Shown here: piece after piece, positions 1-29,285 of the stretch | How the letters are laid out: every line of letters begins with the position of its first letter | Numbering within the stretch: position 1 is the first letter of the stretch | NCBI GenBank assembly: GCA_964542795.1 | Contig: CAZIUX010000001.1 | Coordinates: 1-29,285, forward strand | DNA length: 29,285 nt | Direction: 5' to 3' | From: an uncultured Muribaculaceae bacterium | GTDB taxonomy: Bacteria; Bacillota_I; Bacilli_A; RF39; UBA660 | The notes under the pieces: model-generated | The model's database searches: none | What the model saw: the letters and a program-made list of their open reading frames with translations, nothing else | What the model was told of the DNA's origin: nothing | Made by a program: the position numbers and the translations under genes

Positions 1-96
1 ATTAGGTTCAACTTCAACAACAGTAACTGGAATTAGTTTGCCGTCTTTCGCAAAGACTTGAGTCATCCCAACTTTGCGACCTAAGATTCCTTTCAT
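1..96 (-). CDS. rplC: 50S ribosomal protein L3, N-terminal 32 codons (runs off the window)
   Basis: Manual translation from ATG at 96: [34 protein letters not shown] (TAGGAGG) just upstream; follows rpsJ. Confidence 0.97.
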
Positions 97-110
97 TTTA
101 TTTCCTCCTA

Positions 111-419
111 TTATAATTTGATTTCGATGTCTACGCCACTTGGTAAATCTAAGTGTGTTAAAGCATCAATTGTTTCTTTACTTGGATTTTTAACATCAAT
201 TAATCTCTTATGAGTACGCATTTCAAATTGTTCTCTTGAGTCTTTATATTTATGAACAGCTTTAAGTACTGTAAACTTTTCTACTTCTGTTGGAAGTGGA
301 ATAGGTCCAGAAACTTCTCCGCCAATTCTTTTGATAGTATCAACAATTTTTCCTGCTGCTTGATCTAATGATCTGTGATCATAAGCTTTTAGTCTGATTC
401 TAACTTTTTGATTTGACAT
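111..419 (-). CDS. rpsJ: 30S ribosomal protein S10
   Basis: 102 aa, with [20 protein letters not shown] and [14 protein letters not shown]; first gene of the S10 operon. Confidence 0.99.
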
Positions 420-545
420 TACTTATCCTCCCTTCGTCTATATCTGGTATAGACTTGCTCCGTAACGAATTACCTGATTTTAGTTTAAGTATCTAACAAC
501 TTAACCTAGTGTATCAGCAACCTCGCACATCTAAGCAGTTATACA
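420..545 (-). ncRNA. Structured 5' leader of the S10 (rpsJ) operon
   Basis: Minus strand carries GATGTGCGAGGTTGCTGATACAC (531-509), resembling the recalled Firmicute rpsJ leader. Hairpin GTCTATA-N5-TATAGAC (436-454) sits immediately before the SD GGGAGG. Confidence 0.6.
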
Positions 546-551
546 AGTGAA

Positions 552-581
552 AGTATATCACATTAATATGCTAAAAATCAA
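552..581 (-). promoter_or_regulatory. Putative sigmaA promoter of the S10 operon
   Basis: TTGATT (581-576), 18 nt spacer, TATACT (557-552) with an extended -10 TG. Confidence 0.65.
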
Positions 582-642
582 GTCCTAAAACGATTTATTT
601 AAAAATAAAAAATTAATCTTTTAAAATTAATTTTTATATTGT

Positions 643-1188
643 TTATTTTGTTTTTTGAATACTTTGTTCTAATTCTAAATAGTCAGACATTATCATAGGA
701 ACTAAATCTGGATCAGTTAAAATTTGTCCTTGATATTCATCCATAGAATTATTTAAAAATTTATTTGATTTGTAGTCATAAGCAAATTTTTCTCTACCCA
801 TTCTTATGGTATCAGTCAGTACTTTTCCATCATCAGTTATATGAGTGCCTCTTCCAAAGTTATGTTCTAAATCTTCTAAGCTTTTCGCAGTTCGAGGAAT
901 ATCATATGACCAAAACATTGTCCTTATATCTTCACCACATTCGATAAGCATACGCAACATTCTACCTTGATTATCATAAATAGTTTCTACTCGATAATTT
1001 TCTTCAGGATTTGATTTAGAGATAGAAGTTAAAAAACTTCCTTTCCAAATATTTGGTACCTTATCAAAAATATCTCTTCGTGCACTCCCTATATAATTTC
1101 CCATGTCTAAAAGTTTATACTCATAAACATATTTTTCATCTTCCATTTGAAATGTTTTTTCTTTTTTTGTTTCATATAATAATTGCAT
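643..1188 (-). CDS. Hypothetical soluble protein (181 aa)
   Basis: ORF fills the gpmI-rpsJ gap. No recognisable motif and no TM segment. Confidence 0.75.
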   Translation of the reverse strand: MQLLYETKKEKTFQMEDEKYVYEYKLLDMGNYIGSARRDIFDKVPNIWKGSFLTSISKSNPEENYRVETIYDNQGRMLRMLIECGEDIRTMFWSYDIPRTAKSLEDLEHNFGRGTHITDDGKVLTDTIRMGREKFAYDYKSNKFLNNSMDEYQGQILTDPDLVPMIMSDYLELEQSIQKTK

Positions 1189-1270
1189 AATTTTCTCCTT
1201 CTTGTTTTATAAACCTTATCATTATATCATTTTAAATTAATTATTTAAATCTTTTTCAAGAAGAAATAAT

Positions 1271-2782
1271 TTATTCTCTTTCAAATAATATTTTTGAATT
1301 TTTCATTTCTTGAGGAATCGCTATATCCATATAACTTAGAATAGTAGGAGCTACATCGGCAAGTGTTCCATTTTTTAATTTTATATCGTTGTCTGTTATT
1401 AAAAATGGTACAAGACTTAAAGAATGAGTTGTAACTGGGTTGCCTTCTTCATCTAACATTAAATCAGCATTTCCATGATCTGATAATAAAACCATCTTAT
1501 AAAAATTATTTTCTACCCCTTCAATTAATTCTCCTAAACAGGAATCTAGTACTTCTAAACCTTTTATTGTTGCATCAATAATTCCCGTATGGCCAACCAT
1601 ATCCGGATTAGCATAGTTAACTAATATAAAATCATAATCTTTTTCCATACAAGTTAAAACTTGTTTTGTAATATCTTTTGCTCTCATTGCTGGTTCAAGA
1701 TCGTAAGTCGCTACTTTTGGAGAAGGAAGCAAAAAGTAATCTGCTCCAGGTAGTTTTTGATCTAGTCCGCCATCAAAATAATAAGTAACATGGGCATACT
1801 TTTCTGTTTCAGCTATTCTTGCTTGAGTCATTTCCAAATCAGATAAATATCTTCCTAAAGATAAGCCACCTTCTGATATATCTTCAAATATGTTTTCGCA
1901 CTTAACACTTTCGGCTGTTGGAAACATACTTATTGTTTTTAAATTTTCAAATTGAACAGTTGGAAATTGATCAAATTCATGATTAGTTAATGCTGTTAAT
2001 ATTTGAATTGCACGATCAGGTCTAAAATTTAACCAGAATAAACCGTCGTTGTCTTTAATTGTACCTTCTTCATCAAGTAAATATGGGGGAATAAATTCAT
2101 CAAATATTTCCTTTTTGTAACAATAACTTAAACAACTTTCAAAATCAGAATTTTTTAATCCTCTTCCATGTACCACCATATCATAATACATTTTTGTTCT
2201 TTCATATTTCTTGTCTCGATCCATAGCATAATATCTGCCACATACTGAAACGATTTTTCCTAATCCAGATTCTTTTAATAAGGAATCTATTTCCCTTAAA
2301 TATTCAATTCCTGAATCAACTTTTGTATCTCTTCCATCAGTAATTGCATGAAAGCATATTTTACTAACTTCTTTTAATTTAAGTATTTTTATTATTTTGA
2401 CAAAATATTCAATATGTGAGTGAACTCCTCCATCAGAAACAAGTCCCATTAAATGAAGTGTACTATTATTTTGTTTTACATGATGAATAACACTATTAAA
2501 TATTGGATCTTTTTCAAAGTCATCACTATTTAGTGAATCATTTATAACATTGATTTTTGATTTTATTACTCTTCCTGAGCCGATAGTCATGTGACCAATT
2601 TCACTATTACCAAATTGACCTTTTGGAAGACCAACTGCCTCTTCAGAAGCATTTAATAAACTATGAGGATATTCACTCATTAATTTATTAAAGTTTGGCA
2701 TATTAGCCATTTTAATAGCATTTCCAACTTCTGTGTCTCTCATTCCAAAACCATCTAGTATGACTGTTAATACTTTTTTCAT
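1271..2782 (-). CDS. gpmI: 2,3-bisphosphoglycerate-independent phosphoglycerate mutase
   Basis: Motifs ILDGFG, GNSEIGH (catalytic Ser), SDGGVHSH, GRYYAMDRD, AETEKYAHVT, NYANPDMVGHTG, SDHGNA and TTHS; 503 aa. Confidence 0.98.
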   Translation of the reverse strand: MKKVLTVILDGFGMRDTEVGNAIKMANMPNFNKLMSEYPHSLLNASEEAVGLPKGQFGNSEIGHMTIGSGRVIKSKINVINDSLNSDDFEKDPIFNSVIHHVKQNNSTLHLMGLVSDGGVHSHIEYFVKIIKILKLKEVSKICFHAITDGRDTKVDSGIEYLREIDSLLKESGLGKIVSVCGRYYAMDRDKKYERTKMYYDMVVHGRGLKNSDFESCLSYCYKKEIFDEFIPPYLLDEEGTIKDNDGLFWLNFRPDRAIQILTALTNHEFDQFPTVQFENLKTISMFPTAESVKCENIFEDISEGGLSLGRYLSDLEMTQARIAETEKYAHVTYYFDGGLDQKLPGADYFLLPSPKVATYDLEPAMRAKDITKQVLTCMEKDYDFILVNYANPDMVGHTGIIDATIKGLEVLDSCLGELIEGVENNFYKMVLLSDHGNADLMLDEEGNPVTTHSLSLVPFLITDNDIKLKNGTLADVAPTILSYMDIAIPQEMKNSKILFERE

Positions 2783-2848
2783 TTTATCACCTATAAATAT
2801 AATATCACGATTATTTGAAAGTACAAAAGTAATTCTTTTAAGAAATAA

Positions 2849-2876
2849 AATAAAACAGTCATATGACTGTTTTATT
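2849..2876 (-). terminator. Intrinsic terminator after the A2M-like gene
   Basis: Perfect 28-bp palindrome AATAAAACAGTC-ATAT-GACTGTTTTATT overlapping the stop codon, followed by a T-rich run on the minus strand. Confidence 0.75.
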
Positions 2877-5800
2877 CTTTAATTTGAATGTTGATTGATT
2901 TAGATACACCGTATAAACCATTGTTTTCGTAAACAACAGGTTCAAATACATAATTTCCTGGATTTTTTGTTAAAAAGTTTATTTTTACTGATTTAGAAGT
3001 ATCGCGATATGAGCATACAATAAATTGCATATTTATAGAATCATTTTTAATCAAATATATTTCTGAAAATTTTTCTTTTTCTGTTCCATAATATCTTAAT
3101 CCGTTAGGAACAGCAATATTCAAGGTTCCACAGCTATCTTTTTCTAAATTTTGCATGTTTACTAGCAAAGAATATTCATTGTTTAAACTCATATTACTAT
3201 CTATTCTAGAATCAACCTTATATACAATTTGTTCTTTATATAACTCCGATGGCGATCCAGTATATATTACTTCTGCTATGATTGAATTACTATCAGTTTT
3301 AAAGACAATATTTTTTAAGTCATCTTTACTCAATTCAATTTCTTTTGCTGACAATTTATTTAATGTGATTTTTTTATCATTTACATAAACAATATTATCT
3401 TTTTCTAAATATGGCATAGAATTATTTAAATAAGAAATGATCGCAAAATTACGATATTCATTGCTCGATTTAAGAATTGATTCAATCATACCTTTAGCTG
3501 AGTCAGGATCTATTAACGTATTTAATAAAGTTAATAATTCATAATTGTTGTTTGTTTTTTTAACACTACTCAATTCATTTTTATAAATTGATCTTGCTGT
3601 GCTATAATCTCCTAAAAATGCATATGACAATGCATAAATAATTGATTCATAATAATTTCTCTCATTGTTTTTTAAAATACTTAATTCACCCATGATTGGT
3701 TCTTTATTGCTCGCTAAAAATAATAATGCTTCGTATAGTCTTGTTTGTGCTATGTTTTCTTTACTCATTTCATAATAAGCTAAATATACAGCTCGATCAA
3801 GCCATTCTTTTTGGTATAAGTCTTTAGCATATTTATTTGTTAATGCAGATAAAACATATGATTTTTCGGAAGCTGGCAATAATTTTAGTAATCCATCTTG
3901 AAATGATTCTGGTATACTCACTTCAATTTGATTATCCTCTAGATATATTTTGTTTAAAATTTCATTCGCTGAATATCTTCCTACAAACTGATCAAGTCTT
4001 TGATAATAAGAATATTTTAAGGCGCCTATTAATCTTATATAATATTTTAATGATGAGTCAGACAATAGTAGCCTTACACTATCTTTGTTGGCATTAATAC
4101 TAATTTTATTATTATTTTTAATTTCATATTCTTTCACTATTTTTACTTTTTGATAATTATCTTTTATTTCAAAATCATATTCAACACCATCTGAATTTTT
4201 TTCGTTCGAAGCAATAACTCCAATTTTGTATTTTCCTATATTCATTTTTGGCATCTTGTAATAAGTGTATGATCCAGTTTTGCCTTCTGTTTTTCCAACT
4301 TCTTTTCCATTTAAATAATATTGATATAAGACATTTTCTTGATTAATACTTGTTGATTTAGCCGGAATAACAAAATCATCAGAAGGTTTAACGCCACTCA
4401 TTGTCGATGTTTCGACAAAAAAATCTAACTTCGAACTTATTTTTATATTAGTATTTCCTGAGTATAATTCCGGATTTGCAGATATTGCAGTTATTCTGAA
4501 TGTTGTTAATGAATCATTAAGCTTGAATTTTATTTTTGCTTTTCCATTTTTATCTGTTTTTATATTTTGAAAAATAATCGTATCCCCAAAATCGTTTCTG
4601 TATTCTCCGTCGTCAGCTCCTTCACCACCATCGCCATTTGATGAATACGGTAATAGTTGATGACTACTTACTTGATAAAACGGCAAATATTTGTCATAAA
4701 ATAATCTATTATTAATATCAATTTCATCATCTTCTAATTGAAATACTGCTTCATCGACAACACTTATTAAAACGTCTGATTCAATTCTATTTCCATTTTT
4801 ATCTTTAACTTCTATATTTAAACTCACTTCATCTTTTGGTTTATAAGTGCTTTTATCAGTTTTAAGAATAATTTCTGTTTTTCGATCATTTTCATTAAAA
4901 TCTAAGTATTGTGACTCTGCCATAATTATTTTTTCACCATCAAAATATGCACCTACAATATTTGTGCCTGGAAAAAAAGTATTAGTAAATGTTTTTTCGT
5001 TAGAATTCAGTGAATAATCAATTATTTTCTCTTTATAAAAGTAACTTAAATACAATTTATCTTTTATATCTTTTTTTTCATAGTCTTTCATTGTTGTATT
5101 AATCGTTTCATCAATGCTATATTTCATTTTTAAATTAGGATAATATGCACATAAATTTAATGAACTATTGTATGAAGAATTACCATTTATGTTATAAGAG
5201 AAATTTAGTTCACTGCCTTCATAATAGAGGTTATGCCAATAATCATTTCCTTTGTAAGGGTTATTTGAATCACTTAAATATAAAGTAGAATCAGGAGTTG
5301 TACCAAAACTTGAGTTAGCTGAAAGAGTAAATTCATAAGTTATTAATTGATTGTCATTATCAACGGTCTCATATTTTAAATTTTCAATTATTGCTTTTCC
5401 AGCATTTGTTTTAACCGAAATAATATCCCCGTCTATATTTTCACAAGTATCAATAACGCGATATTTTACTACAGTTTTATAGTAGGGATTATAATATTCA
5501 TAGTCTTTTTTACTACATACTTTTTTTCTTACGGATATCTTTACATTTGAATCAAAAGGATAAATTTCATAGCTATCTCCCTTTGAAATATCTATTTTAT
5601 TCGTTTCGATTTCAAGATAATATTTATCGTTTTTATCAAATTTAATGTTTCCATCTACAACAATGTCTTTAGATAATATTTTAATAGTTTTGAATTTTAA
5701 TCCATTATAATCTTGATAATCTTTAGAATATAATTCAATTTCACTATAATCAAATATACCATAAGTATTATATGAATTAGCTATCAAATTTAATGCGCAT

Positions 5801-7587
5801 AGCCCACTTAAATCTGTTATGCAATTATACTTTTCGCCTTCATATTCAACAACTAATTCCTTTTGTGCTGCAGGTATTCCACTCATGTGTTTCGCGACTA
5901 CTTGAACCTTAATTTCTTCACCAATATTATAATAATTTTTATTTGTAATAATTTCGTATATATATTTTGGTTTTTCATACTCCACAACATCAAAATATTT
6001 ATAGGCAATATTAATTTTATCGTATTTAAGTCTAACTGTACCATAATCTGATAACTCACTGAAATTAATTTTTGTTGTAAAAATTCCAGAGCTATTTAAT
6101 TTAATGTCATATTCTTTTTCTTCAAAAATTAATTTTAATTTACTATTATCAAAGCCATCTATAAATAATTCTTTGGGAACAAAACCCCAAATATTAATTG
6201 TATCTGTCTCCTTATAAAGTGGTTTGTCAGTATAAATATATGCATCATAATAATTATCTTGTTCAAATGTTTCTGTTTTTACAACTAACGTTTCTTCTTT
6301 ATACGATATAGTCAAATGTTTTTTATTGTTTTCTAAATTATTGATATTTGAAATAACTGCTAATCCATCTTTATCAGTTTCGATTTCTTTTCCAGCATAG
6401 TTAACTACGGCACCTTGAAGAGGAACATTGTTTTGTTTATCAATCGTCCAAACTAAAACGTCTCTTTCAGTCATTCCAGTATATGCAACAATGTTTGAAA
6501 CTTGAATTAGTTGGTTTATTTTTGGATTATCACCAATTTTATAAGAGGCAACATAATGTCCTATTGGTAAAACTTCAGGAAAAAGTATTTTTACAATTCC
6601 ATTTTGATGATCAAGCAGTTCAGTATTAAAATTTTTATATAAAGTTAAATTATCTACATTAATTTCATAATAAACATTACTTAATGAAACATATTCATTG
6701 AAACTATTTAATTTATATAGTTTTACTTCTACTTTTTCTTTTTTATAATAACTTTCTCCGTTATACCAATAATAATGATTATATACAAAGGGAACTTCTG
6801 GAATTTCATCATCCGAAAAAGTTAAACTATTATCAATATTTAAAGAAGATAGATAATAAGCATTATCATCATAAACTACGACATCGCCCGTAGTAAAGCT
6901 AAATATAAAATCTTTTTCTAAAGATTCTTCTTCGTTACTTAACTCTTTTTTTATTTTCATTGTATACACTGTGTTATATGATAATTTTTCTTTGGGTTTA
7001 AAAGTAAAAAGGCCATTATTATTTTCCCATTTCCCTGGGACGTCAAAATCAACAAAATTTTCAAAATCAATTACATCATCATGAGACAGACTAACTTGAA
7101 TTACAGTTTTGACAGATACATCTTTTGATTCGTTAGCAGGATAAGTTCTTAATACTGACAGTTTTTTTTCAGTTTGAAATGCCCATCTATTAAGAGTATT
7201 CCCTTCACGAACTGAATCTATCGAAACAATCGAATTTTCTGGAAGATTGTTTTTCGGAATTAATAAATAATTACTAGCACTTTCTTTCTTAATTGTATAT
7301 TCAATAGCGGGGCTAATAGCCAAATAATTTATTAATTCATTTTCACTAACATCTTTATTTGTTTTTATAGAAAATTTACTTTCAGTCTCAAGAAATTCAT
7401 CAATGCTGGTTGGCACGACTGATTCAATTATTCCTAAATCATTTTTAAACGCAATATAATTTTTAGTCGGTTTCTTAGTATCATAGTCAATTACTAATAA
7501 AGCAGCTATTAGGACTAGGGAAACTATTATTATAACATTCTTGTTATTTGTAACAAATCCTTTAAAATTATTGATTATATCTTTCAC
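2872..7587 (-). CDS. Membrane-anchored bacterial alpha-2-macroglobulin-like protein with N-terminal Ig-like (Big_5/SbsA-type) domains
   Basis: GTG start and N-terminal TM. Big_5-like segment (RTYP...FTFKPKEKLSYNTVYT...FSFTT). MG-domain motifs YTDKPLY, EYEKPKY and KTDKSTYKP...SVVDEAVF. A2M-domain motif GDGGEG...RNDFGDT...TDKNG...DSLTTFRITA. No CxEQ motif. Confidence 0.88.
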   Translation of the reverse strand: MKDIINNFKGFVTNNKNVIIIVSLVLIAALLVIDYDTKKPTKNYIAFKNDLGIIESVVPTSIDEFLETESKFSIKTNKDVSENELINYLAISPAIEYTIKKESASNYLLIPKNNLPENSIVSIDSVREGNTLNRWAFQTEKKLSVLRTYPANESKDVSVKTVIQVSLSHDDVIDFENFVDFDVPGKWENNNGLFTFKPKEKLSYNTVYTMKIKKELSNEEESLEKDFIFSFTTGDVVVYDDNAYYLSSLNIDNSLTFSDDEIPEVPFVYNHYYWYNGESYYKKEKVEVKLYKLNSFNEYVSLSNVYYEINVDNLTLYKNFNTELLDHQNGIVKILFPEVLPIGHYVASYKIGDNPKINQLIQVSNIVAYTGMTERDVLVWTIDKQNNVPLQGAVVNYAGKEIETDKDGLAVISNINNLENNKKHLTISYKEETLVVKTETFEQDNYYDAYIYTDKPLYKETDTINIWGFVPKELFIDGFDNSKLKLIFEEKEYDIKLNSSGIFTTKINFSELSDYGTVRLKYDKINIAYKYFDVVEYEKPKYIYEIITNKNYYNIGEEIKVQVVAKHMSGIPAAQKELVVEYEGEKYNCITDLSGLCALNLIANSYNTYGIFDYSEIELYSKDYQDYNGLKFKTIKILSKDIVVDGNIKFDKNDKYYLEIETNKIDISKGDSYEIYPFDSNVKISVRKKVCSKKDYEYYNPYYKTVVKYRVIDTCENIDGDIISVKTNAGKAIIENLKYETVDNDNQLITYEFTLSANSSFGTTPDSTLYLSDSNNPYKGNDYWHNLYYEGSELNFSYNINGNSSYNSSLNLCAYYPNLKMKYSIDETINTTMKDYEKKDIKDKLYLSYFYKEKIIDYSLNSNEKTFTNTFFPGTNIVGAYFDGEKIIMAESQYLDFNENDRKTEIILKTDKSTYKPKDEVSLNIEVKDKNGNRIESDVLISVVDEAVFQLEDDEIDINNRLFYDKYLPFYQVSSHQLLPYSSNGDGGEGADDGEYRNDFGDTIIFQNIKTDKNGKAKIKFKLNDSLTTFRITAISANPELYSGNTNIKISSKLDFFVETSTMSGVKPSDDFVIPAKSTSINQENVLYQYYLNGKEVGKTEGKTGSYTYYKMPKMNIGKYKIGVIASNEKNSDGVEYDFEIKDNYQKVKIVKEYEIKNNNKISINANKDSVRLLLSDSSLKYYIRLIGALKYSYYQRLDQFVGRYSANEILNKIYLEDNQIEVSIPESFQDGLLKLLPASEKSYVLSALTNKYAKDLYQKEWLDRAVYLAYYEMSKENIAQTRLYEALLFLASNKEPIMGELSILKNNERNYYESIIYALSYAFLGDYSTARSIYKNELSSVKKTNNNYELLTLLNTLIDPDSAKGMIESILKSSNEYRNFAIISYLNNSMPYLEKDNIVYVNDKKITLNKLSAKEIELSKDDLKNIVFKTDSNSIIAEVIYTGSPSELYKEQIVYKVDSRIDSNMSLNNEYSLLVNMQNLEKDSCGTLNIAVPNGLRYYGTEKEKFSEIYLIKNDSINMQFIVCSYRDTSKSVKINFLTKNPGNYVFEPVVYENNGLYGVSKSINIQIKE

Positions 7588-7610
7588 ACTAGCAACTCCA
7601 CTCTAAAATA

Positions 7611-7639
7611 ATTATAGTTTTTTTTCTATTAAAAGTAAA
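7611..7639 (-). promoter_or_regulatory. Putative sigmaA promoter of the A2M-like gene
   Basis: TTTACT (7639-7634), 17 nt spacer, TATAAT (7616-7611). Confidence 0.6.
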
Positions 7640-7663
7640 CAAATAATAAAATTAAATTAGCCA

Positions 7664-7686
7664 TAAAAAAAGTACCGTTAGGTACT
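7664..7686 (-). terminator. Intrinsic terminator after secG
   Basis: Minus strand AGTACC-TAAC-GGTACT followed by a T run. Confidence 0.75.
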
Positions 7687-7903
7687 AATTTACTAAAAAT
7701 AAGACTAAAGATATAACGAAGAATAATACTCCTAGTATCATTGTAATTCTACTAACTAATAAGTCAGCTCCACGTTCTTTTTGATTTTTAAATAATTCGT
7801 CATTACCACCAGTAATTATTTGACCACCATCAGTGGCTTTATTACTTTGAAGTAAAACGATCAAGATCATTAATACAGATACTATTAATAATAGAGTTTC
7901 CAT
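7685..7903 (-). CDS. secG: Preprotein translocase subunit SecG
   Basis: 72 aa, two TMs, with VLLQSNK...GG...ELFKNQKERGAD..VSRIT. Confidence 0.95.
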   Translation of the reverse strand: METLLLIVSVLMILIVLLQSNKATDGGQIITGGNDELFKNQKERGADLLVSRITMILGVLFFVISLVLFLVN

Positions 7904-7926
7904 AACATCCCTCTTTCACATTACAT

Positions 7927-7955
7927 AATCTATCATATTATTACTAATAAATCAA
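7927..7955 (-). promoter_or_regulatory. Putative sigmaA promoter of secG
   Basis: TTGATT (7955-7950), 17 nt spacer, TG-a-TAGATT (7932-7927). Confidence 0.55.
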
Positions 7956-7974
7956 ATAGATGTTAGTTAAGTAA

Positions 7975-9018
7975 TTATTTGTTTTTCATTATATAGATAT
8001 AAATCATATCAGATTTAACTATATAGAATGTAGCTTTATCATGTTCTTCAAATAACAATATTGGAAGCATAACACTGTCAGATAAGTTTAGCATCTCTTC
8101 AAAAGACGCTATTACAACGGGTTTTAGACCCTTGGTTTCAACCATATTCTTAGCTTCAATTATTATTTCATTATAATCATCTTTTATTTGATCTAATTCA
8201 TCAATAAATGGTTTTTTATCTTTTGACATCATTATTTGTTTAATTGTAATTAATATTAATAATATAGTAGTTATTGTAAGAATAATATAGGCAGTCAATT
8301 TTCTTTGCTCACGGTTAATCTTAACAATATCTTTAGAAGCAACTGATTTTTGTTCAACATTTTCTTTTAATGCATCAACATCAAATACAGACCCACCAAG
8401 AGGCATTCTTGCGATAACTGTTTGATTTTCATTTAATGAATATTTGCCATTTCCACCGTTAAATTTAACTTCTAATTTAACTTCTAGATATGCTACTGTA
8501 GGTAATGATAAAGCCATTTTAAAATTTTCAATTTCTTGATTATAAGTTTTCCAATCTAGATTAAATGTTTCACTAACATTAAATGTACTACTTGTTTGAT
8601 ATTTTTTATATTGTTCATCAATTAATACATATTCTTTTTTCCACATAATCGGATTATTTTCGGGATCATTTGGGGTTTCATTATATTGTCCATAAATAGT
8701 CGCGGTTACTTTATGTCTTTCTTCAAGATTTATTTTTTCACTTCCAGAATATTTATAATTCATAGTCATATCAATGTCATTTACTAAATTACTAATATAT
8801 GTTTCATAGCTTTTTAAATCACTAGATTTAATAAAATCATTTTCTGAAATATTGATCGTGTAGTTAACAGCACTTGAATTTGTATATATCAAATTATTTT
8901 TAGTGCTTTTTGAGTCGTCAATAATTTTTAAGACATGATAAGCATTACTTAAAAAAACAAGTATAAAAACAAATAACAATGATATATATAGTCTACGTCT
9001 AGTTTTAACACTCTTCAT
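7975..9018 (-). CDS. DUF5305-like two-TM membrane protein
   Basis: Architecture is N-terminal TM, ~200 aa extracellular domain, second TM, then a cytoplasmic tail (VVIASFEEMLNLSDSVMLPILLFEE...IYIY) resembling DUF5305. Starts in a TAATG overlap with the signal peptidase gene. Confidence 0.7.
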   Translation of the reverse strand: MKSVKTRRRLYISLLFVFILVFLSNAYHVLKIIDDSKSTKNNLIYTNSSAVNYTINISENDFIKSSDLKSYETYISNLVNDIDMTMNYKYSGSEKINLEERHKVTATIYGQYNETPNDPENNPIMWKKEYVLIDEQYKKYQTSSTFNVSETFNLDWKTYNQEIENFKMALSLPTVAYLEVKLEVKFNGGNGKYSLNENQTVIARMPLGGSVFDVDALKENVEQKSVASKDIVKINREQRKLTAYIILTITTILLILITIKQIMMSKDKKPFIDELDQIKDDYNEIIIEAKNMVETKGLKPVVIASFEEMLNLSDSVMLPILLFEEHDKATFYIVKSDMIYIYIMKNK

Positions 9019-10199
9019 TATCTTACACCTTCTTCTACTTTTATTCCTCTAAATTGTTCTAAAAAATCTCTAAATATTATTGTTGGATATCCTACTTTAG
9101 GAATATTAAAAATTACTTTGCCGGTTATTTGATCTTCATATACTGGATCTGAATCTTTTTTTAGATTATTATCTCCCTTTGTTGTATATACTAATCCTTT
9201 ATTGGTATTCTTAACATTTATTATTCTATGAACTACATAAATATTGTTTTTCTTATACTCAATTATATCATTAATTTTTACTGAGTTATAATTTTTTTTA
9301 ATAATAATTACCATGTCTCCTCTTCTAATGTTTGGATACATACTATTACTAACTATAACTGTTGGCATGAACGGTAATAATCGAGTAGAAAAACACAATA
9401 ATACTAGTAATAGAAGCACTAATAAAAGTCTTTTAATCTTTACTTTCGTGTCATCAAATAAAGGTAAACCTAATCTTTTATATTTGCTAAAGATTTTTTC
9501 AATATTAATATATGCAAATAAAGGTGTTAAATAATCAATAATTACAAGGATAAAAAAGATATTATTAGGAAATATTGGTGTAATAATACTAACTAATTTA
9601 ATTATTAATATATATATTAAACTAGATACATAGCCATCCTTAACAGCTAAATATGTTAAGAAAATATTTAATGCTGCAAGTGGCATGAATGTCTTAATAA
9701 AATATTCTATAAATGTAGAGAAACTTTGAATTGATGCTGAAAAATTATTATATGATACATCGGAAAAAATCATAATAATTGTAATAAGTATATAAATAAT
9801 TTTTCTATTCTTGTAATTAGTATTTTTAACAAAGTAATTTCTTACGATTTCTCTTGGAACAAAAAAGCTTAATATCCACCAAGAATTCTTGACTAGTCCA
9901 AGAATAGATCTATCAAAACCGCTTTTTGTATATCCTATTACTATTCCAATAGAATAATAAATAATTACATATACTAAAACAGAAATGAGAGTAAATTCTC
10001 TTACATCTTTAGTTTTAAAACTAAATGTTTTCTTTCTATTAAATGTAAACAAGTAAATAATTCCTAATATAAATACCCAAATTATTGGTCTTATGTAGTA
10101 AATATAATTATTTCCGTATTGCCAAAAAAGCATTGGAGTTATAGCCCCAAAGATAAATACAAAAAATAATGAGTAATAAATCATTGTTTTGTTTTTCAT
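9018..10199 (-). CDS. sipW: ER-type (SipW/SEC11-like) signal peptidase I fused to an N-terminal polytopic membrane domain
   Basis: C-terminal SNSMYP (Ser286), VVHRII (His324 general base rather than Lys) and TKGDNN..D. Residues ~1-250 contain multiple hydrophobic helices. Confidence 0.88.
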   Translation of the reverse strand: MKNKTMIYYSLFFVFIFGAITPMLFWQYGNNYIYYIRPIIWVFILGIIYLFTFNRKKTFSFKTKDVREFTLISVLVYVIIYYSIGIVIGYTKSGFDRSILGLVKNSWWILSFFVPREIVRNYFVKNTNYKNRKIIYILITIIMIFSDVSYNNFSASIQSFSTFIEYFIKTFMPLAALNIFLTYLAVKDGYVSSLIYILIIKLVSIITPIFPNNIFFILVIIDYLTPLFAYINIEKIFSKYKRLGLPLFDDTKVKIKRLLLVLLLLVLLCFSTRLLPFMPTVIVSNSMYPNIRRGDMVIIIKKNYNSVKINDIIEYKKNNIYVVHRIINVKNTNKGLVYTTKGDNNLKKDSDPVYEDQITGKVIFNIPKVGYPTIIFRDFLEQFRGIKVEEGVR

Positions 10200-10209
10200 A
10201 GCTATATCC

Positions 10210-10779
10210 TTAATTGATTATTATATTATAATAAAAATATTGTGTAACTCCAAATACATTATATTGAACTGTTGTTTTTAAACTGCTTGGTGTAGTAGCT
10301 TTGTTATTATTAAAACTAAAGTTCGTTGTAAAAGAACCCGTAGATCCTGGCATAATCGTTGTTTGAGTTAGTGAAGAACCTGTAACAGTCAGTGTAGATC
10401 CAGCTATCTTTTGAGTAGACACAATACCATTAGTCATTTTATATGCATATGAATTAGTAAAATTTATGGTTAATGATGCAGTATATATGCCGTTTTTTTT
10501 ATTGGCTTTAATAAAATTAACTGTAAGATTATTTCCGGATAAATTTTCATTTTGAAAAAGTGCTCCACTAGGAAGTGATCCTGCAGTATACCTTCCTCCA
10601 GTTTGAGATAACGATATATTAAGTTGATCACCTGTTATAGGCGAAACGGTATAAACAGAGCCATTTATTCCTAATTGCTCACTAAAAAGACTATATCCCA
10701 CTGTAATAAGTAATAATACTATTACTATAGATATAGTATAATAGGGAATTAACTTTTTCTTCTTTCTTCTTAACTTCAT
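10210..10779 (-). CDS. Exported protein with a SipW-class signal peptide (probable start 10779, 189 aa)
   Basis: MKLRRKKKK..YY, hydrophobic stretch, then TVGYSLFSEQLGINGS. Mature part is S/T/N/G-rich and beta-type. SD-like AAGAGG precedes ATG 10779 (ORF track start was 10827). Confidence 0.75.
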   Translation of the reverse strand: MKLRRKKKKLIPYYTISIVIVLLLITVGYSLFSEQLGINGSVYTVSPITGDQLNISLSQTGGRYTAGSLPSGALFQNENLSGNNLTVNFIKANKKNGIYTASLTINFTNSYAYKMTNGIVSTQKIAGSTLTVTGSSLTQTTIMPGSTGSFTTNFSFNNNKATTPSSLKTTVQYNVFGVTQYFYYNIIIN

Positions 10780-10839
10780 AATTCCTCTTAAAAAAACCAA
10801 CATAAAGATTAATCTTATGTTGGTCAACTAAATGTAATC

Positions 10840-11346
10840 TTAAGGAGCTTGTTCGTAATCTAATGTTACTGAATAATTAACTGTTTTGTTTCCGGTTTCT
10901 GAAGCCAATTTCCAAGTTACAGTAATTTCAAAATCAAATGTGCCACTTGCCGCAATTGTTTGCCCATTAGTAATGGCAGGGGCTATATCAACTTGAATAT
11001 CTGGATCATTATTTCCAGTAACAGCAATATTAGTAAGTAATGCATCCACGTTTCCAACATTTGAAACAGTTACATCATAGGTTACTGTTGCACCCGGTTT
11101 TAATAATGTTGGTGCCGCAAGCGTTAATGTGTTTTTATCTCCAGATATTGTTGCGGTGGGTGTCCCAGCTTGAAATGACGATCCAACCGTTGCACTAGTA
11201 AACTCTAGATCAAAGTTCCCAGATGCAGTAAATGTTCCTGAAATATTTAACACATCAGCAAATAATGCATATCCTACTGATAAAGTTACTACAACTGCAA
11301 CTAATATAAGTATGTAATATTTTCGATCAGTTTTTTTTCTTTTCAT
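10840..11346 (-). CDS. TasA/camelysin/BsaA-like exported protein with a SipW-class signal peptide
   Basis: MKRKK..RKYY, hydrophobic stretch, then SVGYALFADVLNISGT. Contains PG..VTYDVTVSNVG.VDA and ends in the beta-strand VTLDYEQ. Strong SD AAGGAG. Confidence 0.78.
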   Translation of the reverse strand: MKRKKTDRKYYILILVAVVVTLSVGYALFADVLNISGTFTASGNFDLEFTSATVGSSFQAGTPTATISGDKNTLTLAAPTLLKPGATVTYDVTVSNVGNVDALLTNIAVTGNNDPDIQVDIAPAITNGQTIAASGTFDFEITVTWKLASETGNKTVNYSVTLDYEQAP

Positions 11347-11372
11347 TTTTTATTTCTCCTTATCTTAATCAC

Positions 11373-11394
11373 ATTATATCAAATTAGTTGTCAA
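11373..11394 (-). promoter_or_regulatory. Putative promoter of the SipW cassette (extended -10)
   Basis: TG-a-TATAAT (11381-11373). A perfect TTGACA (11394-11389) lies only 10 nt upstream of the -10 hexamer. Confidence 0.55.
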
Positions 11395-11457
11395 GAATAA
11401 AACATATTTTAAATATATTTTACATTTTATTTTACATTAAGTTAGTTATGTTACAAT

Positions 11458-11883
11458 TTAGACTCTTTTTATTTCTCTTTTTAAATCTCTTTCTTTAATT
11501 ACAGCTCTTTTATCGTATAATTTTTTACCTTTGGCAAGACCAATTAATAATTTTGCTCTTCCATTTTTTATATACATTTTTAAAGGGATAATATTATATC
11601 CATCTTGAGATGTCCCTTCTTTAAGTTTTTTTATTTCATTTTTATTTAAAAGTAGTTTTCTTTCTCTTGTTTCTGAATGATTAAATCTATTGCCTTCTTC
11701 ATATTTTGAAATATGCATATTAATAACGAATGCTTCATCGTTTTTTATTCTAATATATGAATCTTTAAGATTAACACTGCCTTTTCTTATGGATTTTATT
11801 TCTGTTCCAAGCAATACTAATCCTGATTCATATTCTTCTTCAATGAAGTAATCAAAATATGCTTTTCTATTCTTTACTTCCAT
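11458..11883 (-). CDS. smpB: SsrA-binding protein SmpB
   Basis: [34 protein letters not shown]; overlaps the rnr end. Confidence 0.98.
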
Positions 11884-12922
11884 TTATATCACCATCTTCA
11901 AATAACTCAAAATCTATTTCTCCTGTTTCTTTAGTGGCTTTTACAGTTCTAACTTTAACTTTGTCTCCTAAACGATATCTCTTACCATGAGATGCCCCAC
12001 TTATTGTATGTTTAGTTTCATCGAAAGAATATTCATCATCAACAAGTGTTGATTGATGTACTAATCCTTCTACTAAATTATCAAGAGAAACAAAGAAACC
12101 AAATCCCATAACACCAGAGATTGTTCCTTCAAATACTTCTCCAATATGTTTAGACATATATTCAGCCATTTTCATGTCTAATACTTCTCTTTCAGAATCA
12201 ATTGCCGCTTGTTCTCTTAAGCTTGAATTATCCGCGATGAATGTTACTTTTTTATCTACACCTTTTGTATTTAAATCATTATAAATAACATATTTTCTTA
12301 ATAATCGATGTACAGTTAGATCTGGGTATCTTCTTATTGGACTAGTAAAATGAGTATAACAAGTAGACGCTAATCCAAAGTGCCCGATATTTTCTTTAGT
12401 ATATAAAGCTTTTCTCATACTACGAAGCAATAATGAAGATAAGATATTTTTATTATCTAATTCATTAACCGCATTTAAGATTTTTTGAATTGTCTTTGGT
12501 TCATAATTAGTTATTTTCTCTTCTATTTTATAACCGAAAGAGGAAGCAGTAGTTAAAAATTCTTCTACTTTTTCTGGGCTTGGTTTTTCATGAGTACGAT
12601 ATATAAATGGTAAATTCTTATTGAATATATGAGTTGCTACTGTTTCATTTGCCGCAATCATAAAGTCTTCAATTAACATTTCCCCATCTTCTCTTGTTCT
12701 AAGAACAATATCTATTGCTTCGTTATTTTTATTTACCATTACTTTAGGTTCTTGCATGTCAAAATCAAGATTACCTCGTAAGTCTTTGTTTTTTCTTAAT
12801 ATTTTAGCTAATTTATTCATTAATAATAATTTATCTTTATATTGTTCATATTCTGGATCAATAATATTTCTAATTAATAAATCATTAACTTTTTTATATG
12901 TCATTTGAATTCTTGATTTAAT
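11867..12922 (-). pseudogene. rnr: Ribonuclease R, C-terminal part (RNB C-half plus S1 domain)
   Basis: Frame opens as IKSRIQ-MTYKKVN (ATG 12904). Contains LIEDFMIAANE, YTHFTSPIRRYPDL.VHR and S1 (GFFV.L..EGLVH). Out of frame with the N-terminal part. Confidence 0.9.
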
Positions 12923-13941
12923 ATAGATTTGAACAATTTATCATCAATATCCATAATACAAGACATAGAAAGTCTTAATACACCAGGATTTAAAGAACAT
13001 ATTCCATTAGATAATTTATGAGGCAACATTGGAATAACAGAATCCGCTAAATAAGCGCTTGTGCCTCTTTTTAAGGCTTCTTTATCTAAAGGACTATTTT
13101 CTGTTACATAATGGCTTACATCGGCAATGTGTACTCCTAAACGATAGATATTACCAACCATTTCAATACTTAAAGCATCATCTATATCTTTAGTATCATC
13201 TCCATCAATTGTAAAAATTATTTCATTAGTTAAATCTTTTCTTCCTTTAAGTTCACTTTCAAAAACTTCATTTGGAATATTATCGGTTTGGGCCATTACT
13301 TCATCATTAAATTCTTCATCAAAACCGTATCTTAAAGCAATTGATTTAATATCCACTCCAGGATCATTTTTATGGCCAATTATTTTAATTATTTTAGCTA
13401 CATAACTAGTGTTGTTTTTTTCTTTAATCATTTCGATTTTAACTTTTGTTCCATCAACACAGTCTTTTATTTTTGAATCTTTAATTAATATCTTTAAATT
13501 TTTTCTTTCATCATCTAAGATCGCATAAGCTTTGTTTTTTTCAAATTTAATTTCAGCAACTAAATTATTTAAATCTCTTTTAATAATTTTTAATATTTTT
13601 CCACTATTATTTTTCTTTTCAACAGAGGAAAGAACAATATCTCCATCAACTGCTCCATTAATAAATGGCATAGGGATAAACAAATCTTCTTTAAAATCTG
13701 AATTCACAACAAACCCATAGCCCTTTTTATTTAATGTTAGTTTACCAGTTCTATAATAGTCATTTTTTGAAAATAGCATATATTTATTCTTATTAGTTTT
13801 ATATATTTTATATTCACTCTCTAATTCATCTAAAAAAAACTGTATTGCTTTTTCATCTTTTTCACTTAAGGAATTAGAGATGTCTAAAACAGTCATCTTT
13901 TTATCGGTATTTTTTAATATTTCAAGTATCTTTTCTTTCAT
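12901..13941 (-). pseudogene. rnr: Ribonuclease R, N-terminal part (HTH, cold-shock domains, start of RNB); probable start 13941
   Basis: SD AGGAG before MKEKILE. Contains GYGFV, TIDGDDTKDIDDA, VHIADVSHYV and RGTSAYL...PMLP..LSNGICSLNP. Stops at TGA soon after MDIDDKLFKS. Confidence 0.9.
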
Positions 13942-14005
13942 AATTATCTCCTGTTTTGATTTTATCATACTTTTTTATTAAAAAGATAATTAAAATTGTG
14001 TACAT

Positions 14006-14035
14006 AAAAAAACTACTAAAGCATTAGTAGTTTTT
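14006..14035. terminator. Intrinsic (potentially bidirectional) terminator after the accessory pair
   Basis: A7-CTACTAA-AGCA-TTAGTAG-T5, three nt past the stop codon. Confidence 0.8.
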
Positions 14036-14038
14036 ATG

Positions 14039-15853
14039 CTATTTTTTATATGTAAAAGGTTTGATTGTTTCTTTTATTAAACCAATATCTGTTAAACTTA
14101 AATTACTCTTATAAAGGATTGCAGATACTAACATTTCCTCAGTAAATGGTTCATTATTTGACAGAAGTGCTTTTAAATTCCTTAAAACTTTTCTAGATGA
14201 TACTGTTATTCCACTAAAACTATATATACTATTATATAAGAACTTATCATTAATCTCTTTAATTATGCTTTGATCAACATCAGTAGACAATCTTTGTGAT
14301 TGACTTAAATACTCTTTGTGATTTTTGGATAATATTTCATTACCATCATCAATTATATAATTATCTAAACAACAATCATCAACCAAAAAATTTTGTCCAG
14401 TAACAATTGCACCTATTAATCTATTATTCTTAATTATTTCAAGACCAACGCTGTACGCAATTACTATTCTTTTAGTTATTTTATTGATGTCATAGCCATT
14501 TACATTTGTAAAATCAATGGTTTTTGTGTCAATTCCTAGTTCTATCATTACATCAATTAAATCAAATAATTTAGGGTTATTATATACTTCAAGATCACTA
14601 ATATTATATTGTCTTGCTAATTCGCCAATTTGTTTTAAATTTTCAGTTTTCATTAATAAAATATTGGGATTATAGTTTGGATTACTAATATCAATTTTAT
14701 ATTCTTTTAGAATTTGAATATTGTTAAGTAATCTTTTATATAACGAATTAGGTATTTGAATTCCTTTACTTAAGAATGATTCATATTTATTTTGATCAAT
14801 AAATATACTTATATTTGAGATTATAAAATCAGTAGTTATATATCCACTTAATTGAAATCTACCGATATTATTAGCTATTTCTGGAGTAGAAGAACATAGT
14901 ATATAGTCCAGACCTTGATTAACAATACTATCTAAATTGATACCCATACTCTTTATAGAATTTAATATTTCTAAACTAGAGCTGGCATCACAATAAGTAG
15001 TAATAAAATCTTTGTTTTGAAACATATCTATAGATAGGTGGTATTTTCTAAGAATACTGTTTAATTTTTCTTTTTCATTTTGGTTACGTTGCCCAAGTAA
15101 TTTTAAATCTAGTTCATCATTTACGAATGTTTGATTATCAACAATTAACTGAAATAAATAACTTAGTGTTCTTTCTGAAAATAGTCCTCTTCCTTTTTGA
15201 TCAATAGCTAATAATGGATTTGTTCCGTTATTTTTAATATTTTCTAACATTTGGATGTGAACCTCAGAAATTTTAATTGCTTTTTGATATAGTTTTTCGA
15301 ATGATTCTTTTTCTTTTTCAACATATGTTCCTAAATCTTTTAAATAATCTTTTAGAGCATCCATTGCATAATAAAATAATTTTTTATTGATTCTAGTAAA
15401 TAATAATTTACTGTCCTCATTAAGTCCTCTTATTGTATATCCTCTACCAATAGTTACTAATAATGCATCACACATTTGAGAATAGTTTAAGTATTTATTT
15501 AAAAAATTAAATAAAACTAAGTAATTATTATGTTTTAAGATTGATATCGTTTCTTTGTTTAATAATAATTCCCTTATTTCAATAATTTTATCTAAGTCAA
15601 TACTATTGATTATTTTTTCTTCATCAACTAATTCATCTAAAATAGATTTGGAATCTATATTAGGATTTTTAATAATAATATAACTCAATAGAAATCCAAA
15701 GTTATTCATTGTTTCACTTTGTTCATCAGAAATATCTAAGGGATCTCCAAATGCTGAAACTAAACCTAAATTTTGTTTGATTCTTTCACAAGTATACTTA
15801 CTTTTTTCAAAATCATCAGAAATAGACTCAGCTATTTTCATGATATTCATCAT
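14039..15853 (-). CDS. Hypothetical 604-aa helical-repeat protein
   Basis: Long ORF with no TM. Its ATG directly follows the upstream TAA, and the SD AGGAGAG lies inside the upstream gene's last codons. ~30-32 aa periodic motif in residues ~260-475. Confidence 0.85.
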   Translation of the reverse strand: MMNIMKIAESISDDFEKSKYTCERIKQNLGLVSAFGDPLDISDEQSETMNNFGFLLSYIIIKNPNIDSKSILDELVDEEKIINSIDLDKIIEIRELLLNKETISILKHNNYLVLFNFLNKYLNYSQMCDALLVTIGRGYTIRGLNEDSKLLFTRINKKLFYYAMDALKDYLKDLGTYVEKEKESFEKLYQKAIKISEVHIQMLENIKNNGTNPLLAIDQKGRGLFSERTLSYLFQLIVDNQTFVNDELDLKLLGQRNQNEKEKLNSILRKYHLSIDMFQNKDFITTYCDASSSLEILNSIKSMGINLDSIVNQGLDYILCSSTPEIANNIGRFQLSGYITTDFIISNISIFIDQNKYESFLSKGIQIPNSLYKRLLNNIQILKEYKIDISNPNYNPNILLMKTENLKQIGELARQYNISDLEVYNNPKLFDLIDVMIELGIDTKTIDFTNVNGYDINKITKRIVIAYSVGLEIIKNNRLIGAIVTGQNFLVDDCCLDNYIIDDGNEILSKNHKEYLSQSQRLSTDVDQSIIKEINDKFLYNSIYSFSGITVSSRKVLRNLKALLSNNEPFTEEMLVSAILYKSNLSLTDIGLIKETIKPFTYKK

Positions 15854-16834
15854 TTATAACACTCTCCTTAAATTATTATCTAAGTATTCTATTATTTCTC
15901 CCGCTTCTTTTTTGAAAGATTCTTCATCATACTCAGAAATTAGGGAGTCAGAAAATGATTTAATTCTTTTTATGCGTTTTTGAAGAGTGCGATAACTTGC
16001 CTCTTCAGAATTTTGTTTTTTTATGAACACTTGGGTAATAAAACAATATTCCTTAACAAAAGTAAAGACCACACGACAGAAACCACTTCTTGATTCTAAA
16101 GCCGCCATCGAAATGAATTTCTTTTGATTAATTGGTTTTCCTCTTATAATTGAAATAAACGATTCTTTTATATCTTCATAAAATTCTGGAGATATACTTT
16201 TAATATCAGAGTAGAAGTCAATATTTCCTTGGGGAGTTTTCAAAAATATCGGTTTATAATTGGAAACAAAAGGTGCTGTTTCTTCAACAGTTTCTTCTTT
16301 GGCACTTGATAAAAATTTAATTGTTTCTATTAATTCTATAATTTTCTTTTTTTCTCTTTGTTTTTCTTCTTTATATTCTTCTTCTTTCAACATGTCATTA
16401 TAAAATTTTAATTCTGAAAACTTTCTTAATAACAATTGTACTAGTATTTCGTCTTTGTCTTCTCTTTCAAGAATATCGTCAATTATATCATCAATACTTA
16501 TACCTTCTTCAAGCAAATTTAAATAAAGTTGAACAGAATCATTTTCCTTAATACATGTTGGCTTAATAGGGACAAATGTTTTTGTATTTTCAACTTTGTT
16601 TGGTAATTGTGTGGTTTTAGAAGCAATGATTTGATCAGTTATAATTGTTCTTTTTAGCTCTTCTTTTTTTCTCAGTAAAATAATTCTATTATGTTCTACT
16701 ATAGTTTCTAGAATCATTCTTTTATTTTCAAAGTCATCACCTGAAATAGAGAACATATTAAAAATTTCTTCATAGTCTCCAATGAATTCTACTGATTTAT
16801 TTATATATTCTTTAATCTTTTTTATTTCGGCCAT
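15854..16834 (-). CDS. Hypothetical 326-aa protein with a helical N-terminus and a C-terminal RelE/ParE(Gp49)-like domain; probable start 16834
   Basis: SD-like GAGGGGG 7 nt before ATG GCC (MAEIKK). C-terminal YKPIFLKTPQG...ALESR...RVVF...ITQVFIKKQ matches the recalled Gp49/RelE pattern. Confidence 0.72.
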   Translation of the reverse strand: MAEIKKIKEYINKSVEFIGDYEEIFNMFSISGDDFENKRMILETIVEHNRIILLRKKEELKRTIITDQIIASKTTQLPNKVENTKTFVPIKPTCIKENDSVQLYLNLLEEGISIDDIIDDILEREDKDEILVQLLLRKFSELKFYNDMLKEEEYKEEKQREKKKIIELIETIKFLSSAKEETVEETAPFVSNYKPIFLKTPQGNIDFYSDIKSISPEFYEDIKESFISIIRGKPINQKKFISMAALESRSGFCRVVFTFVKEYCFITQVFIKKQNSEEASYRTLQKRIKRIKSFSDSLISEYDEESFKKEAGEIIEYLDNNLRRVL

Positions 16835-16860
16835 AAAAAAACCCCCTCTTTTGAGGGAGT
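16835..16860 (-). terminator. Intrinsic terminator of rplJ-rplL
   Basis: Minus strand ACTCCCTC-AAAA-GAGGGGGT followed by T6, ~30 nt after the rplL stop. Confidence 0.85.
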
Positions 16861-16889
16861 ATTCTAGCAAATAACTACTATTTTGTCAA
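16861..16889 (-). promoter_or_regulatory. Near-consensus sigmaA promoter for the accessory pair
   Basis: TTGACA (16889-16884), 17 nt spacer, TG-c-TAGAAT (16866-16861). Confidence 0.8.
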
Positions 16890-16890
16890 A

Positions 16891-17256
16891 TTATGCTAAT
16901 TCGATAGTAGCGCCGGCTTCTTCAAGTTGAGCTTTAACTGTGTTAGCTTCTTCAGCAGGAATGTTTTCTTTAACATTTCCTCCGTTGTCTGCTAAAGCTT
17001 TAGCTTCAACTAATCCTAAACCAGTTAATTCACGAATAATTTTAATTACTTGAATTTTAGCTGCTCCTGCATTTTTTAATACAACAGTTTTAGTTTTAGG
17101 TCCTTCTTCTTGAGCTGCTGCAGTTGGAGCTGCTACTGCTACTGCAGATGGATCTACTCCTAATTCTTCTTTCATTAAATCAACTAATTCTTTAACTTCA
17201 AGAATAGTCATTTCTTTTAATGAATCAATAATTTCTTTTGCGCTTAATTTTGCCAT
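16891..17256 (-). CDS. rplL: 50S ribosomal protein L7/L12
   Basis: [36 protein letters not shown]. Confidence 0.99.
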
Positions 17257-17277
17257 CTTTTTTCTCCTCTTTCCTTT

Positions 17278-17778
17278 TTAGTTATTTTCTTCACTCTTTT
17301 TGTCAGCATATAAGTCTAAACAAATTGCGACATTTCGAACATGTTCCATTAATCCACCAGCAAACATTGATAGTAAGCCTTCATATGATGGAATTGTTGC
17401 ATATTCTTTGATAACATCTACAGTGACAACTTTATTATCAATAATACCAGTTCTAATAGTCATTAATTTACTAGTAGTACTGTATTTATCAACAGTTTTA
17501 ATTGGGTCGATGATATCACTACCAAATACAAATGCATTTGGGCCTTCTAAGAAAGCGTCTAAGTCATATCCAAGATCATTTAATGCTCTTTTAACAAGAG
17601 TATTTTTATAAACTTTAATATCACTTGATGATTTTCTTAATTCTCTTCTTAATTCACTAATGTTAGAAACAGTAGATCCCTTGTAATCAACAATAACCAT
17701 TGTTTTTGAATTACTTAGCTTATCTTTAATTTCTTGAACAACATCGTTTTTTAAATTAAGATTTCTTTCACTTGCCAT
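17278..17778 (-). CDS. rplJ: 50S ribosomal protein L10
   Basis: VDYKG.TV...ELR, KVYKNTL..RA, LEGP, ATIPSYEGLL. Confidence 0.98.
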   Translation of the reverse strand: MASERNLNLKNDVVQEIKDKLSNSKTMVIVDYKGSTVSNISELRRELRKSSSDIKVYKNTLVKRALNDLGYDLDAFLEGPNAFVFGSDIIDPIKTVDKYSTTSKLMTIRTGIIDNKVVTVDVIKEYATIPSYEGLLSMFAGGLMEHVRNVAICLDLYADKKSEENN

Positions 17779-17801
17779 TTTTGCCTCCTTATTTATTATT
17801 T

Positions 17802-17900
17802 AAAAAACTTTCTCCATAAGAGAAAGTTAAAATACTTTGTATCAAAACTTTCCTCGGTAGGATTATTAAACTGTTAAGTCCCTACTGTCTATGGATCGGT
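17802..17900 (-). ncRNA. L10 leader with attenuator terminator
   Basis: Minus strand AGACAGTAGG...TTAA...CCTACCGAGG matches the L10 leader core. It is followed by the terminator AACTTTCTC-TTATG-GAGAAAGTT-TTTT (17828-17802). Confidence 0.88.
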
Positions 17901-17935
17901 TCTTTAATTACGTTGTAATTATATTATAATTTTTA

Positions 17936-18634
17936 TTATTTGTCAAAAGAATTTAAATCAATCTTAATTCCAGGACCCATTGTAGTAGATACTGATATGC
18001 GATTAATTAAACTTCCCTTTAGTGAAGTTGGTTTAGCTTTACTAATAGTTTTTACTATATAAACTAAGTTTTCTACTAATTCATTTTCTTTAAATGATGC
18101 TTTTCCAAAGATTGTTTGAATATTACCATTTGAATCAGTTTTATATTCAATCATTCCTTTTTTAATGTCTTCAACAGCTTTGGCTGGATTTGGTGTAACT
18201 GTTCCAACTTTAGGATTTGGCATTAAACCTTTAGGTCCTAAAACCTTTCCAATTTTACCAAGTAAAGGCATCATTTCTGGAGTTGCTACGATTACATCGA
18301 AATCAAACCAATTTTCTTGTTCAATTTTATCAATTAAATCTTTATCTCCAACAAAGTCAGCTTTAGCAGAAATAGCATCTTCAGCAGCTTTACCTTTAGC
18401 TAAAACTAATATTCTTTTTGTCTTTCCTGTACCATTTGGTAAAACAAGAGATCCACGAATATTTTGATCATTTTTCTTAACATCAACGTTAGTTTTAATT
18501 GCGGCCTCAACTGTACTATCAAATTTAGTAATACTAGTTTCTTTAAGTACTTTTATTGCTTCAGTAATAGAATATAATTTATTTCTATCTACTTTTTTAG
18601 AAGCTTCCACATACTTTTTACCTTGTTTCTTCAT
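17936..18634 (-). CDS. rplA: 50S ribosomal protein L1
   Basis: KFDSTVE, IRGSLVLPNGTGK, LGPKGLMPNPK.GTV, STTMGPGI. Confidence 0.99.
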   Translation of the reverse strand: MKKQGKKYVEASKKVDRNKLYSITEAIKVLKETSITKFDSTVEAAIKTNVDVKKNDQNIRGSLVLPNGTGKTKRILVLAKGKAAEDAISAKADFVGDKDLIDKIEQENWFDFDVIVATPEMMPLLGKIGKVLGPKGLMPNPKVGTVTPNPAKAVEDIKKGMIEYKTDSNGNIQTIFGKASFKENELVENLVYIVKTISKAKPTSLKGSLINRISVSTTMGPGIKIDLNSFDK

Positions 18635-18676
18635 CTATATTTTCCTTTCTAATTGTGGTTTATTAGCGGATATTAT

Positions 18677-19285
18677 TTATTCATTATTTTTGTCGTCATC
18701 AGAATCTTCATCAGAATCTTTTTTAGTGATAAGTTCAACTTCTTTACTGTCAGCAAGTTCTTTAGCTTCTTCTTCAAGTTGAGCTAATTCTTGTTCGCGT
18801 TTTTGCATTTCTATTTCTTTTTCTGCAGCTTCTGCACTTTGTTCCAACAATTCTTGGTCATTAACGCCTTTAACAGCGATTCCCATGTTACGAGCTGTAC
18901 CTTCAATGATATTCATTGCCGATTCAACATCATATGCATTTAAATCTGGTAACTTAGTTTCAGCTATTTTTCTTAAATCTTCTTTAGAAATAGTTGCAAC
19001 AACTTGGTTAGCACCTTTAGCGCTTCCCTTAACTCCGGCAACCTTTTTTAATAAAAATGCTGCTGGTGAAGTTTTAATTACAAATGTGAATGAACGATCA
19101 TCATATAAAGAAATTTCAACAGGAACTACATCTCCCATTTTATCTCTAGATGCTTCATTAAATTGTGTACAAAATTCTTGTAAATTAATTCCTGCTGGAC
19201 CCAAAACAGTTCCTACTGGAGGAGCTGGTGTTGCTTTTCCGGCTGGCACTTGTAATTTAATTTTTCTTACGATTTCTTTTGCCAC
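18677..19285 (-). CDS. rplK: 50S ribosomal protein L11 with a ~62-aa acidic C-terminal extension; probable GTG start 19285
   Basis: [41 protein letters not shown] precedes GTG. Confidence 0.98.
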
Positions 19286-19315
19286 GATAAACACCTCCTA
19301 TAAATATTTTCGCTA

Positions 19316-19346
19316 GTGGTATGGGCAAATCCGCATTCCCCTCCAC
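19316..19346 (-). ncRNA. Putative L1-binding leader upstream of rplK
   Basis: Minus strand GTGG-AG-GGG...CCC-ATA-CCAC: stem, internal loop and stem like Firmicute L1 autogenous control sites. Confidence 0.65.
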
Positions 19347-19378
19347 TTGTTATATGTAAACACATAACTGCAAGATAA

Positions 19379-19407
19379 ATATTAACATATGTTTACTACC
19401 ATTGCAA
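19379..19407 (-). promoter_or_regulatory. Putative sigmaA promoter of rplK-rplA
   Basis: TTGCAA (19407-19402), 17 nt spacer, TG-t-TAATAT (19384-19379). Confidence 0.6.
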
Positions 19408-19463
19408 GTTTATTTATATGAGGTAAATATATTTGTGATATCATTATAATAATGGAGGTATTT

Positions 19464-20330
19464 ATGATAGATTTACATTCTCATTCAATTTGTTCAGATG
19501 GAGAATTATCTCCTATTGAATTATTAAAATTAGCAGAAGAAAACAAACTAGAAATATTTTCAATTACAGATCATAATACCGTTTTAGCTTATAAATACCT
19601 TGAACATATAAATGTTAAAACATATTTCTCTGGAAAGCTCATTAATGGTTGTGAAATTAATTGTGGTTTTGACGGGTTAAGAATCGAAGCTCTTGTCTAC
19701 AACTTCGATACTAAAATTCTTGATAACTTTTTAAAGACATATTATTCAACTGATATATATAAAAAAAGTAATATCAAAGAGTTTCAAGAATTATATAATA
19801 AATGTTTAGTAAATAACTTAAGAATAGATAGTAATTTAAAATATGATCCAGAAAAAGAATTCCCAATGAATTTTATTTATAATGAATTAACCAAATATAA
19901 AGAAAATGAAATAATAATGGGCTCGGAAGAATTTAATTCTAGAGCATTATTTTATAGGAAGTGTACCTCTAGTAAATCTTATGTTTTGTTTTGTGATTTC
20001 ATGGATTCAATTCCTTCTTTAGAAGAAGTATCAAAAATTGTTAGATCGTGTGGAGGAAAAATATTTTTAGCCCATCCTTTTGGTTATCAACTTGATAATT
20101 ATTATGACACTTTTAATAAGTTGGTTAACAGTAAATTGTTTGATGGTTTTGAATGCTTTCATCCAAACTTTGACGAAAGACAAACTGATTTCTTAATCAA
20201 TTATTGTAAGGTAAATAAATTATTTATGTCAGCCGGTTCAGACTTTCATCGTTTTGGTGATCGATTATTCATTGGTCGTGGTAAAAATAATTTTAATGTT
20301 GATAAAGATGTTATAAGTAATTGGTTATAA
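19464..20330 (+). CDS. PHP-domain metallophosphoesterase (YciV/TrpH-like); probable start 19464
   Basis: DLHSHS..SDG, ITDHN, GCEI, AHP and GSDFH motifs. SD GGAGGT precedes ATG 19464. Confidence 0.92.
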   Translation: MIDLHSHSICSDGELSPIELLKLAEENKLEIFSITDHNTVLAYKYLEHINVKTYFSGKLINGCEINCGFDGLRIEALVYNFDTKILDNFLKTYYSTDIYKKSNIKEFQELYNKCLVNNLRIDSNLKYDPEKEFPMNFIYNELTKYKENEIIMGSEEFNSRALFYRKCTSSKSYVLFCDFMDSIPSLEEVSKIVRSCGGKIFLAHPFGYQLDNYYDTFNKLVNSKLFDGFECFHPNFDERQTDFLINYCKVNKLFMSAGSDFHRFGDRLFIGRGKNNFNVDKDVISNWL

Positions 20331-20354
20331 AAAAACAAGCCATTAAGACTTGTT
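20328..20354 (-). terminator. Intrinsic terminator after nusG (convergent with the PHP gene)
   Basis: Minus strand AACAAGTC-TTAAT-GGCTTGTT followed by a T run. Confidence 0.65.
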
Positions 20355-20882
20355 AACTTGAAATACTTCAACTTCTACTGGTGTTTCTTGACCAAATAAA
20401 TCTATTAAAACATTTAAGCGATTGTTATTTGTATCAATATTATTTACAACACCATAAATTCCTTTAAATGGACCATCAATTATAGTAATTTTATCTCCTA
20501 CAACAAAGTCATTATCAACATGTTTAGGTTGTGCTTCAACAATACCTAATACGTGTTCAATTTCTGAAGGTAGAAGTGGGGTTGGTTTAGCACCTTTTCC
20601 AGATGAACCAATGAACCCTGTTACACCAGGTGTATTACGAACTATGTACCATGCTTCATCAGACATTATCATTTCTACTAATATATATCCAGGAAACATT
20701 TTCTTGGTTTTTTCTTTTTTAACTCCATCTTTAACTTCAATTTCTACAGTTTCTGGTATAACTATATTAAAAATATTATCTTGCATACCCATAGATTCAG
20801 TACGCATTTCTAATTTTTCCTTTACCTTTTTTTCATGACCACTGTAGGTATTTACAACATACCATAATTTTTGATTTTCCAT
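20343..20882 (-). CDS. nusG: Transcription termination/antitermination factor NusG
   Basis: WYVVNTYSGHE, FPGYILVEM, VRNTPGVTGF, KOW motif GD.I.IIDGPF.G, LFGQETPVE. Confidence 0.99.
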   Translation of the reverse strand: MENQKLWYVVNTYSGHEKKVKEKLEMRTESMGMQDNIFNIVIPETVEIEVKDGVKKEKTKKMFPGYILVEMIMSDEAWYIVRNTPGVTGFIGSSGKGAKPTPLLPSEIEHVLGIVEAQPKHVDNDFVVGDKITIIDGPFKGIYGVVNNIDTNNNRLNVLIDLFGQETPVEVEVFQVNKS

Positions 20883-21058
20883 TAGTTAAACATCCTTACT
20901 ACCGCTGCGAAAGCTATATCTATTAAGTAAAAAAATAGGCCGAAAAATATACAAAAAAGCAGTGTCGATGTAGTATTCTTTCCTACTTCCTTAAATGTTG
21001 GCCATTTCACTTTACCAAGTTCCTGTTTTAAATTGTGAAAAAACTTTTTAATTTTCAT
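20882..21058 (-). CDS. secE: Preprotein translocase subunit SecE; probable start 21058
   Basis: ELGKVKWPT plus one TM. SD GAGGAG before ATG 21058. TAATG overlap with nusG. Confidence 0.95.
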   Translation of the reverse strand: MKIKKFFHNLKQELGKVKWPTFKEVGKNTTSTLLFCIFFGLFFYLIDIAFAAVVRMFN

Positions 21059-21111
21059 ACGTTTTTCTCCTCTATTTATCAAATAAAAACACTTCTATAA
21101 GTGCTAAACAA

Positions 21112-21140
21112 ATACTAGCACATTATTTTATTTTTAGCAA
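21112..21140 (-). promoter_or_regulatory. Putative sigmaA promoter of secE-nusG
   Basis: TTGCTA (21140-21135), 17 nt spacer, TG-c-TAGTAT (21117-21112). Confidence 0.6.
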
Positions 21141-21154
21141 GTAATTTTCTTATA

Positions 21155-21760
21155 CTAAGTCAACAGTTTCTTAATTTTACTTCTTATTCTTTGAATTGAA
21201 TTATCAATTTGCTTTGGTTTCTTATTAAGTAGGGGTGCTATTTCTTGATAGTTTAGTCCACTAATCATTAAGCTAAAGACTTCATATTCTTGATTAGATA
21301 AATTTTCTTCTATTAATTTCATTAACTCGTCATAGCTTTCTTGATTAGTTAAATTGACTAAGGGGTTATTTTTATTTTGATCACTAATAATGTCCATTAA
21401 AGTAGATGAAATATTATCAAGTGGTTTTTCTAATGATAAACTATCAATCATCATTTTATTTTTTAATGTATTTCCTTTTTTAATTGCATTTTGTAATTTT
21501 CTTTCAACACATACAGTTATAAATCTAGCTAACCCCGCATCTTTATCATCTTTATAAGTATTAATTGCATCAGCAAATCCTAACATAGCTTCTTGATATA
21601 GATCATTATTATCTATTTGGAGTAAATAAGCACTTCTTTTGTATTTCTTAATTAATATATCAATTATATATTTATATTTTTCAAATAACTTGTCCTTGGC
21701 ATCGGGATTATTTTCTCTTACTAATGAAATGGTTTCATGATCATCTATTTTATATTCCAT
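21155..21760 (-). CDS. sigH: RNA polymerase sigma-H-family factor
   Basis: DLYQEAMLGF, SLSLEKP, YQEIA..L....KQIDNSIQRIRSK. Sits in the conserved rlmB-sigH-secE position. Confidence 0.9.
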   Translation of the reverse strand: MEYKIDDHETISLVRENNPDAKDKLFEKYKYIIDILIKKYKRSAYLLQIDNNDLYQEAMLGFADAINTYKDDKDAGLARFITVCVERKLQNAIKKGNTLKNKMMIDSLSLEKPLDNISSTLMDIISDQNKNNPLVNLTNQESYDELMKLIEENLSNQEYEVFSLMISGLNYQEIAPLLNKKPKQIDNSIQRIRSKIKKLLT

Positions 21761-21761
21761 A

Positions 21762-22442
21762 TTAATCCTTCATTCCATAAATCAAGATGCCTGCCGCGAC
21801 TGATGCATTTAAACTATTAATATTACCGGCCATATCGATTTTAATTATTTCATCACAATTATCTTTGACTAGTTTACTTAATCCTGTTCCTTCATTACCA
21901 ATTACTAATACTTTTCTATTTGAATATGATACTTTTCGATAATTAACTCCTATCATATCAGCTCCATAAACAAAATAACCATTGTCTTTTAATATCTTAA
22001 TCGCGTTAACGATATTGTTAACTTGACAAACCTTAATGTATTCAAGAGCTCCAGAACTAATCTTCATAACTGTACCATTTACTTGAACACTTCGATCTTT
22101 AGGAATTATGATTGATTTAACACCAGCAGATTCACATGTACGTATTATAGCACCAAAATTATGTGGATCTTCAAGATGATCTAAAATGACAATAAAATCA
22201 TCATTAATAACTTTTTCTAATGGATAATAGCTATAGTCATTAATTTCAATTATAATGCCTTGATGATTACCTTCGACTAAGTGATCCATTTTACTTGGAT
22301 CCATACTTAAAAAAGTTATTTTATTTGTTTTAATAACTGACATTATTTTTTCATCTTTAAAATTATAAGCAAGATATACTTTTCTAATATTACCTGGTTT
22401 ATTACTTAATTCATTAAAAACATTTTTTCCGTATACTAACAT
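21762..22442 (-). CDS. rlmB: 23S rRNA (Gm2251) methyltransferase, TrmH/SpoU family
   Basis: NHQG, LDHLEDPHNFGAIIRT, VIGNEG.G, SLNASVAAGI. Confidence 0.95.
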   Translation of the reverse strand: MLVYGKNVFNELSNKPGNIRKVYLAYNFKDEKIMSVIKTNKITFLSMDPSKMDHLVEGNHQGIIIEINDYSYYPLEKVINDDFIVILDHLEDPHNFGAIIRTCESAGVKSIIIPKDRSVQVNGTVMKISSGALEYIKVCQVNNIVNAIKILKDNGYFVYGADMIGVNYRKVSYSNRKVLVIGNEGTGLSKLVKDNCDEIIKIDMAGNINSLNASVAAGILIYGMKD

Positions 22443-22804
22443 ATTTCACCCCCTACAATGTATTTCATAATTTCGCTTATTCTTTCTTTTTTATTATCTA
22501 AATATAATCTACCAATTAAATATTCAAGTCCAGTAGCAATTCTATAAGTTATTATATCAGTACTTTTACTTTTTCCACCTTTTGTATTTCTACCTAATTT
22601 ATAGTATTCAATTTCCTCTTCACTTAATATATTATTGTCAATAAGATGTTCTAAATGCATTCTTTGTGATTTAGCAGAGACATATTTAAGGCTCTCTTTT
22701 TGAATATCTTTAATCTTTCCATAATTTAATGTAAGTAAAAACTCACGAATATATAATTCGTAAATTGCATCTCCTAAATACGCTACTACAATTGGGTTAG
22801 GCAT
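22436..22804 (-). CDS. mrnC: Mini-ribonuclease III
   Basis: AYLGDAIYELYIR, GRN, YRIATGLEYLIGRLY; upstream of rlmB. Confidence 0.95.
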   Translation of the reverse strand: MPNPIVVAYLGDAIYELYIREFLLTLNYGKIKDIQKESLKYVSAKSQRMHLEHLIDNNILSEEEIEYYKLGRNTKGGKSKSTDIITYRIATGLEYLIGRLYLDNKKERISEIMKYIVGGEIC

Positions 22805-22836
22805 AAAATCACCAACCAGACTATACCACGAGTAAT

Positions 22837-23766
22837 TTAATTATTCAATTTTTTTCTATTTAAATCTTCAATATATTTATTGGCATTAATTGCGGCTTCT
22901 GCACCTTCCGATGCTGCATTAATAATTTGATATATTTTCTTATAAGTAATATCTCCACAGGCATATAAACCTTTAATTTCAGTTTCTTGATATTGATCTA
23001 CTTTTATATAACCATAATCATTGGTTATTCCTAAACCTTCAACTAATTCCGAAGCTTGTTCATAACCAATAAAAACAAATATACCTTGAACGTTTAATTT
23101 TTGATCGTCAGTTAGTATTACACCTGTAAGTTTATTATCTTCTGAAAGAATTAATTCTTTAATTCTAACATTATGAATTATTTCGACATTACTTCTAGCT
23201 TTTAAATCATTATATAAAATGTCATCAGCAAACACACCCGATTCGCCAAATCTATTTAAAACATATACTTTATTACACAATTTAGCTAAATATTGGCCTT
23301 CTTCAAAGGCACTATTTCCGGCCCCAACTATCGCGACATCTTTACCCTTATATAACTTACCATCACAAAGAGCACAGTAACTAATCCCGTTTCCTTCTAA
23401 CTTTTCGGCATTATCTACGGGAAGTTTCTTGGTTTTTCTTCCAGTAGCAATTATTACAGATTTTGCTTTATAAATTTCATTATCTGTATGAACAAGTTTT
23501 ATATCTCCTTCAATTGTTACTTTATTAACCCCAGTCATCTTATAAGGTATTTTAGAATCTTTAAAATGTTCAAACATCTTTAATGCAAGATCTGGGCCTA
23601 AAATATCATTAAAACCTAAATAATTGTCAACATTAGATGTTCGATTAATTAATCCTCCAGGCAATTCTTTTTCAAATACTAACATGTTTAAACCACTTCT
23701 ATGTCCATAGATAGCAGCGCTCATACCCGCAGGTCCCATTCCAATGACAATTAAATCATATATCAT
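22837..23766 (-). CDS. trxB: Thioredoxin-disulfide reductase family FAD oxidoreductase
   Basis: GMGPAG, IIATG, SYCALCDG (CxxC), VGAGNSA, GLYACGD. Confidence 0.9.
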   Translation of the reverse strand: MIYDLIVIGMGPAGMSAAIYGHRSGLNMLVFEKELPGGLINRTSNVDNYLGFNDILGPDLALKMFEHFKDSKIPYKMTGVNKVTIEGDIKLVHTDNEIYKAKSVIIATGRKTKKLPVDNAEKLEGNGISYCALCDGKLYKGKDVAIVGAGNSAFEEGQYLAKLCNKVYVLNRFGESGVFADDILYNDLKARSNVEIIHNVRIKELILSEDNKLTGVILTDDQKLNVQGIFVFIGYEQASELVEGLGITNDYGYIKVDQYQETEIKGLYACGDITYKKIYQIINAASEGAEAAINANKYIEDLNRKKLNN

Positions 23767-23775
23767 ACTTACCTC

Positions 23776-24594
23776 CTAATATCTTATTTTTCCAATTTGA
23801 TTTTGATCATTATATAGAGCATCAAATTTACTTTTTCTAAATTGAATAATGAAGATAGCTAAGCCAGTTATTAACAAACCGACTGATACAAGTTGAGCTA
23901 CTTTATATCCCATAAACATCAAAGAATCAGTTCTACTTGCTTCGATGAAAAATCTACCAATTCCATACCAAATCATGTAAAAAGCAGCAATTTGACCAAT
24001 TTTAATAAATTTAAACCTTCTTATTATTAATAATACAATAAAGCCAAATAAACACCAAAGTGATTCATAATAAAATGTAGGTGTGTAATATATTCCTTCA
24101 ATTTTCATACCATCAATAACAAACTGAGGCAATATTGAAATGCTTTTTAGATGACTTAAAGTTGTTGCTCTTCCGAATGCTTCTTGATTAAAAAAGTTTC
24201 CCCATCTCCCAATTGATTGAGCAAGTAGTAAAGGCACGCTTACAATATCTAGTAATCTTAGTAGACTAATGTTATATCTCTTACTGTAATATATTATAAC
24301 TAATATACCAAATAATATACCTCCGTGGATTGCAAGTCCGCCTTCCCACACTTTAAATATATCTGAAAGATTATTTCTATATAAATGAAAATTAAAAACA
24401 ATAAAGTATAATCTTGCTCCAATAAAGCCAAATATAATTGTCCAAAATAACATATTAAAAACAAAATCAGAACTAATTTTAAATCTCTTAGTTTCTTTTA
24501 AAATAAAAAAATAAGCCAATATTATTCCAATTAAGATTAGAATAGAATACCAACGAATTTCGATAGAACCTATCGATACTAAAACCGAATTCAT
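23776..24594 (-). CDS. lgt: Prolipoprotein diacylglyceryl transferase
   Basis: IRWY, GARLY, WEGGLAIHGG, IGRWGNFFNQEAFG, PTFYYES, RFFIE..R.D. Confidence 0.98.
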   Translation of the reverse strand: MNSVLVSIGSIEIRWYSILILIGIILAYFFILKETKRFKISSDFVFNMLFWTIIFGFIGARLYFIVFNFHLYRNNLSDIFKVWEGGLAIHGGILFGILVIIYYSKRYNISLLRLLDIVSVPLLLAQSIGRWGNFFNQEAFGRATTLSHLKSISILPQFVIDGMKIEGIYYTPTFYYESLWCLFGFIVLLIIRRFKFIKIGQIAAFYMIWYGIGRFFIEASRTDSLMFMGYKVAQLVSVGLLITGLAIFIIQFRKSKFDALYNDQNQIGKIRY

Positions 24595-25016
24595 TTTTTA
24601 TCTCCAATTATAATTTTTTCTAAACTATAATTCATAAATGAAATAAAGAAAGATATAATTAACGGGATAATTATTCCTTCGATTTGAAAATGACTTCCCA
24701 TTAAAAAACTCGCTATTTTTAAAATAATAACATTAATAAATGGATAAAATATTCCGAATGTAAAAACTGTAAGTGGTAAAGTTACCGCGACAATTAGAGG
24801 TCTTATAAAATGATTTAATAAAGATATAATTGAAGCAGTTAAAAACGCATAGATAAGTCCATCTATCACCATACTTTTAAATAATGCATCAGCAAGTAAT
24901 AAAACAAAAGTATTAATTATTAATTTTACTAATAATTGATTGCTATTATTCTTGGTATTATAGACAACGGTTTGGTTGTTTTTTAACTTTACTACTTTTA
25001 CTTTGGTTTTTTCCAT
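24591..25016 (-). CDS. YvlD-like membrane protein (phage_holin_4_2 family)
   Basis: Four hydrophobic helices with LLNHFIRPL...TLPLTVFTFG.F...IN. ATGA overlap with lgt. Confidence 0.85.
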   Translation of the reverse strand: MEKTKVKVVKLKNNQTVVYNTKNNSNQLLVKLIINTFVLLLADALFKSMVIDGLIYAFLTASIISLLNHFIRPLIVAVTLPLTVFTFGIFYPFINVIILKIASFLMGSHFQIEGIIIPLIISFFISFMNYSLEKIIIGDKK

Positions 25017-25025
25017 ATTTACCTC

Positions 25026-26081
25026 TTATCTAATAAGAACTTCTAATTCATCCGCATTATTTTCATTAATCCAAATTGTCAATTGTTTTTGGAATAATAA
25101 TCGATAATCATACAATTCTTTTTTTCTTAAATCATTCATGATCATTTCTTTAAATTCAGTATTTTTTGTTAAATTAACATATTCATCATCTATTCTGATT
25201 AATTTATTTTCTGTAGAAAAAATATTTTGAACAAATTCACTATGATATGAAACTTCAATTATTATTTCATTATTTAATGTATTGTCATAAATTATATCAT
25301 ATTCTTTATTACAGTTATTACATACAACTTTAGTATTATCATTAATTTTTGTTCTTAAAGTATCATCATTAATTTTATAATCATAAGATGGTAATGTATT
25401 ATTTATTATCTTTGTACTTACAACTTCTAAAGAAAACAAAGTAATTCCCAATGCTAAAACTAGTGAACTAATAAACAAAACTAATTTTTGTGATTGTCTA
25501 TTTCTTCTTATATTAAAGACGTAATTGTAAATCATCCATAAGATAACTATACCTATAATAAGTAATGATAAAAATATTAATGACACACCATAGTAACTGA
25601 CTCCTAAAAACATCATATAAATAGAAAGTAAAAATCCACATATTATAAATAATTCAAGGATAAATACTGGGATACAAGTAACAATAATAAAAGCATAAAA
25701 CAAACTTGAAAATGCTTCTTTGTATTCATTTTTCTTTATACTAGATATCTTATTATCAGGATATTTTTTATTGTATACATAAGTAAATATTAATATTGAG
25801 AAAATAATAAAAATGACTTCAATAGCTAAAGATAGTAATATTTTAATAATATTTGTTATTGGATAAGCAAAATTAAAACTTTTGCTAGTTACCTCTTTCA
25901 GTAAATCAAAAGGCAATCTTAAAAGTGCTATAAAAGCAAATATAATTAATAGTTCTATTAAATATTTTATTAGAGATTTAGCTCTTAAATTTAAAATCTT
26001 GTCAAATATTCTGCTGATTACTGATAAAAAATCATCAAAAAATTTAGAAACAAAATTCTTGTTGTCAATTCTTTTTTTCAT
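25026..26081 (-). CDS. Hypothetical polytopic membrane protein with a C-terminal soluble domain
   Basis: About 5-6 TM segments in residues ~35-220, then a hydrophilic ~130-aa tail. No family recognised. Confidence 0.8.
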   Translation of the reverse strand: MKKRIDNKNFVSKFFDDFLSVISRIFDKILNLRAKSLIKYLIELLIIFAFIALLRLPFDLLKEVTSKSFNFAYPITNIIKILLSLAIEVIFIIFSILIFTYVYNKKYPDNKISSIKKNEYKEAFSSLFYAFIIVTCIPVFILELFIICGFLLSIYMMFLGVSYYGVSLIFLSLLIIGIVILWMIYNYVFNIRRNRQSQKLVLFISSLVLALGITLFSLEVVSTKIINNTLPSYDYKINDDTLRTKINDNTKVVCNNCNKEYDIIYDNTLNNEIIIEVSYHSEFVQNIFSTENKLIRIDDEYVNLTKNTEFKEMIMNDLRKKELYDYRLLFQKQLTIWINENNADELEVLIR

Positions 26082-26127
26082 TATTTCACCCTAATGTAAG
26101 GATAATATAAAAAGATAAAAATATCAA

Positions 26128-26769
26128 TCATTTATGATGTCTAGTAACTAGTTCATTAATCTTTCTAAAGTGATGATTAACCCCTGATTTAGTTATTTTT
26201 AAATCGGTTTCTATCGATATTATATCTGCAAGTTCCTTTAAAGAGCTATCTGGGTATTTAACTCTATAATCGGCTATCACTTTTGTTTTTTCATCTAATA
26301 ATTCTATTAAATCATTATCTTTAAGATAATTAATTTTTCTAATTTGATCCATGGCAGCTTCAATAGATTTTTCTGTATTCGCTTGTTCACAATTATTTAA
26401 TCTATTAACCATATTTTTATGATCTCTATAGATTCTTATATCTTCAAAGTAAAAGAAAGAGTTAGTGGCTGCAATTATTTTGATGAATTCACTAATCTCA
26501 TCTGCAGCTTTAACATAAACCATGTAACCTTTTTCTCTTTTAATGTATTTACTATTTATATTCAAAGATTTTAATACTTTATTAATTAATAGGACATCTT
26601 TATATTGATTAACAAAAAATTCTAAGTGATAACTTCCCGTTTTAGGATCATTTATTGAACCACAGGCCAAAAACAAACCATTTAAAAATGATTGTTTTTC
26701 TTCAAATGAATCCAAAGAATATTGGTTTATAAGTTTTATATCATCCTGAATTTGGCTAATTTTTTCTTT
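26128..26769 (-). pseudogene. whiA: WhiA, C-terminal part (LAGLIDADG-like plus HTH)
   Basis: FLNGLFLACGSINDP..YHLEF, YVKAADEISEF, NMVNRLNNCEQAN, SLKELA, KSGVNH. Frame is open from KEKISQ at 26769. Confidence 0.9.
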
Positions 26770-26995
26770 TAAATCTTTTTTGTCTTCTAATTGTTAGACC
26801 AATATTTATTTTGTAATTTTCTTTAAGTAATTTAAATACTCTTCTAGCGACCGATGCGTTCTCAATAAAAATACTTAATTCATTATTATGAAATTTACCA
26901 TTTAATTTAATGTATATTAATAATTCAGTCCTTGACTCTACAATACTATTATCTATTTTAGATATTTCATCCTTAATCCTGGTTGTAAAAGTCAT
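26756..26995 (-). pseudogene. whiA: WhiA, N-terminal part
   Basis: MTFTTRIKDEI...ENASVARRVFKLLK...RRQKRF then a premature TAG; out of frame with the rest. Confidence 0.88.
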
Positions 26996-27005
26996 AGAAA
27001 TTCAC

Positions 27006-28208
27006 CTATCTCCCTGAGAACGTTTCTCCCTTTTTAGGAAGTTTTAAGTACGCTTGTGCGTCAAAACACCTTACTAAATATGTAGAGTAAGCACTGTAAG
27101 AGTCTGAACCTGTCCCACCATAATGTCCTGTAGCCATTGCAAAATGTAAGTGAGCTCCTGTTGAACACCTATCATATGATGAAGTACCTGATCCACCACC
27201 CACAGTTCCTACAATGGAATCACTTGTGACAACATCTCCTATTTTAACACGAATAGATAATAAATGTGTATATTGTGTCGTATATTTTTTTCCATTAACA
27301 TTATGCCAAACGAATACGCTATTTCCACCACAATTTGCTCGATAAATTATTTTCCCAACAGTACCAGCTGCTGCAGCATAAACGCTTGTTCCTTCAGAAT
27401 TTCCTCCGATGTCAATTGCATTATGAAATGAATTTACTTTTCCCGTTGTAGGATGAACCCTATAACCAAATAAACTAGTTATTCTTCCTGATTTTAAAGG
27501 ATACCTAAATCCAGTATCAGTTACAACTCTTAAACAATAATCAATATCTTGATTTTCTTCGCACCCTGCTTTTTCAACAAATTTAATATATTCTTTAGCA
27601 CTCTTGATATCATCTTCTATATCAACTGATATTTCAGTTATTTCAGATAATTGATCTCCTAATGATGCAACTTTATTTTCTAATTTAGTAATTTGTTTAC
27701 TTAAAGCAATTTCTCTATTAGTTAAGTCAATTTGTAATTGTTCATTTTCCTTAATTAAATTATTAAATTTTTTTATTTCATCTTCTTGCCATTTTAATAG
27801 TTGCTCGGATACTGAATAACGATAAATTAAATCTGTTAAATTTTCAGCATTAAAGACATATTCTAAATATTCATTATTTTCAGAGGCCATTTGATAGGCT
27901 AAAATCACTTCATTCATTTGAGCTTTTTGAATATCGATTTTAGCTTTCGATTCTTCAACTTTAACTTTAGCTTGTTCAATTTTACCCTTATTAGTTTCTA
28001 TTTCATTTTGAGAATTATATATATTTTGTTTTGTATTATTTATTTGTGATTGGGTTTGTTTCTTTTCATTATCATTTTTTCTTTTTTGAGCTTCTAGTTC
28101 TTTTAAATCCGCACGAAGACTAGCAAGTGTATTTGCTTTAGCGGCACTTACTGTCATTATATTACAAAAGAAAGATAGTAATATTACTATAACTAACGCT
28201 TTTTTCAT
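27006..28208 (-). CDS. Secreted coiled-coil M23 metallopeptidase (EnvC/CwlO-like partner of FtsEX)
   Basis: Signal peptide, ~200-aa coiled coil, M23 motifs HNAID, YTHL and HLHF. ATGA overlap with ftsX. Confidence 0.92.
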   Translation of the reverse strand: MKKALVIVILLSFFCNIMTVSAAKANTLASLRADLKELEAQKRKNDNEKKQTQSQINNTKQNIYNSQNEIETNKGKIEQAKVKVEESKAKIDIQKAQMNEVILAYQMASENNEYLEYVFNAENLTDLIYRYSVSEQLLKWQEDEIKKFNNLIKENEQLQIDLTNREIALSKQITKLENKVASLGDQLSEITEISVDIEDDIKSAKEYIKFVEKAGCEENQDIDYCLRVVTDTGFRYPLKSGRITSLFGYRVHPTTGKVNSFHNAIDIGGNSEGTSVYAAAAGTVGKIIYRANCGGNSVFVWHNVNGKKYTTQYTHLLSIRVKIGDVVTSDSIVGTVGGGSGTSSYDRCSTGAHLHFAMATGHYGGTGSDSYSAYSTYLVRCFDAQAYLKLPKKGETFSGR

Positions 28209-29104
28209 ATTTTCAAATACTTCCTTACTGCTCGATAACTACCTAGCATCCCAACTAATGATCCAATTATCAATAGTAGTAATGATAGTAAATATACTAA
28301 TTTATTCGGACTAATTAAAGTAAACATTCTAGAAAAAATATAGCCATCTAAGTTTGTGTATACTAAAGTATAACCATATATAGTCGCGGCAATTGGTACT
28401 AATGAACCTAAGACACCAATTATTAAACCTTCAACTAAATGTGGAAATCTAATTGCAAAATTAGATGTTCCAACAAGTCTCATAATATCTATTTCTGTTC
28501 GTCTACTATAAATAGTAATTTTAATTGTATTACTAATTAAAAATGCCGAAACTAAAATCATACTTATAACAACAATTATTGTAATTTTTTCAATTACTGA
28601 AAATATTGATAATAGTTGTTCCACCATTCCTTCACCATATTGAACAGCAGATACTTCTTCTAAGCCACCAATTTCTTTTGCTGTTTCATTTATATGATTT
28701 ACATCTTCAACCTTAACTAAATAAGTATCCTTTAAAGGAACATTTGTGTCATTAAATTGACTCAATATAGATTTATAGGTTTCTGATTCTATACTCATTT
28801 TGTTCTTAATTTCCACTTTTGATTGAAAAACAATATTGTCAATGTTGTCCATATTGTCTAGTTTAGTCTTCAAACTATTAATTTGATCTTGAGTTGCATC
28901 TTTTTGCATGAATACCACTATTGTAATGTCATTTTCGATTTGTTTAGTTATATCATTTAAATTGCTTGATAAAATAATTGATATTGAAACGAGCAATAAC
29001 ATTATGATAATACATACAATAGAAGCAATACTTAAACTGAAGTTGCGGAAAACTCCCTTAAAAGAATCTCTTACGCCTGTTTTAAGCAGCCTTATTGATT
29101 TCAT
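28205..29104 (-). CDS. ftsX: Cell-division ABC transporter permease FtsX
   Basis: RNFSLSIAS, extracellular loop, ISNTIKITIYSRRTEIDIMRLVG....IRFP..VEG. Confidence 0.96.
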   Translation of the reverse strand: MKSIRLLKTGVRDSFKGVFRNFSLSIASIVCIIIMLLLVSISIILSSNLNDITKQIENDITIVVFMQKDATQDQINSLKTKLDNMDNIDNIVFQSKVEIKNKMSIESETYKSILSQFNDTNVPLKDTYLVKVEDVNHINETAKEIGGLEEVSAVQYGEGMVEQLLSIFSVIEKITIIVVISMILVSAFLISNTIKITIYSRRTEIDIMRLVGTSNFAIRFPHLVEGLIIGVLGSLVPIAATIYGYTLVYTNLDGYIFSRMFTLISPNKLVYLLSLLLLIIGSLVGMLGSYRAVRKYLKI

Positions 29105-29252
29105 GAGTCTTATAACTTCCTTTCTCTTGATCGTATGTTAAAACACCATTATCAATACAGATAACTCTTTTTTTCATTCGATTCACTATTTCTTTAGAGT
29201 GAGTTGCCATGATAACAGTCATTTGTGTTTCACGATTTATTTCTTCAATAAC
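29082..29252 (-). CDS. ftsE: FtsE ABC ATPase, C-terminal fragment
   Basis: Manual translation VIEEINRETQMTVIMATHSKEIVNRMKKRVICIDNG...HEINKAA* contains the H-loop (MATH). Overlaps the ftsX start. The last 33 nt of the window are not FtsE-like. Confidence 0.9.
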   Translation of the reverse strand, partial: VIEEINRETQMTVIMATHSKEIVNRMKKRVICIDNGVLTYDQEKGSYKTHEINKAA

Positions 29253-29285
29253 CAAATAATAATCATTTTCTAAATCATTCCAAGC

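Follow-up and report, generated by a model that had tools for sequence, protein, structure and literature searches.

The four co-oriented minus-strand genes, here g1 to g4, that lie between smpB and secG in the window (the whole stretch of 29,285 nucleotides analysed) probably form a fibre operon of the AbpX type, within the TasA superfamily. Two of them, g1 and g2, encode paralogous secreted beta-sandwich proteins, and they are followed by a polytopic signal peptidase (g3) and a DUF5305 protein (g4). An earlier sequence-only reading of this DNA had proposed a donor-strand fibre cassette of an uncharacterised type. The first half of that proposal stands in that g1 is homologous to the donor-strand fibre protein AbpX, although its nearest kin is not TasA proper; the second half does not, because AbpX-like loci of Bacillota with the same layout were described in a January 2026 preprint (10.64898/2026.01.04.697558). 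The locus type is already known and the cassette is a new example of the AbpX/TasA kind, while the recurring terminator after the major-subunit gene and the g1-dominated RNA in situ are new here.

Locus organization

The host is an anaerobic-digester bacterium with a genome of 0.9–1.2 Mb, whose own assembly is 77% complete, with 23% missing. Open reading frames and Pfam matches of the flanking genes uphold the gene arrangement first read from the letters, including the extended −10 promoter upstream and the TAATG overlap (Table 1). By sequence, g1 has an extended −10 promoter; a −35-like TTGACA lies just 10 nt from the −10 element and was rejected as a functional −35. A TTG start for g2 at 10827 was rejected as well, since that reading would cross the terminator hairpin and the ATG at 10779 is where the orthologues begin to align. 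The locus holds no cell-wall or membrane anchor gene. A wall-less host was considered and rejected, given the presence of PBPs, four Mur ligases and a sortase.

Table 1. Features of the cassette and its flanks (positions in the window)
Feature	Position	Strand	Length or note	Basis
smpB, flanking	11883..11458	-		PF01668 E 5.9e-59
Extended -10 element TGaTATAAT, 5' of g1	11381..11373	-		sequence read
g1, candidate major fibre subunit	11346..10840	-	168 aa	AF2 model, AbpX match, conservation, pI, RNA depth
Intrinsic-terminator-like hairpin and T-run, g1-g2 gap	10788..10825	-		stem of 12-13 pairs
g2, candidate minor subunit	10779..10210	-	189 aa	hhalign to g1, positional orthologues, pI
g3, signal peptidase	10199..9018	-	393 aa	ORF
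g3 N-terminal domain	9465..10199	-	about residues 1-245	AF2, VIA-align
g3 C-terminal part	9018..9464	-	ninth membrane helix and S26 domain	TIGR02228, invariants, fold Z
TAATG stop/start overlap, g3/g4	9020..9016	-		sequence read
g4, DUF5305 protein	9018..7975	-	347 aa	PF17231 E 4.3e-17, hydropathy
secG, flanking	7903..7685	-		PF03840 E 1.1e-17

Two paralogous candidate subunits

The g1 product carries a Sec signal anchor and a G-Y-A cleavage motif, with the cut predicted after A27, followed by a 19-residue N-terminal extension (the putative donor strand) and a beta-sandwich that begins at residue 47 (AF2 pLDDT 87). In the monomer model, pLDDT falls below 50 for residues 33–39 and no strand precedes residue 47. 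The mature protein has 141 residues, a pI of 4.05 (4.05–4.39 in 20 homologues) and 9.9% Asp plus Glu. The same cleavage and donor-strand motif is found in g2, whose mature form is basic (pI 9.5), and the signals of both proteins are Lys/Arg-rich and Sec-type, without a twin-arginine motif.

The shared N-terminal pattern that had drawn attention to the two small proteins (K/R-rich, YY, hydrophobic, VGY[AS]LF[AS][DE]xLxIxG) is indeed present in both and, on sequence comparison, goes far beyond chance; the predicted mature starts are L1 F2 A3 D4 V5 L6 N7 I8 S9 G10 T11 F12 in g1 and L F S E Q L G I N G S V in g2. Across 108 aligned homologues, residues 25–46 are the best-conserved segment (2.78 bits per column versus 1.82 in the core), with Phe at mature position 2 in 90 sequences, Glu or Asp at position 4 in 62, Leu at position 6 in 81 and Ile at position 8 in 89. 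What was not borne out is the remark that the pair share little beyond the N-terminus, as they are homologous over the full domain (hhalign 98.6%, E 5e-16, 154 columns). On this alignment, g2 counts as a full-length, though divergent, paralogue of g1. A word-based homologue search with g2 returned nothing beyond g2 itself, and its profile gave no significant match in the PDB; its orthologues (22–44% identical) were found by position in the locus, not by word search. In many g1-family members, a g1-like module forms the N-terminus of a long protein.

The N-terminal region also bears on the view that the signal helix is retained, which would make g1 and g2 type IV pilin-like or signal-anchored membrane proteins and leave g3 to other substrates. 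The top Foldseek PDB match, the archaeal type IV pilus subunit 8q30 (E 3e-3), and a Z of 5.7 to the archaeal type IV pilus 8fk7 speak for it. Yet no class III signal (G/A just before the hydrophobic stretch, then E5) occurs in the 108 N-termini, the cassettes hold neither a prepilin peptidase nor a pilus assembly ATPase, and an S26 peptidase always stands beside these genes. The small residues at −3 and −1 (G25 in 96/108, A27 in 105/108) moreover fit a type I cleavage site, and we consider helix retention highly improbable.

Kinship with AbpX

The assignment to the AbpX branch is carried by profile comparison. With 108 g1-family sequences, a PDB profile search placed AbpX 9sj2 first (E 5.9e-7, 32.6 bits; query 28–153 to chain 3–141) and the self-complemented AbpX monomer 9rhp second (E 1.9e-6). 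A 21-sequence profile also gave 9sj2 as its best PDB sequence match (E 6.9e-4), in an alignment that begins at mature AbpX residue 2, facing g1 F29. Position by position, the post-cleavage strand of g1 lines up with the donor strand seen in the AbpX fibril structure; the counterparts in g1 are F29, D31, L33, I35 and F39. AbpX itself is described as having an aromatic residue at position 2, an acidic one at 4 and hydrophobic ones at 6, 8, 10 and 12, a pI of about 4 with about 15% Asp plus Glu, and an N-terminal extension that is unstructured in the monomer (10.64898/2026.01.04.697558). The AbpX match is modest in size and derives in part from a PG...NxG beta-sandwich motif, which PmoB domains match as well, at 23 bits.

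The models of the TasA family performed differently. PF12389 (TasA/camelysin) gave E 0.27 and 11.5 bits versus a cut-off of 22.5 for g1 and no match for g2, TIGR04088 (SipW-cognate signal) gave no match at E<=1 for either protein, and TIGR04090 (BsaA) reached 15 bits versus a cut-off of 60; the first two had been put forward as checks on the subunits, and both failed. By these profile results, the subunit family is of the AbpX branch and not TasA proper. TasA is cut between W-A and A-F-N-D, and the cleavage region here, cut between Y-A and L-F-A-D, resembles it at the motif level. Fold searches with the g1 model (Foldseek against the PDB, VIA-align wide and a second look) returned generic beta-sandwich matches only, with Z <=7.2, and Foldseek scored the TasA fibre 8aur at E 0.013 and TM 0.33. 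AbpX is absent among the listed fold matches, fold comparison being unable to separate AbpX, TasA and CARDB. The 8q30 match, obtained with the full-length model, is driven by the long N-terminal helix plus the sandwich.

A generic Ig/CARDB-like sandwich would also suit g1 and g2 as non-polymerising, secreted or surface single-domain proteins (coat, adhesin or binding protein), with g3 as their dedicated SipW-type peptidase and the post-cut strand as its recognition determinant. This view draws further on the annotation of the g1 family, all of whose 5,936 representatives at E<=1e-3 are labelled hypothetical, and on the SipW-cognate signal class (TIGR04088), which is likewise conserved beyond the cut. 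Several observations weigh against it: among solved structures the closest relative is a donor-strand fibre, and the alignment with it runs from the donor strand onward; the i, i+2 hydrophobic conservation is of the kind usual for a strand with one buried face, yet the segment is unstructured in the monomer model; a major/minor pair with strongly different RNA levels fits a polymer; and a g1-like module heading long proteins is expected of plug-in tip or anchor subunits. We regard single-domain proteins of this kind as unlikely and favour the AbpX-type fibre, in which g1 would polymerise by donor strand, by analogy with AbpX.

The fused signal peptidase and its DUF5305 partner

The proposal of a dedicated SipW-type signal peptidase was borne out, with g3 scoring 94.9 bits to TIGR02228 (archaeal/SipW-type signal peptidase I) versus a cut-off of 51.85. 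All of 20 sequences compared keep S286, H324, D343 and D349, and in fold comparison the S26 part scored Z 12.4 with SipA and Z 11.7 with chain 7p2q_A of the human signal peptidase complex. A score of 66 bits to NF046067, versus a cut-off of 190, sets g3 apart from the Bacillus SipW equivalog. The model has nine membrane helices and one further helix at the C-terminus; eight of the membrane helices form an N-terminal domain whose predicted fold is CPBP/Abi (Rce1/SpdC)-like (AF2 pLDDT 81). For residues 2–240, VIA-align gave Z 12.3 to SpdC 6u0o and 12.0 to Rce1 4cad over 218–224 residues, with the next helical match at Z 6.8, while a helical-bundle Z below about 13 can reflect a common arrangement. 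None of the 20 g3-family members has a CPBP Pfam match at E<=1. The full set of CPBP motifs (EExxxR, FxxxH and HxxxN) is missing, only N105 and E117-x-x-R120 being invariant among the 20 sequences, and because no histidine is conserved the CPBP-like domain is probably non-catalytic. As modelled, g3 joins a CPBP/Rce1-like polytopic domain to an archaeal-type S26 domain, and no such fusion turned up in the literature searched.

The g4 protein passes the PF17231 check (62.7 bits versus a cut-off of 29) and scores 0.97 with the Atlas DUF5305 clusters. Hydropathy predicts a membrane helix at 8–34, an outside domain, a second membrane helix at 239–265 and a cytoplasmic tail, in agreement with the DUF5305-like, two-helix protein recognized at the outset. 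Its suggested role as an anchor or assembly factor has to be revised: an accessory subunit of the g3 peptidase is probably the better reading than a fibre anchor (10.64898/2026.01.04.697558; PMC11821415).

The own assembly has five SipW-type peptidases and no LepB, but a lineage with SipW-type peptidases only was rejected, as all 40 relatives with a completeness of 95% or more have a LepB-type peptidase above cut-off; on that ground the missing 23% of the own genome probably encodes one too. Such a housekeeping enzyme could in principle cut the subunits, leaving quality control or regulation to g3 and g4. Against this stand the strict co-occurrence of g1-type genes with the fused peptidase and the fact that other SipW-type peptidases of the same genome adjoin their own substrate genes. 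The SipW/TasA pair is a further precedent against it. In archaea, TafD is required for TafA processing in a DUF5305-containing locus (PMC11821415), and we give cleavage by LepB very little credence compared with cleavage by g3.

Expression and conservation of the cassette

A hairpin with a T-run follows the g1 stop in 11/15 related loci, with differing sequences. In four digester metatranscriptomes, RNA depth was 33–98x over g1, 2–8x over g2–g4 and 0–9x over smpB and secG, dropping 7–40-fold past g1. The upstream ends of the RNA contigs lie at 11307..11358, just downstream of the −10 element, with adapter-capped ends at 11320, 11350 and 11358. The hairpin is likely an attenuator that sets the ratio of major to minor subunit, and the dominance of g1 in the RNA supports the earlier assignment of g1 as the major and g2 as the minor subunit. 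The suggested synteny survey gave a clear outcome: the four genes occur strictly together, the fused peptidase being adjacent in 15/16 g1-seeded loci and DUF5305 present in 14/16, and the exceptions stop at contig edges. The flanks of the cassette vary between related loci.

Proposed mechanism and significance

In the fibre operon that we envisage, the g1 and g2 precursors would enter the membrane via Sec, signal-anchored, and g3, with g4 as accessory subunit, would cut them after the G-Y-A motif through its S26 Ser-His-Asp set. The N-terminal strand released in this way would fill the groove of the following subunit by donor-strand complementation, and bound calcium may assist this step. The product would be a thin, acidic, chaperone-free fibre consisting mainly of g1, with the basic g2 at low stoichiometry as initiator, tip or base subunit and the terminator after g1 giving the high g1:g2 ratio. 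In anaerobic-digester and gut communities, such a fibre would probably serve in adhesion or in forming a matrix.

More speculatively, and with a good deal of doubt, the fused peptidase and the DUF5305 protein may act as a membrane assembly platform that couples signal-anchor cleavage to strand insertion, likened loosely to the eukaryotic signal peptidase complex. The newest subunit, tethered by its uncleaved signal anchor, would accept the strand of the previous subunit, and cleavage would then free its own strand into the next precursor. The fibre would thus grow from its base and therefore need no separate anchor gene. If true, this would explain the minimal four-gene form as well as the strict pairing of AbpX-type subunits with the peptidase.

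TasA-superfamily fibres are an emerging cross-domain route to biofilm matrices, of which very few have so far been studied, none of them from the small-genome Bacilli that abound in digesters, rumen and gut. A compact four-gene locus that is transcribed in situ offers a convenient test case. It bears on the chaperone-free polymerisation of bacterial AbpX-like proteins, on the role of the polytopic peptidase domain and DUF5305, and on how a fibre is retained on the cell without an anchor gene. A firm function would spread widely, given a large family that carries no other annotation.

Comparison with known systems

The predicted fold of the N-terminal domain of g3 resembles those of SpdC (LyrA of Staphylococcus aureus, 6U0O) and Rce1 (4CAD). 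SpdC also misses the full catalytic motif set, as does g3, which suggests a membrane scaffold role; g3 differs in having no sequence-level CPBP match and in being fused to a signal peptidase.

In the TapA-SipW-TasA system of Bacillus subtilis (PDB 8AUR; PMC9674648, PMC10151520), a dedicated ER/archaeal-type peptidase is encoded with the fibre subunits, as here. TasA is cut after aromatic-Ala and before x-F-x-[DE], with a G-T-[LF]-D strand about 14 residues on, again as here, and its assembly by N-terminal donor strand, with a low-abundance partner that donates a strand, would have a parallel in the present cassette. The differences are considerable: mature TasA has 234 residues versus 141 in g1, the PF12389 cut-off is not reached here, and TasA is not among the PDB profile matches of the g1 family at E<=1. 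SipW has 190 residues versus 393 in the fusion g3, and TapA there contrasts with a DUF5305 partner here.

The Tat-fimbriae (tafi) of Haloarcula hispanica (PMC11821415, PMC12337348) are alike in combining a donor-strand subunit, the multi-helix S26 peptidase TafD and the DUF5305 protein TafG. Their subunits have Tat signals, whereas those of g1 and g2 are Sec-type; TafD, with four membrane helices, bears an additional domain at its C-terminus in place of the N-terminal CPBP-like domain of g3.

AbpX of Pyrodictium abyssi (PDB 9SJ2, 9RHP), with AbpX-like loci in archaea, Bacillota and Chloroflexota, is the closest system. Mature position 10 is Gly in g1 and Ala in AbpX, Asp plus Glu make up 10% versus about 15%, and the acidic pI holds here for the major subunit only, g2 being basic. 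Other bacterial AbpX-like loci add an SLH/LPXTG anchor, a tip protein and regulators, which the four-gene form here lacks. The calcium ligands of AbpX (D18, D46, D48, E52, E4, E142) are kept only in part: g1 D31 takes the place of E4, and g1 D46, which all close homologues keep, that of D18; g1 D70 is the counterpart of D46 or D48, with D48 lying in or beside an insert; E52 faces the invariant N72, and E142 falls outside the aligned range. Common to both are the donor-strand pattern at mature positions 2, 4, 6 and 8, an acidic mature major subunit (pI about 4) with an N-terminal extension unstructured in the monomer, and a locus that unites a many-helix archaeal-type signal peptidase I, a DUF5305 accessory protein and an AbpX-like minor subunit (10.64898/2026.01.04.697558).

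Layout of the cassette

Two small signal-bearing subunit genes (g1 and g2), a signal peptidase gene (g3) and a DUF5305 gene (g4) make up the cassette, four ORFs within 7975-11394 that all lie on the minus strand in the same orientation, with SmpB upstream and SecG downstream. The elements described in the sequence-only reading are all present, namely the four-gene layout between smpB and secG, the extended -10 element, the TAATG in which the end of g3 overlaps the beginning of g4, and a pattern common to the N-termini of g1 and g2, which runs from a Lys/Arg-rich stretch through YY and a hydrophobic segment to VGY[AS]LF[AS][DE]xLxIxG. The TTGACA near the g1 -10 element is only 10 nt away from it, and therefore provides no usable -35.

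Features of the cassette and its neighbours in the window
Feature	Coordinates	Strand	Description
Extended -10 element	11381..11373	-	TGaTATAAT, ahead of g1
g1	11346..10840	-	168 aa
Hairpin and T-run	10825..10795		between g1 and g2; about -12 kcal/mol
g2	10779..10210	-	189 aa
g3	10199..9018	-	393 aa
g4	9018..7975	-	347 aa
RNase R	11867-13968	-	two ORFs overlapping at 12901-12904
Large membrane-anchored protein	2872-7587	-	1,571 aa, directly downstream of secG

Two neighbouring genes were also observed. The RNase R coding region is broken into a 355-aa and a 345-aa ORF, as the sequence-only reading had also noted; the break could reflect a frameshift or an assembly error. The large membrane-anchored protein had been read from sequence as a thioester-less alpha-2-macroglobulin.

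The subunits and their relation to AbpX

The 20 close homologues of g1 (47-62% identity) carry neither a Pfam domain nor a name, and an exhaustive profile search places g1 in a family of 5,936 representatives at E<=1e-3 (1,370 at E<=1e-10), of which those looked up are annotated as hypothetical and come from Bacilli and Clostridia MAGs. The HMMs PF12389 and TIGR04088, proposed earlier for the subunits, failed on g1 and g2 (PF12389 E 0.27; TIGR04088 not listed), and TIGR04090 reached 15 bits against a cut-off of 60. When a profile of 21 close g1 sequences was compared with all PDB sequences, the top match was AbpX, the donor-strand fibre protein of Pyrodictium abyssi (PDB 9sj2, E 6.9e-4), in an alignment that begins at AbpX residue 2, facing g1 F29. 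A 108-sequence profile strengthened this match to E 5.9e-7 and placed the self-complemented AbpX monomer (9rhp) second at E 1.9e-6, with TasA absent at E<=1 from the same search.

In AbpX, an N-terminal donor strand drives chaperone-free polymerisation; W2, L6, L8, A10 and I12 are buried, E4 binds calcium, and homologues conserve an aromatic residue at 2, an acid at 4 and a pI of about 4 (10.64898/2026.01.04.697558). Counted from L28, g1 has a similar strand (F2, D4, L6, I8, G10, F12), as does g2 (F2, E4, L6, I8, G10, V12); the pI of the predicted mature proteins is 4.05 for g1 and 9.5 for g2. The AbpX calcium ligand D18 is opposite g1 D46, invariant in close homologues, D46 or D48 is opposite g1 D70, and E52 is opposite the invariant g1 N72, so that the calcium site appears to be kept only in part in g1.

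Conservation in g1 is centred on the same region. Among 108 homologues, segment 25-46 is the best conserved (2.78 bits per column versus 1.82 in the core), with G25, Y26 and A27 near-invariant and, downstream of A27, an alternation in which F29, L33, I35, G37 and A39 are highly conserved and the intervening positions are not. Small residues at -3 and -1 would fit type I cleavage after A27. In the g1 model (pLDDT 87) a membrane helix spans 6-33, residues 33-39 are unstructured (pLDDT below 50) and a beta-sandwich starts at residue 47. A type IV pilin-like protein that retains this helix is a poor fit to the data, and we consider it very improbable. Fold searches with g1 returned generic sandwiches (Z at most 7.2) and were uninformative; the 0406 thread scored Z 5.8, the TasA fibre matched at a Foldseek E of 0.013, and neither 9SJ2 nor 9RHP was among the matches listed. 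The main rival to a fibre is a secreted protein pair that does not polymerise and whose conserved strand serves solely for recognition by the peptidase; we regard this rival as unlikely.

No homologue of g2 was found by word-level search, and its positional orthologues are 22-44% identical, whereas profile-profile comparison identifies it as a full-length paralogue of g1 (98.6%, E 5e-16, 154 columns). The similarity of the two small proteins therefore extends beyond the N-terminal pattern, past which little had been obvious from sequence.

Further features of the family were seen. N96 and Q166 of g1 are invariant in 108/108 aligned members, Y164 and W145 nearly so, and the C-terminal Y-x-Q motif may line the acceptor groove. 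Of the best 150 family matches, about one in three is a protein of 340-1,082 aa that bears the g1-like module at its N-terminus, and a few giant proteins repeat the central motif 14-18 times; larger surface proteins seem to have taken up the short subunit module as a plug-in.

The fused signal peptidase and the DUF5305 protein

The SipW-type assignment of g3 holds for the archaeal/ER-type signal peptidase I family (TIGR02228, 94.9 bits, cut-off 51.85) but not for the Bacillus SipW equivalog (66 bits versus 190). S286, H324, D343 and D349 do not vary among 20 homologues, and only residues from about 256 on form the peptidase part; the first ~245 residues, a polytopic domain, matched no Pfam family in the 20 members searched. 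The AlphaFold2 model (pLDDT 81) comprises nine membrane helices, the S26 domain and a C-terminal helix, and an N-terminus inside followed by nine spans would bring the catalytic domain to the outer side of the membrane, where a signal peptidase must act. Residues 2-240 align to SpdC (6u0o, Z 12.3, 224 residues) and Rce1 (4cad, Z 12.0, 218 residues), values that are not decisive since the tool warns of helical bundles at Z under about 13; the next helical match drops to Z 6.8. The comparison points to a CPBP/Abi-like fold. Because N105, E117 and R120 are the only invariant residues of the domain and no histidine is conserved, it is probably a non-catalytic scaffold, as in SpdC. Among the papers searched, none mentions SipW together with CPBP. 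The PF17231 match expected for g4 was found (E 4.3e-17), and its hydrophobic segments (8-34 and 239-265) match the published DUF5305 topology of an outside domain, two membrane helices and a cytoplasmic domain (10.64898/2026.01.04.697558).

Conservation of the cassette

The four-gene association proposed from the sequence recurs among species-representative genomes, which by title include Mollicutes, Mycoplasmatota and Bacilli MAGs. Searching with g1 led to 16 loci in these genomes; a g3-like fused peptidase adjoins the subunit genes in 15 and a DUF5305 gene is present in 14, the exceptions being loci cut short by a contig end. Loci on metagenome contigs keep the gene order within unrelated flanks (a photolyase gene; secA and hpf; a two-component system), and cassettes carry about two to five g1-like paralogues. 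Within the host's order, 84/199 genomes and 49/99 genera have a g1-family match, with up to 18 in some genomes. A distant cassette (L014:1-9112) has a peptidase 26% identical to g3 beside a HisKA_3/GerE two-component pair and two subunit-like genes close by, one with a faint Peptidase_M73 match, which links the fused peptidase type also to camelysin-like proteins.

Terminator and RNA in situ

A hairpin and T-run directly 3' of the g1 stop occur in 11/15 loci, with unrelated sequences. The locus was found in four anaerobic-digester metatranscriptome runs, where the word depth of the g1 contigs was 98, 33, 50 and 52, compared with 2-8 for g2-g4 contigs, 0-9 for smpB and 0 for secG; contig depth is a rough measure, and the contigs carry no strand information. 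Uniform DNA carry-over cannot produce this pattern, and therefore g1 RNA dominates the locus in situ. The upstream ends of the high-depth g1 contigs fall at 11307-11358, just downstream of the -10 element, and three are adapter-capped (11320, 11350 and 11358). In three of the four metatranscriptomes the high-depth g1 contig stops at 10839-10844, in one case with adapter attached. This is at the g1 stop codon, about 15 nt before the terminator hairpin and not after it; the cause may be RNA processing at this site, blocking of reverse transcription by the hairpin, or a strain break.

The host and its other signal peptidases

The host assembly (0.9 Mb, 27% G+C, 77% complete) encodes PBPs, four Mur ligases and a sortase, gene content that indicates a walled cell. 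It encodes five archaeal-type S26 peptidases and, at this completeness, no LepB type; since LepB is found in 40/40 near-complete relatives, its absence is most likely an assembly gap. A housekeeping peptidase is thus to be expected, yet processing of the subunits by such an enzyme fits the data poorly and seems to us a slight prospect. The host's other SipW-type peptidases adjoin their own candidate substrates, which supports one peptidase per substrate set.

On C3:10940-12362 (L033) a plain SipW-type peptidase lies beside a protein of 192 aa that bears the signal motif TFAYFT and scores just below the Peptidase_M73/camelysin cut-off (E 6.4e-4, 20 bits versus 22.5). On C49:1-6755 (L031) a plain peptidase is clustered with a DUF2357 protein, a 522-aa McrB-like AAA_5 protein and two further proteins, each about 350 aa long and bearing a SYAWF signal motif, a pairing of signal peptidase with McrBC-like parts; in a relative, the AbpX-type cassette is followed directly downstream by a similar set with a plain peptidase-like gene and a DUF2357 protein (L010:11410-16501). 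A fourth peptidase, on C6:10610-19888 (L032), adjoins a 2,481-aa protein with an N-terminal SYAWF motif and two small proteins without family matches.

Proposed assembly and comparison with known systems

The analysis establishes the homology to AbpX, the N-terminal motif, the fused peptidase, the DUF5305 protein, the synteny and the excess of g1 RNA, and from these an assembly route can be inferred. We propose that the g1 and g2 precursors would be inserted into the membrane by Sec and that g3, assisted by g4 as its accessory subunit, would cut them after G-Y-A. Cleavage would free the N-terminal strand for donor-strand complementation, yielding an acidic g1 fibre in which g2 may be a rare subunit that acts as initiator, tip or base, and the terminator after g1 would set the subunit ratio. 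Precedents are SipW, TasA and TapA of Bacillus (PMC9674648, PMC10151520) and TafA, whose processing needs TafD, in a locus containing DUF5305 (PMC11821415). The system had been called uncharacterised, a description that no longer applies, as an outline of the AbpX-type locus in Bacillota, Chloroflexota and archaea appeared in January 2026; in most such loci, a minor subunit resembling AbpX is encoded together with a ten-membrane-helix signal peptidase I and a DUF5305 accessory protein (10.64898/2026.01.04.697558). Specific to the window are the minimal four-gene form without an anchor, the basic character of the minor subunit, the terminator conserved downstream of the major-subunit gene and the metatranscriptome evidence.

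What the first reader, a model, noticed from the sequence alone, without database searches (positions are those of the whole stretch)
14039..16834. Candidate new two-gene module: RelE/Gp49-like nuclease-domain protein coupled to a large helical-repeat protein, between rplL and rnr
Seen: two ORFs (326 and 604 aa) form a self-contained unit with their own promoter (16861-16889) and terminator (14006-14035). They are tightly coupled: TAA is followed directly by ATG, with the SD inside the first gene's last codons. The first protein's C-terminus (~15962-16258) reads YKPIFLKTPQG..DFYSDIKSI...ALESR..FCRVVF...ITQVFIKKQ. Established: RelE/ParE-superfamily toxins of the Gp49 type are ~100-aa proteins with a similar 'F...G...ElR...Ri.Y/F...F.KK' pattern, normally paired with small HTH/RHH antitoxins. 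Inference: here the toxin-like domain follows a ~190-aa acidic helical extension and is paired with a 604-aa partner. That suggests an undescribed toxin-antitoxin, anti-phage or ribosome-associated RNase module.
Basis: partly seen in the sequence, partly recalled or inferred. Interest (0 to 1): 0.8.

Follow-up and report, generated by a model that had tools for sequence, protein, structure and literature searches.

The report
HigB-like RNase with giant helical partner
A two-gene operon in an uncultured, small-genome digester bacterium pairs a protein carrying an intact-looking HigB/RelE-type ribosome-dependent RNase domain with an always-adjacent 600-residue helical protein of no known fold, a toxin-antitoxin-like layout I did not find described.

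Summary
Genes of 326 aa (15854-16834, minus strand) and 604 aa (14039-15853, minus strand) form one operon with its own promoter, a TAAATG junction and a terminator.

Gene 1, residues about 190-300, is a HigB/Gp49-type RelE fold.
- The AF2 model has pLDDT 89.9.
- Foldseek and an independent aligner both rank S. pneumoniae HigB and M. tuberculosis HigB1 first (Z about 10).
- Pfam Gp49 hits same-genus homologues at E 5e-5.
- The experimentally defined HigB residues map to E247, R249, R254, F270 and K272. These are kept in 52-62 of 62 family members.

The basic RNase domain sits behind an acidic 185-aa helical domain. Gene 2 is acidic, almost all-helical, and matches no Pfam family or solved fold.

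The family has 338 clusters in metagenomes. Among the genomes sampled it is confined to one bacterial family. All 37 genomes with a strong gene 2 hit have gene 1 next to it, and tandem module duplicates exist. The pair diverges much faster than its neighbours (about 30% identity against 63-86%) but is under purifying selection (dN/dS 0.17).

The most likely reading is a non-canonical toxin-antitoxin or defence-like module built on an A-site mRNA endonuclease. Toxicity, interaction and RNA cleavage are untested.

The parts
16861..16889 (-). Sigma-70-type promoter of the two-gene operon (TTGACA, 17 nt, TG-n-TAGAAT)
   Evidence: It matches 11 of 12 positions and is the best site in 13800-17400. 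The same-genus genome G005 has an equivalent TTGACA-17-TAGAGT between the rplL terminator and gene 1.
16835..16860 (-). Hairpin ACTCCCTC-AAAA-GAGGGGGT followed by a T-run. It acts as a terminator-like element after rplL, and its 3' arm is also the Shine-Dalgarno sequence of gene 1.
   Evidence: Terminator scan and sequence. Contigs from RNA libraries drop from depth 10-19 over rplL to 0-3 over gene 1 at about 16864-16915.
15854..16834 (-). Gene 1: a 326-aa three-part protein (P0001)
   Evidence: AF2 model with pLDDT 89.9; full-length family of 338 representative clusters.
16280..16834 (-). Gene 1 N-terminal acidic helical domain (residues 1-185), with a disordered linker at 75-98
   Evidence: AF2 secondary structure; pI 4.9, net charge -11, family median -12. 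It has only generic helical-hairpin structural matches.
15935..16267 (-). Gene 1 HigB/Gp49-type RelE-fold domain (residues 190-300: beta-alpha-alpha-beta-beta-beta plus helix alpha3)
   Evidence: Foldseek: 6af4 HigB, E 2e-4, probability 1.0; 7nbu/7awk HigB1. VIA-align: Z 10.2 and 10.0. Pfam Gp49 in homologues at E 5e-5. pI 9.6.
16019..16096 (-). Predicted catalytic residues: E247 (16094-16096), R249 (16088-16090), R254 (16073-16075), F270 (16025-16027), K272 (16019-16021)
   Evidence: A profile alignment to S. pneumoniae HigB maps R254, F270 and K272 onto R73, F90 and K92. By my reading of the family alignment, E247 and R249 are the counterparts of E66 and R68. These HigB residues are defined in PMC7984235 and PMC9098466. 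Family conservation is 55/62, 61/62 (K or R), 62/62, 52/62 and 62/62.
15857..15934 (-). Gene 1 C-terminal acidic helix (residues 301-326)
   Evidence: AF2 helix 304-320; pI 4.4.
14039..15853 (-). Gene 2: a 604-aa acidic, almost all-helical partner (P0002). It has an N-terminal long-helix hairpin (4-33 and 157-207), short-helix units at about 258-525, and a basic C-terminal beta-hairpin/helix domain at 526-604.
   Evidence: AF2 pLDDT 88.3. No Pfam, PADLOC, PHROG or NCBIfam hit. No PDB or viral fold match. Always directly downstream of gene 1.
14002..14039 (-). Intrinsic terminator hairpin plus U-run ending the operon
   Evidence: dG -14.1 kcal/mol, z -4.25.

Best explanation
This is a chromosomal, lineage-restricted two-gene module of the toxin-antitoxin or conflict type, built around a HigB/Gp49-type RelE domain.

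Gene 1 carries a basic RelE-fold domain with the full HigB catalytic set. This is shown by structure prediction and by residue mapping. It is inferred to enter the ribosomal A site and cleave mRNA, as HigB toxins and the multidomain CARF-RelE effector Cami1 do.

The RNase domain is flanked in the same polypeptide by an acidic 185-aa helical domain and an acidic C-terminal helix. It is co-translated with an acidic 604-aa helical protein. I infer that these acidic parts hold the RNase inactive. I also infer that the large, fast-evolving partner is the neutraliser and possibly the trigger sensor, and that its loss, displacement or modification releases the RNase to arrest translation.

Shown: the fold, the conserved active-site residues, obligate adjacency, an own promoter and terminator, fast divergence with purifying selection, tandem duplication, and patchy distribution.

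Inferred: RNase activity, ribosome dependence, physical interaction, neutralisation, and any defence role.
For: - Fold: AF2 pLDDT 89.9 with beta-alpha-alpha-beta-beta-beta plus alpha3 at residues 190-300. The top PDB matches by two independent aligners are HigB toxins of the Gp49 type. In AFDB the domain matches RelE/ParE toxins.
- Sequence: Pfam Gp49 is the only recurrent family (3 of 4 genus homologues; 12 of 80 family members).
- Active site: E247, R249, R254, F270 and K272 correspond to S. pneumoniae HigB E66, R68, R73, F90 and K92, and are conserved across the family.
- Gene order is toxin first, as in Gp49/HigB modules (PMC11980606).
- Charge pattern is a basic RNase domain against an acidic N-domain and an acidic partner.
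- Coupling and adjacency: TAAATG junction; partner adjacent in 18/18 and 20/21 loci and in 37/37 genomes with strong gene 2 hits.
- Whole-module tandem duplicates occur in G252 and G269.
- Distribution is patchy: 85 of 301 genomes in the bacterial family, 0 of about 383 elsewhere in the phylum sample.
- Divergence is about 30% identity within the genus, against 63-86% for rplL, rplJ and rnr.
- A gene 2 allele pair has dS 0.17 next to a 1407-nt identical rnr, with dN/dS 0.17.
- Cami1 shows that a sensor-RelE fusion can act at the A site (PMC11229360).
Against: - No toxicity, binding or cleavage data exist.
- The partner is nothing like a known antitoxin: 604 aa, with no HTH or RHH detected.
- No PADLOC hit.
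- Not found on phages, plasmids or IMG/VR contigs.
- Neighbours are housekeeping genes, not defence islands or mobile elements.
- The locus is stable within genera.
- A related 470-515-aa form lacks the partner. The RNase-domain protein therefore does not always need it.
- P0001 has a 4-residue deletion just before the E-x-R motif and no Pfam hit of its own.
Confidence: 0.5

Rival explanations
1. Domesticated housekeeping factor. The RelE-domain protein and its scaffold form a translation-coupled mRNA surveillance or decay nuclease, for example cutting mRNA in stalled ribosomes to feed RNase R and tmRNA. It would not be a toxin held in check.
For: - The module lies in housekeeping neighbourhoods.
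- It is not on mobile elements.
- It is syntenic within genera.
- It is under purifying selection.
- Contigs from RNA libraries cover both genes at low depth.
- A partner-less long form exists.
Against: - The partnered form is found in only about 37 of 301 sampled genomes of the bacterial family, and in none outside it.
- Identity within the genus is about 30%, against 63-86% for flanking housekeeping genes.
- There are tandem duplications and a deep allelic split at the locus.
- The position in the genome differs between genera.
Confidence: 0.25
2. Non-catalytic use of the RelE fold. The domain only binds ribosomes or RNA (or another target such as gyrase, as in ParE), and the pair acts as a regulator or structural complex without RNA cleavage.
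For: Some Gp49-type HigB proteins (M. tuberculosis HigB2 and HigB3) are non-toxic and poorly active (PMC9098466). P0001 has a deletion next to the E-x-R motif. In my reading of the alignment, the partner-less long form appears not to keep the E-x-K/R motif.
Against: All five HigB active-site positions are conserved in P0001 and nearly invariant in 62 family members. The nearest structures are RNase-type HigB toxins rather than ParE. The domain is strongly basic.
Confidence: 0.12
3. Guide-plus-nuclease. Gene 2 is an mTERF- or PPR-like helical-repeat nucleic-acid binder that directs the gene 1 RNase to particular RNAs.
For: Short-helix units of about 30 aa between residues 258 and 525. Weak internal repeat signal (hhalign probability 61-64%). 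An earlier first-reader note proposed mTERF likeness.
Against: - No mTERF Pfam hit in P0002, in 41 relatives, or in a six-frame search of the genome.
- No mTERF or other repeat protein appears among the fold matches.
- The protein is acidic (pI 5.25, family median net charge -16). This is unlike the generally basic helical-repeat nucleic-acid binders such as mTERF (from my own knowledge).
Confidence: 0.07

Closest known systems
HigB toxins of the Gp49 family (Pfam PF05973), e.g. S. pneumoniae HigB (PDB 6AF3/6AF4) and M. tuberculosis HigB1 of the TAC system (7AWK/7NBU)
   Same: - RelE fold including the extra helix alpha3.
- Equivalent catalytic Glu, Arg/Lys, Arg, Phe and Lys residues.
- Basic domain.
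- Toxin gene first in the operon.
- Ribosome-dependent mRNA cleavage is the family's established activity.
   Different: - The domain is embedded in a 326-aa protein, behind an acidic 185-aa helical domain and before an acidic C-terminal helix.
- Pfam score is at or below threshold.
- The downstream gene is a 604-aa helical protein, not an HTH HigA antitoxin.
- No SecB-like chaperone is present.
Cami1 (CARF-RelE effector of type III CRISPR systems; PDB 8PHB/8PHJ)
   Same: [quoted passage not shown] It shows that large RelE fusions can work on ribosomes. It appears among the fold matches through the RelE domain.
   Different: The N-terminal domain here is all-helical, not CARF. No CRISPR locus or cyclic-nucleotide signalling genes lie nearby. 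Here there is an obligate 600-aa partner.
Multidomain and fused BECR-fold toxins surveyed by Gerdes 2025 (PMC11980606): gp49-HTH fusions, ToxM, ptuXYZ
   Same: These are RelE/ParE-superfamily domains in non-canonical architectures that are proposed to act as defence toxins.
   Different: The survey's text lists gp49-HTH fusions only for the Gp49 family. It states that many multidomain proteins without an identifiable antitoxin were left out. The architecture and partner seen here are not mentioned.

Membership tests
RelE/ParE superfamily, Gp49/HigB type (PF05973) | RelE fold: beta-alpha-alpha-beta-beta-beta core, with a C-terminal helix in this subtype | tested here: met
   AF2 model, pLDDT above 90 over residues 190-300. 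Foldseek probability 1.0 to HigB, RelE, YafQ, YoeB and ParE. VIA-align Z 10.2 and 10.0 to HigB and HigB1, covering 100 of 114 and 113 of 121 residues.
RelE/ParE superfamily, Gp49/HigB type (PF05973) | Match to the Pfam PF05973 model above its gathering score (23.9 bits) | tested here: not met
   P0001 has no hit at E up to 10. Same-genus homologues score 22.8 and 23.7 bits (E 9e-5 and 5e-5), just under the threshold. 12 of 80 family members hit at E below 0.01.
RelE/ParE superfamily, Gp49/HigB type (PF05973) | Conserved catalytic residues (S. pneumoniae HigB E66, R68, R73, F90, K92; M. tuberculosis HigB1 R68, R77, K95) | tested here: met
   They correspond to E247, R249, R254, F270 and K272. 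R254, F270 and K272 come from the profile alignment; E247 and R249 are from my reading of the family alignment. Conserved in 55/62, 61/62, 62/62, 52/62 and 62/62 members. Residue roles are from PMC7984235 and PMC9098466.
RelE/ParE superfamily, Gp49/HigB type (PF05973) | Ribosome-dependent mRNA endonuclease activity | not testable with these tools
   Needs in vitro translation and cleavage assays.
Canonical type II toxin-antitoxin module (HigBA type) | Bicistronic, co-transcribed, translationally coupled pair with the toxin gene first | tested here: met
   Own promoter and terminator, TAAATG junction. The same order holds in all relatives examined.
Canonical type II toxin-antitoxin module (HigBA type) | Small (about 70-150 aa) antitoxin with an HTH or RHH DNA-binding domain | tested here: not met
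   The partner is 604 aa. No Pfam or NCBIfam hit; 1 of 41 relatives has a lone weak HTH_36 hit. No small ORF lies in the operon.
Canonical type II toxin-antitoxin module (HigBA type) | Toxin arrests growth and the cognate partner neutralises it by direct binding | not testable with these tools
   No multimer prediction tool was available; needs expression experiments.
Known anti-phage defence systems (PADLOC-DB 2.0) | Match of either protein to a defence-system model | tested here: not met
   No hits at E up to 1. Neighbours are housekeeping genes.
mTERF-like helical repeat proteins (PF02536), for gene 2 | Match to the mTERF model, or fold similarity to solved mTERF structures | tested here: not met
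   No Pfam hit in P0002 or in 41 relatives. A six-frame search of the own genome with PF02536 does not hit gene 2. No mTERF among the Foldseek or VIA matches. The central domain could not be folded and searched on its own, so a remote likeness is not excluded.
Toxin-antitoxin-chaperone (TAC) systems | Third gene encoding a SecB-like chaperone, plus an HTH antitoxin with a chaperone-addiction tail | tested here: not met
   The operon has only two genes. Gene 2 is all-helical with no Pfam match.

The most novel reading that the evidence does not exclude
This may be a new class of translation-arrest immunity or conflict system. A HigB-type A-site RNase is fused to an acidic helical clamp. It is guarded by a large, rapidly diversifying helical protein that acts as the sensor for an invader or a stress cue. 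Divergent alleles of the guard are kept within populations, as seen in G004.
Probability: 0.3. Interest if true: 0.75.

Novelty: new variant of a known kind. Interest (0 to 1): 0.6.

Why it matters
RelE/HigB toxins are textbook small toxins neutralised by small DNA-binding antitoxins. Here the same catalytic domain, apparently intact, is built into a three-part protein and is strictly coupled to a 600-residue protein with no recognisable fold or family.

If the partner controls the RNase, it would widen the range of ways bacteria gate ribosome-dependent mRNA cleavage. It would also give a function to two unannotated protein families (338 or more clusters for gene 1) that are common in uncultured, small-genome Mollicutes-like bacteria of digesters and, probably, guts.

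If instead the pair is a domesticated quality-control nuclease, it would be a rare case of a RelE toxin fold recruited to housekeeping translation surveillance in reduced genomes.

Either outcome can be tested with simple expression and in vitro translation assays using the point mutants predicted here.

Tried and rejected
- Word-index homologue searches found only near-identical copies. Only the exhaustive profile search revealed the family.
- Full-length profiles against PDB sequences gave nothing. The domain-only profile gave HigB as top hit, but only at E 0.05.
- Scans with the A3 and A6 alignments failed for lack of conserved columns.
- Gene 2 gave no usable match in any of these: Foldseek PDB, VIA-align wide (only coiled-coil matches, Z up to 9.7), pdb_via, BFVD viral, ESM Atlas by features and by shape. 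AFDB returned only two unnamed family members.
- mTERF likeness was rejected on sequence, fold and charge.
- A phage, plasmid or viral-contig origin was not supported.
- Rosetta-stone test: the extra N-terminal region of the partner-less 470-515-aa variants is not homologous to gene 2 (hhalign probability 5.7%).
- Possible homology between the gene 1 N-domain and the centre of gene 2 (a shared 'L..I..HN..iY' helix) is only borderline (hhalign probability 48.7%, E 1.8e-4). It is kept as a lead, not a result.
- A ribosome-operon link was considered, because the module sits by rplJL here and by rplU-prp-rpmA in five loci of related genomes. I rejected it as evidence because the position varies among genera and these genomes are dominated by housekeeping genes.
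Full report
**Observation.** The window comes from a 0.9-Mb MAG in 143 contigs, about 77% complete and about 26% G+C, read with table 11. On the minus strand, a 326-aa ORF (ATG 16834, stop 15854-15856) is followed at once by a 604-aa ORF (ATG 15853, stop 14039-14041). The junction is TAAATG, and an AAGGAGAG Shine-Dalgarno sequence lies in the last codons of gene 1.

Between the rplL stop and gene 1 lies the best promoter match of the region, TTGACA-17-TAGAAT (11 of 12, with TG before the -10). A G+C-rich hairpin and T-run follow it, and the hairpin's 3' arm is the gene 1 SD. After gene 2 there is a hairpin plus U-run (dG -14.1 kcal/mol, z -4.25). In the same-genus genome G005 the rplL terminator, a TTGACA-17-TAGAGT promoter and the SD are separate and in that order. 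So the pair is a self-contained operon in relatives too.

**No library annotation.** Pfam, NCBIfam, PADLOC and PHROGs give nothing credible for either protein. Word-index searches of 5.8 billion proteins find only near-identical copies. Sources that hold family members call them at most 'hypothetical protein'.

**Relatives.** Three of five other species of the genus carry both genes in the same order. G005 has rplJ-rplL upstream and G004 has rnr downstream. Identity to the window's proteins is only 29-33% for gene 1 and 32-33% for gene 2. The flanking rplL, rplJ and rnr are 86%, 78% and 63% identical.

An exhaustive profile search of 1.84 billion representatives found 338 clusters at E up to 1e-3 (107 at 1e-10). 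Most are full-length matches of 310-350 aa. So gene 1 belongs to a sizeable, unannotated full-length family.

**Gene 1 fold.** An AF2 model built on 80 family sequences has mean pLDDT 89.9. Its layout is:
- helices over residues 2-178, with a disordered linker at 75-98;
- then beta(194-197)-alpha-alpha-beta-beta-beta(263-271) and helix 277-300;
- then helix 304-320.

Foldseek against the PDB ranks S. pneumoniae HigB (6AF4/6AF3; E 2e-4, probability 1.0) and M. tuberculosis HigB1 (7NBU/7AWK) first. RelE, YafQ, ParE, YoeB and the RelE domain of Cami1 follow. VIA-align run against 48,161 chains without Foldseek gives the same two on top: Z 10.2 over model residues 192-293, and Z 10.0 over 190-303. 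Everything else is at or below 9.1 and generic. In AFDB the best hit is a full-length uncharacterised family member, followed by RelE/ParE toxins aligned to residues about 189-298.

By sequence, Pfam Gp49 (PF05973) hits three of four genus members (E 5e-5 and 9e-5; 23.7 and 22.8 bits against a 23.9-bit threshold). It is the only recurrent family among the 80 members (12 hits). P0001 itself has no hit. It has a 4-residue deletion just before the E-x-R motif.

**Active site.** Mutagenesis of S. pneumoniae HigB defined R68, R73, F90 and K92 (with E66) as the active site (PMC7984235). For M. tuberculosis HigB1 the equivalents are R68, R77 and K95, which line the A-site mRNA in the ribosome complex (PMC9098466).

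The domain profile aligns to the HigB chain so that R73, F90 and K92 fall on P0001 R254, F270 and K272. By my reading of the family alignment, E66 and R68 fall on E247 and R249. I checked these codons directly in the DNA. In 62 family members these positions are E in 55, K or R in 61, R in 62, F in 52 and K in 62. The domain is basic (pI 9.6). The N-terminal 185 residues are acidic (pI 4.9, net charge -11; family median -12), and so is the C-terminal tail.

I conclude with high confidence that this is a HigB/Gp49-type RelE domain. With moderate confidence I conclude that it is a competent RNase.

**Gene 2.** The AF2 model on 41 partner sequences has pLDDT 88.3. It consists of:
- two very long helices (4-33 and 157-207);
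- many short helices from 258 to 525;
- a C-terminal unit at 526-604 with a beta-hairpin and helices, carrying the family's best-conserved motif (Y-x-I-x-G-x-x-I-S-x-N-K-V-x-R-N).

There is no recurrent Pfam family among the 41 relatives. There is no meaningful PDB match by Foldseek, VIA-wide or pdb_via, no viral match, and only unnamed family members in AFDB and the Atlas.

The mTERF idea fails on several counts. The Pfam model does not hit. A six-frame search of the genome with PF02536 does not touch gene 2. The protein is acidic (pI 5.25, family median net charge -16). Internal repeats are only weakly detectable (hhalign probability 61-64% between segments 258-322, 322-395 and 395-452).

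**The pair as a unit.** In 18 of 18 loci fetched around strong gene 1 hits, a 573-698-aa homologue of gene 2 lies directly downstream, usually overlapping by a few bases. The same holds in 20 of 21 further copies.

Across 301 genomes of the order, the gene 1 profile hits 85 genomes (41 of 128 genera). The gene 2 profile gives 37 genomes with strong hits, all adjacent to a short-form gene 1. G252 and G269 carry two complete modules in tandem. The own genome has one copy of each gene. Outside this one bacterial family, none of about 383 sampled genomes of the phylum has a match.

About half of the gene 1 hits are a related 470-515-aa form. It shares the middle helices, the Gp49-like domain and the C-terminal helix, but has a different N-terminus and no partner. 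Its extra region is not related to gene 2.

**Context.** Neighbours of the module in 16 loci are housekeeping genes: L21/Prp/L27 in five loci, AddAB-like helicase-nucleases, sigma factors, FtsW, tRNA synthetases and gyrase. No integrase, transposase or restriction genes appear among the recurrent families. The position differs between genera and is conserved within them. No relative was found in phage, plasmid or IMG/VR collections.

**Selection and polymorphism.** In G004 two contigs carry the locus. Their rnr parts (1407 nt) are identical. Their gene 2 parts differ at 80 sites (dS 0.166, dN 0.028, dN/dS 0.17). So the gene is under purifying selection, yet the locus holds far deeper alleles than its flank. 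The cause could be recombination, balancing selection or strain mixing in the bin.

**Expression.** Near-identical DNA occurs in anaerobic digester, bioreactor and wastewater metagenomes. In four metatranscriptome libraries, short contigs with 0-4 mismatches lie inside gene 1 (X15) and gene 2 (X16-X18) at depth 2-4, against 6-19 over rplL. The rplL contigs end at 16864-16915. This fits termination after rplL and low expression of the module. DNA carry-over cannot be excluded.

**Interpretation.** The evidence best fits a non-canonical toxin-antitoxin or conflict-type module. It has a HigB-type, presumably ribosome-dependent mRNA endonuclease domain, gated by acidic helical elements in cis and by a large acidic partner in trans. 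Five lines of evidence favour this over a plain housekeeping role:
- the toxin-first gene order of Gp49 modules (PMC11980606);
- the charge complementarity;
- the obligate coupling of the two genes;
- the patchy distribution, tandem duplication and fast divergence;
- the precedent of Cami1, a sensor-RelE fusion acting at the A site (PMC11229360).

Against it stand the housekeeping neighbourhoods, the lack of any link to mobile elements, the partner-less long form, and the total absence of functional data. Membership of the RelE/ParE superfamily (Gp49/HigB type) is supported by fold and active site, but not by the Pfam threshold. Membership of canonical HigBA modules fails on the antitoxin.

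The recent survey of multidomain RelE/ParE toxins lists only gp49-HTH fusions for this family. It says that proteins without an identifiable antitoxin were set aside. I therefore rate this as a new variant of a known kind.

Noticed in passing
window 12901-12945 (minus strand): rnr is split into two overlapping ORFs (355 and 345 aa) in different frames. In the same-genus genome G004 the gene reads straight through this point (DIDSSGNVVNHQIYESYIKSSIQMTYKK), so the window copy has a frameshift or small deletion, or an assembly error.
   Followed up: partly
window 18677-19294 (minus strand): Ribosomal protein L11 is 205 aa. It carries a C-terminal extension of about 60 residues that is very acidic and predicted helical from its sequence ([14 protein letters not shown]...DSDEDSDDD), which is absent from typical 140-aa L11 proteins.
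   Followed up: no
window 16835-16889 (minus strand): The operon promoter lies upstream of the rplL terminator-like hairpin, so a transcript from it would start inside the hairpin's 5' arm. That would leave the SD, which is the 3' arm, unpaired. Read-through from rplL would form the hairpin. In G005 the terminator and the promoter are separate and in the usual order.
   Followed up: partly
L051-L054 (G179, G078, G234, G084), about 8000-9700 in each locus: A related 470-515-aa protein family shares the middle helices, the Gp49-like domain and the C-terminal helix with gene 1. It has a different, longer N-terminus and no 600-aa partner. In my reading of the alignment, the E-x-K/R motif appears not to be kept in at least one member.
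   Followed up: partly
L010 (G004 contig 37) against L008 (G004 contig 53): Two contigs of one MAG have identical rnr (1407 nt, 0 differences) but gene 2 alleles that differ at 80 sites (dS 0.17, dN/dS 0.17). The module is a local hotspot of strain diversity, or a site of recombination.
   Followed up: partly
G120:C2:115190-116887, G083:C1:320174-321952, G252:C22, G071:C19, G114:C6 and others: Other ORFs of about 520-750 aa (mostly 600 or more) in this bacterial family match only part of the gene 2 profile. Many match only its C-terminal 90-residue beta-hairpin/helix domain, and these places are not ones where a gene 1 match was reported. That domain appears to be a reusable module of unknown function.
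   Followed up: no
P0001 residues about 14-157 against P0002 residues about 210-346: The profiles of the gene 1 N-domain and the centre of gene 2 align weakly (hhalign probability 48.7%, E 1.8e-4) around a shared 'L..I..HN..iY' helix. This may point to a common origin or to a homotypic contact.
   Followed up: partly
P0004 against P0002 (gene 2, residues about 206-245): A near-identical strain copy of gene 2 (564 aa) lacks 40 residues in frame, within the long second helix.
   Followed up: no

Follow-up and report, generated by a model that had tools for sequence, protein, structure and literature searches.

Overlapping stop and start signals predicted between rplL and a cassette with a putative RelE-like gene in an uncultured RF39 bacterium

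How might a possibly toxic gene that sits 56 nt behind a strongly promoted ribosomal-protein operon be kept from being expressed along with it? This question is raised by a locus on the minus strand of the window, by which we mean the whole stretch of 29,285 nt that was analysed (positions 1 to 29,285 of contig CAZIUX010000001.1, assembly GCA_964542795.1). The order on this strand is nusG, rplK, rplA, a promoter, an L10 leader, rplJ, rplL and a 58-nt element, followed by a 326-aa gene, a 604-aa gene, a terminator (14035-14006), a frameshifted rnr and smpB. The promoter of rplJL (TTGACA-N17-TATAAT, 17918..17946) matches the consensus at 12/12 positions in our scan and overlaps the end of rplA. 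The L10 leader RNA (RF00557, 17792..17912) is a full-length match scoring 75.5 bits, against a gathering score of 44 (E 4.5e-11). rplJ (17278..17778) is an ORF whose orthologue matches Pfam Ribosomal_L10, and rplL (16891..17256, stop codon TAA at 16893-16891) matches Pfam Ribosomal_L12 and L12_N. Given its own 12/12 promoter and the L10 leader, rplJL constitutes a separate, strongly promoted unit. The gene that follows it (15854..16834) encodes a protein of 326 residues, and the start of the ORF for its all-helical 604-aa partner (14039..15853) adjoins the stop of the 326-aa gene. An intrinsic terminator at 14006..14035 ends this pair; together with the promoter described below, it sets the boundaries of a two-gene cassette behind rplJL.

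The source assembly comprises 0.9 Mb in 143 contigs, with ~27% G+C, a completeness of 77% and the standard bacterial code. Table 4 (TGA=W), considered because of the split rnr, was rejected, as long ORFs are open under table 11. An identical hairpin is present in L039, an independent assembly of a strain of the window lineage, and 14 DNA runs contain a fraction of 0.74-0.83 of the words sampled from window positions 15800-17800. Thus, the stretch that carries the element is not an assembly artefact. The host stretch is present in many anaerobic-digester and wastewater sequencing runs.

The 326-aa protein of the window has no match in Pfam, PADLOC, NCBIfam or PHROGs. A word-indexed protein search returned only the near-identical strain, and it took an exhaustive profile search to reveal a family of 338 representatives. 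Residues R254 and K272 are invariant, and seven of the 42 aligned members match Pfam Gp49 (PF05973). The AF2 model of the 326-aa protein (pLDDT 88) consists of a helical N-terminal part and a C-terminal HigB/RelE/Gp49-like domain. The top PDB matches in Foldseek are the toxins HigB, YoeB, RelE, ParE and YafQ, which align over the C-terminal ~90-118 residues with E values from 9.5e-4, target TM-scores of 0.5-0.6 and, for most of the top 20 matches, a probability of 0.9-1.0. The family profile found nothing among PDB sequences, so that fold comparison alone gave these matches. By its small alpha/beta fold and its conserved basic residues, the modelled C-terminus is HigB/RelE-like and belongs with the RelE/ParE superfamily. 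The initial annotation had called the gene potentially toxic, which appears a fair label in view of this domain, seen by Foldseek in the AF2 model and through Gp49 in 7/42 members. A helical partner of 582-669 aa is encoded behind the homologue in L040, L043, L044 and L050. The 604-aa partner in the window is also without a match in Pfam, PADLOC, NCBIfam or PHROGs; its matches in the Atlas are to unnamed clusters only, with scores of at most 0.84, and Foldseek found nothing below E 0.2 in the PDB with its AF2 model (pLDDT 70). This helical partner is dissimilar to known antitoxins.

The 58-nt element begins with a promoter. A TTGACA hexamer (16884..16889) lies 2 nt past the rplL stop, and an extended -10 element, TG-c-TAGAAT, occupies 16861..16869; both were found by consensus scan and are conserved in the alignment of orthologous loci. 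All motifs of the initial annotation are present at the positions it gives, and the promoter TTGACA-N17-TGcTAGAAT that it described is conserved at orthologous loci. It scores 11/12 plus TG and has all elements of an extended -10 promoter of the sigma-70/sigma-A type (a -35 hexamer, a spacer of 16-18 nt, TG at -15/-14 and a -10 hexamer). In an alignment from the -35 hexamer to the ATG, orthologous promoters of the form TTGAC(A/T)-N17-TG-n-TA(G/A)A(A/G/T)T were recovered from seven lineages. The elements are kept in the window, L039, L040, L042, G005/L038 and G002, and are present in a degraded form in G004 and L043, while the spacer is randomised among these lineages and their 326-aa proteins are 30-38% identical to that of the window. 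The strain variant in L039 has TAAAAT as its -10 hexamer (a G/A polymorphism at 16864). Conservation extends to loci where the gene does not adjoin rplL. A scan of the entire 0.9-Mb assembly gave 23 matches of at least 11/12 plus TG, compared with 1-7 in shuffled genomes (~6-fold enrichment). For fourteen of these, a start codon on the same strand follows within 200 nt, mostly with 17-33 nt between the -10 hexamer and the ATG; the distance for the cassette promoter is 26 nt. There is no excess of matches of at least 11/12 when TG is not required (117, compared with 102-117 in shuffles). Conservation, enrichment of the TG class and the usual distance to the ATG together make this a typical conserved promoter of the organism. 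Judged by such comparison of sequences, the cassette promoter is real.

The -10 hexamer is followed immediately by a hairpin. The 5' arm (ACTCCCTC, 16853..16860), located within the discriminator region, is separated by an AAAA loop (16849..16852) from the 3' arm (GAGGGGGT, 16841..16848), and a T tract follows (T6 at 16835..16840, or T7 including 16841). The extended -10 element doubles as the A-rich 5' flank of the stem. With eight base pairs, five of them G-C, a loop of 4 nt and T7, the hairpin is the top terminator-like site in the 9 kb scanned. Folded alone, it has an energy of -12.3 kcal/mol, and its 111-nt context has a z-score of -3.89 relative to shuffled sequences. The hairpin starts 30 nt past the rplL stop and presents the sequence features of an intrinsic terminator, a G+C-rich stem-loop and a U tract past the end of a gene. 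No further terminator candidate was found past rplL in the window lineage. Of 29 relatives from the family and class that were scanned, 22 also have a terminator-like hairpin downstream of rplL, with a median start of 12 nt past the stop and a median energy of -9.65 kcal/mol; the window hairpin is at least equal in strength to the rplL terminators of these 22 relatives. Being the sole candidate here and placed where the relatives have theirs, the hairpin fits the role of rplL terminator that the initial annotation had given it. G001 and G003 have no cassette; there, rnr comes directly after rplL and its terminator, which suggests that the cassette is an accessory insertion behind the rplL terminator. 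We conclude that the hairpin at 16860-16841 with its T7 is the predicted intrinsic terminator of the rplJL operon, well supported by comparison.

Assembled RNA contigs from six RNA runs cover part of the stretch, but such contigs are blind to transcript starts, ends and levels. None of them spans 16791-16863. In run X15, an assembled contig extends from 17590 to 16864 at a depth of 19, and the pieces over the 326-aa gene have a depth of 2-3. The end of this contig at 16864 coincides with the G/A polymorphism of L039, and an assembly bubble may explain the break. The assembled RNA contigs of X16 and X19 end at 16912.

Transcription usually starts 7-9 nt (6-9) downstream of the -10 hexamer. As the last base of the hexamer is 16861 and the first base of the stem is 16860, directly adjoining it, the predicted start is U16854 or C16853, which close the 5' arm, or A16852, with which the loop begins. 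By standard geometry, the pyrimidine-purine step C16853/A16852 would favour A16852. L040 and L042 share their register with the window: counting from the -10 hexamer, position 8 is the last base of the arm and position 9 is an A. A start at ~16852-16854, at the end of the 5' arm, had been predicted before, and geometry and folding are consistent with it.

The 3' arm of the hairpin is at the same time the Shine-Dalgarno (SD) sequence of the 326-aa gene, and the T tract is the spacer between the SD and the start codon ATG (16834-16832). Within the 20 nt that precede ATG 16834, nothing but GAGG/GGGGG resembles an SD, in agreement with the earlier view that GAGGGGG is the sole SD of this start codon. 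The N-terminus encoded from ATG 16834 is conserved in the orthologues, and the G run is kept in all orthologous leaders, including those without a hairpin. The outcome of folding depends on where the RNA begins. For 5' ends from within rplL down to 16857, the calculated probability of the SD being unpaired is ~0-0.03 (GAGG core). For 5' ends at 16854-16851 this probability is 0.88-0.99, and the MFE falls to -3.6 kcal/mol. The predicted own leader (~18-20 nt) showed no alternative pairing. With 31 nt between the rplL stop and the stem, a ribosome terminating at the stop should not melt the stem. In the initial annotation the SD was occluded in read-through RNA and free in RNA from the cassette's own promoter, as folding and geometry also suggest.

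We therefore return to the question of how the cassette is kept apart from rplJL. Our preferred reading, which we consider probable on balance, is that stop signals of rplJL and start signals of the cassette overlap in the 58 nt, and that escape from termination and occlusion depends on the origin of the transcript. The rplJL terminator would fall within the first 20 nt downstream of the -10 hexamer of the cassette promoter. The sigma-A-type promoter at 16889-16861 would drive the two-gene cassette of a RelE/HigB-like 326-aa protein and its 604-aa helical partner. Starting at U16854, C16853 or A16852, the cassette mRNA would be made without the 5' arm. Because this arm would be missing, no hairpin could form and no termination would ensue at the T tract, and the SD would be free on a leader of 18-20 nt. 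RNA derived from rplJL would contain both arms and would mostly terminate at the T tract; in the remainder that reads through, the SD would be locked in a stem of -12 kcal/mol, leaving it translationally silent. Probably, then, only RNAs from the cassette's own promoter escape termination and can be translated. The motifs, their conservation, the pattern among relatives and the contrast in folding are observed; what we infer is the start position, how efficiently the hairpin terminates, that read-through RNA is silent, and insulation as the selected function. Several points speak against this proposal. Polymerases arriving from rplJL may occlude the cassette promoter, and part of the expression could be due to read-through. 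L042 keeps the hairpin despite having an upstream terminator, so the hairpin is not simply a replacement terminator. Finally, an operator or a C-rich discriminator, that is, a role at the DNA level, could explain why the hairpin is conserved.

Orthologues of the 326-aa gene were obtained from three of the five same-genus genomes and from metagenome assemblies. In the window and L039, the gap between rplL and the gene is 56 nt, there is no separate rplL terminator, and the region from the -10 hexamer to the ATG folds with -14.1 kcal/mol and contains T7. L040/L041, which represent a different species, have the same gap of 56 nt, likewise no separate terminator, a fold of -15.0 kcal/mol and T7; their sequence reads TTGACT-N17-TG-t-TAGAAT, AGCCCCTC-ATT-GAGGGGTT, T's, ATG. 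The gap widens to ~100 nt in L042, which has a separate rplL terminator, a fold of -10.1 kcal/mol and T4, and in which CCCTC-ATAA-GAGGG(G) is kept behind the same promoter. A separate terminator is also present in G005/L038 (gap ~110 nt, fold of -7.8 kcal/mol), in G002 (contig break in the gap, -7.7 kcal/mol) and in L043 (gap ~128 nt, 0 kcal/mol), none of which has a T run; G005/L038 and G002 retain only a remnant ACCC...GGGT. In G004, where the gene is not behind rplL and the question of a terminator does not apply, the fold has -3.5 kcal/mol and there is again no T run. The distant family members L044 and L048-L050 are without such a hairpin. Thus, the strongest stems and the long T tract are confined to the lineages that have no separate terminator, the window and L040. 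This series within one genus may show how the element was assembled, from a separate terminator and no hairpin, through a separate terminator and an SD hairpin, to the merged element.

The initial annotation had suggested looking for compensatory changes across homologous loci, and those found in L040 keep the stem paired. Between the window and L040, U.G is replaced by C-G at one pair and C-G by G.U at another, which preserves pairing in RNA but not symmetry in DNA. We compared the stem pairs from separate folds; alignment of the MAFFT type is unsuited, since MAFFT shifts the 3' arm of L040 (loop of 3 vs 4 nt). As there are only three hairpin-bearing lineages, and these are related to each other, the evidence from covariation is thin. 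The 5' arm is conserved while the neighbouring promoter spacer is randomised.

The window and L040 are not sisters, either in the gene tree or in the L10+L12 tree. The window groups with L042 and G005/G002 in both trees, and with G001/G003 in the L10+L12 tree; L040 is placed near G004. The merged form is therefore either ancestral or has arisen twice. Support for the split between the window and L040 is 94/98 in the gene tree and 81/87 in the L10+L12 tree, which weakly suggests two independent origins. A more far-reaching version of our proposal, which we regard as tentative, would hold that the hairpin is a discriminator of transcript origin, which ends RNA entering from rplJL and silences any read-through but is invisible to the cassette's own promoter because the start is in the loop; that an SD-pairing stem already in place gave rise to it twice, in separate lineages, once the separate rplL terminator had been lost; and that it was selected to uncouple a RelE-like module from ribosomal-protein transcription.

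The layout is rare. The genome contains 237 terminator-like hairpins outside same-strand genes, two of which have a start codon no more than 12 nt downstream. The cassette hairpin is the only one among the 237 that is also abutted by a promoter of at least 10/12. The palindrome CCCTC-N3/4-GAGGG occurs once in the genome, and a search of 200 other family genomes gave no further instance of the hairpin motif with its T run. Scans of genome and metagenome contigs for more loci returned only the known genus members and one copy of the G005 form.

Could the overlap be a by-product of compaction? A loss of ~50 nt would have brought the rplL terminator beside the cassette promoter, SD occlusion would have followed incidentally, and the cassette would be expressed by a mixture of its own initiation and leaky read-through. 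At a genomic G+C content of 27%, a G-C stem would nucleate most easily on a G-rich SD. The window lacks ~55 alignment columns that carry the separate terminator in G005 and G002, the sequence of the rplL terminator differs in every relative, indicating fast turnover, and the G run is older than the hairpin, as the conserved SD in hairpin-less leaders attests. The single case of the layout in the genome also argues against a general design rule there. A point against compaction is L042, which has CCCTC/GAGGG in the same register despite its own upstream terminator, and with T4 only; such retention suggests selection on pairing beyond the need for a terminator. Conservation of the 5' arm beside a randomised spacer counts against compaction as well, and we consider this explanation unlikely, if still the strongest competitor. 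Alternatively, the inverted repeat CCCTC-N3/4-GAGGG might be mainly a DNA operator, at which a cassette protein would autoregulate its promoter, the RNA hairpin being secondary. Autoregulation through palindromes overlapping the promoter is typical of type II toxin-antitoxin operons, and a RelE/HigB-like domain is present in the 326-aa protein. The core 5+5 palindrome shows no mismatch in the window, L040 or L042 and is located exactly at the predicted start site. The single occurrence of the palindrome in this genome, and the absence of the motif with its T run from the 200 other family genomes, also count in favour of an operator. Against this stand the outer pairs, which are kept through G.U wobbles at the expense of DNA symmetry, the variable spacing of the half-sites (3 vs 4 nt) and the restriction of the long T tract to lineages in which another terminator is absent. 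Moreover, no DNA-binding domain was recognised in either cassette protein. An operator as the main function thus seems improbable to us.

Two further explanations touch the premises of our proposal. If transcription started outside the predicted interval, or from a promoter inside rplL, the hairpin would be part of the cassette mRNA and could act as a 5' stabiliser or as a constitutive attenuator and translational brake; 5'-terminal stem-loops are known as mRNA stabilisers in Firmicutes. A start 6-9 nt past 16861 excludes the full arm, though, given that the stem begins at 16860. The consensus scan detected no other promoter-like site of at least 9/12 on the minus strand at 16890-16960, and a full hairpin with T7 would largely terminate transcription before the ATG. 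We judge this explanation very unlikely. Still less credible is that consensus-like motifs came together by chance because the genome is AT-rich, a weak terminator being the most that could be functional. In its favour, matches of at least 11/12 without TG are as frequent as in shuffles. The TG class, to which the cassette promoter belongs, is enriched, however; the promoter is conserved across the seven lineages, and the compact layout recurs in L040.

If our reading of overlapping signals is correct, ~58 nt would be a minimal natural insulator, which would allow an accessory, possibly toxic module to reside directly behind an operon that is among the most strongly transcribed in the cell without co-expression, and a compact part for synthetic biology. 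It would also extend the coupling of promoters and terminators to an inverse arrangement, in which transcription starts within the stem of the terminator, and would link this coupling to translation. When operons are called in reduced genomes, caution would be advised, as even 56 nt without a free-standing terminator can be a unit boundary. Polymerases from rplJL must pass over the cassette promoter before they reach the terminator behind it. For this reason, cassette expression may drop under high ribosomal-protein transcription.

How does the element compare with known systems? In dual-acting expression platforms, which include some riboswitches and attenuators, the terminator stem also contains the SD. 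The likeness is that a single stem acts against both transcription and ribosome binding. Unlike these platforms, the element would involve neither ligand sensing nor an antiterminator; the choice would be made by the position of the start, with a leader of ~18 nt. The sensor and alternative folds that define a riboswitch or leader attenuator are absent, and at E <=1 Rfam has no family at the site, the L10 leader upstream of rplJ being the sole match.

Promoter-coupled terminators have been described as widespread (Fletcher et al. 2026, bioRxiv 10.64898/2026.08.19.745784). Their termination site is no more than 35 bp upstream of the start, with a mode of ~10 bp; the stem is located at the -35 element or upstream of it, and the T tract just precedes the -10 element. 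The paper leaves translation aside. As in these terminators, the terminator and promoter of tandem units overlap within 35 bp and share bases in our element, and polymerase interference is to be expected. The order is inverse here: stem and T tract are downstream of the -10 hexamer, which places the element outside the published definition, the predicted start falls within the hairpin, and termination is predicted ~12-20 nt beyond this start. The published geometry is present after rplL in the relative G004 (L008).

A closer parallel is provided by insertion sequences. In the left end of IS200, a rho-independent terminator at nt 12-34 guards against impinging transcription, tnpA transcription starts at ~nt 40, and an SD of the AAGGGGGU type is sequestered in a stem-loop (PMC4513863). 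A terminator against outside transcription near the start site and an SD within a stem are thus common to both. IS200 uses two separate inverted repeats, and the SD-sequestering stem is inside its own mRNA (PMC4513863), whereas here a single hairpin would serve both purposes, and the cassette's own mRNA is predicted to lack it. In the fold-back inhibition of IS10/Tn10 (and IS50), transcripts from outside sequester their translation initiation signals and are therefore poorly translated (Davis, Simons & Kleckner 1985, Cell 43:379, via PMC13181058). In IS10, transcription from the gene's own promoter starts inside a potential RNA structure, the upstream complement of which is found in outside transcripts only, and the same would apply to our element. 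Its sequence geometry and folding reproduce the IS10 arrangement, with the own start within or after the 5' strand and the 3' strand over the SD. The systems differ in that IS10 protects a transposase and its structure is not the terminator of the upstream operon. In our case, one hairpin of 20 nt would both terminate and occlude, and the unit is a chromosomal RelE-like cassette of two genes behind a ribosomal-protein operon, in which we found no transposase families, the hallmark of IS10, and no terminal repeats. The principle itself is not new, as IS10 and IS200 guard against outside transcription in a similar manner. By its defining features, the 58-nt element falls outside the IS10, IS200 and promoter-coupled classes; by analogy, it would work like IS10.

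The rplJL ribosomal operon (encoding L10 and L7/L12) carries its upstream control elements on the minus strand at 17792-17946. A promoter with a perfect 12/12 match overlaps the final codons of rplA; a full-length L10 leader (RF00557) comes next, with a terminator-like hairpin inside it at 17828-17806. From this combination of promoter, complete leader and internal hairpin, the rplJL unit appears to share the autoregulation known from Bacillus. At the other end of the operon, contigs assembled from RNA libraries of two different studies (X16 and X19) share an end at 16912 on the minus strand, in a GCCGGCGC stretch within the last codons of rplL. This shared end could mark a site of processing or of frequent fragmentation, or it could result from assembly; one of the contigs carries sequencing-adapter letters at this end.

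Behind rplL lies an accessory cassette of two minus-strand genes, with a promoter and a terminator of its own. The product of the first gene (15854-16834) is 326 aa long and combines a helical N-terminal part with a C-terminal domain of HigB/RelE/Gp49-like type; the second gene (14039-15853) encodes an all-helical partner of no known family. The family of the 326-aa protein has 338 representatives, and its gene is always accompanied by the all-helical partner (~580-670 aa) as the next gene in order. Two genomes of the same genus (G001 and G003) have no cassette in the interval between rplL and rnr, and a third (G004) has it at another location.

Downstream of the cassette, rnr (RNase R; 11867-13968, minus strand) is present as two overlapping open reading frames that divide the RNB domain between them, one covering Pfam RNB positions 1-109 and the other positions 122-324. 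The split persists when TGA is read as Trp; its cause is either a frameshift or an error of assembly. On the far side of rplJL, rplK (L11; 18677-19294, minus strand) encodes 205 aa, including an acidic, E/D/K-rich C-terminal extension of ~60 aa. The orthologues at two related loci are about equally long (200 aa in L040, 204 aa in L042), and the extension is therefore conserved in the genus. The usually contiguous nusG-rplKA cluster is broken by an inserted PHP-domain gene (19452-20330), which lies on the plus strand between nusG and rplK, opposite to both.

Elsewhere in the same genome, an 11/12 promoter with a TG motif precedes an 8-bp hairpin and a start codon (contig C20, ~5520-5600, plus strand). 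The hairpin begins 14 nt after the end of the -10 element, and 20 nt separate the stem from the start codon. Here the transcript would include the hairpin, possibly as a 5' stem-loop or an attenuator, in contrast to the 58-nt element at 16832-16889, whose predicted start site falls within the terminator hairpin. A different arrangement is seen in G004, ~30-90 nt past the rplL stop codon (locus L008), where the terminator T tract leads straight into a TTGACA -35 hexamer, with a TATGAT -10 element after it. This locus matches the published geometry of promoter-coupled terminators, in which termination occurs upstream of the start site. One genus thus contains both the published form (G004) and the inverted form (the window).
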